64,000 nt of DNA from an uncultured Nitrospiraceae bacterium (GTDB lineage Bacteria > Nitrospirota > Nitrospiria > Nitrospirales > Nitrospiraceae), in assembly GCA_963846575.1 (NCBI GenBank), contig CAWJWJ010000002.1:480001-544000 (forward strand). The letters are read 5' to 3'. The translations under genes and the position numbers were made by a program. Below the pieces are notes generated by a model. It was not told the origin of the DNA. It worked only from the letters and a program-made list of their open reading frames with translations, and made no database searches. This document shows, piece after piece, positions 1-64,000 of this stretch (position 1 is its first letter; each line of letters starts with the position of its first letter).

Positions 1-284
1 ATTGCGGCAATCTCTTGAAGGCGCAACTGGGCGCGCTGTTTCGCTTCCGGTTCCGAGAGGGCGGATACCCGCTTCTTGGCGAGTTTGTCGAACTCGGCCT
101 GGATGTCTCGGAAATCGCGTTGAAGGTGTTTCATCATGGAGCAGGGATCACAATACCACTTCGGGCTTTGGTCCGAAGCCGGTGAGAGGCGATCGTAGGT
201 GCGTCCGAAAAAATCCTTACCCAGCGACAGCTTCATTAACGGTGTGCCTGCGGCGTTGCAGGCATTACAAGCTCCGGCATCCAT
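1..284 (-). CDS. Small zinc-ribbon-like protein (CxxC...CxxC), runs off the window start
   Basis: Manual translation: MDAGACNACNAAGTPLMKLSLGKDFFGRTYDRLSPASDQSPKWYCDPCSMMKHLQRDF...; GGAGGAG RBS upstream; divergent from ald; absent from the ORF track because it is truncated. Confidence 0.7.
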   Translation of the reverse strand, partial: MDAGACNACNAAGTPLMKLSLGKDFFGRTYDRLSPASDQSPKWYCDPCSMMKHLQRDFRDIQAEFDKLAKKRVSALSEPEAKQRAQLRLQEIAA

Positions 285-450
285 GCGCGAGGTGCTCCTC
301 CCAGAAAAAGTGATGATTGACAGCCCGCGGATCTTACCGCACTGAACTTTGCCGTAGCAAGGTGGACCTGTCTGCGTGGCGCATCGGTGGCCGAGGTGTT
401 CCATGTATAATGAAGTGTCACAGAGATCCGTTGTTATCAAGGAGGCTGTC

Positions 451-1554
451 ATGCTCATTGGCGTCCCGAAGGAAATCAAGGATCATGAGCATCGGGTAAG
501 TGTGACGCCGGATGGCGTCCGCATGTTAGCGAAGTCCGGACATCACGTGCTGGTGGAACCCTCGGCGGGAGAAGGCAGCGGGTTTCCGGATGAAGCCTAT
601 CGTCAAGCCGGCGCGCAGATGGCTCGTTCGAAGGCAGAATTATTCCAACAGGCGGAAATGATCGTGAAAGTCAAAGAGCCTCAGATGTCTGAGTGTGCGC
701 TCTTTCGTCCCGGCCAGGTTCTATTTACGTATTTGCATCTGGCATCATTGCCGGATCTGACCAAGGCGCTGATGGCCGCACAGGTGACCGCCATCGCCTA
801 TGAAACCGTCGAGGCCGACGACCACAGCCTCCCCATCCTGCGACCGATGAGCGAGATTGCCGGGCGGTTGTCCGTGCAGGTGGGAGCTCACTATCTGGGG
901 CAGGTGCAGGGTGGCCGCGGGCTCTTGCTGGCAGGAGTTCCCGGTGTGCCGCCTGGGCATGTGGTCGTCCTGGGAGCCGGAGTTGTGGGAACGTCCGCGG
1001 TCAGGATTGCGGTCGGCATGGGAGCGCGGGTTACGGTGATCAACTTGGACCTTGACCGCTTGCGGGCTCTCGACGATTTGTACGGTGGACGCATCGAGAC
1101 CTGCGCTGCGACGGAATCAGCGATCAGGCGTGCCATCGCCGAGGCTGATCTGGTGATCGGCGCAGTGTTGGTGCCTGGCGCGCGCGCGCCAAAGGTCATC
1201 TCGCGAGACATGGTATCGACCATGAATCCTGGCTCTGTAATTGTAGACGTGGCGGTTGATCAAGGCGGGTGCAGCGAAACAACACAGCCCACCACCCACT
1301 CGGATCCCGTCTATGCGGTTGACGGCGTGCTACATTATTGCGTCACAAATATGCCGGGCATTGTTCCCCATACGTCAACCCTGGCCTTGACCAATACGAC
1401 CTTGCCGTACATTCTCCGACTCGCTTCGGAGGGCGTTGAGCACGCTATTCATTCGGATGCTGGCCTAGCCAAAGGGGTGAACGTGAGAAACGGCGCAATC
1501 ACCTGTCAGGCGGTGGCCGAAGCACATGGCTTGCGTTTTACATCCATCTTGTAA
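451..1554 (+). CDS. ald: Alanine dehydrogenase
   Basis: [17 protein letters not shown]-terminus, [29 protein letters not shown] motifs; AGGAGG RBS before ATG 451. Confidence 0.95.
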
Positions 1555-1588
1555 GACAATCCGGAACTCGTGCTCGGTTCTGCCCGGT

Positions 1589-1667
<79 letters not shown>

Positions 1668-1981
1668 ACCGCACTTCGTTCGAAGCTGCGGAGATGCCAC
1701 CTCTCTCACCCGCACAAACGTCTTCTCAATCCGGCGCCTGTGGTGCGCAGCCGAGACACTGCTCCTCCCGGCACTGTCGGGTCGTTGCACGGGAATTTTA
1801 TCGAAATATCCGGGCGCTTATGCTCCGTACTCGATCGTCCGATATATCACTACAAACAGTGCGATGGTGCCGCGTAAACTCGCAAATCGCGTGACGACGT
1901 ATGGGAGCTGTGAGAGTATCCTTTCCTGGGTGCCGTGCGGAACGGGTGACGGTTGTCCCGCCACGTAGAGGCTTGCGAAGC

Positions 1982-2269
1982 ATGACCACAACCGGTGCCG
2001 AGGTACATGCCAAGATTCTGGTAAGCGGACACGTGCAAGGGGTGGGCTATCGGGCGTTCGCCTGCCGAATGGCGGTTTCGCGCGGACTCAAGGGCGGCGT
2101 AGAAAACCTCGATAGCGGGCAAGTGGCCTTGGATGTCGAAGGGGGCAAGGAGTCGGTTGAAGCATTATTAGTGGATCTCAAAAAGGGTCCGGTCGGGGCA
2201 CGCGTGATCCAGCTCCAAGTAGAGTGGAGTGCAGCGACGGGCCGACATCACGATTTCACGATTTGGTAG
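1982..2269 (+). CDS. acyP: Acylphosphatase
   Basis: [11 protein letters not shown] signature, G-V-N-L..G-V. Confidence 0.9.
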
Positions 2270-2283
2270 CAGGTACTGATCTT

Positions 2284-3282
2284 ATGGCTCGACGCGCAAC
2301 AGTTCGTCAGACAGCTGAGATGAATCCGGCCGCTGCGGTTCGCCGGCCTCGTGCCGCCCGCGCTGAGGAGGACGACGACGGGGATCCGCAGGAAGGTCCT
2401 GAGGCCGAAGCCTCCGGAGCGGAAAGTCGCCCCGCGGAATCGGGACGGGCTGAAGGCCTCGACACGATAAAAAGTTATTTGAGAGAAGTTCGTAAATCGA
2501 CGCTGTTGAATTTCAAACAGGAACAGTCGTTAGGTAAGCGGGTCATGGCCGGCGATGAAGCCGCGCGCCAGGAAATGATCGAGGCCAACCTCCGTCTGGT
2601 CATCAGCATCGGGAAGCGCTACATGAACCGTGGATTCCCGTTTGCCGATATCGTCGAGGAAGGCAATCTTGGCCTGATCAAGGCGGTGGAAAAGTTCAAT
2701 TATAAACGGGGCTTCCGTTTCAGCACCTACGCGTCCTGGTGGATTCGTCAATTTATCGAGCGTGCGATTATCAATCAGGGCAAGTTGGTTCGGCTGCCCG
2801 TGCATGTGGTCGAGCGATTGAACCGCTACCTGGGCAAGGTGGAGCAATTGGTGCATGAGTTGGGACGGGAACCCCGGACCGATGAAGTCGCCGCCAAGTT
2901 GAAAACGAGCGAGGAAGAAGTCGACGATCTGAAGCAACTCGTCCGTACCACCTGCTCCCTCGACAGTCCGATCAGTGATCGACAAGATACCTTTCTACGG
3001 GACGTGATCGAGGACCCCCTCTGCCTCACGCCGGCCGAGACGACCGAAGGGGTGATGCGGCGGGCGGAGCTCATGGCGTGGGTGAAAGAGCTGCCCGAGA
3101 AGGAACGCACGGTCATTTTGGCCCGGTTTGGGCTTGACGGCGCCGAGTCGCGGACGTTAGAAGAGATCGGTCGCGAAATGGGACTGACTCGAGAGCGGGT
3201 ACGCCAAATTGAAACGGCGGCACTTGTCAGGCTCCGAGGAATTATCGAACGCAAAACTATGAAGCGGGGCGATCTCCTATGA
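2284..3282 (+). CDS. rpoS: RNA polymerase sigma-70 factor, RpoS/RpoD-like (no region 1.1)
   Basis: [50 protein letters not shown]; ~330 aa. The rpoS assignment is an inference from length and region 4. Confidence 0.8.
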
Positions 3283-3306
3283 GAACGTCCCGACGCCACC
3301 GCCATC

Positions 3307-3822
3307 ATGAACTACAAAGCCCTCATCCGAGAAGTCCCCAACTTTCCTAAGCCCGGCATTCTGTTTTACGACATTACGACCCTCCTCAAAGACGCGCAGG
3401 CGTTTCGGGCCATCGCCGACGAGCTGGCGACGCGGTATCAGGGGCAGGGCATCGCGAAGGTAATCGGTATCGAGTCGCGAGGCTTCATCCTGGGCGGGAC
3501 ATTGGCCGCTCGTCTCGGCGCCGGCTTTGTTCCCGTGCGAAAACCCGGAAAGCTCCCGGCTGATATTTTTGAGGTGCAATACAACCTTGAATACGGGTCC
3601 AGTGTATTGGCCATTCATCGGGACGCGGTGGCCATCGGCGAGCGAGTCCTGATCGTGGACGACCTGCTAGCCACAGGTGGAACGGCTGCGGCAACGGTTC
3701 ACTTGATCCGACAACTGGGTGGTGAGATTGCAGGATTGGATTTCCTCGTGGAGCTGAAAGGCCTGAACGGACGCGAGCGGCTTACCGGGTACGACGTGCA
3801 TTCGATGATCATCTATCCGTAA
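3307..3822 (+). CDS. apt: Adenine phosphoribosyltransferase
   Basis: [42 protein letters not shown]. Confidence 0.95.
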
Positions 3823-3926
3823 CTCCCCAGCCCTAGGGGAGCGAAGGGCTTGTCAAACGATTTGTAGCGTGATATACCAGCCAAACTTTTTCGCCTTGCA
3901 CTCATCACGAAAGGGTATGAGACTCT

Positions 3927-4502
3927 ATGGCGACGAAAGTCCACGCGAAGAAGAAAACACCAACGACGAAAGCCAAAGCGCTCGCTCCTGAAAAGCCTGT
4001 GAAGAAGGAGCGACCGGCACCGGTTACCCATATGACGCAAAAAGACGAAGATAGTGTAGCGGCACGTGTTGTAGCGGCGCTTACCCTCAAGGAAACGCCG
4101 AAAGAGCGCGAGGAGCGCCAGCATCGCCGTGAGGTGTTGCAGCGCATGTTGCTCGGCAAACGTCAGGAAATCATGCGGGAGATCGAGGGCAATCTGGGTC
4201 AGTCCCTGACGGAAGATCAGCAGCGCCGCCTGGAATCTGCCCGTGACGTGGGCGATCAGGCCCTCATGGACCTGGATCGGGAACTGGGCATCTCATTGAT
4301 GGAGATGCGCAATCGGAAGCGTCAAGCGATCGACGAGGCCTTGACCCGCTTGAACGAGGGAACGTACGGGATCTGCGCGGAATGCGGCATCGAAGTGAGT
4401 GAAAAGCGGTTAGAAGCGGTGCCGTTCGCCAAGCTCTGTGTCCAATGCCAGTCTCGGCAGGAATTACTGGAAAAGATCGAGAAGGAAGAGGACCGCGACT
4501 AG
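3927..4502 (+). CDS. dksA: DksA/TraR C4-type zinc finger protein
   Basis: Coiled coil with DVGD tip; GTYGICAECG...RLEAVPFAKLCVQC. Confidence 0.85.
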   Translation: MATKVHAKKKTPTTKAKALAPEKPVKKERPAPVTHMTQKDEDSVAARVVAALTLKETPKEREERQHRREVLQRMLLGKRQEIMREIEGNLGQSLTEDQQRRLESARDVGDQALMDLDRELGISLMEMRNRKRQAIDEALTRLNEGTYGICAECGIEVSEKRLEAVPFAKLCVQCQSRQELLEKIEKEEDRD

Positions 4503-4617
4503 TCCCCTGGGCTGGTCGCATCAGTACTACAGTTCTTGAGCATTGTGTTGCGCCGCGGGGCAGCTTTCGCGACCCTCTCGCCTGTGCCGGTGATCCACCC
4601 CTTTTCTTCCTCTATCT

Positions 4618-5316
4618 ATGACTCAGGTCGTTCCCAGGGCAGTCGTGTTGCTCAGTGGCGGGTTGGACTCCACTGTGACAGCTGCAATCGCACAACAGGA
4701 TGGATTCGCCATTTACTGTGTGACGGTTTCCTACGGACAGCGTCATGCTATTGAGATCGAACGGGCACAGGCGGCCGCCCGGGCGCTCGGGGCACTGGGG
4801 CATGTCGTGGTGGACGTGGACCTGAGAGCGTTCGGCGGCTCCGCTCTGACCGATGACATGGAGGTCCCCAAAGACCGCACGGAAGCAGAGCGCTCAGGGG
4901 CGATTCCGGTCACCTATGTTCCCGCAAGAAACACCGTCTTTCTGTCGCTGGCCTTGGCTTATGCCGAGCGGGTCGGTGCGCGGACGATCTATTTTGGTGC
5001 GAATGTCCTGGATTACTCCGGATACCCGGACTGCCGGCCTGAATTTATCCGCGCGTTTGAGGCCGTTGCGCGGCTGGGCACAAAGATGGGCGTCGAAGGC
5101 GAAGCGATCGAGGTCCGCGCACCCCTGCTCATGAAGTCGAAGGCCGAGATTGTACGATGGGGGAAGGAACTGCGCGTGCCGTTCGAACTGACGCACAGTT
5201 GCTATGACCCGAGCGAAGACGGCGTCGCTTGTGGACGCTGTGACAGCTGCCGCATCCGACGGGAAGGCTTTCGTCAGGCAGGAGTTGTGGATCCTGTCGC
5301 TTATGCGATACCCTGA
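4618..5316 (+). CDS. queC: 7-cyano-7-deazaguanine synthase
   Basis: VLLSGGLDS, YGQRH, TYVPARN, DYSGYPDCRPEF, SCY...CGRCDSC. Confidence 0.96.
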   Translation: MTQVVPRAVVLLSGGLDSTVTAAIAQQDGFAIYCVTVSYGQRHAIEIERAQAAARALGALGHVVVDVDLRAFGGSALTDDMEVPKDRTEAERSGAIPVTYVPARNTVFLSLALAYAERVGARTIYFGANVLDYSGYPDCRPEFIRAFEAVARLGTKMGVEGEAIEVRAPLLMKSKAEIVRWGKELRVPFELTHSCYDPSEDGVACGRCDSCRIRREGFRQAGVVDPVAYAIP

Positions 5317-5433
5317 CTGAAGTCGGACTGACCATCAGAGAGAGAAACGAGTCGTTCTCAGGGGGGATGACCGTTTTCGATTCCCTCCCAGCCCTGTAGG
5401 GTGCGGTCACGCAATATTCTGGAGAACGTACCT

Positions 5434-5610
5434 ATGACACCCGAAGAATTCTTCATGTATCTCATCATCGGTCTTGTGATCGTCGCGCCTATCGGTGCGC
5501 GGATCTATCGGCGATTGACCCTGAATCGAACAACCCGGATGTTGCGTGAGCAATTGAACCAATCCCAGGGAGCCCCCTCCACCGTTCCCAGGCCGGAGCC
5601 CCCGCGATGA
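5434..5610 (+). CDS. Small single-TM hypothetical protein
   Basis: GGAGA RBS; hydrophobic segment FFMYLIIGLVIVAPIG; ATGA overlap with the cytochrome c gene. Confidence 0.6.
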   Translation: MTPEEFFMYLIIGLVIVAPIGARIYRRLTLNRTTRMLREQLNQSQGAPSTVPRPEPPR

Positions 5611-6029
5611 GGCCCCTCACGTGGAATGGTGAACGGGCGAACGTATTGCTGCGTGTAACCGCGATAGGTTTGTTGTCGGCTGTGCTGGCGGCTTGTGACA
5701 CGAGTGCCACGAGTCCGGAGGCCGCGAAGGCCCCGGGGGGCGCTACGCCAACGGAATTTCAGGTGGGCGAAACAAAGTTTGCCGCCAACTGTGCCGCCTG
5801 CCATGGCGTTCGAGGAGTCGGGACCAAGCAAGGCCCTCCGTTGGTCCATAAGGTCTACGAACCGAATCATCATGCCGATGCTGCCTTCCAGCGGGCAGCG
5901 GAGAATGGCGTTCGTGCTCATCATTGGGAGTTCGGCAACATGCCGAAGGTCGAAGGGGTAACCGCGGGGGACGTGGATCACATTATCCGCTACGTGCGAT
6001 GGCTGCAACGGGAGGCCGGCATTTATTAG
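5607..6029 (+). CDS. Monoheme cytochrome c lipoprotein
   Basis: Lipobox LAAC, CAACH heme motif, distal Met in HHWEFGNMP. Confidence 0.85.
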   Translation: MRPLTWNGERANVLLRVTAIGLLSAVLAACDTSATSPEAAKAPGGATPTEFQVGETKFAANCAACHGVRGVGTKQGPPLVHKVYEPNHHADAAFQRAAENGVRAHHWEFGNMPKVEGVTAGDVDHIIRYVRWLQREAGIY

Positions 6030-6213
6030 TATCGCGCCTTCTGTGCGTCGAAATCCCTGCATCCCTGCTCTTCTCTGCTGTTCCAGCACCATCCCCGTTT
6101 GACAAGGCATTCAAGTGGTTCGTAAGGTATTCGCATGGCCTCGCGAGGCTTCAGATCGCGCTGGACGCCACCGGGCGTAACTCGTGGGCCTCGGTCCAAC
6201 AGAGGAGGAACCT

Positions 6214-7041
6214 ATGAGACAGGGAGCCGGGTTGATGGTGGCGATAATGACGGCTGTGCTGGCTACGTCTGGCTGCGTCGCGATCGAGGCGGGCCATGAA
6301 GGGGTTTTGGTTCAACAACCTTTTTTCTTCGGTCATGGAGGCGTCGATCCCGAGCCCACGAAGACCGGACGCGTCTGGGTTGCACCCACCACGAAGGTAC
6401 AGGAAGTCGACATCAGGCCGCTCCAGTACTCGGAGCACTTCGACATCATTTCGGCGGAAAATGCCCCGGTTTCCTTCGATGCGTTCATGATCGCTAACGT
6501 CATTGAAGGCCGGTCACCGGAACTAATCAGTCGCTACGGTCCCAGCTGGTATCAGAACAACGTCAAGGAAGCTTTCCGCACCTTCGTTCGGGAAGAAGTG
6601 CAGCGGTACCCGCTCTTTCAATTGACTACCGATCCCACGACCAGAACCAAGTTGCAGGATGCCATAGCGCGTGAGGTTCAGACCAAGCTCATCGACAAAC
6701 AAACGATGCCGATTCGCCTCAATCGCGTTGTGGTGGGCAGCATCCTGCCGCCCAAAGGTGTAGTCGAACAGACGACCCAAACCATCGTGCAGGAACAGCG
6801 GAAGCTCACCATGGTTGAGTTTCAGAAGGCGGAAGAGGCGCGCGAAAAGGCTGAAAAGCAGCGTGGGATCGCCGACCGTGCGTATCGGGAATCATTGGGA
6901 CTGACCGCACCGGAATTCGTCGATTTGCGTCGGGTCGAAGTTCAGAAGGAGATCGTTCAGCACTCACCGGCGGCTTTGACCGTCATCATGGGACTGGAGC
7001 GCTTCGGAGTCAACCTTCCGCCCATCGCGGGGGATCGGTAG
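6214..7041 (+). CDS. SPFH/Band 7/prohibitin family membrane protein
   Basis: GAGGAGG RBS; N-terminal anchor, IEAGHEGVLV, C-terminal coiled coil EEAREKAEKQR. Confidence 0.8.
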   Translation: MRQGAGLMVAIMTAVLATSGCVAIEAGHEGVLVQQPFFFGHGGVDPEPTKTGRVWVAPTTKVQEVDIRPLQYSEHFDIISAENAPVSFDAFMIANVIEGRSPELISRYGPSWYQNNVKEAFRTFVREEVQRYPLFQLTTDPTTRTKLQDAIAREVQTKLIDKQTMPIRLNRVVVGSILPPKGVVEQTTQTIVQEQRKLTMVEFQKAEEAREKAEKQRGIADRAYRESLGLTAPEFVDLRRVEVQKEIVQHSPAALTVIMGLERFGVNLPPIAGDR

Positions 7042-7081
7042 TCACGGCAATCGGAATGCCTGTCGGGCAGAAGCGGGGAGA

Positions 7082-7109
7082 GACGAGCCGGACGTGGAGA
7101 CGGCTCGTC
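7082..7109. terminator. Hairpin between convergent genes (possible bidirectional terminator)
   Basis: GACGAGCCG-N10-CGGCTCGTC perfect 9-bp stem. Confidence 0.5.
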
Positions 7110-7125
7110 CTCCAATCCTCGCGGA

Positions 7126-7857
7126 TTATTTCACCAGCCACACTCGATACGTTTTTGTATTAAGAGGTTTGGCGATCTTGAGGGTGCCGATCTCTCCGGG
7201 ATTCATCACGTCGTCCCCGGTCGTGGTTTTTCTTGCCGGGTACCGGGTGCTCCGTAGCAAAATGCCCTGGTCATCATAAAACTCTACCATCACATCCGCC
7301 GATTCTCGCAGCGTACCCTGGTACGCGGTGCTAAGCCAGTCGAGACGTTTCAGCGCCTGGTACACGACGACGACGGTGCCATCAGGTTCTTCTCGCGTGC
7401 TGAGGATCCGCAGCGCCCGGTTCTGATCCACGGCAAGCTCACCGCCGGTACTGGCCTGGGACAGCAGCACTCGTTCCACGCCTTCCGGGTGAAAGTCCGC
7501 CCTGACCTTGCAGTAGACTGTCCGCCCCTTGTCGCTTTGCTCCAGAATCTGTTGGCCGCTGACATATTGTGCGGCTAAGGTGTGGACCAGATTGTGAAAC
7601 GCTTTGGAATCCACCAGCGAGGCTGTCCGCTCGCGAACCGCGGCCGTCGTGCTGATAGCTTGATGCAGGGCTTCCAGGCAAGCCGTTTGTTTGGCTTCGG
7701 AGAGGGTTTCAGGTGCGTGATAGGCATATCGATAATCCCCCACAATTTCGATGGCCGGCGTGACCGAAAGCGCGAGCGAGGGGATACCGAATGCGATGCA
7801 CTGTAGGACACATGCCAGCAGCGCAGGACTGGTTAAGAGGGATCGTAGTCGGGTCAT
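7126..7857 (-). CDS. Exported hypothetical protein
   Basis: Long ORF with signal-peptide-like N-terminus; start codon uncertain. Confidence 0.7.
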   Translation of the reverse strand: MTRLRSLLTSPALLACVLQCIAFGIPSLALSVTPAIEIVGDYRYAYHAPETLSEAKQTACLEALHQAISTTAAVRERTASLVDSKAFHNLVHTLAAQYVSGQQILEQSDKGRTVYCKVRADFHPEGVERVLLSQASTGGELAVDQNRALRILSTREEPDGTVVVVYQALKRLDWLSTAYQGTLRESADVMVEFYDDQGILLRSTRYPARKTTTGDDVMNPGEIGTLKIAKPLNTKTYRVWLVK

Positions 7858-8154
7858 CACAAGCCACCTACCTTTCTGGGGCAAGTTTCGGATCGGTCGG
7901 GATGCCAATCGCCAAGCGGCGGCTCTCAGTCATGCTACCACGCGGTCGAACCGTCAGCAATGTGACTCAACCCGGACGGGCAGCCATCGTTCTCTGATCA
8001 CGTACATGGCGGTGTGTGATCCTGCCGGTCTCTTCATATGAGAGCGAGCGGACCATCGAGGCCGATAAGGGGGAGAATTGCAGCCTCCTGCTGCGAGAAA
8101 CCCTCGGATGCCTTGACTTGATTGAGCGCTTCACTCAAACTCTGGCAGCACACT

Positions 8155-10419
8155 ATGTACGATGGTACCGAGCAAGACCTGCTTTGCCTCCTCGCCTCGC
8201 GGGCCGGAATTTCTGCCGAGTTTTACGACATCGCCGGCACTCTTCACACCACCAGCGAGCACACGACCCGGGCTATCTTGTCCGCGATGGGCTTTTGCGT
8301 CGATTCGCGTGAGGCGCTGGCTCAGGAACTTACCAGGTGGGACGAGGCTATCTGGCGGCAGCCCTGCGATCCCATTCTCATCCTCCAGCAGGGCTATGAG
8401 TCGGTGCACTGGTCATTGCGACTTCTGCTTGAGGGAGAGGACGAACAGCGGGTGGCCGTCCGATGGCATGTGACCGATGAAAAAGGCACGGTCGTTCATC
8501 GCGCGGAAGCCGGCCCCCACTTGGTCGCGGCAGAGGAGCAGGATCTGGGGGGGCGCCGCGCTGTGCGGTTTCAATTGCCGCTCGTTGCCGACTTGCCGCT
8601 CGGGTATTACGATCTCTCGGTGATGGCTAGAGGAAGCCATGAAGAGACGCAGGGATCACTCCGTGTCGTCGTCGCTCCGCCGCACTGTTACGTGCCGGAA
8701 GGTATGGCCAACGGGGAGCGGGTCTGGGGCCTGGCGATACAACTGTATTCGCTGCGATCCCGGGCGAATTGGGGGGTCGGCGACTTTTCAGATCTGGCCC
8801 AGTTGGTCGAATGGGCGGGGAGGGATTTGGGCGCCGGGATCATCGGCTTGAATCCGCTACACGCGTTAAAAAATACCCGTCCCCACCATCTGAGTCCCTA
8901 CTCACCGACGAGTCGGCTCTTTTTGAACGAACTCTATATCGATGTCGAACGTTTGCCGGAATATCGCAGTTCGCCGGAAGCGCAGCGGTTACGGAACAGT
9001 CCGGAGTTTCAGAACGAGTTGGAGCGGGTCCGGCAAGCGGACCATCTTGATTCCGAGGCCGTGGTGAAGCTGAAGCGCACCATGTTGGATTTTGCCTACC
9101 GTCAGTTTCTCACCGACAACTACACAGGGATTGAGCCCTCCCTGCAGCCGGCCAGCGCGCGCGGGTGGTTACTCGAACGGTTTATTCGCGACGAGGGTGA
9201 ATCGCTTGAACGGTTCGCCTTGTTTCAGGTTCTGGAGGAAGAGAGGCGTTTGGTCGAGCTGGCTCCCAAGCTATGGCCCGAGTGGCCTGACCAGTACCGG
9301 ACTCCCGGTTTGCCGGCATTACGAGAATTCTTCAGGCGACATCGCAAGCGGGTCCGGTTCTTCCAATATATGCAGTGGATTGCGGCCGATCAGTTGAAGG
9401 AGGCCAAGGTCCGCGCGTCTCAGGTACAGATGACGGTGGGATTGTATCCCGATCTGGCGCTAGGCAGCGATCGCAACGGCGGCGAGGCCTGGATGTTACA
9501 GGACGTCCTGGCATTGGGAGCGGACTGCGGAGCTCCTCCTGATGCGTTTGCTCCACAAGGGCAGAACTGGGGCTTTTCGCCATTTCACCCGCTTCGCCTC
9601 AAAGCCACGGGGTATCGCTCCTTCGTGGAGCTATTACGGAAAACCCTCCGCCAGGGTGGGGCTGTCCGCATCGACCACGTCATGATGTTGTTCCGGCTAT
9701 TTTGGGTTCCCCGTGGATTGACTGCGGCGGCGGGGGCATACGTGCAATACCCCGCCGAAGACCTGCTCCGTCTGCTGGCGTTGGAGAGCATGCGCGCTCA
9801 GACGCTGGTGATCGGTGAAGACTTGGGCACGGTACCGGATTACGTGCGAGAACAGCTCGCGCGCTACAAGATCCTCTCCTACCGCGTCCTCTACTTCGAG
9901 CGTAACTGGAATGACGGGTCGTTCAACCCGCCTGCGGACTACCCGGAGCAATCGCTGGCGGTCGTCACTACGCACGATCTTCCCACCCTGACCGGTTACT
10001 GGGAGGGAGAGGATATCCGGCTACGCGCGAGTCTCGGCATGTATGCGAGCGAAGAGGCCCGTCTGCAGGCTGTTGAGGAGCGGATGCGGGACAAGGGGCA
10101 CATGCTTGCGGCCCTCAGGCAAGCGGGACTCCTGCCGTCAGATCTGAGCGACCGACCGGAAGAGGTGCCCCGGATGACACCGGAACTCTGCCGGGTGATC
10201 CATGCCTATCTCGCAACATCCAAGGCCTGGATTGTGATGGCGAACCTTGACGATCTCATCGGCGAAGTGACACAAATGAACCTGCCCGGGACTTTGGATG
10301 CCTATCCGAACTGGTCTCGAAAGTTATCGCTGTTGCTCGAGGAGCTTCAACGGGATGAACGAGTGCAATCGCTTGCCGCGGCCGTGCGCGCCGTCCGTTC
10401 CCCTGCCGCCAGCCAATAG
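8155..10419 (+). CDS. malQ: 4-alpha-glucanotransferase (amylomaltase, GH77)
   Basis: WGLAIQLYSLRS..NWGVGDF, GLNPLH, SPYSP, DLALG, GAPPDAF..GQNWG, RIDH, GEDLG, THDLPT. Confidence 0.95.
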   Translation: MYDGTEQDLLCLLASRAGISAEFYDIAGTLHTTSEHTTRAILSAMGFCVDSREALAQELTRWDEAIWRQPCDPILILQQGYESVHWSLRLLLEGEDEQRVAVRWHVTDEKGTVVHRAEAGPHLVAAEEQDLGGRRAVRFQLPLVADLPLGYYDLSVMARGSHEETQGSLRVVVAPPHCYVPEGMANGERVWGLAIQLYSLRSRANWGVGDFSDLAQLVEWAGRDLGAGIIGLNPLHALKNTRPHHLSPYSPTSRLFLNELYIDVERLPEYRSSPEAQRLRNSPEFQNELERVRQADHLDSEAVVKLKRTMLDFAYRQFLTDNYTGIEPSLQPASARGWLLERFIRDEGESLERFALFQVLEEERRLVELAPKLWPEWPDQYRTPGLPALREFFRRHRKRVRFFQYMQWIAADQLKEAKVRASQVQMTVGLYPDLALGSDRNGGEAWMLQDVLALGADCGAPPDAFAPQGQNWGFSPFHPLRLKATGYRSFVELLRKTLRQGGAVRIDHVMMLFRLFWVPRGLTAAAGAYVQYPAEDLLRLLALESMRAQTLVIGEDLGTVPDYVREQLARYKILSYRVLYFERNWNDGSFNPPADYPEQSLAVVTTHDLPTLTGYWEGEDIRLRASLGMYASEEARLQAVEERMRDKGHMLAALRQAGLLPSDLSDRPEEVPRMTPELCRVIHAYLATSKAWIVMANLDDLIGEVTQMNLPGTLDAYPNWSRKLSLLLEELQRDERVQSLAAAVRAVRSPAASQ

Positions 10420-10449
10420 GCCGTGGTTGTTGCCCGGTCCGGAATCGCG

Positions 10450-11601
10450 ATGAGGAGCCGGAATCACCTCATCCTCGCCATTGCATCGTTGTTATTTCTC
10501 CTGATCGTGGTCATGGAATGGATGTTCCCGCTCAATGTGGTGGGCGCATTCGGATTTGTGCTGCCGATCCTCCTCGTGGCCACCCTTCGCAGTCGCCGTC
10601 TGATGATCATCACATTGACCTTGTGTATCCTGGTGACGGTGATCGGACTCATCCAGCCGGGTAAAAAAAAGGAACGTTTCACCGCCGTCGTCTTTAATCG
10701 CACCATGGTGGTCTGCGTGTTGGCGGTCGTTGCCTACATCGGGGTCACATGGGAAGAACGCAAAGCGCGTGAGGAGGCCGCCCGATCCGCCCTCGCGGAG
10801 CAAACCGAACATCTATTGCGCGCGAATACCCAGCTGGTGGAGGTCAAGGATAAATTGGCGCGGGCTGAGCGGCTGGCGGCACTGGGACAACTGGTCGCTT
10901 CGGTTGCGCATGAGGTAGGAACCCCGCTGCATTCTATCGCCTGGCATGTGGAAGCCTTGGGTGAGGAGCCGGGGGTCACGCCTGAGATGCAGAAGCGAAT
11001 CGATATCATCGATGAACAGTTGAATCGGGTGGTACGCATCATTCAAGATCTTCTCTCGTCAACGCGACAACGCAAGCCTGACCCGACGTGGTATCCTGCG
11101 GAGCGGTTAATCGAGCCGGTTGTGGAGTTGATCGAGCCAGCGTATCACGCTAAGGCGGTTTCACTTCGAGCCACCGTGACGCATCCGGTACTCGTCTGGG
11201 CGGACCCCGAAAAGATCCACCAGGTCTTGGTCAATCTTCTGACCAACGCTCTAGTTGCCACTGCCGCAGGGGGACAGGTGACAGTCGACGTGTCGACGCG
11301 GGCCGCCTCGATGGAAGAACGAGAGCGCGCGTCGGACAGGAGCCGGCTCGATCTTGACACCATGGTCATATTGGCGGTGAGCGATTCCGGCTGCGGGATG
11401 CCTCAGGAGGACGTGGAACGGGCTTTCCAACCATTTTTTACGACGAAGGCGATCGGGAAGGGCACGGGTTTGGGATTGTTCCTGAGCCGCGAGGCCGTCG
11501 TGGCCCACGGGGGACACCTGACGCTCCAGAGCGAAGTGGGGACAGGCACGACTGTGACCGTCATTCTCCCCGGCCTCCGCTCGGACCCGACCGCAGTCTA
11601 G
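10450..11601 (+). CDS. Membrane sensor histidine kinase (NtrB-like)
   Basis: N-terminal TMs; AHEVGTPL H-box, QVLVNLLTNA, DSGCG, PFFTTK, GTGLGL. Confidence 0.92.
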   Translation: MRSRNHLILAIASLLFLLIVVMEWMFPLNVVGAFGFVLPILLVATLRSRRLMIITLTLCILVTVIGLIQPGKKKERFTAVVFNRTMVVCVLAVVAYIGVTWEERKAREEAARSALAEQTEHLLRANTQLVEVKDKLARAERLAALGQLVASVAHEVGTPLHSIAWHVEALGEEPGVTPEMQKRIDIIDEQLNRVVRIIQDLLSSTRQRKPDPTWYPAERLIEPVVELIEPAYHAKAVSLRATVTHPVLVWADPEKIHQVLVNLLTNALVATAAGGQVTVDVSTRAASMEERERASDRSRLDLDTMVILAVSDSGCGMPQEDVERAFQPFFTTKAIGKGTGLGLFLSREAVVAHGGHLTLQSEVGTGTTVTVILPGLRSDPTAV

Positions 11602-11614
11602 GAGACATCCCCCA

Positions 11615-13009
11615 ATGAGCCAGGCGAAACTCTTCGTGGTTGATGACGACGATGCGGCACGCGCGCTGCTGGCTGAAGCGCTTCTGAAGGAAGGTTATGA
11701 GGTCGAAGCCTTCTCCAGCGGGCAAGCGGCCGTTGAGCGGGGCAAACAATCGCCTGTTGATGTGGTCCTGACCGACATTCGCATGGAACAAGGCGACGGC
11801 TTTCTCGTCTTGAAGGAGTTCAAGCGGTTCAGCCCGGAGACGTCGATTGTCCTACTCACGGCCTTCGGGTCGCTCGAGGGCGCCATCGAGGCGATCAAGC
11901 AGGGTGCCTATGACTACCTTGCCAAACCTTTCAAAAAAGATGACATCCGGCTGGTGGTGCAGCGTAGCCTGGAGCACTGCCGCCTGGTTCGAGAGAATGC
12001 CCGCTTCCGGGATGATGCGCGTGTTCGCGAACCCTGGTCTCAGTTGGTGGGCAGCAGTCCGGCCATGTTAGAGGTGTATAAGCTGGTGGCGCGTGTGTCC
12101 GAAGGACGTAGTACGGTTCTCATTGAAGGGGAGAGCGGAACCGGGAAGGAGTTGATCGCCAGGGCTGTGCATTTGAACAGTCCTCGTCGGGATAAACCGT
12201 TTATCCCCGTCAACTGCGGAGCCCTCCCTGACCATCTGCTGGAATCAGAAATGTTCGGGTATGAAAAAGGCGCCTTCACAGGAGCCGTGGGGACGAAGGT
12301 CGGCCTGTTCGAAGCGGCGCATGGCGGAACCCTGTTTCTTGATGAGATCGGTGATCTGGGACAGGCACTCCAGGTCAAATTGCTGCGGGTGATGCAGGAA
12401 CAGGAAGTGCGCCGCGTGGGTAGCACCTCGTCCGCTAAGGTAGACGTGCGCGTCATCGCCGCCACCAATCGAGATTTGGCCACGTTGGTCAAAGAAGGTC
12501 GGTTCCGGGACGACTTGTACTACCGTCTCAACGTGGTGCGAATAGCCTTGCCCTCGCTGGCCCAGCGACGGGAAGATATTACGATGCTTGCGCATCACTT
12601 TCTGCAGAAGTATGCCAAACACTCGCTGCATCTCAGAGGATTCTCGCCGGAAACGATGGCCCTGCTGAAGCGCTATCACTGGCCGGGCAATGTGCGGGAA
12701 CTTGAAAATGCCGTTGAACGGGCCGTCTCACTGAGCCATGGGCCGCTCTTGCTGCCGGAAGATCTCCCCGAGGCGATCAGAACGGACCCGGCGCCTGCTG
12801 ACTCGCTGAGGGCGGAGTCCTCCGACAGGGGACAGGACGCCCTGATGACGCTGGATGAGGTGGAGAAGCGGCATCTCGCGCTGGTCCTGAAAGAGACGCG
12901 CGGCAATAAGGTGAAGGCGGCGAAGATTCTGGGGATTGATCGGCGCACCTTGTACCGGATGGCCGAGCGGTTTGGGTTGGATTTCGGGGACGAGGCCGAA
13001 GGGAAGTAG
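11615..13009 (+). CDS. Sigma-54-dependent response regulator (NtrC/AtoC family)
   Basis: REC domain, GESGTGKE, GAFTGA, WPGNVREL, Fis-type HTH. Confidence 0.95.
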   Translation: MSQAKLFVVDDDDAARALLAEALLKEGYEVEAFSSGQAAVERGKQSPVDVVLTDIRMEQGDGFLVLKEFKRFSPETSIVLLTAFGSLEGAIEAIKQGAYDYLAKPFKKDDIRLVVQRSLEHCRLVRENARFRDDARVREPWSQLVGSSPAMLEVYKLVARVSEGRSTVLIEGESGTGKELIARAVHLNSPRRDKPFIPVNCGALPDHLLESEMFGYEKGAFTGAVGTKVGLFEAAHGGTLFLDEIGDLGQALQVKLLRVMQEQEVRRVGSTSSAKVDVRVIAATNRDLATLVKEGRFRDDLYYRLNVVRIALPSLAQRREDITMLAHHFLQKYAKHSLHLRGFSPETMALLKRYHWPGNVRELENAVERAVSLSHGPLLLPEDLPEAIRTDPAPADSLRAESSDRGQDALMTLDEVEKRHLALVLKETRGNKVKAAKILGIDRRTLYRMAERFGLDFGDEAEGK

Positions 13010-13018
13010 ATCGGCTCG

Positions 13019-13465
13019 TCAGAGCACTCGAAGCGCGTTCTTGACCAGGCGAATTTCATTCGCCGCACTTTGTGGCAAAGGGGTCTGGGCATCTTCCCAC
13101 GAGTCGAGAAGCCCGTCCTTCTCGCGATAAAACACTTGCAGCCGTAGACGGGTCGTGCTCTCGTCCAGCGCGACCACCCGAGCCTCCACTCGGCTCTTAC
13201 CCACTCCAAATCGCCAGCGCAGGAGCCCGTTCCACGGACTTCTGACTTCCCGTCGCATCCCGGTCGTCAGATTGCCGTCGTCTTCCTGCTCGACTTCATA
13301 CCCTCCTTGCGTCAGGACATACGCGACCGCGGTTTTGACTTGGTCGGCAGGGACCGGCAGCATCACTTCCATCACATCGAATTCCTGAAGGGGCGGCCCG
13401 GAGGCACATCCTCCAACCGTCGCAAGGATGAGTAGCAGCCACAGGCTGGCGGCCCGGAACTTCAT
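13019..13465 (-). CDS. Putative lipoprotein
   Basis: Signal peptide with lipobox VGGC. Confidence 0.75.
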   Translation of the reverse strand: MKFRAASLWLLLILATVGGCASGPPLQEFDVMEVMLPVPADQVKTAVAYVLTQGGYEVEQEDDGNLTTGMRREVRSPWNGLLRWRFGVGKSRVEARVVALDESTTRLRLQVFYREKDGLLDSWEDAQTPLPQSAANEIRLVKNALRVL

Positions 13466-13716
13466 TTGGGTTTAGTTTCCTGAAGGCGGTACACCATGTG
13501 GGTATCCGTCTGATCGACACCGGGGATGGCATGAATTTTAGCCAGCACCAACTGGGTTAATGCATCTTGATGGGGGATTTCGACGATGGTGAAAATATCC
13601 GGCTTCCCCCAGCAAGGATCAATTTGCTTGATTTCCTTGATCGTCGTTAAGGCCTTGACGACATCCGCCGTTTGACCGGGGTGCACATTGATCAGTACGT
13701 AGGCTTTGTCCGGCAT
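13462..13716 (-). CDS. Stand-alone Lrp/AsnC ligand-binding (RAM) domain protein
   Basis: MPDKAYVLINV..WGKPDIF..IHAIPGVDQTDT; no HTH. Confidence 0.8.
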   Translation of the reverse strand: MPDKAYVLINVHPGQTADVVKALTTIKEIKQIDPCWGKPDIFTIVEIPHQDALTQLVLAKIHAIPGVDQTDTHMVYRLQETKPK

Positions 13717-13846
13717 GCAGGGCATCTCCCATGGTGTGCACGAATGCGGCGGCACTATCTCCAGCGTTTCGAAACGTATCGGATTGCTTCGGGTGAAGTC
13801 AACCGAACCCCGGTCGGTCGTCCGGGGATGACGACGGTCTCTCACG

Positions 13847-15532
13847 TCATTTAGGGGCGACGATGACCTCGACTCTCAACCGCCCGCTGACTACGCTGAG
13901 GTCGGCCTCCAGCCCGCGAGGATTTCCGACGCGACCTTCCGGGTCGTAGATAAAGCAGAGGAGGATCTGTCCGTTCGGTCGCTCAGAGTAGTGGGCTGCG
14001 TCCAATTTGACCTGCTCGGCCAGATCCTTTGTCGTAAGCCCGGATCGAGTCTGCTTGACGACCAGGACAATCCTCTCCCAATCGAGAAGATAGCTGGTCC
14101 GACGGGCGCCACTCGCATAGGCCGGAGCCCACTCATCCGTCCCCACCTCATCAAACTGCAGACGCAGAAGCGCATACACGAGATCCTGCAGGTCGTATTC
14201 GTCGGTGATCTCCAGCGTGGGGCGGTACTCTCCTCGCAGGCGTAGTTGCCGGGCCACCAGGTGAAATCGGGTGCACAGTCTCCGAAGCCCTTCGAGCGTG
14301 CCGGTCTCAGTGTGTTCTGTCCCAATGACCACGTTCCGGAAAGGATGAGAGGGCGCGACAATTGAATCGACCGTAGAAAGGCCAGGGGCCTGTGATGGCT
14401 CGGGGCATGGGGGTGACGGGCGCTCAGTGCTCCGTACCTCACGGGCGACGTGTTGTGCGGCGTTCAATTGGTCAGGGGATTCCGATTCTATCGAAGGCAT
14501 CGATCGGATCGGGACAGCTCTGGATGTCGAGTCGGAAAGCGTATCTGGAAGTGCGTCCAAGGTTTCGACCGTTCCTGCAGGGCGTGGCGGTTGGATCAGC
14601 GGTTCTGCCGAAGGAGTCGAAAGGTTGGGTGGAGTCCGGACGGTCTGAGGCGCGCGGGGAACGGTTGTCTGCGAAACCACTGTCTGGAGCCCAGCCGAGC
14701 GGACCGGCATGGGCGTGGTCGAACAGGGCTCCGATGTCTCCGGCACAGCTGCAACGCCGGCCGGAGACGCCGGGCCAGGCATCGTTGGGCTGCGATCCGG
14801 TACTGGGACGCTTGAGGTCCCCTCTCTTCCCGTTCTGACATCGGGCGTAGTCTCGGCATCGTGAGTCCGGGAGGGCGATGGCGGCCGAGGTTGCCCGGGC
14901 ATGGAGGTGTCGCTGATCGGTTGAGTGGCCTTTGCGGGGGTCGGAACGGGAAGCGGGGGATTCACGGAAGCCGGGGGCCTGACGGGGAGGGGATCGCTAG
15001 CCTGGGGCGACGGCATGACGTTGGCCGACTGTTCACTTGTGGTCACCTTCGGAGAACTGGATGGTGTCCCCGTTGTGCCGGGGGTATCTCGCGGGGAAGC
15101 GGCTTTGCCTCGAGAATCGGACAGCGAGGCCGGGGCAACTGCCGTCAGCGTCGGACGTTCCGGTGCTGTGACCGGGGGTGACGCTCCTGAGATGGCTGCG
15201 AGACCCAAGAGGTCGGCCTTTTGGTCCTCCAGTGCGCGGATCAACTGTTTGAGAAGGGTTGTACTTTGCGCGGATTCGGCCGGATTTCCGACTCGTAGCT
15301 TGTGATTCTTGTGCGTCTGATACTCCGGGGATTTGTCTCCAAACACCCGCCGAATCGTTTCACGAAATGAGAGTTCGGTTCTGGCGCGGCCTGCGTCGCG
15401 GTAGGGAAAGCCCTCCCGGCTAAGGTCGTCGATTTGCGCGCTCAGTACCCGCAGTTGCTCAATTCCGTGGGTCAGTTCCTCAGCGATGGTGAGTTTCGCC
15501 TTACGCGATTCGCTTGTTTTTGGTCGTGCCAT
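13847..15532 (-). CDS. Protein with N-terminal helical domain, long Pro/Ser/Thr-rich linker and C-terminal REase_DpnII-MboI-like domain (apparently inactive)
   Basis: C-terminus DEYDLQDLVYALLRL..EWAPAYA..LLCFIYDPEGRVGNPRGLEADL recalls that family. Confidence 0.75.
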   Translation of the reverse strand: MARPKTSESRKAKLTIAEELTHGIEQLRVLSAQIDDLSREGFPYRDAGRARTELSFRETIRRVFGDKSPEYQTHKNHKLRVGNPAESAQSTTLLKQLIRALEDQKADLLGLAAISGASPPVTAPERPTLTAVAPASLSDSRGKAASPRDTPGTTGTPSSSPKVTTSEQSANVMPSPQASDPLPVRPPASVNPPLPVPTPAKATQPISDTSMPGQPRPPSPSRTHDAETTPDVRTGREGTSSVPVPDRSPTMPGPASPAGVAAVPETSEPCSTTPMPVRSAGLQTVVSQTTVPRAPQTVRTPPNLSTPSAEPLIQPPRPAGTVETLDALPDTLSDSTSRAVPIRSMPSIESESPDQLNAAQHVAREVRSTERPSPPCPEPSQAPGLSTVDSIVAPSHPFRNVVIGTEHTETGTLEGLRRLCTRFHLVARQLRLRGEYRPTLEITDEYDLQDLVYALLRLQFDEVGTDEWAPAYASGARRTSYLLDWERIVLVVKQTRSGLTTKDLAEQVKLDAAHYSERPNGQILLCFIYDPEGRVGNPRGLEADLSVVSGRLRVEVIVAPK

Positions 15533-15627
15533 GAATCATGCGCCTCTAGTCAGACTCTCTCGAGAAGGATGCTGTCACGCAGCGACGAGTCCGATTTCAT
15601 TCGGGGACAACGTGGACATACTTGCTG

Positions 15628-16122
15628 CTAATCAAACCACTCAACTTCCCCCTGGCCGGTCCGTGCGGATTTTTTTAGATTCGCCGTGGCCGGTGGGCCT
15701 GCTAAAACCTGCAGCACCAGCGTCAGCAATGCTTCTGTCGTAAAGGGCTTCTTCAAAAATGGCAAACCATCCCGTATAAGACCGCGACTGAGCAACTCAA
15801 GACGGGGACTACCGGACATGAGAACCACACGGAGTTCTCGTTTTCCTGCTAACAGCCGCTCAATCATCTCAAGCCCATTCACCCGGGGATAGGGGTTCTG
15901 CTCTACTGAGAGCTGGAATCCGGGCGGCGGAAGGAAGATGTCGGTGAGAACGAGATCGAGCGGTTTGAGCTGCTCGGCAGAGAGTCTCAGTGCCTCGGAG
16001 CTTCCTGGCGCTTGCAGCACCTTGTATCCGGCCTCCTGTAATGGCTTCGAGCAACGCAAGAGGTTAGAGGGATCGTCGTCTACAATCAAAATGGTCGAAG
16101 GCTGTTTCGGGTCGGTGGTCAT
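15628..16122 (-). CDS. Single-domain response regulator
   Basis: ILIVDDD, LVLTD, MSG, FLKKPF. Confidence 0.88.
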   Translation of the reverse strand: MTTDPKQPSTILIVDDDPSNLLRCSKPLQEAGYKVLQAPGSSEALRLSAEQLKPLDLVLTDIFLPPPGFQLSVEQNPYPRVNGLEMIERLLAGKRELRVVLMSGSPRLELLSRGLIRDGLPFLKKPFTTEALLTLVLQVLAGPPATANLKKSARTGQGEVEWFD

Positions 16123-16160
16123 GGCGGTTTTCTCCGCGGGATGTGCGCTCTCTCGCCGGC

Positions 16161-17009
16161 CTAGAAGGGACGACGTTGCTCCTTGAGACGTTCATATTCG
16201 CGCTGTTCGCAGCGCTTTTGCTCCGGCCGCAGAGATGCCGGGACCTCCGCAAACCGTAACGTGCAATATCGTTGCGCCTGTTGCCGCCGGTCCTGGTCCT
16301 GTTGCTCCTCGAGCTGTTGTAGCCGGACCGTCAAGTCGATGGCGGGAAGCTCTCTGTCTGCCGGTCTGTCTGGCTGTGGCGCGGGGGGTGCATCGTCGCT
16401 TGAGCGCGGGTGTGGACCGTTCAGTCGCCAACGTGTCACCACGTCGTCCTGGTTAAACACGATGGTCAGGCCGAACTGGGAATACTCCCATGTCAGTTCG
16501 CCTCTGTCTGGATGTGCCAGGATGGAACGGGGAAGTCCGTAGCGGTTCCACACTTCGTCCCGCAGCATGCCGACGCGTGGAGTGAGATTACGGACTGCTG
16601 TGATGTGGGCGACGATTGGCGAAATATCCGCCTGCCTGCCAGGGGTAGGTTGTCTCGTGAGGGATTCGAGCATGGTTTTGGGAGCACGTAAGAGCCGCCA
16701 TACTGTGACCAATCCTGGAGGACAGTCGGGAGGATGTGGTTCCTCGAAGACCATTTGGGTATCCAGGGGAAAGCCGCCGATTTCCCGGGCCCTCGTGAAA
16801 TTCTTCACCTCCTGCACCGCGGCGACATATGCACGTTGACGTCCTTCCTCCACGTTCGGCGCGCAAGAGGATCGTCCGGTGAAGAAGACGTCGTCGCCAA
16901 AGTGGAAAAGAGCCTGCTCAGTCCAAAACGGATGGTTTTCAACGGCCTCTGCCGTCGAGACCACCAGCAGACTGAGGCTCAGGAGCGAGGTCGCAATGAA
17001 ACGGGCCAT
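16161..17009 (-). CDS. Exported hypothetical protein
   Basis: Signal peptide ending AEA; GM.RDEV...YG.P...WEY segment resembles SmpA/OmlA-like domains. Confidence 0.7.
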   Translation of the reverse strand: MARFIATSLLSLSLLVVSTAEAVENHPFWTEQALFHFGDDVFFTGRSSCAPNVEEGRQRAYVAAVQEVKNFTRAREIGGFPLDTQMVFEEPHPPDCPPGLVTVWRLLRAPKTMLESLTRQPTPGRQADISPIVAHITAVRNLTPRVGMLRDEVWNRYGLPRSILAHPDRGELTWEYSQFGLTIVFNQDDVVTRWRLNGPHPRSSDDAPPAPQPDRPADRELPAIDLTVRLQQLEEQQDQDRRQQAQRYCTLRFAEVPASLRPEQKRCEQREYERLKEQRRPF

Positions 17010-17176
17010 AGGCCTGCCTGCCGAATGAGGTTGCGGTCAGCACTCCTGCAGTATAACGCCTGGGCGGGCAAAATCGACAAAAGACCATTTTCCCGCTCGT
17101 TGGAGGATCCGGTGGAGTACCCGCGCAGCCAGGGGATGATGGTAAGGGTCGGGGCGAATGATGGAAGATAAATCGA

Positions 17177-17866
17177 TTAGTAGTTCGTGGACGTCGTTGG
17201 ACTTTGATTGCTCGAAGCAGGGGGAGCGGCTTGTGGTTTGGGATGGCTCACCTCGCTTGTCATGAGGCCGGATCCCGGAGGGCAGATACTCTCGGGCGCA
17301 TTGGCACCAGGGTTGCGCATGCCCCAGGCCGTCGCAAGGGCATGACAGGTGAGGAGGCTGATGCCTTCTTCGATATTCCCGAAACGCTCCGCGGACTGAG
17401 CTTTGCCGCTCCATTCAATTTCACCGGTGTTCACATCCACGGCCCTGAGAGCCACTGTCGCCGAATACACACGCTGATTGTGCGGAAAACCGGTGCTCCA
17501 ATCCAAAGCCTCCCAGGATCCCACCTCGGCATTGCTGAAGACCACGAGTCGAGCGCCTACTAATTTGGCCATTCGCAGTACGTCTGTTTCAAGGTACTGG
17601 TATCCCGTGAGATTGACCTTTTGATCGGCTGCGGCTTGGAGCACTTTCGTCTGGTCCACCACGAGAATGCCCTTCTTCAACAACCAGGTGCTGGCGCTCT
17701 GGATCGTATCGGGGCGTCCACCCCACACGACTGCTCTGGTATAGGGGGCAGGGAGCTTCGAGTGGAAACCATCCGTCATGGGCGTGTCCACGAATGCGTA
17801 TCCTCTACAGCCGGCGGCTGCCAGCAACAGTAGGCATAAAACCAGACGCAGTGTCATTGTGTTCAT
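17177..17866 (-). CDS. Putative lipoprotein (CsgG/LpoB-like fold, tentative)
   Basis: Lipobox AAGC; LRAVDVNTGEIEWSG motif. Confidence 0.7.
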   Translation of the reverse strand: MNTMTLRLVLCLLLLAAAGCRGYAFVDTPMTDGFHSKLPAPYTRAVVWGGRPDTIQSASTWLLKKGILVVDQTKVLQAAADQKVNLTGYQYLETDVLRMAKLVGARLVVFSNAEVGSWEALDWSTGFPHNQRVYSATVALRAVDVNTGEIEWSGKAQSAERFGNIEEGISLLTCHALATAWGMRNPGANAPESICPPGSGLMTSEVSHPKPQAAPPASSNQSPTTSTNY

Positions 17867-18219
17867 CGGTCTCTCAGCTCCGGGACTAGCCGGAGGTCAT
17901 CACTGTGAAGCTGTTTCATCGAAGACATGTGAGCTTGTGCGCGGTAGTGTCTGCTGCTGCGAGACAGTATACATGAACGATTCTACACAGGTTAGCCGTA
18001 TTCGTCGAGACGATTGCATGACGAAGAACCTGGCTATAGGAGGAACGGAGGGACGCGCACTCTCGAGCCGCTGGGGAGCGCAGGGGATGAGCCTGCCAGC
18101 CGTGCGTCTGATCCGTCATGGGTTGTGGAGAACTGATGGTGAGAGGGGGCGTGACTAGGTGGCGCGAGGTACCAAGCACGCGGCGGTTCTAGCGAAGGCT
18201 GCTAGGACCGCCGCGGAAC

Positions 18220-18351
18220 TCACAGAATTTCGACCTGTGGGAACGTGCTCTGGTCGCCGGTCTGTTGTGGCCGATCCGCCATGACCATAAGCTGGACCGC
18301 GATAAATGGAACCACTGCGTAACCGATGAGGATCAACGGGAACTCAATCAT
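18220..18351 (-). CDS. Small single-TM protein (43 aa)
   Basis: AAGGAG RBS; MIEFPLILIGYAVVPFIAVQLMVMAD; strong hairpin immediately downstream (~18179-18216). Confidence 0.55.
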   Translation of the reverse strand: MIEFPLILIGYAVVPFIAVQLMVMADRPQQTGDQSTFPQVEIL

Positions 18352-18658
18352 GGCCTGGAACTCCTTTGTTATCTGGAGCGCTGTTATGCAAAGCCGGGGC
18401 CGTACCATTGTCGTTCCGTAACGTATTGATTCCTCATACGAGTGAGTGCCAGGTCGATCGCAAGCGTGCGTCAATTGTGACAGCGGAGGAGGGAAGAACT
18501 TGTGCAATCAGGGCACTTTACGCTGAGCCAGAAGACCTAAGGGTAGTCGGGCAGAATGGAAAGCCTTCCGGGGCATACGGAAGCCTTTCCATTGTCCCTG
18601 CCTCGCACCTGGAGGACCACCGGAAACGATTGCCTCCTCCGTGCCAATTCTCTGCCTG

Positions 18659-18701
18659 TGAGCAATTTTGATCAGTCGTCATCGGTGCATCGGGATAGCA
18701 T
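18659..18701 (+). promoter_or_regulatory. TGAGCA-N4-TGAYCAG site with -10-like TAGCAT (copy 1)
   Basis: TGAGCAATTTTGATCAG 18659-18675; TAGCAT 18696-18701; upstream of ORF 18812. Confidence 0.6.
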
Positions 18702-18811
18702 GGTACCGGAGGTTCGGTGGTGTGTGCTGCTCGCGTCCCGAGAGCGGCAAAGACGTGCCCTAAGGTTGGAGAGGTCGGCTGTCAGTTCGCTAGGGCAGAA
18801 CAGGAGGAGCC

Positions 18812-19039
18812 ATGCAGCCATGCAAACGATGCGGCGGGTTTCTGATGATCGAAAACTGGTTGAATCTCGCCGGCGATCTCACACAGAAGGACATCCAGGG
18901 AACCAGGTGCGTAAACTGCGGGTCGATCGATGACCCGGTCATACTCGCGAACCGTCGACGGCGCCACCCTGCTTCGGTAGAAGCCCGAGCAACGCATCGT
19001 GGACGGCAATATCTCATTCTCTCCACAGGTCACAGATAA
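18812..19039 (+). CDS. Small zinc-ribbon protein (CxxC...CxxC-DP.I.NR)
   Basis: AGGAGG RBS; CKRCGG...RCVNCGSIDDPVILANR; paralog at 26278-26490. Confidence 0.75.
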   Translation: MQPCKRCGGFLMIENWLNLAGDLTQKDIQGTRCVNCGSIDDPVILANRRRRHPASVEARATHRGRQYLILSTGHR

Positions 19040-19063
19040 AACTACGAGGCAGATAGGGAGACG

Positions 19064-19351
19064 TCAGCGCTCGCCGGCAGCAGGGGCATGCCATCTCGCA
19101 TCTTTCTCGCGTGCAGCTTCGAGTTCCTGATCCCGAGGACCGGCGTCAGGACCCGGCCCCCCTTCTCGCGACTTCGGTTTGTGCCTCGACATCTCGTGGG
19201 TTCTGTTGGCGGGCGTGCAGGAGGCACACAGATGTGGGCCCGAGATTCTGGCGGTTGAGCAGACCTCCAGATTTGGCGAACCACATGCCGCACAGATCGC
19301 CAACTCAATACAGGCTATAGGTTGAGGTGCACGGGCAGTCCGGCAGGTCAT
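19064..19351 (-). CDS. Small Cys-rich hypothetical protein (CAAC...CASC)
   Basis: GGAGG RBS before ATG 19351; two CxxC pairs; motif copy 2 lies upstream. Confidence 0.5.
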   Translation of the reverse strand: MTCRTARAPQPIACIELAICAACGSPNLEVCSTARISGPHLCASCTPANRTHEMSRHKPKSREGGPGPDAGPRDQELEAAREKDARWHAPAAGER

Positions 19352-19447
19352 GGTGCCGCCTCCGTGGTGCCGAGACGAGTTTTTCATCCGTAGGTCGTCG
19401 AGACATCTTGGTCACCACCCCGAAAAGCCGGCTACGGATGTACGTTC

Positions 19448-19490
19448 ACGCTACTACGCCTGCGACTGCGAGGCTGGTCAAAACTGCTCA
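19448..19490 (-). promoter_or_regulatory. TGAGCA-N4-TGAYCAG site with -10-like TAGCGT (copy 2)
   Basis: Minus strand TGAGCAGTTTTGACCAG 19490-19474; TAGCGT 19453-19448. Confidence 0.6.
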
Positions 19491-19575
19491 GGTTCGACGT
19501 TATGCCGGCCGGAGTTGAGGTTGCCTGTTGTGCAGGCGGGGGAGTAATGCAGACAGGAAGACCTGAAAGGTGGAA

Positions 19576-20229
19576 CTAGTCGTGCAGGACCACGTTGAGA
19601 AGAGATCTGTGGACGTGTAACGTGCCGTTGTACTCGATGAATCCGAGTTTTCGAAACTTATTCATAAAGAAACTCACCCGTGAGCGCGTGGTGCCGATCA
19701 TTTCAGCCAGTATCTCCTGGCTGATCTTGGGAATGACCGGCTCCGGCTTATCGTCCTTTCCAAAATGTGCCAATAGGAGCAGGACACGGGCGAGTCGCTT
19801 TTCGCTGGAGTTGAACAGTTGATCGACCAGATCTTCTTCGATGCGCATGTTGTGAGACAGCAGATAGGACATGAAGAGCTCGGAGAACGACGCGTCCTTG
19901 CGGAGCACCCGAAGCATCGCACTTTTTTCAATGCGCAGCAGCGTCGACTCTTCCTGTGCGGTCGCTGTTGCCATGCGTATCACCTGGCCCGCGAGACACG
20001 ATTCTCCGAAAAACGCGCCGGGTTCCAGCAACGCAAGGACCGCTTCTTTGCCCTGCCTGGAGACGACGCTAAGCTTGACCTTTCCGGTCTTGATGAAGAA
20101 CACCGCATTCGCGACATCCCCTTGCGAAAAAATCGTGTGGTGCTTAGGCGTACTCAGGCTCGTTTTGCCGGCCCCCACCTTAGCCAATAACGAGTCGGGA
20201 CAAAACCTCGGGGCGCGTTTGGTTGCCAT
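19576..20229 (-). CDS. Crp/Fnr family transcriptional regulator
   Basis: cNMP-binding domain (IFSQGD..GAFFGESCL), EKRLAR, HTH SQEILAEMIGTTRSRVS; no Fnr-type N-terminal Cys cluster. Confidence 0.93.
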   Translation of the reverse strand: MATKRAPRFCPDSLLAKVGAGKTSLSTPKHHTIFSQGDVANAVFFIKTGKVKLSVVSRQGKEAVLALLEPGAFFGESCLAGQVIRMATATAQEESTLLRIEKSAMLRVLRKDASFSELFMSYLLSHNMRIEEDLVDQLFNSSEKRLARVLLLLAHFGKDDKPEPVIPKISQEILAEMIGTTRSRVSFFMNKFRKLGFIEYNGTLHVHRSLLNVVLHD

Positions 20230-20796
20230 GAGGAACCCCTCACTGCCAGTAGCAACGGCCGGACTGCGGCCAATGGTGGCATAGAGAATTCAACGATTCA
20301 AGAGATGTCGTCCCTGCGACCGCACTCTGTGGTGAGTCTAAGAGGCACCAGGGTAGGCTGCCGGGGGCATTGCAATCGATCTTCGAGTACTGGATCGTTA
20401 GTCGCACCGAGAGGCGGCGCGCCCTTCGCACCGGGGCAGGATAACCCCATTTCCCCAGTTGTTGTGGTAAAACGCCGGGCCCAGCCATACCGGGGAACGC
20501 TTTGTGATGCGCGTCATTCTGGAGTTTGAGCAAGTGATGGCCTAAGGCCTGGAACGCCTACCGGTAAGGGCGAAGGAACAAGACTATGCCGGCGGCGCAG
20601 AGCCGGTCGCTTGGAGCCTGCTTCGTTTACGTTGAGTCGGCCAAAAATCACAGCGGGGAGGAAATAGGTCTAGCAGAGAGCCCATCTTCGCTCCTGAGAC
20701 GCCGAGTGAACCATGCAATCCGGCCGGGCCGCTTCAAAGGCTGTCGCGTACATCGGCAAGGGTTGGCGACCTGAGACGCGCGATGCTGCGGGGGAT

Positions 20797-22713
20797 TTAT
20801 AGGCGCGGTACTGTGCCCGGGGACTGACCCGTCCATGGAATGGATGAGGGGCACAAAGTGTGGTCTTTCGCATGCCCGTCCATAATGAGTTCAAGTGAAT
20901 TTTTGAGTGAGTGCCCTCGCAGGGTTGAGGGACGTGCTGCCATGGCACGCTCAAATGGTTCGAGTATTCCAAGTACATCAAGAATCGTCGGCGTTACGTC
21001 GACCAGCGAGGCATGACAGACAGTCAAATGCGGCTGCGATGTTGGCGTGCCGCCAACGACAAACAGTAAGGGTACGACCGATTCGGCAGCTCTCAAGTGC
21101 CCGTGATCGGAATGAAAATGCCGGTGATTCTCGGTCTTCAGTCCCTCTATGACACGCCATTCCTGTTTGTTGGCATAGGTCAATCGTTTGGAGCGATCAG
21201 CCAGAAGAACAATGTCCGGCGCGCTCGACGGGTCCCCTGGCAGACTCGAGACGAGTCCATCGAGCCTTTCAGCAGCCATCGGAAAGGCCGCGGTATTGAG
21301 CAGGCTGTCTTTGACTTCCTGCGGCGGCAGTAGTTGAATGCCAGCATTTGCAAGACTGTATGGAATTACCACATAACGGCCGCCGGTCTGATAGAGCACC
21401 GCTTCCGGTCCATAACCATTCGTATGCATGGTTAAGAGCAGGTGCTCAAGGACCGGCTTCACCTCCTGGAGATAATCGGGACGGTCACGCCAGGTCCCAT
21501 CCCTGGGCTTGAGATGAATCCCCAACGTTCCTCCATTGAGGGTCGCTACGACATTCGCGCGCTCGGAGACCTGCCCTTCCTCGACAAGCCCCCACAGGGC
21601 GCGAATCTTGGACAAAGCGGTTTCGTTGATGAGCGACGGCTCTTCCACATGGTAGGCCCGACCACTGTTTTCGCTAAGTTCCTCGAAAATGAGCTTAAGA
21701 TCATCGATGCCGAGTGCGTCGACCCACCGCACGGGAGTGTGGCCATGGTCGGAGACCAGCACCACCATCGTCCGTTGCCAGGCGGGATTGTTCATAATGC
21801 CCTGCCATGCGATCGGATCGGTGCGGACCGGCTCCGATGCAGGCGAGGGAAAGTGATTCCTGGCGATCGCAGGATCGCCTGCGAAAAATTTCGAAATGAG
21901 ATGATCGAGATGATCCACGTAGGCGATTCGTGCGCCTTCCCCCCCTCCCATTCCCTCCTGGGAGATATGTTCTACGTGGTCCAACCCGGAAAAATAGACT
22001 GTAAATACCGAGGGCAGAATTCGCCCGGGTTCCTTCGAATTCTTCGTGGAGGTGCTGAGTGAGTGAACTGCCTCCCAGAGCGAATTTTCGTCCACGGCAT
22101 GACTGTGGTTGCGCTGATAACTCCAGAGCGTATCGAAGTCGGGCTTTCGCGCGACACCTCCGCGCGTAACCATATTGTGGACGATCATGCTCTGACCTCC
22201 GGCCGATCCCACGTACTCATGGAGCGTCTTGATGTGCGGATTGATATCGTTCGAGAGAAAGTCCTTGTCTAATTGGACGCGAATCGAATCGAGATGATAT
22301 TCCGTGTAGTAGCGGGCAATTTCACGATCCCGAAAAAATAGATTATTCCCGGTGATGCCATGTGTCCCCGGATAGACGCCCGTGAACATGCTTGTCCACG
22401 AGGGATATGTGAAAGAGGGAAATACCGTCACGGCCTGTTGCACCGCGACGCCTTTCGTCAACATGGTTCCCGAGCCGTCGCTTGTGATCCCAAAGAGATC
22501 GTGCAGCCCGCCCTTCCTTCTTTCACCGGGTCTTTCGAGGTACGACAGCAGGGTATCCTGCTTCAGGCCGTCGACTGCAATGATGACCACGTGATCAATG
22601 CGCTGGGAATGAACGCGTCCGGACGGGGGTGGCTGAGGGGGCAGCTCTGTCGTAACGCACCCTTGAGACAGCCCGAGAAGGGTCACAAGTGCGAAGAGTA
22701 AAAGGTATGGCAT
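20797..22713 (-). CDS. Alkaline phosphatase superfamily (nucleotide pyrophosphatase/phosphodiesterase) lipoprotein
   Basis: IIAVDGL, FPSFTYPS..TG.YP..HGI, DHVEH, VSDHG, SDHG; lipobox SQGC. Confidence 0.88.
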   Translation of the reverse strand: MPYLLLFALVTLLGLSQGCVTTELPPQPPPSGRVHSQRIDHVVIIAVDGLKQDTLLSYLERPGERRKGGLHDLFGITSDGSGTMLTKGVAVQQAVTVFPSFTYPSWTSMFTGVYPGTHGITGNNLFFRDREIARYYTEYHLDSIRVQLDKDFLSNDINPHIKTLHEYVGSAGGQSMIVHNMVTRGGVARKPDFDTLWSYQRNHSHAVDENSLWEAVHSLSTSTKNSKEPGRILPSVFTVYFSGLDHVEHISQEGMGGGEGARIAYVDHLDHLISKFFAGDPAIARNHFPSPASEPVRTDPIAWQGIMNNPAWQRTMVVLVSDHGHTPVRWVDALGIDDLKLIFEELSENSGRAYHVEEPSLINETALSKIRALWGLVEEGQVSERANVVATLNGGTLGIHLKPRDGTWRDRPDYLQEVKPVLEHLLLTMHTNGYGPEAVLYQTGGRYVVIPYSLANAGIQLLPPQEVKDSLLNTAAFPMAAERLDGLVSSLPGDPSSAPDIVLLADRSKRLTYANKQEWRVIEGLKTENHRHFHSDHGHLRAAESVVPLLFVVGGTPTSQPHLTVCHASLVDVTPTILDVLGILEPFERAMAARPSTLRGHSLKNSLELIMDGHAKDHTLCPSSIPWTGQSPGTVPRL

Positions 22714-23204
22714 ATTGAAAGGATCTCGCTTGAGGGGTCAACGAAATGACCGCTTTGTTTAAAGGGGTACTACGCGGTGGTAAGCGCGTTAGCCGTCTCC
22801 GCATCGATGTATGCATGGCGGGTGCTTTTTCCGATGCGGTGTTGTGTATGCAGTCACGGAAGTCAATCTCTCCTCTGTGCCTATGAAATTGTATGTAAAC
22901 AAAAACGATTCACCACTGGTAGGAACCCTGGCGCGCCAGTCAATAAGGAGAGATGACGAACAGGTGTGTGGCTCTCGAGTCGGACCGGGCACATGTGGCA
23001 TGGATAGGGAGGAACCCTTGCTCCTGAGCGGTGGCGTCTGTTCGTCCGGCTTATCCGATCGAGTACCTTCTCCGGCAGGAGCGAGAGGTCGGACCTTCCC
23101 GATATTAGGCAACCCGATCGGCGGAAGACCTATACGGCCATGATCGACGACTGGAGGTGAAGGAGGTTATCGAATCAGAAAGCAGGGCTTATGGGGGCCT
23201 GAGC

Positions 23205-23345
23205 CTATTGCAGGTCGTAGAGGGCTACGACGCCAAGCGCAAAAATGAAAGTCACCAGCATGAGCCAGGGGTGAAGCCACTCGAAGAGGTCGGCGCCCTC
23301 GGCACTATTCAGAAACGTGTCGCTATATTGCTCCCGGTCATTCAT
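23205..23345 (-). CDS. Small C-terminal-TM protein (46 aa)
   Basis: AGGAGG RBS; MNDREQYSDTFLNSAEGADLFEWLHPWLMLVTFIFALGVVALYDLQ (below the ORF-track cutoff). Confidence 0.55.
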   Translation of the reverse strand: MNDREQYSDTFLNSAEGADLFEWLHPWLMLVTFIFALGVVALYDLQ

Positions 23346-23788
23346 CGAAAATCGCCTCCTGTTGGCATTCTACCGAACCATATTGCCTTGGCAAGCAGCA
23401 TCAAAGTTTAGGCTGTCCAGTCAACGCGTGACAGCCGCCATCAGTAGCCGATAAGTACACGCTTGGAGGTATCACCGCCAATCGGGGCCGCCGGGTCTTA
23501 CCTTGGGCCACTCTGTGCGATTTTTCCGTGAAGATTCGAGGCGCGTTGTTTCGAGACATGTCGGACTCAACTTCAACCAGCCGATAAGACGTGAGAGCAC
23601 TCTTGAACAGGGAATGCCGGAAAATGTCTATTCGATTACTGAGTGTTTTAAGTGTATCAAGCGTGCCTGCTCTTCAGTTGATCCGTCGGTGACTGGCTCC
23701 TATGCGGCATTCCTAAGGAATCAGATCGATGGGGGACGCAACGCGTAACCGCCTTACTGTCTGCCGCTGTCCGACTCATTTATCTAGT

Positions 23789-23831
23789 TGAGCAAAATTG
23801 ATCAGACCACCTTCTTCAGGCAGTCTATAAA
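23789..23831 (+). promoter_or_regulatory. TGAGCA-N4-TGAYCAG site with -10-like TATAAA (copy 3)
   Basis: TGAGCAAAATTGATCAG 23789-23805; TATAAA 23826-23831. Confidence 0.6.
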
Positions 23832-23875
23832 GAGAGCATATCCCGTCATCACCATCACACCTTGCGCGGACAGGT

Positions 23876-24016
23876 ATGAATCAGGAGTCTCCCCTGGCTG
23901 ATCAAATCCTCGAAGCAGTGGCCAAGATACCTACTTGTCGAATCGAGGAGTTGGCATCCCTGTTTCCAGACCTGACTGGTCGAGCTCTCCGGGAGGCCGT
24001 CGCCTCGCTGATCTGA
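23876..24016 (+). pseudogene. Small winged-helix-like protein, probably frameshifted
   Basis: MNQESPLADQILEAVAKIPTCRIEELASLFPDLT, HTH-like; a Trp codon (as in PDLTW-type proteins) follows out of frame. Confidence 0.4.
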
Positions 24017-24131
24017 TCATGTACGTTGCGCTGGAGGAGCGGCATTTTCACCGTGAGGCCTGCCGACGAGTTGATGGGACAACAGCTCCTGCCCTATTAA
24101 AGCGCAGCTACTCGTGTGCGGAGGAACATTC

Positions 24132-24385
24132 ATGAACTGGACACTGGACATCCGTGGCTAGTTCAGGGGATCTAGAACCAGAGCCTACGTGAAATCTATG
24201 CGCCGTATGGCACCGTTGAGTCGGCTCGCATGATTAGTAGCTTTGGCACTCCCCAGCCAACCGGCCTGGGGATTGTTGCGGATGGAGTTCCCAAGGGCGT
24301 GGACGACACAGCCGCAGCGTTGAAAGAGGTCCGACGTGCCGGATATCCCATAGAAGCCTACTTCACGCGCCATCACGAGCCGCTG
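24132..24385 (+). pseudogene. RRM (RNP-1) RNA-binding protein remnant
   Basis: GAGG RBS, MNWTLDIRG, then frameshift and in-frame TAG (24173), then SLREIYAPYGTVESARMI..QPTGLGIV..AAAL. Confidence 0.6.
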
Positions 24386-24731
24386 AGAACATGTTCGCGC
24401 ATTGAGTTCCCTTGTATCGAGCTGTCTTCCCGCCTCCGAAACGTATTCAGAACAGCCTTAATTCGTGATCGCTTGGCGCCGATCATTGCGACCGCCATCC
24501 TCGGGCTTATACTCCGAGTGCCACCTCTGGCTTATGGTCCTTCCGAAATGCGCCGGCACAGTGACCTTCGCGAGACGCTTCTGTATCGACTGGTTGGAGT
24601 GCAGAATTGCGGTACAAAACCCTTTCGATTCGAAGGTTGTTCGATGGTAGATACGGCATAAACAGTTCGGAGAAGGTGCGCTCTTTAGGCCGCACCTCAC
24701 GCATTCGCAAGAGAGTAGATGATTGTCCCAT
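24373..24731 (-). pseudogene. Degraded Crp/Fnr paralog (C-terminal half)
   Basis: Pieces in shifting frames align to 19576-20229: STLLR..FSELFMPYL..NLRIE; QKRLAKV..AHFG; KDHKPE; ISPRMAVAMIGAKRSRI..NTFR. Confidence 0.8.
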
Positions 24732-24738
24732 TCAGTGT

Positions 24739-24782
24739 TGAGCAATTGTGACCAGTATCCGGTCGGGTTTGGCCATTAGCAT
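24739..24782 (+). promoter_or_regulatory. TGAGCA-N4-TGAYCAG site with -10-like TAGCAT (copy 4)
   Basis: TGAGCAATTGTGACCAG 24739-24755; TAGCAT 24777-24782; upstream of ATG 24855. Confidence 0.6.
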
Positions 24783-24854
24783 GAGTGACGTTGTCTTTCC
24801 CCTGAGATTCTCATTGGGAATGTTATCGCTGCATGCATACAAAAGGGAGGCCGC

Positions 24855-25752
24855 ATGAAACAGAAAACGGTTTGGAGACTGATCGTATGCGGGCTATGGG
24901 CAGGTGCAGCGCAATCCGTTGTACATGCAGGACCTGGTGCAATGGAGACCGTTCAGCAGCTCATTGCAGGAGACCGTCTGGTGCTTGGCGTAGTCGAGGA
25001 AGTCAGAAGTGATCAAGCCCGCATCGGCACGAGTGAGGGCCGCCCTCGTTTCATTCCGATGAATGTGCGAAAAGGGGTTACCCATACTCAAAATAGGTGA
25101 TTTGGTCGAAATTACCCTGAACGACCAGAATTTGCTGGTCGACGTACATATGCCAGGGGAATCCAACCATCATCGCGTCGTGGTGGGGCAACTCGCCGCT
25201 CCGCTGGATACCGGCCATGACAAGGCCGTGATCCGTACGACGGACGGAAAAGTAGAATCCCACATGGTGCGTCCCAGTGCACAAAGCAAGGTGGCCTCCA
25301 TTCCTGTTGGCGCCGACGTCATTTTTCTCATTGATGAATTGGAGAAGATTGTGGACGCGACGTTGGGCAGCAAACAAGCCGTTCAATATGCTAGGGACCT
25401 TTGGCAGAAGATGAGCCCCCCGAAGGGCCACCTCTCCCAGATCGTTGGGGTAATCGCGACGCCCCTGAAGAACAATACGATTGTTCCTCGCATGGCAAAT
25501 GGCAAGGAGCACTCGTATGAAGTGCGGCCGTTGATTCAACAGAGACTGGGCACCCTGGCGACCGGCGATGCCGCGACCCTTCTCGTGGATGACGAAAACA
25601 AAGTTACGGACGTGGCCTTCGTACCGAATGGACACAAGAGTCAGGATGAGGGTGTGACACCTAATCTGGTCGCTAGGTACATAGACAGAGCAGGGGGCGG
25701 AGGGGGCCAGAATGGAAGCCGTCTCCTGCAACGACGCCTCCAACCTTCGTGA
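24855..25752 (+). pseudogene. Exported protein with repeated OB-fold-like units, frameshifted near 25070
   Basis: GGGAGG RBS and signal peptide (24855-25100) continue in the overlapping ORF 25063-25752; three similar units (GD.V...ND.N.LVDV; GADV.F.IDE..KIVD; GD...LVDDENKVTDV). Confidence 0.7.
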
Positions 25753-26078
25753 AATGGCTGACCCCCCGCTCTCCGCCGTCTGCGGCGAGGAGGCCTGTTT
25801 CGTCTTCATGAGCATGAAGGGTTGTTGAGTGGTGGGAGGACGAAGATTGTTCGACTCTCACGTGCATTCGAACCGTTGGCTCTCCAGGCCTTCGACGCCA
25901 AGAAGTCGCCTCCGGTGCATGCAAACCCGCTAACAAGAGTGCGCCACCAGGCCGATCAGTGACTCAGCCGGCAGCACCGTGTTCCAACGAGTTCCGAATC
26001 CCCTAATGTTAGCGACGACTCGGTCGCGGTAGGCCTTGGTTTGCTCCGAAAGCCATACCTATTGCATGGGCACCCGGG

Positions 26079-26177
26079 CTACTGGGTGAGGAAAAACGCG
26101 ATTGCCATGGCACCCATCCAAAACAGCAAGAACAACGACACCGAGATCTCGGGCCACATGTCATGCCAGACCGTCAC
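26079..26177 (-). CDS. Very small TM protein (32 aa)
   Basis: AAGGGGG RBS, GTG start; MTVWHDMWPEISVSLFLLFWMGAMAIAFFLTQ. Confidence 0.45.
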   Translation of the reverse strand: MTVWHDMWPEISVSLFLLFWMGAMAIAFFLTQ

Positions 26178-26277
26178 GTTCACCCCCTTCCAGGAACCTC
26201 ACAGTCTGTCTCCCGCGTCGGCACAGGCGGCAACGTGGGTATTGAGAATCTAATCAGTGCTCGAACAGCAGCGCACC

Positions 26278-26490
26278 CTAGAGTTTTCTTTTCCCGTGCC
26301 AGGACGCGACTGAGCCCGGTAGCCGTGGTCGGCCCTCGGTCAATGGAGGATGGTTCTTACGATTGGCTTCAATTCCGGGATCCGTAGCCTCCCCACACAG
26401 AAGGCAGCGCCATCCTTTAACGGTCCCGGCAAGGAGCAAATCTCCCATCCAGACCGTCACCATGAGTCCTTCGCAACGAGAACACTGCAT
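26278..26490 (-). CDS. Small zinc-ribbon protein, paralog of 18812-19039
   Basis: AAGGGG RBS; MQCSRCEGLM...WRCLLCGEATDPGIEANR. Confidence 0.72.
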   Translation of the reverse strand: MQCSRCEGLMVTVWMGDLLLAGTVKGWRCLLCGEATDPGIEANRKNHPPLTEGRPRLPGSVASWHGKRKL

Positions 26491-26925
26491 CCCATCCCCT
26501 TTCGGACCAAGGTGTCCAGAATAGCCGCCGTGGCCAGCTCGACAGGTTTTCAGAGAAGCGCTTAACAACGTAGCTCAAGGCTTCGAGGTGACCCATCGGT
26601 AGAGTCAGGAAGACGTCACTGACGAGTCCTGAGTGCTCGTCTTCTTGAAATACAATCTAGGCCCGGAGAGGGGACACGCGCCGCCTTGACCGTACCATAC
26701 GATCCGCTTCTCCCGTGGTGACGGCCCTCATGGGTTGTCTTGACGAAAACAACGGAGAGAATCGCCTCAAGCCTGTGCCGTGGGTGAACCGGCTCACCCC
26801 AGGGCTCCTCAACCTCCGATTCGCCTCAAACCGATTGAATTGGACCTTAGCTATCGGGGGAGTTGGGGCTTTGATCGCTGCTAGAGCCCTAGTGATAACC
26901 ATCATGAAGAAGTTGGAGGACGATC

Positions 26926-28257
26926 ATGACTGAAGTCACAACTCCGCTCCAGGCACTCACTCGCGCAGAGCGTTCCGAATCGCACTTGCTGGCGCACTAC
27001 GCCATCACTCTGGTCTTGGCAGAGTCCGCGACCCTGCAAGAGGCCATTCCAGCTATTCTCCGAAACATAGGCGAAAGTCTTGGATGGCAATTGACCCTCT
27101 TCTGGAAAGTGGATGAACAAACAAGTACGTTGCGGTTTATCAGCCTCTGGCATCACTCGAGGATCGACGCATCGGGATTCATTGCGGACAGCCGGGACGA
27201 ATCCGTCCAGCGCGAACGAGACCTGATTGAGCGGGTCTGGAAAACCGGCAAGCCGTTTTGGGCTCCGGACATTGTCGTGGACACTGGGTTCCGACGAGCG
27301 TCGATCGCGGCGCGCGCGGGTCTCCATGGCTGGTGTGCCTTTCCGGTTCGAAAAGGCGACCGGATTTATGGTGTCATTGAATGCTTCAGTCCGGAGATCC
27401 GTCAGCCCGATCACGCCGTGCTGCATATGATGGCGGACATCGGCATCAAGATCGGCCAATTTGTCGATCGAAAAGAGACGGAGGTCGCGCTTCGCGTATT
27501 GGCGGCGCAGGACGAGGAAGAGGCCCGGCTGGCTGAGGTGGCGCGCGTGTTGGGAGACATCGCGCACGACATCAAAAATATGCTGATGCCGTTGTCTCAG
27601 GAGCATCTCTTCTGGAAGAGGAACTCAACGAGTGCTACGGACGCATGCCGCAGCCGGCGACGACCGGCGTGACACGCAGCCGCGAGCTCACCAAAAGAGC
27701 TGATCGAGATGATCCAGAACGGATCCATGCGGATTCAGCATCGGGTGGGGGAATTCGCCGATTCCATCAAAGGACATACTCGATCTCCGCAAATTGCTCC
27801 CTGTCACATCGCCAAGGTGGTGTCGAGCGTTTATGCGATCCTCCGGATATCCCGGCCCAGGAATGCGGCATTGCCCTTGGCGTCGAGGGGCTCGACAGCC
27901 TGCCGATGATTCAAGCGGATGAAAGCCAGCTGTTCAATGCTTTTTACAACTTGGTGAACAATGCCTTAGCAGAAGTCCCGCCGGACGGCTCGATCACCAT
28001 ATCAGGGTCGAGACGGAGCCAGGACGGGAGGAACATCATGGTATCGGTCAGCGACACCGGCAGGGGCATGCCTCGCGAAGTCCGAGAGAGTCTGTTCACC
28101 TACCATGCCATCAGCCGGAAAGGTCGGAGGGACCGGACTCGGAACGAAGATTGTGAAGGATGTCATCGACGCGCATCACGGGGGGATTACCGTGGAGAGC
28201 GAACCGGGCGTTGGAACCTCGTTCCATATCACGTTACCGGTGGGCGGATTAGCGTGA
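26926..28257 (+). pseudogene. GAF-domain histidine kinase with ~4 frameshifts
   Basis: GAF, AHDIKNML H-box, FNAFYNLVNNA, DTGRG and GGTGLG..HHGGITVESEPGVGTSF lie in different frames; shifts at ~27591, ~27693, ~27851 and ~28119. Confidence 0.85.
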
Positions 28258-28805
28258 AGCAAGCTCGCAGGTGTGGGCGACTTCGCGAGACCGACAGAAG
28301 AGGTGGCGGTGACCCGGGATCGACCGGATGACTTGCGGCGTATGAATACAGATGCGTTGTTTGGTGAGTCCCGCTTCTGAATGAGCTTGTCGGGGCAAGG
28401 CCAGTTCCCGCTCCACAATGCGATTATTAGCCACATCAGGTCGTCCCCGCTACTGAATAAAAGCCCGACCGACCGACAACTTACGCCAGGCGCAAGGAAG
28501 CGCCAACGGGGTTGTAGGACCCCAGTGCAACCGTCAGCAGGCCAGCATGTAGTCGTTATAAAATGGGCATTGTGTTGGTATGGACTGGATGTCCCACGGT
28601 GCTTGATGGTGCGGTCGTTGGTCAGCCCCAGACCGAGTCGGGCTTCAATTTCTCACTGGGCTTGATGTTCGCCGGGCGCCTATCGATGGTCACACCTTGG
28701 GATGAGGCGGACACCCGGAAGAAAGTCAACCACATGAATCGAAGCTATCTCGGGGAGGAGTGCTCGTCTGTGCAGCTGAGCCCCATGGCTGTATGCGATA
28801 GCCCA

Positions 28806-30863
28806 CTAAGGCGGGCTGGTGAAGGTGTTCAAGCCAGTCAGCTCAATGCCCTTCATCGCGGTTTGAATGGCTCCATGAAGTTGATCACCGGCTGCTTCCT
28901 TGGGCAATAACACCGAGGCACCAGCCGTTCGCATCGCATCCTGATTGTCGACCGAGGCGTTGACAGACATTCCGATGACGATCGTGTCCGGATGCGCGGT
29001 CCTTATTCGTGAAGTAGCCTCAATACCGTTCATCAACGGCATATTTATATCTATCACTACTACCGACGGTTTGAGTTTCTGCACCAGCTCTACGGCTTCC
29101 CGCCCATTGGACGCCTCAGCAACGACATCAATATCCGAAAAGCCTTCAAGCACCAGGCGTAGCCCCTGCCGAACCATTGCGTGGTCATCCGCAATGAGCA
29201 CGCGACATGAGCCCGGCTTGAGGGAGCTCGTTATGAGCGCCTGTGTCATATCTTCAGGCTGTGGAACATTTGCCAATGAGGCCTCAATCGCCGGTTCTGT
29301 TAAGCCGGACAGGGGGAGAATCAGGGTGGCAACAGTACCCTCGCCTGGTTTGGACTGCATCTCCAGGCGGCCTCCTAAAGCTTCCATGCGTTGCCGGATA
29401 CTGAACAAGCCGAATTTGGATGAGTGAGCGGCCAGCTTTTGGGATGACAAGGCACTCAGATCGAACCCCACTCCCTGGTCTTCCACGATGATTCTGAGAA
29501 AACCATCACTGCTTGCCGCCACTATCAGTGCCTTCTTCGAGACAGCATGTTTGACCGCATTCAGGAGCAGCTCACGAACTGATTGAAAGACGAGCACTGA
29601 CTGATGTTCGGGTAATTTCAATTCTTCCGGTGTGTCGATGCGCACGGTTACATTCAAGTGGTAACGTTGCATCTGCTCGCCGAGCCATCGCAGAGCGGTG
29701 AAGAGCCCGAACTCATGAAGGACGGGTGGACTGAGTTCCGCCACCAGATTTCGGGTGTAGGTCAGGGATTCATTCACGACGTCTTCAGCCTGCTTAATCA
29801 TTTCCACAGAGCGGGATAGCGGTCCGACTTTGGCCTGGCCCAACTTCAACCGTACGAGTACGAGCATTTGAGCCAAATGATCATGCAGTTCGGCAGCGAG
29901 CCGAGTGCGCTCACGTTGTTCGGCCAGATTTAACTGGTTCGCCAGCGCGCGAAGTTGCTGCTGAGAGGACACTAACTCGTGCGTGCGCTCCGAGACTTTC
30001 CTCTCGAGTTCCTCGGCAAACTGTTCCAATCGCGCTTGCGATGCCTTCCGGTGGGTGATGTCGTTGAAAAGGATGGCCACTTTTCGTTCCGACGGCACGC
30101 CGATACGCCAGGCATATATTTCGTAATGGCGATGAAGCTCGTTCTCTTCCTTCTCGAATCGCAACGGCTCGCCCGTGATGGCAATTGACCCGTAAATCTG
30201 AAACCAGTGGTCTTCGTGCCGGGGAACGATCTCCCGCACGCGTCGGCCCACCACGTTCTGCAGGCCTGTCTGGATTTCAAAGGCCTGGTTGACAAGAAGG
30301 AAGCGGTAGTCGGTTGGCTTGTGATGCTCGTCAAAGAGCACTTCTATCGTGCAGAACCCTTGATCGATCGATTCGAACAGGGTTCGATACTCTTGTTCGG
30401 ATTCACGCAGCTGATGTTGCGCAAACGACTGCTGTTCCACTAAGTCCCTCACCAGATATTGCCGACGACGTGATCGCAAGCCCACCTCGATGGAACGCAC
30501 CAGCGTAGCCTCTCCTATCGGCCGTTCAAGCAGCGTGACACCGCCGGCCGCTTCGGCCACCAGATTGAGCAACCGCGCCAAACGCGATTCGCCACCACGC
30601 GTCAACACGATCAGGGGCAACTCGCTCCATGGCGGTTGTGAATCCAGGTGGCGAAGCAAATCAGGAATCTGTGGGAGCTCAAGCGCTTCTTCGGTCACGA
30701 GCAAGGCTGCTCCACCCACCGTCAACTGGTGGCAGGTTTCAGCGGCCGTGAGACAGACCGTCGCGTCAAATCCATTTCTCGCGAGCAGCGTTGCCATGGC
30801 AGGAGCGTCCTGACCGATCGGGGCGAGGATAAGGATGCGCTCCTCGGCCCTATGTCGTGCCAT
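28806..30863 (-). CDS. Hybrid sensor kinase: pseudo-receiver / PAS / HisKA_3 / HATPase / REC
   Basis: LLVTEEAL pseudo-REC; ELHDHLAQ; RELLLNAVKHA; EDQGVGFD; VLIADDHAMVRQG. Confidence 0.9.
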   Translation of the reverse strand: MARHRAEERILILAPIGQDAPAMATLLARNGFDATVCLTAAETCHQLTVGGAALLVTEEALELPQIPDLLRHLDSQPPWSELPLIVLTRGGESRLARLLNLVAEAAGGVTLLERPIGEATLVRSIEVGLRSRRRQYLVRDLVEQQSFAQHQLRESEQEYRTLFESIDQGFCTIEVLFDEHHKPTDYRFLLVNQAFEIQTGLQNVVGRRVREIVPRHEDHWFQIYGSIAITGEPLRFEKEENELHRHYEIYAWRIGVPSERKVAILFNDITHRKASQARLEQFAEELERKVSERTHELVSSQQQLRALANQLNLAEQRERTRLAAELHDHLAQMLVLVRLKLGQAKVGPLSRSVEMIKQAEDVVNESLTYTRNLVAELSPPVLHEFGLFTALRWLGEQMQRYHLNVTVRIDTPEELKLPEHQSVLVFQSVRELLLNAVKHAVSKKALIVAASSDGFLRIIVEDQGVGFDLSALSSQKLAAHSSKFGLFSIRQRMEALGGRLEMQSKPGEGTVATLILPLSGLTEPAIEASLANVPQPEDMTQALITSSLKPGSCRVLIADDHAMVRQGLRLVLEGFSDIDVVAEASNGREAVELVQKLKPSVVVIDINMPLMNGIEATSRIRTAHPDTIVIGMSVNASVDNQDAMRTAGASVLLPKEAAGDQLHGAIQTAMKGIELTGLNTFTSPP

Positions 30864-32364
30864 CGGGCCGCTCCATCACCTGTTCGACGCCGCCATGGAA
30901 GACCGGAGCGCCCGTCAGGACTCCCTGAAATTGTGTGAGGGGCGGGCCGATCCGTAACCCGCTGTGTGATACCAACTGATATTCCCGAATGGTTTTTTCA
31001 TGACGGCCGCTCCGTTTCTTAATGACCGAGAGTGCCTGCCGAACGGAGCCAGCCGCTTCGAAAAATCGTGCACTCACAATTGTGTCGGCGAGATAACTCA
31101 GGTTCAGCGGGCCTTCGGCCGGGCCAATGAGTCCGTACTGAGCTAGAATGAAAATCGTGATGACTCCCCTCTGGTTGAGGTAGGCGGACAGCTCGTGAAG
31201 CTGATTGACGAGGTACTGCTCCCCGGGCATCGCATTCAGATAACCATTGAGGCTGTCGACAATGACCAGCTTGCAGCCATTTTCCACTCCGCGGCGAATG
31301 GACATCCCCAGTTCACCGGGCGAGAGTTCGGCGGGGTCCACCTGCTGTATATGTATCAGGCCGGTCTTGATGTGCTGCATCACATTCAATCCCAGAGCGT
31401 GGGCACGAGCCAGCACGATGCTGCGAATTTCGTCGAAAGCAAACAGCATGCTGGCTTCCCCCCGCTTCGCCATTTGTGTGGCATATTGCATGGCTAGCGT
31501 GGATTTTCCGGTACCCGCCGGACCTGTGATCAGGTTCGTCGTGCCTCGATCGAATCCGCCGCCAAGAAGCTCGTCCAACTCTTTATGCCCGCTGGATACT
31601 GCTTCTGGCTCAAAATCACCACGGTGCTCAGACGCCACGATTCGCGGAAACACTCGCAATCCGCCTGTCTCGATACTGTAATCGTGATATCCCTCACGGA
31701 ATCGCATGCCGCGCATCTTCAGGACTCGCAGCCTTCGCCGTGATCGACCATAATCGGGCGATAACTGTTCCATTTCGATCACGCCGTGCGTAAGACTCAA
31801 TACGTGAGGGTCAGTACCGATCCGGCTATTGTCCATCTTGTCATCGAGCAGCAGAGCGGTGGTGTTGTACTTGAGCAGTTCCTGCTTGAGGTTCAGAAGC
31901 TGTCGCCGATACCGCAACGCGGTTTCCGCCATCAGCCGGAACTCGGAGAGTGAATCGAAGACGATCCGGGCAGGCTGAATGCGACGGATCTCCTCAAGCA
32001 ACAACTCACTGACTTTTGTGAGCTCAAGTTCCGAAGGGTGGAAGACCGTGGTTCGTGCCTCCGGTCGTATGAGGGCGTCGATTGCTGACAGTTCGAACAG
32101 CGCGATGGAGTTCAGCGACCAACTATGCGAACGGGCGACCTTGAGGAGCTCCTCCTTCGTCTCCGAGAGGGTGATATAAAGATTTTTTTCTCCCCGGCGT
32201 ACGCCTTCAAGAAGGAACTGAAGAGCTAAGGTGGTTTTACCAGACCCCGGGTCTCCCTGAACCAAGTACAAGCAATTGCTCGGTAGCCCTCCCCCGAGGA
32301 CTTCATCCAGCCCATCTACGCCCGTGTCGCAGCGTTTGTCTGGCTCTGTGTTGTGTGCGTCCAT
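30850..32364 (-). CDS. kaiC: KaiC-like double RecA-domain ATPase
   Basis: Two Walker A motifs, GDPGSGKT and GPAGTGKS; LSYLAD at the KaiC phosphosite position; overlaps the downstream kinase. Confidence 0.85.
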   Translation of the reverse strand: MDAHNTEPDKRCDTGVDGLDEVLGGGLPSNCLYLVQGDPGSGKTTLALQFLLEGVRRGEKNLYITLSETKEELLKVARSHSWSLNSIALFELSAIDALIRPEARTTVFHPSELELTKVSELLLEEIRRIQPARIVFDSLSEFRLMAETALRYRRQLLNLKQELLKYNTTALLLDDKMDNSRIGTDPHVLSLTHGVIEMEQLSPDYGRSRRRLRVLKMRGMRFREGYHDYSIETGGLRVFPRIVASEHRGDFEPEAVSSGHKELDELLGGGFDRGTTNLITGPAGTGKSTLAMQYATQMAKRGEASMLFAFDEIRSIVLARAHALGLNVMQHIKTGLIHIQQVDPAELSPGELGMSIRRGVENGCKLVIVDSLNGYLNAMPGEQYLVNQLHELSAYLNQRGVITIFILAQYGLIGPAEGPLNLSYLADTIVSARFFEAAGSVRQALSVIKKRSGRHEKTIREYQLVSHSGLRIGPPLTQFQGVLTGAPVFHGGVEQVMERPDGTT

Positions 32365-32807
32365 AGTCCAGCTGTAACTCCAATTAGAATTCCGATTAGA
32401 ATTTATAACCGCCGCACTCGTTAGGCGAGCTAGGATAATCCCTAGTCAGGATTTGCTTTGTCTTTGCCGACGCAGCGGCCGGTTGTCATGTCGGAATCGC
32501 TCCCGTTAAGACACTGTGCCCGGTTGGCTAACAGAGAATGAGGACACGGGGCGGGGAGTGGCCCAGTTCTGGCGCCGCGAGGCTGAGTGAAGGTGCGCCC
32601 TCGAACGGTGAAGGTCCCTCCATAAAAAAAGAAAGAGGTACGGAAACGCGCTGAACCAACCAGTACTGGATTCGCCCGCACCGAAACGTGAGTAGAGGAG
32701 TGGAACAACCGGGATTCAGAACAGGACGCTGTGTTCGTGAGTCAATCTTGTGCTCCGGTGGATTGGCAATCTCCGTCGAAGGTTTGCGCCGAACCGCTTT
32801 GAGAATG

Positions 32808-32852
32808 TGGTGTCCCCGGGCTGAATTGAACCGGCAACCTTCGGTTCAGGAA
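32808..32852 (-). repeat. Degenerate att copy of the tRNA-Arg(CCT) 3' end
   Basis: TGGTGTCCCCGGGCTGAATTGAACCGGCAACCTTCGGTTCAGGAA; 5 mismatches in 45 nt vs 47046-47090. Confidence 0.85.
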
Positions 32853-33150
32853 TGTGCTACGTAGTTTGAACGCCATAACTCATTATGCTACACCTGGACA
32901 CATTAGCCCTTTCGCTTAAGTAGGATAGGTGTACAGCATCACTCATGATGACATGAGGCAGGGGTTCTCCGGCACGAACCGTCCGACTCTCCAGCGCCGG
33001 ATCGAAGGAGATGAGACCGACAAGTCGGTCCCCGGCATCGGATCTCAGGCAGCACCGGCGGTGTCAAGGATGAGCGGCAAGTAATTCTAGAACGAGCTGA
33101 GCAATGACGGCATTGTCTCAGGTGCCGTAAGCGGCATAGAGGAGGACATT

Positions 33151-33510
33151 ATGCGGCTGGTGGCACTGATTATCACGTTCGCTTTGCCTCTATGTGCCCA
33201 TGCCCAAAACGTGGGCGATCTTAGCCCGAACCCGAATAACAGTAGCACTAGCGGCAATCCCTTCAGTCCGGGCGGATCGTGGAGCATTAGTCGTCAGGGC
33301 AGTTCTGGCATTGGGCGGGCTGCCCCGACCGGCCCGTATTCCTGGTCCAACGTGTCCCCAATACCCGGACCGTCAGCGGGGTACGACCGTCCTCACTCTT
33401 CGCCACTACGCACCCCAGAGATTATGAGTCCGAACGTACCGGGCAGGAGTCTTGGGCCTTATGGCATCACGCTGCCTTCCAACCATCCGCTGGGTCTTGG
33501 TACCCGATGA
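33151..33510 (+). CDS. Secreted Gly/Pro/Ser-rich hypothetical protein
   Basis: GAGGAGG RBS; signal peptide ending AHA. Confidence 0.65.
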   Translation: MRLVALIITFALPLCAHAQNVGDLSPNPNNSSTSGNPFSPGGSWSISRQGSSGIGRAAPTGPYSWSNVSPIPGPSAGYDRPHSSPLRTPEIMSPNVPGRSLGPYGITLPSNHPLGLGTR

Positions 33511-34399
33511 GATGATGATTATCAGATGCCTGTGGGCGCAGGGAAGACGGCATGTGATACACCATATTCCCACCTCAGCCTCTCCATTCAGACAGCCCGC
33601 AATCCCTTTTTCACCAGACTGCGAGACGAGATGGCGAGCGATCTTGTAATCCTGTGTCCTGTGTCATCTTTGACAAGGCTGTACCCCTGCTACGCGTAAC
33701 TCGTGGTCATCCGCTTCTGAAATGACTGTGTGCCCTCTTTCTCGCAGTCGTTCTTATTGGACCGTCGGTCCTGGCATTTATTAGGGATGGGGGACCGTTG
33801 GTTCTCTGGTCAGGGGGCGGCAACCCAATCGGTAGGCGGCCGCTTATCCCTAGCTCGCTGACGCAGTTCCTTGGATGGCGTTAGGTTTCTGGGTTTGACC
33901 AGCTGTCTCGCAGTCATCACCAGTGGGTCACCGATCACTGAGATGGCTGTGGTTTCTCGCCGTGACGCTGTTGTACTGCCTATTACCCATCCCGTTTCAG
34001 CATCGTTATGACTGGTGTGTCCCTCGGGCATTCGCCCCATGACTTCTCAGTCAATCGAATGGGCGCAAGAGCTAACCTGGCGCGACTTACGGCGAATTAC
34101 CCACGTTCTAACAGCCAGAGCCAAAGCCAACGGTGGAGTTGCGTGTCCGGTCGATGACCTGAAGATCCTCAGCCGCTTCATGTTGGGCGGCCAGATACTG
34201 ATGTACGATGTGCGATGCGTAGACTGAGGTACACGGTCGGCTCCCAGTCCACCAATGCATCCTGGATCGATAGTCATGAGGGTGAGTGGAGACCGTCAAG
34301 AAGCGTGGCTTCAGGTCACGACATTGGCACGTGACATCGGGGAGGTCGTTACGTGGGTATCAAATTATGGCGGACAGGAATCGTACTTCATGAATCCCT

Positions 34400-34556
34400 T
34401 AAACCGTCTTAGGATGGACGGCACAGGCGACACTGCAACGGCGATGCAGACTGTGGGCCACAAGTCGGAGAGGATGTTGAAGCGGTTCAATGTCATCGTG
34501 AGAAGGACTTCGTCACAACAGCATCACGAAGTAACACGTATCTCGAAGCTGATACA
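34400..34556 (+). pseudogene. Tyrosine integrase C-terminal remnant
   Basis: DTATAMQTVGHKSERMLKRFNVI, then shifted EKDFVTTASRSNTYLEA; homologous to the 37338-37560 remnant. Confidence 0.8.
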
Positions 34557-34608
34557 TCAGTATCGCCTGCCCATTCAGCAGCGCTGTCCATTCCTATAGC
34601 TGCTTATC

Positions 34609-34652
34609 GGTGCCCCCGGCCAGAATTGAACAGGCGACCTTCGGTTTAGGAA
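34609..34652 (-). repeat. att copy of the tRNA-Arg(CCT) 3' end
   Basis: GGTGCCCCCGGCCAGAATTGAACAGGCGACCTTCGGTTTAGGAA; 1 mismatch in 44 nt. Confidence 0.93.
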
Positions 34653-35161
34653 TCAGTGGAGAGGGGATGCTCAAGTTGTTGAAGACCTGGGCATTCCCCG
34701 CCCCCCGCGCTATTGCTGCAAGCCCATTCTTTCCCCTCCAGTAGTCTCAATTCTTTTCAAATCACCTCACTTTGTTCCTCTTCTTAACACTGTAATAACA
34801 CCTGTCCAGCCACCCCCGGGGGGTGCCTTGCGCGACCTTCCGCCCTCACCGATCCGGCGTACATGGGACCCGCGTGTTAAGGACTCACCTTGCATGAGAC
34901 AGCTCCTGCTAGCCTGACCCCGTCCATGCACCATCCATTCCACGCTGGTTGCCTTGAACTTTCCCAACCGCGATGTTACGGTCCCGTTTGCTTACCCGCG
35001 GGACGCGGCTATCAGGAATGGCTATACGGCACGAGCTTTTCTATGCGAACGCGGAGAAAGAAGCCCTGTTGCAAAGTCCAACCAATAGCGGGGCGGGCTG
35101 GGCACCCTAACGAAGAGCGTTGAGTCTGCGCGTGCTCGCCTTCACGCCATTTTCTTGACCA

Positions 35162-36481
35162 ATGGATAATGCCACTCTCTGGTTCATCCTCGTGGGCTCT
35201 CTATTCCTCGGAGTTGCCGTAGTCGGCTCCTATGTGCGGCGTCTGCCGCTATCGACCGCGCTGCTGTATCTGGCCGTGGGCGTGGCCCTCGGTCCCATTG
35301 GCCTGGGAGTGATCCGGCTTGACCCTTTCGAGGATGCCGCGTTTCTCGAACGGGTCAGCGAGGTGGCGGTTATCATCTCACTGTTTACTGCCGGGCTAAA
35401 ACTTCGCATTCCCCTGTCGGATTACCGATGGAGGCCGCCGCTGCGGCTTGCGTTCGTTTCCATGACCGCGACTGTGTTCGCTCTTGCGTTCGCAGGTGTG
35501 TATTGGATCGGGTTGTCCTGGGGCGCGGCAGTTCTGCTTGGCGCCGTGCTCGCGCCTACAGACCCAGTTCTCGCCAGTGACGTTCAAGTGGAGCATCCTT
35601 TTGATTACGACCCCCTTCGATTCTCTCTGACAGGTGAAGCCGGATTCAACGATGGCACGGCCTTCCCGTTCGTCATGCTTGGCTTAGGTCTCCTCGGACT
35701 GCACCCGATGGGAGACTGGGGAGTCCGATGGTTCGTGGTAGACGTGGTCTGGGCCATCGTCGGAGGCCTGCTCATCGGCACCTTATTAGGGACGGCGGTT
35801 GCCCGAGGCGTTCTTTATTTGCGGCGGGTTCATCGTGAGGCAGTCGGGCTCGATGACTTTCTCGCATTGGCCTTGATAGGACTTTCATACGGCCTGGCGC
35901 TGCTCTGCCATACGTACGGCTTTCTGGCGGTGTTCGCCGCCGGGTTAGCCTTACGCCGTATCGAACGCCACCAGAGTCCGGAGGAGGACAACGAGTCAGA
36001 ATCGGTCTTTGATGCGGGCCAGTCAGAAGAGGAGGTGGCAACCGATCCGGAAAAGGCGCCCGCCGCCATGGCGGAAGTTGTGCTCCACTTCACTGAGCAA
36101 CTGGAACGGATGGGCGAACTCGTTATCGTGGTGCTGATCGGAGCAATGTTGTCGTGGAGGTTGGTGCCCTGGCAGGCAATCTGGTTTGTTCCCCTGTTGC
36201 TGCTGATCATCAGGCCTGTATCGGTGTATCTGGGACTGCTCGGAAGCTCAGTGCCTGCGCTGGAAAAACAGTTTACCGGCTGGTTCGGCATCCGAGGCAT
36301 TGGATCCGTTTACTATTTGATGTATGGACTAGTTCATGGAGTTCCGGAGGTGGAAGCCCGAACGCTGATCGGATTGACGCTTGCGACCATCGTGGTGTCT
36401 GCACTGGCGCATGGGATCACGGTCACACCTTTGATGAAGTTGTACGCAAATAGAACCTCAGAAGCTCGGGCCGTGTCGTGA
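35162..36481 (+). CDS. Cation:proton antiporter (CPA1/NhaP family)
   Basis: LAPTDPVLA, GEAGFNDG, RP, WFGIRGIGS; many TM segments. Confidence 0.92.
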   Translation: MDNATLWFILVGSLFLGVAVVGSYVRRLPLSTALLYLAVGVALGPIGLGVIRLDPFEDAAFLERVSEVAVIISLFTAGLKLRIPLSDYRWRPPLRLAFVSMTATVFALAFAGVYWIGLSWGAAVLLGAVLAPTDPVLASDVQVEHPFDYDPLRFSLTGEAGFNDGTAFPFVMLGLGLLGLHPMGDWGVRWFVVDVVWAIVGGLLIGTLLGTAVARGVLYLRRVHREAVGLDDFLALALIGLSYGLALLCHTYGFLAVFAAGLALRRIERHQSPEEDNESESVFDAGQSEEEVATDPEKAPAAMAEVVLHFTEQLERMGELVIVVLIGAMLSWRLVPWQAIWFVPLLLLIIRPVSVYLGLLGSSVPALEKQFTGWFGIRGIGSVYYLMYGLVHGVPEVEARTLIGLTLATIVVSALAHGITVTPLMKLYANRTSEARAVS

Positions 36482-36945
36482 GGGTACCGGGCAGTGTGCC
36501 ACGACACTGGTAAGGAGCTTTGCTAGCCAACGGATGGGTGAAATCCCCAGCGGGCGCTATGGAACATATAGGACCTGAATGTTGTATGCGGCTAGAGCAA
36601 GGATAGAACGCCCTCGCCTCTACCAAGGAACCCCCGACATCATCGTTTACAGCCTGGCATGCGCCCATTCACGTCATTCTGAGGCAGGCCGTCCCGGTAA
36701 GACGTTCTTTCCAAGAGTCCATCTCCCCGCACCTCCCCATGCTCCAGAGGAGGTAGCCGAAGCTCAAAGGGAAACTAGAGTTTGTCAGATTGCACTGAGT
36801 TACGTTGCGCGTGACGGTTCTATGCTGATGCAGGGCACACTTTCGAGCACGCCTGTCAATTCAGGCTCCGCAGACATGCCGCCCCCGGGGGACGTTGTAC
36901 GGCCAGGGCTCTGTATCACAAGCCCTTACATAGGACCCGCGTGGT

Positions 36946-37092
36946 AAGCTAGGATTCCAAGCCGGTGTGCATCGTACGTATGTCAGTCAAATTGAACGTG
37001 GCTTGGAATCACCAACAATGAATACCATTGTGCGGATTGCACGGGCACTTAACATCCCGCCAGAAAAGCTAGTTTCCGTTGTTGATCGTTAA
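36946..37092 (+). pseudogene. 5'-truncated XRE/HTH_3 regulator
   Basis: KLGFQAGVHRTYVSQIERGLESPTMNTIVRIARALNI; in-frame stop at 36931 and no start codon. Confidence 0.75.
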
Positions 37093-37337
37093 AATTTACG
37101 ACCTTAGGATGATTCTGTCCGCCAGCTTTCATCTAGAAATCGGATGCCACGACAAGATACTCCATTAACCTACTACGCGTTCATTGAGATTGCTTTCCAC
37201 AGGCTTTTTGGATACACCTTGCCATGAAGATAGGTACATGACGCAAATGAAACCTAAGATTAAGAGTTAAGGTGTCAGAAGAATCGATCTCCCTGAGAAC
37301 GGTGTTGACCTGGATTGGTGCCAGATAGGTTTCCGGT

Positions 37338-37560
37338 GTGGAAGGCTTGCGATTCCATGACCTACGCCACTGTGCCGCGACGAACCTCCGAAGAGCGGGA
37401 GTCGATACGGCCACTGCAATGCGGATTGTGGATCACAAGTCGGAAAAGACGTGGAAGCGGCACAACGCTATCGATGAGAAGGACCTGACCACGGCAGCGG
37501 CTAGACTGAACACTTACCTCGAAGCTAACACTGTATTAACACCTGCCGATTCGACTCCAT
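37338..37560 (+). pseudogene. Tyrosine integrase C-terminal remnant
   Basis: FHDLRHCAATNLRRAGVD..HKS..KRH (H at the usual catalytic Tyr position); N-terminal part absent. Confidence 0.85.
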
Positions 37561-37587
37561 TACCGATTCCTATAACTGCTTCATTAT

Positions 37588-37633
37588 TTGGTGCCCCCGG
37601 CCTGAATTGAACAGGCGACCTTCGGTTTAGGAA
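37588..37633 (-). repeat. attL of the youngest island (exact 46-bp copy of 47045-47090)
   Basis: TTGGTGCCCCCGGCCTGAATTGAACAGGCGACCTTCGGTTTAGGAA is identical at both sites. Confidence 0.96.
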
Positions 37634-38308
37634 TCAGGACAGGACAGTTTTTAAAATGCTCGGTGTTTCAAATGGTTTCCCCGTTTTTACAGCGAAAGCA
37701 GGTACTTGCACGCGTTCCATTGATTCGATGAATTCGAGGTGTATAGATCGGTTTTGAAGTTTTTTAGCACAAATTTAGCACAGTGGTTTGGGGTGAACCC
37801 CTCCGGTGAGACAGATTGTGATCGCGCACGTGGTGGTTTAATGATGCTGCTCCTCACGGTGCTCCTCGTGCCTAGCGTTTTACGGGCGGCGCCGCATACC
37901 CCTGAGTGTACTGTGGATCATGTATCGCCCGGATGGGTGCTGAAGTTGCGCCTAGTCTCCCTCACCTAGTCCTTGAGTCTCATAGATCCGAGTTCCCCTC
38001 GTGTCCGCTGCTATCTACCGGGGCTATGCCCAGTGCACCAAAAGCGAAGTCGGGGCTAAAGTCATAGGGTGGTGCTCGAATGAGCAGGTCCTGTAGCTGT
38101 GCTCCGATGCCTCCGCATCGTACCGGCAGCAACAACGCGGACCTTTACTTCCCTGAGTCTGCAGACGGAACGTCCAATCTCCCACGCCTGTGGTCGATCA
38201 GGAGAGCATCCTGTTCGGTTGTTGCGGCAACCGTTCCACGGACGCAGATATCACCGAGCCTGACGAGACCTTGCGAGCACCATCTCGATCTATTTGAGGA
38301 ATATACCC

Positions 38309-39151
38309 ATGCAATCAAACTTCATAGACTCGATGCGTACTGACGGTGGCGACCTCCTCAGACGCGATAGGTGCCTTTGGAACCCCCTGACGATCGATCC
38401 CGTGGCAAGCCAGTTCTCGAGTTACGCGGCCTTCCAGGACACGGCGGTCATCAGGCCCCTGGTACCGGACGTACCTGTCGGCGCCGACCTCACCGATGCG
38501 CACGATCAACTGAGACAACAGATGTTTGGCGAGTACTACCCATGCGCTGGCGCGATCTCGGTGTTCGCTCAAAAAAGCTATCGTTTCGGATTATTCCCAG
38601 AACTCGCGGGCGACAGTGCCGTCCGTGCCGTCTGTCACGATCTCTATGAGTTCTGCCACGAATTCCCGATCATGGACGACCAGCTCACGACCTTTATCGC
38701 GATGTTCCGCGGACCCGCGATCGAATCAGAACAGCATTTTGAGGATCTGCTTTGGACTCAGCTACAGGCCATGCACGTCATTGATTCCGATTTCTTTGCC
38801 TGGGACAAGAGCGTCGACTCCAACCCACAGAACAATAACTTTTCATTCAGCATCGGCGGGCGAGCGATGTTCATCATCGGCATGCACCCCAAGGCCTCAC
38901 GTCTCGCACGCACCTTCAGGTATCCGACCATGGTGTTCAACCTGCATGCACAGTTTGAGCGCTTGCGCGCTCGCGGTAAGTTTGAGACGATGCAGCAGCT
39001 CATTCGGGCACGCGAGATGGCGTTCCAGGGCTCGATCAACCCGATGCTGAAAAACTTTGGCAAAGGCTCCGAAGCGAATCAATATTCCGGGCAGGCCGTT
39101 TCAGACAATTGGCCATGCCCGTTCCATGCACACACAAAGGACGAACCATGA
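38309..39151 (+). CDS. YqcI/YcgG family (DcsA/GntA-like) heme-dependent enzyme
   Basis: YPC..A (FPC-like) motif, FSFSIGGRAMFIIGMHP.ASR.AR, VFNLH.QFE.LR, C-terminal WPCPF. Confidence 0.8.
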   Translation: MQSNFIDSMRTDGGDLLRRDRCLWNPLTIDPVASQFSSYAAFQDTAVIRPLVPDVPVGADLTDAHDQLRQQMFGEYYPCAGAISVFAQKSYRFGLFPELAGDSAVRAVCHDLYEFCHEFPIMDDQLTTFIAMFRGPAIESEQHFEDLLWTQLQAMHVIDSDFFAWDKSVDSNPQNNNFSFSIGGRAMFIIGMHPKASRLARTFRYPTMVFNLHAQFERLRARGKFETMQQLIRAREMAFQGSINPMLKNFGKGSEANQYSGQAVSDNWPCPFHAHTKDEP

Positions 39152-39741
39152 CCACTCATCAGTGGACCCGTATTGCCCCACAGAGTGGCTGCTCATTCAA
39201 TATCAAGCGTGGGCAAGTGCTGCGCGTTGTCGATCCGCTGGGCGAGCAGGTCTCTGACCTGTTCGCCTTCGACGAGCACGATCACCATTGCCGATTGTCG
39301 TCAGGTCGTTCGCTGGACTATGCGAGCCGGATCTACCTGACGACGAGCGACATCCTCTACGCCAGCAATAGCAAGCCGATGTTCACCATCGTCGAAGACA
39401 CCGTGGGGCTGCATGACTTCCTCCTGACGCCCTGTAGTCAAGAGATGTTTCAGATTCTGTACAAGCATGAGGGTCACCATCCGAGCTGTTTCGAGAACCT
39501 CGTTAACTCGTTAAAAGCGTACGGTATCTCCGGCCATCAAATCTCGACAACCTTCAACATCTTCATGAACGTCAAGGTCGATCCGCAGGGAACAGTGACG
39601 GTGGGCGTGCCTATGTCAAAGCCGGGGGACCACATCGACCTGCGGGCCGAGATGGACATGGTGTGCGGCCTCACAGCCTGCTCGGCTGAAGGTTCGAACA
39701 ACGGGAGTTTCAAACCTATCGACTTTTCAATCCTTGATTGA
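39148..39741 (+). CDS. DUF1989 urea-carboxylase-associated family protein
   Basis: GQVLRVVDPLGEQVSD, HDFLLTPC, HPSCFENL, FNIFMNV, SKPGD..LRAEMD..GLTACS; ATGA overlap with the upstream gene. Confidence 0.9.
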   Translation: MTTHQWTRIAPQSGCSFNIKRGQVLRVVDPLGEQVSDLFAFDEHDHHCRLSSGRSLDYASRIYLTTSDILYASNSKPMFTIVEDTVGLHDFLLTPCSQEMFQILYKHEGHHPSCFENLVNSLKAYGISGHQISTTFNIFMNVKVDPQGTVTVGVPMSKPGDHIDLRAEMDMVCGLTACSAEGSNNGSFKPIDFSILD

Positions 39742-39868
39742 CGTCTGGGGGACCGCCACATTTCTCTTCTTTCTAAACCTGTACTAATACATCGATGCGA
39801 AACATGCTGAGGTAAACGGGGGCAGCAGAATCAAGAAGAGCGCTCTGTCTCGGAAGCAGTGGAAGAAA

Positions 39869-39916
39869 CGATGAACCATACTGGTATCGAACCAGTGGGG
39901 TCTTCTGTGTGAAGGC
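39869..39916 (-). repeat. Relic 3' half of a tRNA-Val(CAC)-like gene (att remnant)
   Basis: Minus strand GCC-TTCACAC-AGAAGACCCC-ACTGG-TTCGATA-CCAGT-ATGGTTC: CAC anticodon loop and perfect T-arm, no 5' half. Confidence 0.65.
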
Positions 39917-40128
39917 AAAAGCGAAGATTTCTTAATTGCTCGCTGTTGCAATGGTTTCCCCATAAAGATTCAAAATTCAAGTGGTTATGAGTTCTCTATA
40001 GCTTCTATTCTCTGCATTACGTTTCAGGAGATCAGATGATTTCTGACACAAAAGTGACCACAGGGTGACTACCTATATGAGCTGGCTGGATTAAAATACC
40101 GCGCGTTAAGACCCACGACAGAATAGTC

Positions 40129-40170
40129 GGTTGCGAGAAGAGATTGAACCTCTGACCTGGGAGTTAAGAG
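40129..40170 (-). repeat. Relic 3' half of a tRNA (fMet-like 3' end; loop reads CTT) (att remnant)
   Basis: Minus strand CTCTTAA-CTCCC-AGGTC-AGAGG-TTCAAT-CTCTTCTCGCAACC; followed by a copy of the island C left-end arm region. Confidence 0.55.
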
Positions 40171-40584
40171 ATGCCTAATGTGCAGTTCTCTAATGCCTTG
40201 TTCCTACGTCTTGTTTCTAGCTTTATAAATAAAATCAGCGCTTTATCGGATCTAAGGGCTCCGATTGATTCAGCAATTCTGTTCTCTTTTGGCGAGGTTT
40301 AGCACAAATTTAGCGCAATGATTTGGGAGAACCCCACCTCGATCTTGCGTATGCCTTCACAGGGAAATAGGAGCTAGACCTATGTAACACTGACCTCCAC
40401 TCCTCCAGGACAGCCTTCAGACCCTGAGGATAAGTTGCAAAAGAGCCACTCCATGAATGTGACCGCACGCATATATTCGGGTGGAATACTCTGCTTCAAT
40501 CTGGCAGAGTACCAACCTCGAGCGGTACTGATGTCGTCACTAGACAGGTCCGTTTAGAATTGACTCCCTTTTGTCGCTCTGCAC

Positions 40585-43341
40585 ATGCCATCTTTGCTAC
40601 CACCGAATGACCAAATCCAGGCGGCACTATATCTAGCCGCCATCGTCGATTCGTCCGACGACGCCATCATCAGTAAGAATTTGTCCGGAGTCATCCAGAG
40701 TTGGAACCGAGCCGCTGAGCGCATTTTTGGTTATACGCGCGAAGAAGCCGTCGGACAATCAATTCTGCTCGTGATCCCGCCCGACTTGCAACACGAAGAA
40801 GCATATATTTTGGAGCGCTTGCGCAAGGGAGAGCGCATCAGCAATTTTGAGACGACGCGACGTCGAAAAGATGGAACCCTGGTTGATATCTCGTTAACCA
40901 TTTCACCGATTCGTACAAACGAGGGGCACATTAGCGGAGCGTCGAAAATCGCACGTGACATCACCGAGCAAAAAGCAGCCCGGGCCCGATTGGAGGAAAC
41001 TCAGGAACGACTGACCGTTACCTTGCAAAGCATCGGCGACGCTGTCCTCGCCACAGACGCGGAGGCCCGCGTGACATTTGCCAATTCGGTGGCTGAAACA
41101 TTACTGGGTCGCTCCAAACATGAAATGCTGGGCCAACCGCTAGCGACAATCTTTACTATCGTTCATGAAGACACACGACAGCCTATTCAGAGCCCAGTGG
41201 ACGACGTCTTACAAAATTCTAAAGCAGCCAGTCTTGCCAACCACACAATTTTGGTGCGTCCCGACGGTTCGGAACTGCCTATCGATGATAGCGCCGCACC
41301 TATTTTGAACTCGAGAGGACAGTTATTGGGCGTCGTCTTAGTGTTCCGGGATGTGACGCAGCGGCGCAGTATGCATCGCTTGGCCACGCAATTTTCCGCA
41401 ATCGTCGCCTCTTCCGACGATGCCATCATCAGCAAGAACCTCAGCGGGATCGTATTGACCTGGAATCGCGGCGCGGAGCGGATCTTTGGATATTCTGCCA
41501 ATGACATGATCGGGCAATCCATCACTAGAATTATTCCGGCAGATCGGCTAACGGAAGAACGGGAGATTCTCACACGGTTGGCACGAGGCGAGCACATTGA
41601 CCACTATGAGACCGTGCGGCAAAAACAGGATGGGACCTTATGCAACATCTCGCTCACCGTCTCGCCTATTAAGGATGAGAACGAACGAATTATTGGTGCG
41701 TCTAAAATTGCCCGGGACATCACCGTCCAGAAGCTCGCCAAGCGAACCATCGAGGAAGCACAGGAGCGGTGGCTAGTCACGTTAGCCAGCATTGGGGATG
41801 CCGTGATTGCGACCGATGCGGAGGCGAAAATCACATTCGCCAATGCCGTTGCAACACACCTCATGGGCCGCACCTTGGATGAGGTCGTAGGGAAGCCGTT
41901 AGTTGATCATTTCCACATCGTGAATGAAGACTCACGACACCGCGTCGAAAGCCCAGTGGACCGTGTGATCCGGGAGGGCGTGGTGGTGGGCTTAGCTAAC
42001 CATACGGTCCTAATTCGCCCCGACGGCACTGATGTGCCTATCGACGACAGTGCGGCACCGATTCGAGATGCGAAGGGGCAACTATTGGGAGTGGTCTTAA
42101 TCTTCCGTGACATTACGGAACGAAAGCGCACGGAGAAAGAGCTATCCCAGTGGCGGACCGAGTTAGAACGGAGGGTAGAGGAACGCACCGAGCAGCTAGT
42201 TCGCTCACAGGACCGACTTCGCGCATTGGCGATTCAATTAAATCGGACTGAGCAACGTGAGCGACGTCGCCTGGCGACAAATCTTCACGATTATCTGGCC
42301 CAACTCCTTGCCTTGGCTCGTATCAAACTAGGTCAAGCCAGGCGCCCATCCAGTCGGGTTTCAGCCCAAGATCAGCCGACACTCACAGAAGTTGATACTC
42401 TGCTTGAGGACTGCCTCCGGTATACCCGCACGCTGATGGGTCAACTGAGCCCGTCTGTATTGGTTGACATTGGATTCGTCCCAGCTCTTCAATGGCTGGC
42501 TCAACAGATGGGGCAGCAAGGGCTCACTGTCGCCGTGCAGGTGCTCACGCCCAATATGCCGCGGTTACCTGACACCACGGCCGATCTACTTTTTCAGTCG
42601 GTTCGAGAACTCCTGTTTAATGTGCTCAAGCACGCCCGCGTATCCGACGCCATCATTTCCGTGGAGCAGCGTGAGGGCGGCGATTGGGTCATTTCATTGG
42701 AGGATCAAGGAGTAGGCTTCGATCCGGCTTTAATGCGACAACGACTCGGTGATGGACATTTCGGGCTATTCAGCATCCAAGAGCGAATGGAAGCCATAGC
42801 CGGTTGGTGTCATATCCACTCGGCTCCGGGAGGTGGCACCCGCATCGAATTAGGTCTAGCCGTGCCGAATGACGCTGAGAGGCCTTCCCCTGCAAGGCTA
42901 CCATCTAAGCCCCGCGCAACCGATCACGGCATCAAGGACATACCTGTTTCTTGCACGCGCGTGTTACTTGTAGATGATCATGCCATGGTCCGACAAGGGC
43001 TTCGTAGTATCCTTGATAATTATGATGATTTGGAAATCGTCGCCGAGGCCGTGGATGGCGAAGAAGCTGTGTCACTCACGCACCGGCTCCAACCGGATGT
43101 CGTCCTGATGGACATCAACCTTCCTCGTCTCAATGGAATTGATGCTACACGGAAAATAAAGCAGGCGTGGCCGCACATCATCGTTATTGGTTTGTCGGTG
43201 CAATCTTCGCCCCAAACGCTCCAAGCTTTTGTTGAAGCTGGAGGAGCCGACTTAATCAGTAAAGAGCAAGCAACGGAAGACTTACATTCCACAATCCAAG
43301 AGTTTGTGGAATCATCGGGCCGGAGGGGAGAGATTAACTGA
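40585..43341 (+). CDS. Soluble hybrid sensor kinase 4xPAS / HisKA_3 / HATPase / REC
   Basis: PAS repeats AIV.SSDDAIISK (x2) and TL.SIGDAV.ATD (x2); NLHDYLAQ; RELLFNVLKHA; VLLVDDHAMVRQG. Confidence 0.93.
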   Translation: MPSLLPPNDQIQAALYLAAIVDSSDDAIISKNLSGVIQSWNRAAERIFGYTREEAVGQSILLVIPPDLQHEEAYILERLRKGERISNFETTRRRKDGTLVDISLTISPIRTNEGHISGASKIARDITEQKAARARLEETQERLTVTLQSIGDAVLATDAEARVTFANSVAETLLGRSKHEMLGQPLATIFTIVHEDTRQPIQSPVDDVLQNSKAASLANHTILVRPDGSELPIDDSAAPILNSRGQLLGVVLVFRDVTQRRSMHRLATQFSAIVASSDDAIISKNLSGIVLTWNRGAERIFGYSANDMIGQSITRIIPADRLTEEREILTRLARGEHIDHYETVRQKQDGTLCNISLTVSPIKDENERIIGASKIARDITVQKLAKRTIEEAQERWLVTLASIGDAVIATDAEAKITFANAVATHLMGRTLDEVVGKPLVDHFHIVNEDSRHRVESPVDRVIREGVVVGLANHTVLIRPDGTDVPIDDSAAPIRDAKGQLLGVVLIFRDITERKRTEKELSQWRTELERRVEERTEQLVRSQDRLRALAIQLNRTEQRERRRLATNLHDYLAQLLALARIKLGQARRPSSRVSAQDQPTLTEVDTLLEDCLRYTRTLMGQLSPSVLVDIGFVPALQWLAQQMGQQGLTVAVQVLTPNMPRLPDTTADLLFQSVRELLFNVLKHARVSDAIISVEQREGGDWVISLEDQGVGFDPALMRQRLGDGHFGLFSIQERMEAIAGWCHIHSAPGGGTRIELGLAVPNDAERPSPARLPSKPRATDHGIKDIPVSCTRVLLVDDHAMVRQGLRSILDNYDDLEIVAEAVDGEEAVSLTHRLQPDVVLMDINLPRLNGIDATRKIKQAWPHIIVIGLSVQSSPQTLQAFVEAGGADLISKEQATEDLHSTIQEFVESSGRRGEIN

Positions 43342-44150
43342 TTAGTGTCTGGAACTAGTCAATTGGTCAATTGAGGAAGAAGCGTTGCGCGCGCAGTGAG
43401 GCACATACCACAAATGGATTCGTGTCGGTGCAGAAGTCATTTGCCCTGGAGTGCTGATTGCCGTATATAACAAACCAGCCTGCAGGATTGTTGGATGAGC
43501 CCACTCAGCCCAACTAGTAGATATATTCTCTTTTCTCATCAAAACCGGTCCTATTGGCCTCCTCGTCCAGGAGGCAATTTAGTCGCAGCCATAAGCGCCT
43601 CTCAGCGGACTAACGCTTACATGCGCGTCTTTACGCTCACTTTCAATTAGCTTGCTCATGGACAATTTGTCCGCTGCTCTCACACCTGTAGACCTCCGGT
43701 GCGGCAGTGGATTATTTTAAATAGAGAGCTCTGCCTAACAAGATCAGCGCTCTATGGCGCACACTGGGCGGTGCTGGGCGAGTAACTGGTCCGAACGCTA
43801 CGCCTTTTCTCAGAGAGTCCGGCATTTGTGCAAGGTCAAGGCTGACTAGCGTTAGCTTTTGGCACGTTGCATGATATCCAGTCTGTTTGCCTAAGCACAT
43901 CTCAGAGTCCAGTTTTTCCTCGAAGCATCTGCCTTCCGTTCAGATCAAGTCGATTGATGATCCTTATCTTCTGGATTCCCGTTAAGAGGATGAACATTGA
44001 TTCCGGTCTGACCTCCGGTATGGGGCACAGAGTGATCCTCGACTAGGACACTACAGGATGTCATGCGAAGGGGTTTCCCATGCCTGGCTCTTTGACGACA
44101 AGAATGTTTCTACATGCATATTTTATTGAGTGGAAGTCCAGTCTGTCGAA

Positions 44151-44179
44151 TTGACATATAATATAAAGTATATTAGTGT
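44151..44179 (+). promoter_or_regulatory. Sigma-70 promoter with an overlapping inverted repeat
   Basis: TTGACA 44151-44156, 17-nt spacer, TAGTGT; TAATATA-AAG-TATATTA at 44159-44175. Confidence 0.6.
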
Positions 44180-44199
44180 AAGGTCTAGTCACCTGGAGC

Positions 44200-44457
44200 A
44201 TGCTTAAAATGAAGGTTGAAGGCGCCAAGAACGAAACTTTGCAATTCAAAGTCACCGAGCACGAACGTAAGCTGATTGAGAAGTGCGCTCAGGAGGAAGG
44301 GACAACCGTATCCAAATACGTGCGCGGGGCGGTTCTCATGAGCATGGTGATGGATGGGAAGGCCGAGGCGATCAAGATTGTGGCGAGAGAAGTGGGCGAG
44401 AAGGCGTTTGCGGTGGTGCGGCAGAAATTAACCCGACCGGCACAGGAAGGACGCTGA
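44200..44457 (+). CDS. Ribbon-helix-helix protein (DUF1778/MobC-like)
   Basis: TLQFKVTEHERKLIEKCAQEEGTTVSKYVR; GGAG RBS. Confidence 0.75.
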   Translation: MLKMKVEGAKNETLQFKVTEHERKLIEKCAQEEGTTVSKYVRGAVLMSMVMDGKAEAIKIVAREVGEKAFAVVRQKLTRPAQEGR

Positions 44458-44538
44458 AAAGAGTGCTTTTCGGTTCACCATCAGCAGGCAAAGCCGGTCC
44501 GCGCCCCATGCCGGCAGGCTGGGGGGCGGACCGGAATG

Positions 44539-44563
44539 GCCCCCGTCTTGGTAACACGGGGGC
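44539..44563 (+). other. Putative nick-site hairpin (dso/oriT) for the Rep_trans protein
   Basis: GCCCCCGT-CTTGGTAAC-ACGGGGGC, resembling the CCCCC..TAACA.GGGGG oriT hairpins of MOB-T/Rep_trans elements; a second GC-rich hairpin at ~44494-44533. Confidence 0.65.
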
Positions 44564-44602
44564 GCTACCTACAGCGCTCCGTACAGGAGGTCGATAGGTT
44601 CC

Positions 44603-45614
44603 ATGGATTCTACCTTCACGCTCTCCATTGATTGGTTGGCCTTTACGGTCCTGGCCAGCAATCCTCAAGAGACCATGAAGGTCCTCGGTGGAGAGTGGAG
44701 TCGGGCCAAAGGTGGCTTTCGAGGCTATCCCCTCTCATGGGTCAAGACAGATGGACTGCGAGGAGTGGGCAAACTGGGCACGAACGCGCCTCGTCGTCCG
44801 AATGAAATCCATGTCGATCTCTCTGGCGGTTTGGTTTCTGCGCTCACACTCGATCAGATTCGAGTGCTTCTGAAGTGGGTCCATGCCCAGCAAGGGCACG
44901 TGACTCGAATCGACTGTGCCCTCGATGATCGAGCTGCAACCGTCTCCGTCTCGACGGTTCGAGAGGCCGTCGCTGCTGGTCAGTGTGTGACCCGTGCAGC
45001 TCAGGTTCGACACATTGTCTCCAACCTGACGCATGGGAACGGAGCGACGACCGGCGAGACGATGTATTTCGGCAGTCCACAGAGCCAGACCCTCTTGCGC
45101 ATTTATGACAAACGGCTCGAACTTAAGAGTAAGGGCCAAGAGAACTGGCAGGACTACGGTACTCGGTGGGAACTAGAACTCAAGAAGGATCGGGCTGACC
45201 AATGTGCCCGCGCATTGGCCACCTTAGACGAAGCCGACTGGAAGGAGTTGGTGATCGGCTTACTCCGGTCCTATGTGGATTTCCGGCAGATCCCGAAGGA
45301 TGCCGAGGATGAAGAACGCTACCGGGCTCCCAGTGCTGGAGTGGTACGCCATTCTGACGGAGGGATTTCAGAAGGGGCGATTAGCCCAGGAGACGCAGGT
45401 GCAGACCCTGCAAGATGTGAAACGATGGGTGAGCGACACCCTGACGCCAATGCTGGCGGTCATCTGTGCCACCCCTGGAGGGGAAGAATGGCTACAGCAC
45501 GAAATAGTCAGGGGCATCTCCCGGTGGAAAGACCGGCACCGGAACTTGCTCAAACAACCACCCACTCGGTTTCACACGTCGTCTGCCGGCGGGAACGCGG
45601 GCAGGCCATGTTAG
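44603..45614 (+). pseudogene. Rep_trans replication initiator / MOB-T-like relaxase with one extra base
   Basis: SIDWLAFT, TRIDCALD, GETMYFGS, LRIYDK, RWELELK; removing one C from CCC 45329-45331 joins it to ORF 45273-45614 (336 aa). Confidence 0.85.
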
Positions 45615-45656
45615 GGGGACTGGGGGTGTCGCGAGACGCCCCCGGTGTATGTGCAC

Positions 45657-45968
45657 ATGCTCACCGTCAAAGAGCTCTCGGCTTGGCTCAACATCAAGTC
45701 GTCCACACTCTACCTCTGGGTTTCACGGAACAAGATTCCGTGCTGTCGCATTCATGGGCTCATCCGATTCGAACCTGAGGCCATACAAGCCTGGCTGAAG
45801 GGCTTTGGGGCCAACCCCGTCAAGCCGTGCCCACTGCCGACCCGCCAGGATTCCAACGACGTAGACCACCTGATTGCCGCGGCCAAACGTGCCGTCTATA
45901 CTCCCCGCCACGGGGAAACCATCACACCGAGCCCACGCACGAAGGAGGAGCAGCATGGGGCTCGTTAA
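45657..45968 (+). CDS. Excisionase-like HTH_17 DNA-binding protein
   Basis: MLTVKELSAWLNIKSSTLYLWV..KIP..RI..LIRF....I.AWL. Confidence 0.85.
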   Translation: MLTVKELSAWLNIKSSTLYLWVSRNKIPCCRIHGLIRFEPEAIQAWLKGFGANPVKPCPLPTRQDSNDVDHLIAAAKRAVYTPRHGETITPSPRTKEEQHGAR

Positions 45969-47040
45969 ACGGAACAATACATGGTGGATGTCATTTACGT
46001 ATCAGGGGCAGCAAGTCCGAAGGTCGACAGGGACGGCGGACAAGCGAATGGCTGAGGCGATTCTCGGCAAAGTGAAGGCTCAGGTTATTGAAGGGCGCTT
46101 CTTCGAGAAACCGAAGGAAAATTTAAAAACGTTCACCGAACTGATGGATCGGTATCTGAGGGAACATGCTAGCCGGCGAGCGAACTATCGACGGTATGTG
46201 GACATGGTGAAGAATTTGAAGACCTTCTTCGGGAACCCCAGTCTAGTGCAAGTCACGCCAAAGACCATTGTGGCATACAAGAACAAACGGTATGCCGATG
46301 GGGTGAAGCCTGCCACGATAAATCGGGAACTCGCGTTACTAAAAAAAGCCTTCAATTTGGCCTGCCGCGAGTGGGAATGGACAGAGGACAATCCCGTCTG
46401 CCGAGTTTCTATGGAGAAAGAGCAGAACGCGCGAGACCGTTGGTTGACTGAGGATGAGGAGGCGAGGCTGTTCGCAGTTGCTCTGCCGTGGGTCAAAGAA
46501 GTCGTGATCTTTGCCATACATACTGGTATGCGGAGAGGCGAAATTCTGGCACTCACGTGGGCTGGAGTGAATTTCACTCGTCGAACCGTGACTGTCTTTC
46601 AATCGAAAAACGGAGAGCGGCGCACAATTCCGGTGAACCAAACGGTCTTGGATTTGCTCGCGCAGAAACGTGCGCAGAGGAGTGGATCGACAAGGATTCT
46701 GGAACAGGATGTCGTCTTCGTCAGTCAATCTGCCACTCCATTGGATAGCAGCAACCTTCGTCGAAGGTTTATCAGCTCTCTCAAAACCGCACAGATCACG
46801 GACCTTCACTTCCATGATCTTCGCCACACTTTCGCAACGCGGCTGGTTCAGGCTGGAGTAGATCTTTATAAGGTTCAACGACTGCTGGGGCATAAGTCAC
46901 CGACGATGACTCAGCGGTATGCCCATCATTATCCTGAAAGTTTGCGGGATGGAGTAGAGGTGTTGGACCGAAAGGGGAGGATTAGCACAAATTTAGCACA
47001 GCGAGGAGAAGCGGCAACTTCTGTTTCTCTAAATTGTTGA
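45955..47040 (+). CDS. Tyrosine recombinase/integrase (intact)
   Basis: GGAGGAG RBS; N-terminal arm-binding-like domain; HTGMRRGEI, SKNG, HFHDLRH, LLGHKS..MTQRYAH. Confidence 0.96.
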   Translation: MGLVKRNNTWWMSFTYQGQQVRRSTGTADKRMAEAILGKVKAQVIEGRFFEKPKENLKTFTELMDRYLREHASRRANYRRYVDMVKNLKTFFGNPSLVQVTPKTIVAYKNKRYADGVKPATINRELALLKKAFNLACREWEWTEDNPVCRVSMEKEQNARDRWLTEDEEARLFAVALPWVKEVVIFAIHTGMRRGEILALTWAGVNFTRRTVTVFQSKNGERRTIPVNQTVLDLLAQKRAQRSGSTRILEQDVVFVSQSATPLDSSNLRRRFISSLKTAQITDLHFHDLRHTFATRLVQAGVDLYKVQRLLGHKSPTMTQRYAHHYPESLRDGVEVLDRKGRISTNLAQRGEAATSVSLNC

Positions 47041-47045
47041 AAGAT

Positions 47046-47122
47046 TGGTGCCCCCGGCCTGAATTGAACAGGCGACCTTCGGTTTAGGAAACCGCTGCTC
47101 TATCCAACTGAGCTACGGGGGC
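47046..47122 (-). tRNA. tRNA-Arg(CCT)
   Basis: GCCCCCGTAGCTCAGTTGGATAGAGCAGCGGTTTCCTAAACCGAAGGTCGCCTGTTCAATTCAGGCCGGGGGCACCA. Confidence 0.97.
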
Positions 47123-47940
47123 ATTCAGAAATGTTCGCTACCTTACACCACTGCATTCGTCGCCTCAAGGGCCGATTGCGCTATATCGCAACAAATGATG
47201 ACAGGTGACCAGATGCCCCCTATGGAGAGGCTCGGGGTCTGCCCGAAGACTCGGGGCAATGGACTGGTGGCGCAGCACCATGCCAGATCGGATGTTCAGA
47301 CTGTTGGTTCCTGACTTGATGATTTCCTACAGGGAAACGAGTATTCTTCCGCCGACGAACGGCTGCCCGTGCAGCTCAAATGAGGATCACCGCCAGGAGG
47401 CAATCCCATTCTCGACCAGGCCTCCGTCTTTTCTTCGAGGCAGAGGAGCTTGATACCATGCTCAACCGATGCAGCCTGTTATCGACGTTCCCCGACCAGC
47501 GTGATTCAGCAGTCCTATCCCGAAGCCGGCCTATAGCCGGCTGGCCTCCAGAAAAACCGGCACCGTTCGTCGTTAACAGCGGAAGGTGGCGCGCAGCACA
47601 GGCACATCCCCCAGCAGCGCTACAGCCATTCAGGTTTGTCCGCGTGAGTCTTCGTACAACGGCCTCTGATCCGGACGCAGACTCGCAGTCCGATCCATGT
47701 TTGTTAGTTGCCAAGCTCCATGCTTCGGCAGGGCTTTGACGTTGACCGGATAGGCAGGCGCTCCCGAAGGCGGCGGACACGCTCCTGGATCACACTCTTG
47801 ACCTTGATCGTGCGGAGGACAGATCGTGATGCGTTATCGTCCCAGTAAGCATGACAGATCAGGTGGGAGACTGCCGCCGCGCAGCGGCGGCTTTGTCACC
47901 CTCCCGGCACACCCACCCGGGGAGCAGTGATCCACAACAC

Positions 47941-49158
47941 ATGTCCACTCCAGCCATTGAGGACAGTCGCGGTGCAAAGGTGAGTAGGCCGCACACGGTG
48001 ATTCTGGTCGGGGCTGGCCACGCCCATTTGTATGTGGCTTCCCGAGCGGAACACCTCGTCGAGCAGGGGGCGCGTGTCATCCTTGTCGATCCGACGGGGT
48101 TCTGGTATTCAGGGCTGGCCACAGGGATGTTGGGAGGGATGTACGAGCCTGAGGCGGATCAGGTGGATGCTCGAGCATTGATCGAGGCGCATGGGGGGGA
48201 GTTCCTCCAGGACCGGGTCGATGCGGTGGACGCGGGGGCGAGGAAGGTGCATCTGGCCTGCGGGCTTACTCTGGCCTATGACTATCTGTCAATCAATGTC
48301 GGCAGTCGAGTGAATGTCGATGCCATTCCCGGCGCGATGGACGATCCCAATGTCTGGTCCGTCAAACCGATCCATAATCTGTGGAAACTACGTGAGCATT
48401 TGGAAAGTCGGTTTCGCGCGCGCGAGATGCCGCGGGTCGCCGTGGTGGGCGGCGGCCCGACAGGCTCGGAGGTAACGGCTAATTTGGCCGCGCTGGCCGC
48501 ACGGTATGACATGGCGATGCGAGTGACCCTCATTACCAGTAGCGAGCGGCTGATCCCGGAGGCTCCGCGGGGCGCCGCGCAGGCGCTGCAACGAAAATTG
48601 ACCAGCCGCGGGGTGATTATCCGCACACAGACTCATGTGGTCCGCCGCGCGGCCGGTTTTTTGCTCGTGGAAGATGGCAGCCGCATCGATGCCGATCTTG
48701 TCGTGCTGGCGCTTGGATTAGAAGCCCAACCGCTCGTGTACGCCACCGGCCTGCCGACCCATCCCAAGAACGGGCTGCGTATCAACGCCATGTTGCAATC
48801 GATCGCTGACGAGCGGGTGTTCGCGGCCGGCGATTGTGCTTCTATGGAGGGTTTCGATCTCCCCAGGCTGGGCGTGTTCGGTGTGCGCCAAGCGGTGTGC
48901 CTTTATGCCAATCTCTTGGCCAGCTTGAGAGGGAAACCGCTGACCGAATACGAACCTCAGACGCGCTATCTCGCCATCCTCAATCTTGGCGACGGCTCGG
49001 CGTTGTCGACGTGGGGACCGTTCTGGTGGAACGGACGCTCCAGCATGTGGCTGAAAGACTGGATCGACCGTGACTTTCTCGAAGGCTACCGGCGGCAGTA
49101 CGACCAGACGCCCAAGGACCAGCGCCTAAAACCGGATCGGAAAGGGGATCAGTCGTAA
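47941..49158 (+). CDS. FAD-dependent pyridine nucleotide-disulfide oxidoreductase (type similar to the SelD-associated N-terminal domain)
   Basis: LVGAGHAH, YDYLSINVGS, VVGGGPTG.E, VFAAGDCA, WLKDWIDR.F. Confidence 0.85.
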   Translation: MSTPAIEDSRGAKVSRPHTVILVGAGHAHLYVASRAEHLVEQGARVILVDPTGFWYSGLATGMLGGMYEPEADQVDARALIEAHGGEFLQDRVDAVDAGARKVHLACGLTLAYDYLSINVGSRVNVDAIPGAMDDPNVWSVKPIHNLWKLREHLESRFRAREMPRVAVVGGGPTGSEVTANLAALAARYDMAMRVTLITSSERLIPEAPRGAAQALQRKLTSRGVIIRTQTHVVRRAAGFLLVEDGSRIDADLVVLALGLEAQPLVYATGLPTHPKNGLRINAMLQSIADERVFAAGDCASMEGFDLPRLGVFGVRQAVCLYANLLASLRGKPLTEYEPQTRYLAILNLGDGSALSTWGPFWWNGRSSMWLKDWIDRDFLEGYRRQYDQTPKDQRLKPDRKGDQS

Positions 49159-49898
49159 CGCTCATCATGACATCGGCAAGTTGCCGCTGGAGCAACGGTG
49201 ATGATGGCAGCGCTGTGGCCGGCTCTGAGTCATTCAAGTCCTTGCCGACCCTGTCACCCGCCAGAATTAGAGTGACGGATTGTCCCCGAATCTCACCACC
49301 TCTGTCTCGCCTTGATATCCGCCTTGATGGGATCGCTGGGTTCCGTCATAGATCAGCAGTTCGGCTCTCATCGGTATCTTGATGTTGATGGGTGTCCGCA
49401 CCGAGCCGCCTGACGGGCTTTAGATGATGATGGGCGTATGAGAATGCGGCATTGGGGTGTGAATGCCCCTCAAGCCTGCGACGGGAAGCACGGATCCATT
49501 CGTTCAAGTGAAGCTCGGAGGCAGCGACCTGCCGACTATCAGGTTGTGTCAACTATCGCCGGCCGTCTTTTGTTCAGATGCTCCCCTCCCGTCCTCGAGG
49601 GGCCGGAGCGTTCCATGCACGAGTTCTTAAGTCAGCGGCGCTCCCCGGTAATACAGCTCCACGTCGAAGTCCCTGGAGGTTGGCCAGGTTTTTACCCTGA
49701 GGCGCTATGGCAGAACGTTTGGATAAAATTGCTCCCTCGTACAAGCATTTGTCGAGGGTTGTCCAGGGGCTTCCCTAGCTGGGATTCTGTTGACGAACCT
49801 TTAGCATACTTCCAGGTAGCCGACAGATAGTGCACAGGTCGCTATTGGGCATAGCGGTGCAAGGCGCTGAAAGAGTGATATCCAGGAGGCATGCGACC

Positions 49899-51161
49899 AT
49901 GTCGAGTGAGGAGCCAGGTTTAAGCGTTAGTCGTGGATGGCGTCTGATCACCACGAGAGACTTCGGGTTGCTCTGGTGGGGACAAACCACCTCCCAGATC
50001 GGTGAAGGTCTTAATAAGGTCGCCCTTCTATGGTTTGTCTATGATCTGACGGACTCGGTCATGAAAATGACCATGGTGGGACTGTTACAGACCATTCCCC
50101 CATTGTTGTTTGGTCCGATGATCGGAGTTTACCTGGATCGCCTGCCCAAGAAGCCGGTGATGGTATGGGTGGATGTGGCTCGTGCGCTTCTGACATTTCT
50201 TATCCCAGCCTTGTATGCGGCGAATCTCCTCTCCATCGAAGTCTTATATGGCCTCATTTTTTTCACGTCCGTGGTATCGACTGCATTCGGTCCCGCCTTG
50301 GTCTCGGCTGTTCCCTTGCTGGTCCGGCCGTCTGAACTCATGTCGGCCAACGCGCTCATTCAAGGCACGAATAATATCGGCATGTTGCTGGGGCCGGCGA
50401 TCAGCGGAATCATGATCGCAATGATCAACGCCGAAAATGTACTGTTCGTCAACTCCGCAACGTTCTTGGTTTCGGCGATCTGCCTAATGCCTATCCGGTT
50501 CTCCCTGCCGCAAGTTCGAGCGGCGGACGGGTCATCGTCGGTGTGGGAGGAGCTGAAAACCGGATTCCGCTTCGTGTTCGGTCAACAATCGATGGTGCTC
50601 ACCCTGGTCATCATTTCCTCCCTGTACAATCTCGGAGTCAGCGCCTTTGTTTTCATACTCCCCGTGTACGCAAAGGAGTTCTTGCAGGTAGGACCGGTGC
50701 AACTGGGGTGGCTCTGGTCCGCCCTCGGGGTGGGAATGTTGGCGGCCTCGACCTGGCTGGCGTGGAAAAAACACAGTGACATGCAGGATCGATTGCGTAT
50801 TGTTGTGGCTGGCATGACGATCGGGGGAATTGCGGTGGGCAGTTTAAGTTTACTCGAGACGCCCTTGGTCGCGGCGGGCGTCGTCATTATTGTGGGCGGC
50901 AGCACGGCTGTGCTTAATCCTATAGTGTGGGCGCTTTTGCAGGAAGTGACGCCGGCCCATCTTATCGGTCGGGTGCTCACGACCTTCAGCGTGGGGTCGA
51001 TGGCCTCTGCCATGGCAGGCATGACGGGCTTCGGATGGATGACGGAGACGGTCGGTCCCGCAGCGAGCTTGATAGGGCTTGGCCTGGTCCTGCTCATCAC
51101 TGCAGGGGTCGCGATGCAATGTACGTACAGCACGAATGGAGTTCGTGTGGCGACCGCGTGA
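49899..51161 (+). CDS. MFS transporter (DHA3-like)
   Basis: RDFGLLWWGQ..SQIG, G.YLDRLPKK; multiple TMs; AGGAGG RBS. Confidence 0.9.
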   Translation: MSSEEPGLSVSRGWRLITTRDFGLLWWGQTTSQIGEGLNKVALLWFVYDLTDSVMKMTMVGLLQTIPPLLFGPMIGVYLDRLPKKPVMVWVDVARALLTFLIPALYAANLLSIEVLYGLIFFTSVVSTAFGPALVSAVPLLVRPSELMSANALIQGTNNIGMLLGPAISGIMIAMINAENVLFVNSATFLVSAICLMPIRFSLPQVRAADGSSSVWEELKTGFRFVFGQQSMVLTLVIISSLYNLGVSAFVFILPVYAKEFLQVGPVQLGWLWSALGVGMLAASTWLAWKKHSDMQDRLRIVVAGMTIGGIAVGSLSLLETPLVAAGVVIIVGGSTAVLNPIVWALLQEVTPAHLIGRVLTTFSVGSMASAMAGMTGFGWMTETVGPAASLIGLGLVLLITAGVAMQCTYSTNGVRVATA

Positions 51162-51250
51162 TGGACCGTAGATACGCATATTCGCCTGCATTGAGGGCGG
51201 GTTATTCAGACCTGCCGGCGGGCAGCCTCTGGCGAATGGAAGGATGATGC

Positions 51251-52573
51251 GTGGCACGCTATCAGGGACCCCCCATTCTGATCGAGCCGGAAAATGCCGC
51301 GGCACTCCATCTTGACCATATGGCCGCACCCCCCAAGGCAACCCATCGATGGCTGCTCACGCGCGATTTCAGTTTGATGTGGTGGAGCCAGGTCCTGTCG
51401 CAGATCGCCGATGGGGTCAGCAAGCTGGCCTTATTGTGGTTTGTGTATGCGATCACCGGCTCGCCGCTCAAGACTACGATGATCGGGCTCCTGCAGACGC
51501 TGCCACCGATTCTCTTCGGGCCGGTGATTGGCGTCATCGTCGACCGCCTCCCGAAGAAAGCGATCCTGATCGGGAGCGACCTGGCGAGGGGGGTCTTAAT
51601 CGGGCTGATACCCTGCTGGGTATCGGTTGAGAACTTCACTGTCGAATCGCTCTATGTGCTCACCTTCCTCTACGGCCTGGCGACTGCGCTATTTGTTCCC
51701 ACGCTCTCCTCCGCCGTGCCATTCATGGTACGCCGGCCGCAATTTACGGCCGCGAACGCGCTCTTACAAAGCACGACCAGCCTGGGGATCATTATCGGAC
51801 CTGCGCTGAGCGGCATCGGGATCGCGTTTTCAGGCTCGCAAGACGTGCTGTGTCTGAACGCCGTGACCTATTTAGCTTCCGCTGCCTGTCTCATACCGAT
51901 TCACTTGCGAGCAACCGAGCCGGCTCAGACCGACTCTGTAGGCGCGGGGCAGTTGGTCCGGCAGTTGCTCGAAGGATTGCGGTACGCGCTCTTCGCCCAC
52001 CGCAACATATTGATTCTCATCGTGCTGGCCTCGATCTATACCTTCGGTACAGGGGCTTTCACGACCCTCTTTCCGGTCTTCGGGCGGCATATGCTTGGCG
52101 TCGGACCGGTCGAGATCGGATACCTGTGGTCTTGGCTCGGTGTGGGTCTGTTTGTCACCTCACTTGGTTTGATTCGGTTGAGCGGTTTGGGCCTTCGTCA
52201 GCGGCTCTCAGCCATCACGGCATCGTCTGCAATCGCAGGATTGTCCGTGATTGCACTCATCTGGACTCAAGATCTGCGTGTAGCGGCACTGCTCATCGCC
52301 TGCGTTGGAATCGGGTTCGGCGCATGGACGCCTATCGCCTGGGGGATTATTCAAGAGGTCGCGCCTCCGGGAATGGTGGGGCGGGTCATGGCTGTTTATA
52401 CGGCAATTGCTACGGCCACTTCGATGGTGGGCATGAGTTTCTTCGGATGGCTGACTGAATCGTTCGGATCGATGGTCAGCGTGATTGGGATTGGCGGGGT
52501 GATGCTGGTCCTGGCATCGGGAAGCGCCTGGTTTGGTCGGCGGATCCCTGATTCCGAAGGGGAGCGAGCGTAG
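51251..52573 (+). CDS. MFS transporter (DHA3-like), paralog of the upstream gene
   Basis: RDFSLMWWSQ..SQIA, GVIVDRLPKK; start codon uncertain. Confidence 0.9.
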   Translation: MARYQGPPILIEPENAAALHLDHMAAPPKATHRWLLTRDFSLMWWSQVLSQIADGVSKLALLWFVYAITGSPLKTTMIGLLQTLPPILFGPVIGVIVDRLPKKAILIGSDLARGVLIGLIPCWVSVENFTVESLYVLTFLYGLATALFVPTLSSAVPFMVRRPQFTAANALLQSTTSLGIIIGPALSGIGIAFSGSQDVLCLNAVTYLASAACLIPIHLRATEPAQTDSVGAGQLVRQLLEGLRYALFAHRNILILIVLASIYTFGTGAFTTLFPVFGRHMLGVGPVEIGYLWSWLGVGLFVTSLGLIRLSGLGLRQRLSAITASSAIAGLSVIALIWTQDLRVAALLIACVGIGFGAWTPIAWGIIQEVAPPGMVGRVMAVYTAIATATSMVGMSFFGWLTESFGSMVSVIGIGGVMLVLASGSAWFGRRIPDSEGERA

Positions 52574-52795
52574 GAGTGGACAGCGCCTTGAACGATCCGA
52601 TGCTACCCGTCAACCCTGTTGGCGGGAATCGTGGTCTGTTTGAGGGACGAGCACCTGAACATGCATGGTGAAATTTGGAGACTCGGATCCTGTGGGGTGC
52701 GAGTACTCCTGTGAAAGCGGGCCGGGAGAGTGGGAGATGCTTGGCCTCCGAACGTTCGTGGCTCTTCGGAGGCCAAGCACTACAGCGTGGCTGTC

Positions 52796-53209
52796 CTAAC
52801 GCTTCCTCGGGTTATCGCGCTCGCAGGTTTCGGTGGCTAACATCCGTTGCCCTGCGGATCCATCCTTCGGAATCCGTGCCATGCAGGCTTCCAGGCTATC
52901 TTCTACACTGCCGGCCGCGACACGGTTGCGAGTCTTCGAGTCGGTTGAGAGAAGTGAAGAACTGATCGCTCCTTCCCGTCGGCAGCTGTCTTCGGCGAGC
53001 ATACGCGTCCCGGGTGTGCCCCCAGCGGGAATACGCGCCAGACAAGCCTGCACCGGGTTTTGGGCAGGCGCAACGGCTTTGGCCGGGGCAGCCGAGGGAG
53101 AGGCCTGTGTGGATCCACTGGTAACCCTCGCCTCATCGGTAGCACAGGCGCTAAGTAGGAACAAGGATAAGGACAAGACAAGAGCACCGGACGACTGCGA
53201 GTACATCAT
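52796..53209 (-). CDS. Lipoprotein with a duplicated two-Cys module
   Basis: Lipobox LSAC; ACLARIPAGGTPGTRMLAEDSC and ACMARIPKDGSAGQRMLATETC. Confidence 0.75.
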   Translation of the reverse strand: MMYSQSSGALVLSLSLFLLSACATDEARVTSGSTQASPSAAPAKAVAPAQNPVQACLARIPAGGTPGTRMLAEDSCRREGAISSSLLSTDSKTRNRVAAGSVEDSLEACMARIPKDGSAGQRMLATETCERDNPRKR

Positions 53210-53289
53210 TGAACGATCCTCCTTGATCAAGACAATGCCGGCACAGTAGCACAAATCGCCCCTGCCTGGAAACACCTCTGCTCGCCGAC

Positions 53290-54660
53290 TTAAGGATTGG
53301 GTCCGGATCCCTGTCCGAGCAGGGCCAGCCGTGAAGGAATTTGGGTCAGCAGGTCTGGGCGAACTTGGAACACACCCGGAATACGCTGGCCGGTAGCGTA
53401 GATTAGGCCGCCGACCTGCTTACCGAGTGCGAGGCGGCCCACGACCCGTCCGTCCTTACCAGTCGCCACAAACTCCGCCACGGGTGACACCAGTCCGTAG
53501 GGCGTGAGGGGACCGGCTTGTTTCAAGACCCGCTCCTCCGCAGGGAGATTAACGATGCGGCTGACAATGAGGTCTGCAATTTCCTGACGGATCTTGTCCG
53601 TCGGCTGATCCTCGAGGACCCATTCGTTCTGTTGGTGAATCAGCACATACTGCTCGTCCCGTGTTTTGATGGACAGCATTGCGATGTCGCCGCTGTCTAC
53701 GCCCAGTAGCCTTTTGTCTTGCAGCGTGAAGAGGTCTTTGGTGAGGTCCTTAATGACAGAAGGGCTGACTTTGTAGATGGGACCGTCGGCGGCCGTCTGG
53801 GCATAGGCTTCCCCGCTGGCCGGGTCCGGCTGATATAGCCGGATGACTTGGTCGTTGCCGGCGGCGTGCAGCGTAATTTTGACCTTGGGCTTGGTGAGGG
53901 ATGAAATCAGTTTCTCACGTTCTGGTCCGGGATCGACAATGGCCAGGGCCTTCAAATCTTCCAGACGGAAAATCAGGGCTTGGATTTGGGTCCGGTCCCC
54001 CTCGGCCTCGATGGGATAACGGATCTTCCATTTCTTTTTTGGTTTTTCATCCTGGGCGTAGAGCACGATTTCCGTGGTCGGATAGGTGAGGCGGAGCCGC
54101 TCCACATCCTGCTGGGCAAACTGCATCAATTCTTTGCGGCGAAGCGAGAGCAGTGTCTTGTTCAGAAAGTCCTTGGGTGCGAGATCAGTCAGGATGACCG
54201 CTTGGTCGGAGGCCCTGAGCACATAGAGACTGGAGGATAAAGGCCCGGCATCACCGATCGACAGCGTTTCCTGCTGAGCGCCGGTCCCCACCGTCACCAC
54301 CGTGAATGGCCGATCGAGGCCGAATGGCGTCAACGACACCGGATGCTCCTCAACGAGTCTCGTAACTTTGCCCGTGACGAGCGCGCGCAGGAGTCCCTGT
54401 ACCTGTCTCTGATCGGCGCTGGTTTGAATGGGCGATGTGATTGCCCATTCCTGAGCTGGTGCCTGCGTCAGGACGACTTCGCCTGATTGACTCCGAACCG
54501 TTATCGTGGTGATTTCCGCCTCCTTGAACGCCAGAATCTGCCTGGCCTCGGTGGCAGTCGTTTCTTGGGTGCGTTGCTCGGGAAACTCGACGAAATAGAG
54601 ATAGAGTCCGAGACTTGCAAACACGCCCGCCAGTAGTACGGTCGGCCAATAGCGACTCAT
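53290..54660 (-). CDS. DUF4340 domain protein
   Basis: N-terminal TM; repeated W.I..P...AD and L..YGL..P motifs; downstream of a GldG-like gene. Confidence 0.8.
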   Translation of the reverse strand: MSRYWPTVLLAGVFASLGLYLYFVEFPEQRTQETTATEARQILAFKEAEITTITVRSQSGEVVLTQAPAQEWAITSPIQTSADQRQVQGLLRALVTGKVTRLVEEHPVSLTPFGLDRPFTVVTVGTGAQQETLSIGDAGPLSSSLYVLRASDQAVILTDLAPKDFLNKTLLSLRRKELMQFAQQDVERLRLTYPTTEIVLYAQDEKPKKKWKIRYPIEAEGDRTQIQALIFRLEDLKALAIVDPGPEREKLISSLTKPKVKITLHAAGNDQVIRLYQPDPASGEAYAQTAADGPIYKVSPSVIKDLTKDLFTLQDKRLLGVDSGDIAMLSIKTRDEQYVLIHQQNEWVLEDQPTDKIRQEIADLIVSRIVNLPAEERVLKQAGPLTPYGLVSPVAEFVATGKDGRVVGRLALGKQVGGLIYATGQRIPGVFQVRPDLLTQIPSRLALLGQGSGPNP

Positions 54661-54664
54661 GGCA

Positions 54665-56194
54665 TTACAAACGACGCCGTTTTCGCCAGACCAGGAGGCC
54701 GCAGAGGACGGTCATCGTGGGCAGGAGAATGACCTGGACGTAAAGCAGAATGCGTTCCTGGAGCGGATTGGGCGTGAAGGGTCGGAACGCAGGATCTTTG
54801 GGCGTAAGAGAAATGATATCCCCTTCTTCCGTGAGCCATCCAACCGTGCGCTGAAAGAAATCGCTGTTCCCGACGAAGTTGATAAACCCGTTGCTGGCGA
54901 ATGAGGAGTTTCCGACGACAACCAAGGCCGGACGGGGTTTGCCTTCTTCAGGAGCTTGTTTCGGAGTCAATGCCGCCGCCAGTGCGAGAGGACCTTGTAT
55001 GTCCTCCTTCTCGGTGTAACTGACGACTCGACCCTTCATGTCAGTCTCGGCCCAACTGCGGGGCGATGTGCGCGCAAGCGGGACATAGTCCCAATCCTTT
55101 CCCTTTTCTTCATGGAAGACCAGATGACGAGCCAGCGGAAACAGGACGGCGGCTGTCAATTCATGGGTAATTTCATGGTCGGTGAAGGTGCGGACCAGAA
55201 GGGCGGTCAGATCGCCTTGTGCCAGTCGATCTTGTAAATCCACCAGCACGCCAGGGCCCAGTTCCATGCCCCAAGTATTCAGCAGATCATCCATGCCGGC
55301 CTGTGTGTCAGGATCCACCAGGACGAGCAGGCGACCACCCTTGGCGACATAGGTTCGAATGCGGTCCTTCTCTTCCTTAGTTACTGCTCGGCGCGGTCCG
55401 GCGATGATCAGTAAGGCCGCATTCTCAGGGACGACGGATTCCTGAAGCAGAGACAATGTACCGATCTCGTATCCCTGTTTTTCCAACACTTCTTTTGTCA
55501 GCGCCAATCCGCCCCGGTCCTTGTCGTCCAGACTCCGCTCACCATGACCCTCCAGGAACAGGATTCTTTTTTTTGTATCCTTGGAGACACGGACGAGAGC
55601 GCCGGTGATTTCCACCTCCGCCGGGGAGGTGATGCGCACCGACTGCGGGCCGCTTTCGAAAATGGCGATGTCGGTCCTCGTGATGCCGTAATTCTGCGCT
55701 ACCTTGGGTTGGCGTTCCGGATCGATGAATTGCACGGTCAGTTTGGAGCTGGCCTGTTTATAACTATCGAAGCGTTCCTTGTAGGCCTGGTAGCCGGGAT
55801 CCTTCTCTCTCGTGAAGACCGTGACACTGACGTCTCGGGTCAGGTTCCGAAGCACGCGATGGGTTTCAGGAGCGAGCGTGTAGTTCTGATTCTCGGAAAA
55901 ATCCCAGCGGGTCGAATGGCGCGTGCCGAGGAAGTTGATGATCGCGAGAATAGCCACAAAGAGGGCAATCATGAGCGCGCTATTCGCGCCAAGACGAGTT
56001 GAGCGTTGGGCGGAGAAAGTCTTCAGGCGGTGGAAATGGTTCGCAAAAAACCAAATGAGGCAGACCAGCGCCGACGCTTCCAGCATCGTGACGAGCCAGA
56101 GCATTCCGGGCACAAGAGAGTAGGCTATCAAGCCGGCCACGGCCAGTCCGATCCCTAGGGCGCCCACGGGAATGGTGCGGCGCGTTACTTCCAT
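54665..56194 (-). CDS. GldG-like ABC transporter auxiliary component
   Basis: RWDFSENQNYTL, FLEGHGE, LIIAGP, GGRLLVLVDP, GN.DF; C-terminal TM + WRKRR. Confidence 0.85.
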   Translation of the reverse strand: MEVTRRTIPVGALGIGLAVAGLIAYSLVPGMLWLVTMLEASALVCLIWFFANHFHRLKTFSAQRSTRLGANSALMIALFVAILAIINFLGTRHSTRWDFSENQNYTLAPETHRVLRNLTRDVSVTVFTREKDPGYQAYKERFDSYKQASSKLTVQFIDPERQPKVAQNYGITRTDIAIFESGPQSVRITSPAEVEITGALVRVSKDTKKRILFLEGHGERSLDDKDRGGLALTKEVLEKQGYEIGTLSLLQESVVPENAALLIIAGPRRAVTKEEKDRIRTYVAKGGRLLVLVDPDTQAGMDDLLNTWGMELGPGVLVDLQDRLAQGDLTALLVRTFTDHEITHELTAAVLFPLARHLVFHEEKGKDWDYVPLARTSPRSWAETDMKGRVVSYTEKEDIQGPLALAAALTPKQAPEEGKPRPALVVVGNSSFASNGFINFVGNSDFFQRTVGWLTEEGDIISLTPKDPAFRPFTPNPLQERILLYVQVILLPTMTVLCGLLVWRKRRRL

Positions 56195-56955
56195 CGGGCA
56201 GAATCCACAACACGCTGGGCGAGGAATAACATCAAGACAGTGCCGCTTCCGTAATAGATCAGGTCTTTGGTGTCGATCAACCCGCGGACGAGATGGTCGA
56301 AGTGTTCCATAAACGATAGATAAGAGACGACATGGCCCGCTGGGGTATCGCCCAGGAGTGAGCCGAGACCGGAGAGGAGCCAGCACATCAGGAGCAGGCC
56401 AAAACTGGTAAAGGCGGCTACGATTTGATTCTCAGTGATGGATGAAGAAAACAAACCCACCGCGAGGAACAACCCTCCGAGGAGTGTCAGCCCCAGATAC
56501 CCGGTCAGGACGGGATACCAGTCGAAATCGCTAAAAAGAGCCAAGGTGAGCGGGACGAGTGCTGTCATTAGCAGCATCCCGAGAAACACAAGATAGACGC
56601 TCACGAACTTTCCGACAATAATGTCGCTGATACGCAGCGGAGCGGTCATCAGGAATTCGAAGGTGCGCAGTTTTCGCTCTTCCGCGAGGAGGCGCATCGT
56701 CAAGATAGGCAGGATCAACAGCAGGACGAATCGCATGCTGGTAAACAGGTTGCGAAACACCAGGTCGTTCAGGTTGATCTGCGCCGTACCACCCTGCATT
56801 TGCATCAATTGAATGGCCTGAGCTCCGGTAAAAACGATATAGAGGTAAGCCAGGAAACCAAAGGTCAGAAGAAAGACTCCGGCCACCACGTACACGATCG
56901 GAGAAACGAAGTAGGAGCGCAGTTCCTTTGCGATTATGGCTTGAACGGGTGTCAT
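56185..56955 (-). CDS. ABC-2 permease (GldF-like)
   Basis: KELRSYFVSPIVY, TMRLLAEERKLRTFEFLMTAP, GKF, GLIDTKDLIYY. Confidence 0.9.
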   Translation of the reverse strand: MTPVQAIIAKELRSYFVSPIVYVVAGVFLLTFGFLAYLYIVFTGAQAIQLMQMQGGTAQINLNDLVFRNLFTSMRFVLLLILPILTMRLLAEERKLRTFEFLMTAPLRISDIIVGKFVSVYLVFLGMLLMTALVPLTLALFSDFDWYPVLTGYLGLTLLGGLFLAVGLFSSSITENQIVAAFTSFGLLLMCWLLSGLGSLLGDTPAGHVVSYLSFMEHFDHLVRGLIDTKDLIYYGSGTVLMLFLAQRVVDSARWK

Positions 56956-57923
56956 CAGTGCTGGTTAATCTCTGTGGTGGGAGCCGGCTGCGACAAGCCG
57001 TCTTCATGTTGAGTGAGCCGGAGGAAGACGTCCTCCAAGGTCATAGAGACCGGCTTCATTTCGAGCAGTCCCCATTCGTGGTTGACGGCGAAACGGGCCA
57101 CTTCTTCTCGGATATCCTTGCCCAGGGCACACTCGATAAGGACCGTCTGAGGATCGGACGTCGTCAGCACGTGTTCCACTCCGGCAACCCCTCGCAACTG
57201 CTCGAGTAGATCGACGGGCGGCGTTTTTACCGTGATACTGATTTTCTCCGACCGCCGTAATCTGGCCGAGAGCTGGTCCGGCGTGTCTTCGGCGACAATG
57301 CGTCCACCGTTGATGATCACCACACGTTGGCAGACTGCTGTGGCCTCGGGAAGTATATGAGTGCTCAAAATGACGGAGTGCGAACCCGCCAGGCTTTTGA
57401 TCAGTTCGCGGATCTCAATAATCTGTTTGGGGTCCAAGCCGACCGTGGGCTCATCCAAAATCAGCACAGGCGGATCGTGGATCAACGCTTGGGCCAGGCC
57501 GACTCGTTGTCGATATCCGCGCGATAAATTGGCGATGAGGCGTTGCCGCACGGATCCTAACGACAGCCGATCCATCACACGATCCATGCCGGCAGTGAGA
57601 CCGGCTCCGCTGAGACCGCGCACCCTCCCGACAAAGGAGAGATACTCAAAGACGGTAAGCTCCTGATACACCGGCGGTGTTTCCGGCAGATACCCGATTC
57701 GTTTCTTGACCTCATCGGATTGGTCCGCACAGTCGAATCCTGCGACATGCGCCGACCCTTCTGTTGCCGGCATGAAGCAGGTGAGAATGCGCATGGTCGT
57801 CGTTTTCCCTGCACCGTTCGGGCCCAGGAACGCCAGCACCTCACCTTTTTCCACGCGAAAGCTCACGCGGTCAATCGCAGTGAGATTCCCATACCGTTTC
57901 GTAATATTGCGAACTTCGATCAT
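56955..57923 (-). CDS. ABC transporter ATP-binding protein (GldA-like)
   Basis: GPNGAGKTT, LSRGYRQRVGLA, ILDEPT, STH. Confidence 0.93.
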   Translation of the reverse strand: MIEVRNITKRYGNLTAIDRVSFRVEKGEVLAFLGPNGAGKTTTMRILTCFMPATEGSAHVAGFDCADQSDEVKKRIGYLPETPPVYQELTVFEYLSFVGRVRGLSGAGLTAGMDRVMDRLSLGSVRQRLIANLSRGYRQRVGLAQALIHDPPVLILDEPTVGLDPKQIIEIRELIKSLAGSHSVILSTHILPEATAVCQRVVIINGGRIVAEDTPDQLSARLRRSEKISITVKTPPVDLLEQLRGVAGVEHVLTTSDPQTVLIECALGKDIREEVARFAVNHEWGLLEMKPVSMTLEDVFLRLTQHEDGLSQPAPTTEINQH

Positions 57924-58153
57924 GCAGTCGAAAGAATGGCTGGACGGGTCTGAGTTCTGCTGTTCGTTGATTAAGACGTGGCGCGGCAAACCGGCGCTGA
58001 TCTTAACGGTCGCTTACGGTCCAGTCAAGAGACGCGTCTCCCTCATTGCCTGGGGGAGGGGGAGGCCTTCGTTTGGCTTTACAGGGTGATTGGTAACTGC
58101 TAAAGTTCCGCGACTTTTCTGTCAGGGTTCGCCAGACGACGGATGAGGTGAGG

Positions 58154-58519
58154 ATGATTCAGTCGCGATCCAGTTTGCTCGGGGCGTTGGTGATTGGCGC
58201 GGTTCTCTGCGTGGTTGCCGCAGGTCTTAGCAGCTTTCTGAGTTCAGTCTATGCTGCCAGCAATACCGTGCATGAATTTAGAGGTACGGTGCGGTCTGTC
58301 AGTCCAGGGGAGACCCCTCCGGTCATCGTCGTTACCAGCCTTTATGGGTCCAAGGAAGAAGTCGTGGTAGGCGCGATCGTCAAGCAAGGCGCCCATGTTT
58401 TGCGCGGGAAAAGAAAGGTCGGCCTTGATCAGATTCATCCGGGGGACGACGTGACCTTGAAATACGTCAAGACCCGTGAGGGTTTGTCCGTTCGATCTAT
58501 TGTGCTCCACCGAAAGTAG
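58154..58519 (+). CDS. Exported OB-fold-like hypothetical protein
   Basis: Signal peptide; LDQIHPGDDVTLKY. Confidence 0.65.
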   Translation: MIQSRSSLLGALVIGAVLCVVAAGLSSFLSSVYAASNTVHEFRGTVRSVSPGETPPVIVVTSLYGSKEEVVVGAIVKQGAHVLRGKRKVGLDQIHPGDDVTLKYVKTREGLSVRSIVLHRK

Positions 58520-58570
58520 ATAGCTAACTGGTCACGCCGTGGTGTGGTCATGAGGAGGAAAAGATATTCT

Positions 58571-59230
58571 ATGATTCGACATGACGGGGCGAAGGGTATG
58601 ACTGCGTCGGTTGTGGTGGGGTTGCTGTTTCTTTGCGGATGTTCAGGAAAAAGCGACGTCATTCCGATGAACCTGAACCCTACGCCTTCTATTATGGATG
58701 GCAGTGCCAGTCAGATGGGGAAGGCGATGTCGGGACCCCGGGTTACAGTCATTCCATTTCAAGATGGGCGGGCTGATCCAAGTAAAGTCGGCAGCAGGAC
58801 TTCATTGTGGGGCGGAGAAAGCTATTTTAATGTCGCGGGTGGCAGTGCAGGAGAGGCAACGGCTCAGGCATTCGTCGATTATTTGAAGGGCAGGGGGTGG
58901 CAGGCTCAATACGCGAAAAGCGAACCGCCCCAGGCAGAAGATGGCCCAGACATTATTTTGTCCGGTAAAATCCTGGATCTAGCAGTCGAGGCGAAAAAGG
59001 GCGTGTTGCTTACGGATATCGAGGCGAAAAGTAAGCTGGTTATTCAGGCAAGCAATCGGCAGGATAACAGTTCTCTGACAAGAACGGATGCGCATTCAGG
59101 TAGTCATGACAATGTGTTGTGGTTTGAACCGCAGGATGGCGAGCAGATTCTTTCCGAAGTGTTGGAAAAGAATTTTGAGCGATTTGTCGTCAACACCAAG
59201 TTTGAGGATCGGGCCATTCGGTTCCGCTAA
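58571..59230 (+). CDS. Putative lipoprotein (YajG-like)
   Basis: Lipobox LCGC; VTVIPFQDGR. Confidence 0.7.
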   Translation: MIRHDGAKGMTASVVVGLLFLCGCSGKSDVIPMNLNPTPSIMDGSASQMGKAMSGPRVTVIPFQDGRADPSKVGSRTSLWGGESYFNVAGGSAGEATAQAFVDYLKGRGWQAQYAKSEPPQAEDGPDIILSGKILDLAVEAKKGVLLTDIEAKSKLVIQASNRQDNSSLTRTDAHSGSHDNVLWFEPQDGEQILSEVLEKNFERFVVNTKFEDRAIRFR

Positions 59231-59562
59231 ACTCTGTCCGTACCCTCGTGGCCAAGGCCTACTCTCAGGTTGTCTTGTTCTAACTGGCCGCTCGGTTCAG
59301 GCCGGGCTATGCACATACGGGACCCGGGCCGATCTGTCCCCCCTCGACCTGAGGCGGCATGTCGTTGTATCACTGGTACATGACATTCGGTGACACGTCG
59401 GCTTAGATCTCAGGGAAGGGCGGATTGTTTGCTCGTATGTAGGGGAGCTTGCCTACCCTAGATGGTATTGTCGCGAAGCGGGATACTCCGTAGCCTGAAA
59501 CTACCTTGTACGACGGCGGTTGGACAGCTCTAGACGTTCAGGCTTACACACGAGGTACTTCC

Positions 59563-60222
59563 ATGAACCAAGCAATCAGAAGCGCTTTTCACGGTAGGAC
59601 TGGATTAGCGGTAGTTCCCATGGCCGCTTGCCTATTCTTGAGTGCTTGTTCTTCCTTGCCGAAGGGCGAACTCCCTCTGGATCTCGGGATCAAGGATCGT
59701 GGAATCGCCTCGTGGTACGGGAAGGAGTTCCATGGGAAGCTCGCTGCGAATGGGGAAGTATTTGATATGATGGCCTATACGGCCGCCCATCGCAAATTAC
59801 CTCTTGGCAGTATCGTGCAGGTCATTAATCTAGAGAATGGAAGATCCGTTCAGGTTCGTATCAACGATCGCGGTCCTTATGTTCCAGGTCGAATGTTGGA
59901 TCTGTCCCAAGCAGCAGCTCGAGAACTTGGCATGGTGGAAGCTGGTACTACTGCTGTGCAGATTGAGGTGATGGCGAACCACCGCGTCGTCGCCCCCGTT
60001 CCCGCTGGGGAGATTTCCGCTGTCGCTGGTATGCTCCTGAACAGAGAGATGCGTCCGGTTAGACAGCGAAGCCGGACGACGGATGGGTTCGAGGTGCCAG
60101 CCGCTCCTGTCCGAATGATGCCTCAAGAGGCATTGTATGTGCGGCGTGAACGCCGTATTGCTAGCATGCTTGCCGCGGATCATACGGCGCACAATACCGT
60201 TCCTGTGTTGATCGTCTCCTAG
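59563..60222 (+). CDS. rlpA: Septal ring lytic transglycosylase RlpA family lipoprotein
   Basis: GIASWYG, ANGEVFD, TAAHRKLP, VRINDRGP, LDLS; lipobox LSAC. Confidence 0.92.
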   Translation: MNQAIRSAFHGRTGLAVVPMAACLFLSACSSLPKGELPLDLGIKDRGIASWYGKEFHGKLAANGEVFDMMAYTAAHRKLPLGSIVQVINLENGRSVQVRINDRGPYVPGRMLDLSQAAARELGMVEAGTTAVQIEVMANHRVVAPVPAGEISAVAGMLLNREMRPVRQRSRTTDGFEVPAAPVRMMPQEALYVRRERRIASMLAADHTAHNTVPVLIVS

Positions 60223-60350
60223 ATAAGGAACGCTACCCGCGTCAGTTGACACTCTCGTAGGCACTTGATTAGACTGCCCTCTTAGGGGGATGACGTTGAC
60301 ATCGTCATTCTGCATTTTTATTGATTTAACTGTTGGAGGCTAAAGGCTGC

Positions 60351-60554
60351 ATGGCAAAGAAACCGACCGGCGAGTCAGATGAAACCCGCCTCAAAAAGAA
60401 AATTTCGGTGCGGCTACAAGATGAGAAAAAACTTTCAGGGGATTCTGCTGCGCGTGCCTTGCGAAAGCGACTCAAGCGAGTGCAGCGTAAACGTCGCGCA
60501 ATCTCTTCGCGAAAGAAACATGCAGCGGGGAGTCAGGCTGAGACCAAAGCCTAG
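60351..60554 (+). CDS. Small highly basic hypothetical protein
   Basis: GGAGG upstream; K/R-rich 67 aa. Confidence 0.6.
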   Translation: MAKKPTGESDETRLKKKISVRLQDEKKLSGDSAARALRKRLKRVQRKRRAISSRKKHAAGSQAETKA

Positions 60555-60616
60555 TCGGATCCTGCTTCGGTCGTGATGACGCTCTCCATTTCCGTGCGTA
60601 ATTAAGGAAGATTGCA

Positions 60617-61447
60617 ATGGAACAAGCTGGTGAAAAAGAACAAAAGGCCCAGACTGATTCCCCCGTTGGACAGGACGCGGATGAGTCTTTGACGGATCAG
60701 CTCTCTGACCAACTCGCAGCAGTCTCTGATCCATCCAATGCTGCCCAGGACCTTGTTGACCCGCTCCAAGAGGTTCCGCTTGAGGAAGAGCAGGTCAAAG
60801 ACGAGATCGATATTCAGATTGATCTTCTCAAGGATCCCGACTGGGTCGTCAGGAGAGAAGCCGCGATTACGCTCGGCGAAATGGGCGATGAGCGATGCGT
60901 GGAGCCACTTGCCAACGCACTTCGAGATGGCGATTGGCAGGTTCGAGAGGTAGCAATCGATGGCCTTGGTCAGATCGGGTCCCCGGCGGTTGAGGTACTT
61001 CTCAAGTTACTGCGCGATTGGGACGTACGTAAGTCCGCTATTTTGGCGTTAGGAAAGATTCGCGATGAAAGGGTCCTCGAGCCGCTCATGCAGCAGCTCC
61101 GCAATGATGAGTTTATGGAGGACGCCACCGATGCATTAGTGAACCTGGGTGAGCCATCCTTGCCTGGCTTAATCAAGGCTTTAAAGGACAAAGAGGAGTT
61201 GGTGCGGAAACAGGCGGTGATTGCATTGGGGCGGATTAAATCGCCCGAAGCTATAGATCCATTGATCGAAATGTTACAGAATAAAGACTGGTTTACTCGA
61301 TTAACGGCTGCCGCGGCGCTGGAAGCTATCGGTCATGAACGTGGTCGAGAGGCCATTAAGCCTCTGCTGAAAGATAGTGATATGGTAGTCAAGATGAGGG
61401 TTGAACGCATTCTCGCCAAGTGGAAAAAGCAGCCGGCTACCGTATAA
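60617..61447 (+). CDS. HEAT-repeat (PBS lyase-like) protein
   Basis: Repeated L.D.DW.VR..AA..LG units. Confidence 0.9.
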   Translation: MEQAGEKEQKAQTDSPVGQDADESLTDQLSDQLAAVSDPSNAAQDLVDPLQEVPLEEEQVKDEIDIQIDLLKDPDWVVRREAAITLGEMGDERCVEPLANALRDGDWQVREVAIDGLGQIGSPAVEVLLKLLRDWDVRKSAILALGKIRDERVLEPLMQQLRNDEFMEDATDALVNLGEPSLPGLIKALKDKEELVRKQAVIALGRIKSPEAIDPLIEMLQNKDWFTRLTAAAALEAIGHERGREAIKPLLKDSDMVVKMRVERILAKWKKQPATV

Positions 61448-61895
61448 AGCGGCCGTCACTTTTGGACAAATGCATTCAGGTCTTATTGACCTACTCAAGT
61501 TAGAAGGAAGCACTCTTTCCGGCCCGAGATAATTCAAGCTGCGGCTCTTTAAGTTTACGTATTAAAATCCTGCCCGTGCTGTGCAGTTATCTTTTCCTTA
61601 CCCGTGTGATAGTTTCCAGCGAATCACGGCTTCGTTTAATTCCGTCACAGTTTCTGTCAAATTCTTATGGAATGTTCAGCCTTCGCCTGTAGTGCTGGGC
61701 CTGTGACCACACGGCTGCAACTTACTCAAAACACTCCTGATTCAGATTGCGATTCCCACCATATGGGGGATAAATCCCTTACTGTTTGCTCCGGTCATTC
61801 GCCGGTTTTCTCCAGAGGAAGCCAGAGTCGTAGGTCAGCGAATAACACAAGCAGCCCCATACACCACACCTAAACATGGCAGGCTTTAGTCCTCC

Positions 61896-63302
61896 CTAGC
61901 GGACGCTGGCTGGTTTTGCCTTTCGTGATAGCACTTGGAAGAGACTTCCGGCTGAGGCGATACGGACGGCAGCATCCGAATCCTGTAGCCCCATTTTTAG
62001 GATTGGAACAGTGGAGTGAAGGCGTGCTTTGCCTAGTGCACGCGCGGCCATAAGCCGCGGGAGTGGTTGCTGGTCTTTAAGTAAGCCCTCCAGAATGGTG
62101 AGGGCATTCGGTGTCGTTGCGGCCGACAATGCCTGTGCCGTCCCTCCACGAATCGATGGATCAGGATGTCGAGCCAAGTCCGCAGCATTCAAAATCATGC
62201 TGTTATCACCCAAACGCAGGAGGGCTTCCACCGCATTGATGCGTACATGCTCGTCTGGGTCCTGTAGAAGAGGCTGAAGGATGCTGCGTGTTTCTGAAGC
62301 ACCCAGACGACCAAGGCTGGACGCGGCTACGGCACGAACGCGTGGATTATCGTCACTCACGGAATGCGTAAGAGGAGCAATGCCCTCAGCACTGCCAAAC
62401 TCACCTAAGGCTCCCGCTGCAAAGGCGCGAACAGCGGGGTGCGGATCGTACACCGCTTGACTGAGGGCGGATATACTGGACGGGCGGCGCAACCGGCCCA
62501 AGATGCCTACTGCAGCCATGCGCACTTCGGGATCCGGGAGGGTGGCGGCGCCGGTAATATCCGTCAGAACGTCCGCGCGCCCGAGTTTATACAATCCTGC
62601 GAAGGCAAAAATGGATTCCGGCCCTTCATCGACCCGTGCGATTTCAGTGAGCTGATCCGCAATGCTCGACACTTTGGCGTCACTGAGGGCATTAATGGCC
62701 GCGATACGGACGCCCGGCGCTTCGTCGCGGAGCGCTCTTCTCAATGCCGAGGAGCGCTCCGCCAAGCCGCTTCGACCAATTGCCTCCGCCGCGCGTGCAC
62801 GGACCAGTGCGGATGAATCCAGCAGGCCATCCTCCAAGATCGGCAGCGTGTCGCGCTCGCCCATTTCTGCCAGTGCTGTGTAGGCGGCAATGCGGATATA
62901 TTCCTGAGAGTCTCTCACTCGGGTGACGATAAAGCTTCGCGCGAGTTCCCGTAATAGGCCCACTTCATCGGGGTGATTTGCGGGGACAAGCGTGGGGTAT
63001 CGTTTCCATGCTGCCTCGGGCTTCCCGAGCTTCAATTCACTCAGGAGGGCATAACGCACCAATTCTCGACTGGGTTCCTTGTCGGCAGGGAGATTCTGCA
63101 GGAGCTGTAACACGCCGTCATATTCTCCGGATTGGTACCGGGTCATTGCCTGTCGCTCCAGCGGGATGAGAGTAGATTTTTGCGAAACAGGAGCTCCCGT
63201 CGCCTGGAAGGAATCGACGCATGTCAGAAGCAGTACTCCGGCGAGGAGAGTTCCGACCGTGAAGTAAGGCTGGCGCCAAGTCGCATGACTCCGAGGGATC
63301 AC
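61896..63302 (-). CDS. Exported HEAT-repeat protein
   Basis: Repeated L.D....VR..AA.ALG units; probable GTG start just after the glgP stop. Confidence 0.85.
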   Translation of the reverse strand: MIPRSHATWRQPYFTVGTLLAGVLLLTCVDSFQATGAPVSQKSTLIPLERQAMTRYQSGEYDGVLQLLQNLPADKEPSRELVRYALLSELKLGKPEAAWKRYPTLVPANHPDEVGLLRELARSFIVTRVRDSQEYIRIAAYTALAEMGERDTLPILEDGLLDSSALVRARAAEAIGRSGLAERSSALRRALRDEAPGVRIAAINALSDAKVSSIADQLTEIARVDEGPESIFAFAGLYKLGRADVLTDITGAATLPDPEVRMAAVGILGRLRRPSSISALSQAVYDPHPAVRAFAAGALGEFGSAEGIAPLTHSVSDDNPRVRAVAASSLGRLGASETRSILQPLLQDPDEHVRINAVEALLRLGDNSMILNAADLARHPDPSIRGGTAQALSAATTPNALTILEGLLKDQQPLPRLMAARALGKARLHSTVPILKMGLQDSDAAVRIASAGSLFQVLSRKAKPASVR

Positions 63303-63303
63303 A

Positions 63304-64000
63304 CTACCATTTGTTCGGAGTACGTGCGGTGGCGGGCGCATACAGATGCCTCATATATTCTTTGACCATGCGTTTCGTGCAGAAGCGAGGTGCGACGGTC
63401 TTGATGCTTTCCTTGACGATGTGAAGCCATCCCCTGGGAATGCCATCGAGATCCCGTTGATAAAACAATGGCACGACTTCTTGTTCTAGTAGACGGAACA
63501 ATTGTTCGGCATCGTGAGCGTCCTGTGCCTGGGTGTCCGCTTCCTCAGTGAGGGGCTGAATGCCCCACCCGTTGGCACCGTTGTACCCCTCCTGCCACCA
63601 GCCATCCAGTACGCTCAGGTTGATGACCCCGTTCAGCGCAGCTTTTTGTCCACTGGTTCCGCTGGCTTCGAGCGGGGCTCGGGGGGTATTGAGCCAGATG
63701 TCCACACCTTGAACGAGGTACTTCGCCATATGCATATCGTAGTCTTCTAGAAAGGCGATGTGTCCACCGATCTTGTGATCGGTACAGAAATTCAGGACTT
63801 CGTGGATGAAGTATCGGCCAGGTTCGTCGGCTGGATGCGCCTTACCGGCAAACACGATTTGGACGGGCCGCCATCGATTGTGAAGTAACTGTTTGAGGCG
63901 TTCGAGATCCCGGAACAGGAGCGTGGCTCGCTTGTACGTTGCAAAGCGTCGGGCAAATCCTATGGTAAGGGCTTCCGGGTCAAGGAGTGTTCCCCTGGCG
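63304..64000 (-). CDS. glgP: Alpha-glucan (glycogen) phosphorylase, 3' part
   Basis: [28 protein letters not shown] (PLP Lys), SVLDGWW; continues beyond the window. Confidence 0.95.

Follow-up and report, generated by a model that had tools for sequence, protein, structure and literature searches.

The described mobile elements most similar to the Nitrospira elements analyzed here are the streptococcal MobT/Rep_trans IMEs, with their accretion of CIMEs and microCIMEs, and a PICI tandem. In the accessible portions of the reports on the former (PMC5704250, PMC7563491), the features in common with Nitrospira are a tyrosine integrase acting at a tRNA 3′ end, a Rep_trans-type initiator and cargo, as well as tandem arrays in which the most decayed units lie outermost, with internal att sites and gene-less units of a few hundred bases. 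However, the IME/CIME tandems described there are built on one shared target gene, whereas the internal ends in Nitrospira belong to other tRNAs; no coupling protein or helper was identified for the Nitrospira elements. The closest precedent for this arrangement, as far as the available part of its description goes, is the complex tRNA-Ile2/fis PICI tandem (PMC10111431), in which outer att sites of one target enclose an unrelated internal attP. Its authors ascribe the internal fis attP to homologous recombination with an incoming circular element. Off-target integrations and doubled arm motifs, there located ∼132 bp from the crossover, are further common features, but the PICI tandem is a single case with the duplication still present, while the Nitrospira arrangement recurs and the duplicate module has probably been lost.

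Three other systems resemble parts of this picture, according to the sections of their reports that were available. Prochlorococcus tycheposons (bioRxiv 10.1101/2020.12.28.424599) are likewise small cargo elements at tRNAs whose integrases cluster by target tRNA, and their islands contain scattered partial tRNAs and integrase remnants, as in Nitrospira; they differ in having another replication module, and the partial tRNAs described for them derive from the tRNA that the island itself occupies. SXT/R391 hybrid ICEs and the attL′ of ICESt1 (PMC5812530) provide RecA-made sister hybrids and an internal attL, but the partners use one integration site and are large, self-transmissible elements. 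Mesorhizobium tripartite ICEs (PMC5882170) have several att types per element; three integrases and three excisionases use all of these sites, in contrast to the single integrase and decayed extra sites found here. A literature search with most subscription papers outside its coverage found no description of the Nitrospira family or of nested foreign tRNA fragments.

The Arg element and its nested tRNA halves

We analyzed a 64,000-nt stretch of contig CAWJWJ010000002.1 (the window; G000:C2:480001-544000) from an uncultured Nitrospiraceae bacterium, which contains an element integrated at tRNA-Arg(CCT) (Table 1). The Arg element spans positions 37589-47090, with its integrase ending at the tRNA. 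It is likely an IME, judged from its gene content, with a putative capacity for mobilization: it has its own integrase with 45/45 att repeats, a Rep_trans gene (frameshifted relative to its sisters), and no T4SS in the ORF list or in a Pfam scan of the main ORFs. Alignment with the sisters places a one-base frameshift of rep near position 45329, reflecting either decay or a long-read/assembly error; the rep of the Thr element in the same genome is also frameshifted, at a different position. The MobT-type nic site is CT'AA in the loop of a G+C hairpin (PMC9371924), and the loop of the candidate hairpin upstream of rep reads GTAA, compared with the published CTAA. The multi-PAS cargo gene had no match at E≤1e-40 among 38 same-genus genomes, and matches of 63-69% in 12 of 300 family genomes.

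Table 1. Features of the tRNA-Arg(CCT) array, in window coordinates.
Feature	Position	Strand	Basis
Oldest visible tandem unit; Arg half 40/45; integrase remnant	32808..34607	.	
Older tandem unit at same tRNA-Arg; Arg half 43/45; Na+/H+ exchanger cargo	34608..37588	.	
Arg(CCT) 3′ half, 45/45, outer att of Arg element	37589..37633	-	
Outer left (P) end, Thr/Arg type; arm repeat 37764-37782	37634..37782	+	
Cargo: YqcI/YcgG-family gene and DUF1989 gene	38294..39741	+	Pfam
Val integrase-side (P′) flank stub, without P′ arm	39837..39868	+	
tRNA-Val(CAC) 3′ half, relic, 37/45, crossover loop intact	39869..39913	-	
Val-type left (P) end; Val arm repeat 40044-40063	39914..40063	+	
Linker, 64 nt, without recognizable P′ stub; also in native Val elements of G026 and G062	40064..40127	.	
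tRNA-fMet 3′ half, relic, 36/45	40128..40170	-	
fMet-type left (P) end; arm repeat 40299-40317, 1 mismatch	40171..40317	+	
Cargo: histidine kinase/response regulator hybrid, multi-PAS	40585..43341	+	Pfam
Ribbon-helix-helix protein, NikA-like	44200..44457	+	PF21983
G+C hairpin upstream of rep, conserved, candidate nick site	44539..44563	+	
Rep_trans rolling-circle initiator/relaxase	44603..45614	+	PF02486, E=8e-26
HTH_17 protein, Xis-like	45645..45968	+	Pfam
Tyrosine integrase, 361 aa, R/H-x-x-R/H/Y motifs, open frame, arm-binding domain	45955..47040	+	PF00589, PF12167
Integrase-side (P′) arm repeat, tRNA 3′ end 45 nt away	46982..47000	+	arm role suggested by geometry
tRNA-Arg(CCT), intact, proximal att of Arg element	47046..47122	-	ARAGORN

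Beyond the outer att site, the units at 32808-37588 keep same-target att ends in tandem, as CIMEs do, and the identity of successive Arg halves to the host gene falls outward (45/45, 43/45 and 40/45 at 37589, 34608 and 32808, respectively). The unit at 34608-37588 has a different arm type (34785-34804, 37526-37545) and an integrase remnant at 37338-37560. In contrast, the unit nested inside the Arg element is bounded by Val and fMet halves rather than by same-target att sites. Other classes were considered and rejected: PICI (no primase/replication, packaging-interference or AlpA genes among the ORFs scanned against Pfam), tripartite or multipartite ICE (only one integrase in the Arg element), and integron (the junctions are tRNA halves with arm repeats, and the integrase has an arm-binding domain). 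Beyond the outermost Arg half, a decayed piece at 32555-32785, 70% similar to the Arg element's own integrase, hints at a fourth unit, although no far end of such a unit was found. Near 32640 there is a tRNA-like stretch, but 200 of 300 shuffles matched it, so that it is not above the null. A KaiC-like ATPase and an ORF that reads like a hybrid sensor kinase lie just beyond the array, at 28806-32364.

To identify the nested halves, we scored them against the 45 host tRNAs, with 300 dinucleotide shuffles of each as the null. For the Val relic (39869-39913), Val(CAC) is the best match with a score of 65 (next tRNA 32), which none of the 300 shuffles reached (maximum 38). For the second relic (40128-40170), tRNA-fMet scores 50 (next tRNA 34), again above all 300 shuffles (maximum 29). 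The first-pass annotation, made from the sequence alone, had read these fragments as 3′ halves of a Val(CAC)-like and an fMet-like tRNA in the same orientation as the Arg att, and on both points our analysis agrees with it. It had left Lys open for the second relic, an identity we reject: the inner flank has a similarity of 0.71 to the ends of fMet elements vs. 0.59-0.61 to two Lys classes, and the copy in G026 has a CAT loop. The Val arm, previously placed at 40054-40072, actually lies at 40044-40063, where it matches the arm of the genome's own Val element at 19 of 20 positions; only 3 copies within 3 mismatches exist in 4.2 Mb. In both relics the arm repeat is 128-130 nt from the end of the anticodon loop. 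Folding of the arm regions revealed no structure above shuffles. The fragments are decayed attachment ends of sister elements that target the Val and fMet tRNAs.

A family of elements at eight tRNA targets

The Arg element belongs to a family with a tyrosine integrase, Xis, Rep_trans, RHH and cargo, which occupies eight tRNA targets. Sisters in the source genome reside at Thr(CGT), Val(CAC) and Lys(TTT) sites, and relatives add Glu(CTC), Gly(GCC), fMet and Lys(CTT), so that the related elements predicted at other tRNAs do exist, for Val(CAC) in the source genome itself and for fMet in relatives. The geometry that the two relics keep is constant across the family: the tRNA match extends as far as the 7-nt anticodon loop, the left end has a doubled arm ∼130 nt inward, and another arm copy is found 45-57 nt from the tRNA 3′ end. 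From this geometry and the accessible part of the PICI study (PMC10111431), we infer that the anticodon loop is the crossover and that the repeats are arm sites.

We compared integrase and rep trees for 31 elements spanning 6 target labels, after a filter that retained no integrase from Val or Lys elements. The integrase tree, built from residue 56 on, has 5 tRNA-label changes, while the rep tree has 18, compared with a shuffled mean of 17.1. Between the Arg and Thr elements of the source genome, similarity is 88-99% over the stretch from rhh to the start of the integrase, but 61-78% beyond it. Together, these observations indicate that the target tracks the integrase C-terminus and that rep, decoupled from target, recombines freely among sites. 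The window integrase is nested among Thr(CGT) integrases, indicating that retargeting happens; the Thr and Arg loops differ at one base. The first-pass annotation had proposed a family that retargets between tRNAs, and retargeting itself holds up. Its route, however, appears to be a swap of the integrase C-terminus with its att, not the leaving behind of old ends.

How common are foreign ends inside such elements? Our census collapsed 119 loci into 94 regions, with both cognate ends in view in 35 elements and not in 16; Gly elements are missing from it because their P′ arm fails the 3-mismatch filter. Some internal end was found in 15 of the 35 complete elements, and in 10 it belongs to another tRNA class, leaving 25 without a foreign end. 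The census was not blind: the window and L022 entered only by relic likeness (8/33 without both), and kin are not independent. Whole foreign 3′ halves occur in 5 of the 35 elements (6 halves), and none of the 6 has a P′ arm within 80 nt. A fresh cointegrate, with a full internal foreign integrase and att, was found in none of the 35.

The remaining foreign ends are core only, with the sister's left end beginning at the core. In 8 of 11 orphan ends tested (two of which have a common origin), agreement with the cognate core holds at 9-14 of the last 15 nt and at only 6-12 of the next 30, while the left end itself is 76-95% intact; in a Gly case, 11 exact core bases are followed by a 98% end. These ends look like integrase-made insertions at secondary sites in sister cargo that were later resolved through rep. 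The window's two relics are outside this class. Nesting is also seen in the genome's own Thr element, which contains a Glu-type end of the core-only kind as well as an orphan arm (G000:C2:135422-135504, 138249-138326), and orphan tRNA-like fragments with no intact tRNA nearby occur at G000:C2:958796-958842 and 974736-974754. The host tRNA-Arg(CCT) 3′ half (47046-47090) has several differences from the allele in most relatives, tRNA-fMet and tRNA-Val(CAC) have two alleles each, and the distal fMet half of L028 differs from the intact gene; these allele differences are consistent with elements replacing tRNA 3′ halves.

The window's junctions recur, diverged, in G023, G026, G062, G003 and a contig of run X2. 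Of 38 same-genus genomes, two (G026 and G062) have the Val and fMet double end at their native Val site, and in G062 it lies in a complete native Val element with Val integrase and tRNA, where the fMet relic is found 257 nt inward from the left end. At Glu(CTC), G023 has a 91.5% identical copy of the block that runs from the outer arm across yqcI-DUF1989 and the Val relic up to the Val arm, bordered by the two arms. The run X2 contig matches from DUF1989 through the Val arm and then diverges, and carriers of the Val relic in general diverge directly after its arm. The yqcI-DUF1989 block occurs at Arg, Glu and Thr sites, the latter in G062 and G011. Cargo blocks thus change partners at the ends, which bears out this part of the earlier suggestion. 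None of the 24 matches in a metagenome scan for the Val-fMet linker was homologous, and viral contigs gave 3 arm matches, none with the family rep or left ends.

Several individual loci show further irregularities. In G023, a deletion starts precisely at the CCA terminus where the Val relic would lie and reaches codon 95 of the integrase (L034:8036-8038/L033:811-813). The yqcI-unit left end at Thr(CGT) in G062 (L174:11609-11653, G062:C3) combines a Thr stem with an Arg(CCT) anticodon loop, a one-base hybrid that is possibly an Arg-type element docked off-target at Thr. L036/L169 (G019:C39) has a left end that matches Glu(CTC) at 100% and is accompanied by fragments of the Glu-locus flank, with an Arg integrase and Arg tRNA at the right, and is either a rearrangement between sisters or an assembly chimera. 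In viral contigs L085 and L086, which encode a distant integrase, the family's arm repeat lies beyond an intact tRNA-Thr(CGT), on its far side.

Origin of the nested ends

The inner flank of the Val relic is 76% identical over 187 nt to the same genome's Val element. On the outer side, 22 of the adjacent 30 nt agree with the integrase-side flank of Val elements, while 2000 random genome pieces reached at most 19. Thus the relic matches Val elements on both sides and looks like an attP minus its P′ arm, not like a plain attL; a host-chromosome origin of the outer flank was not seen. The first-pass picture of stacked left ends is therefore only partly right: sister ends are indeed stacked inside the Arg element, but the Val relic has both flanks. 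P′ stubs were also found at a Val half in G023 (22/30) and at a 100% intact Thr half nested in an Arg element of G009 (19/30; null maximum 18).

We propose, with a probability of about 0.55, that a circle of Val type, excised with the fMet relic already in it, entered the Arg element by recombination in the near-identical rep-xis genes, and that the redundant mobility module was then lost by deletion. Circles would form and meet resident elements, and a single crossover in rep/xis would place the incomer's whole attP (P′-3′ half-crossover-P) inside the resident. A deletion would then strip the duplicated rhh-rep-xis-int together with the P′ arm; with both gone, a sister integrase could not excise the block, and its cargo would be fixed. 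The fMet end would have joined the Val element earlier, probably by the same route, and left ends may later act as homology patches for the exchange of cargo blocks.

Several observations count against entry as a Val circle: the lack of fresh cointegrates among the 35 complete elements, an fMet relic without a stub (12/30 in its outer 30 nt), a stub in G003 that is ambiguous between Val (17) and Lys (18), and patchy informative sites. Across the Val end, the window has 6 shared-derived sites with G023 up to 39923, followed by 12 with G026 vs. 5 with G023; there is no clean crossover, and the order and direction of events are not fixed. In addition, L102, a yqcI copy that lacks a Val relic, still reaches 18/30 against Val P′; some of the resemblance seen in the stub may thus come from cargo DNA that acted as a guide for a deletion.

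P′ stubs are also present at ordinary same-tRNA tandem junctions, and the Val relic could therefore derive from a tandem array rather than from a circle. In that case, the inside of such an array would have been copied into a sister at another tRNA by two crossovers, one in the shared left end or arm and one in rep, replacing the cargo. We regard this route as possible, though distinctly less probable than the circle. Native Val, Thr, Glu and fMet sites commonly have tandem junctions that carry integrase stubs, the shared yqcI block begins at the arm, and Thr and Arg left ends are 87-89% alike. Cargo replacement also accounts well for the Thr half nested in an Arg element of G009. The left ends of Val and Arg elements, however, are only 59-64% alike, with different arms, making the left crossover hard for the Val relic, and the yqcI block was not found behind any Val left end among the annotated loci.

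The nested ends might instead be working sites, either docking pads that sister integrases use as secondary targets or components of a multi-att element comparable to the tripartite ICEs. The Val relic retains an intact crossover loop and a near-perfect arm, a Val integrase is encoded elsewhere in the genome, the nested Thr half of G009 is undamaged, and the carriers of the Val relic differ right past its arm. We nonetheless consider such a role unlikely: the relics have decayed (37/45 and 36/45) where the outer ends have not, P′ arms are absent from all 6 nested halves, the element has one integrase, and 25 of the 35 complete elements have no foreign end. The relics are probably passive and decaying, and the Arg integrase, as far as sequence allows prediction, would excise only between 37589-37633 and 47046-47090. 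The first-pass annotation had envisaged a circle joining ∼40130 to 47090, but 2 of the 7 crossover bases in the relic loop do not match those of the Arg loop, making such a circle unlikely; the available part of the PICI report (PMC10111431) states that tyrosine integrases tend to require crossover identity.

A single element that moved from fMet to Val to Arg, keeping its old left end each time by imprecise excision, a history close to the first-pass reading, would account for the fMet-inside-Val-inside-Arg order, which is real, and the place of the window integrase among Thr integrases shows that targets do change. Such a history is improbable, however, as it requires arm type A, then V, then A again, the outer flank of the Val relic is P′-like and not host-like, and target changes track swaps of the integrase C-terminus. 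Assembly artefact or chance likeness can be dismissed for practical purposes: the window genome has a possible indel error in rep, but no shuffle in 300 reached either relic's score, and the same junctions recur, diverged, in independent genomes.

Address and cargo in a nitrifier genus

The mechanism proposed here works like IME/CIME accretion: its single steps are known, and its recurrence across tRNA sites is new. A more tentative and rather doubtful reading is that the eight tRNA sites share one cargo pool, in which captured att ends serve as adaptors (both homology patches and secondary docking pads for sister integrases) and islands build up as integron-like cassette stacks, interspersed with foreign tRNA halves and core sites, without an integron integrase.

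The family shows how islands that target tRNAs switch address and collect cargo. [quoted passage not shown] Foreign tRNA halves are marks of past captures, and they can mislead the calling of island boundaries. The family is common in Nitrospira, a key genus of nitrifiers: 32 of the 39 genomes contain its arm motif.
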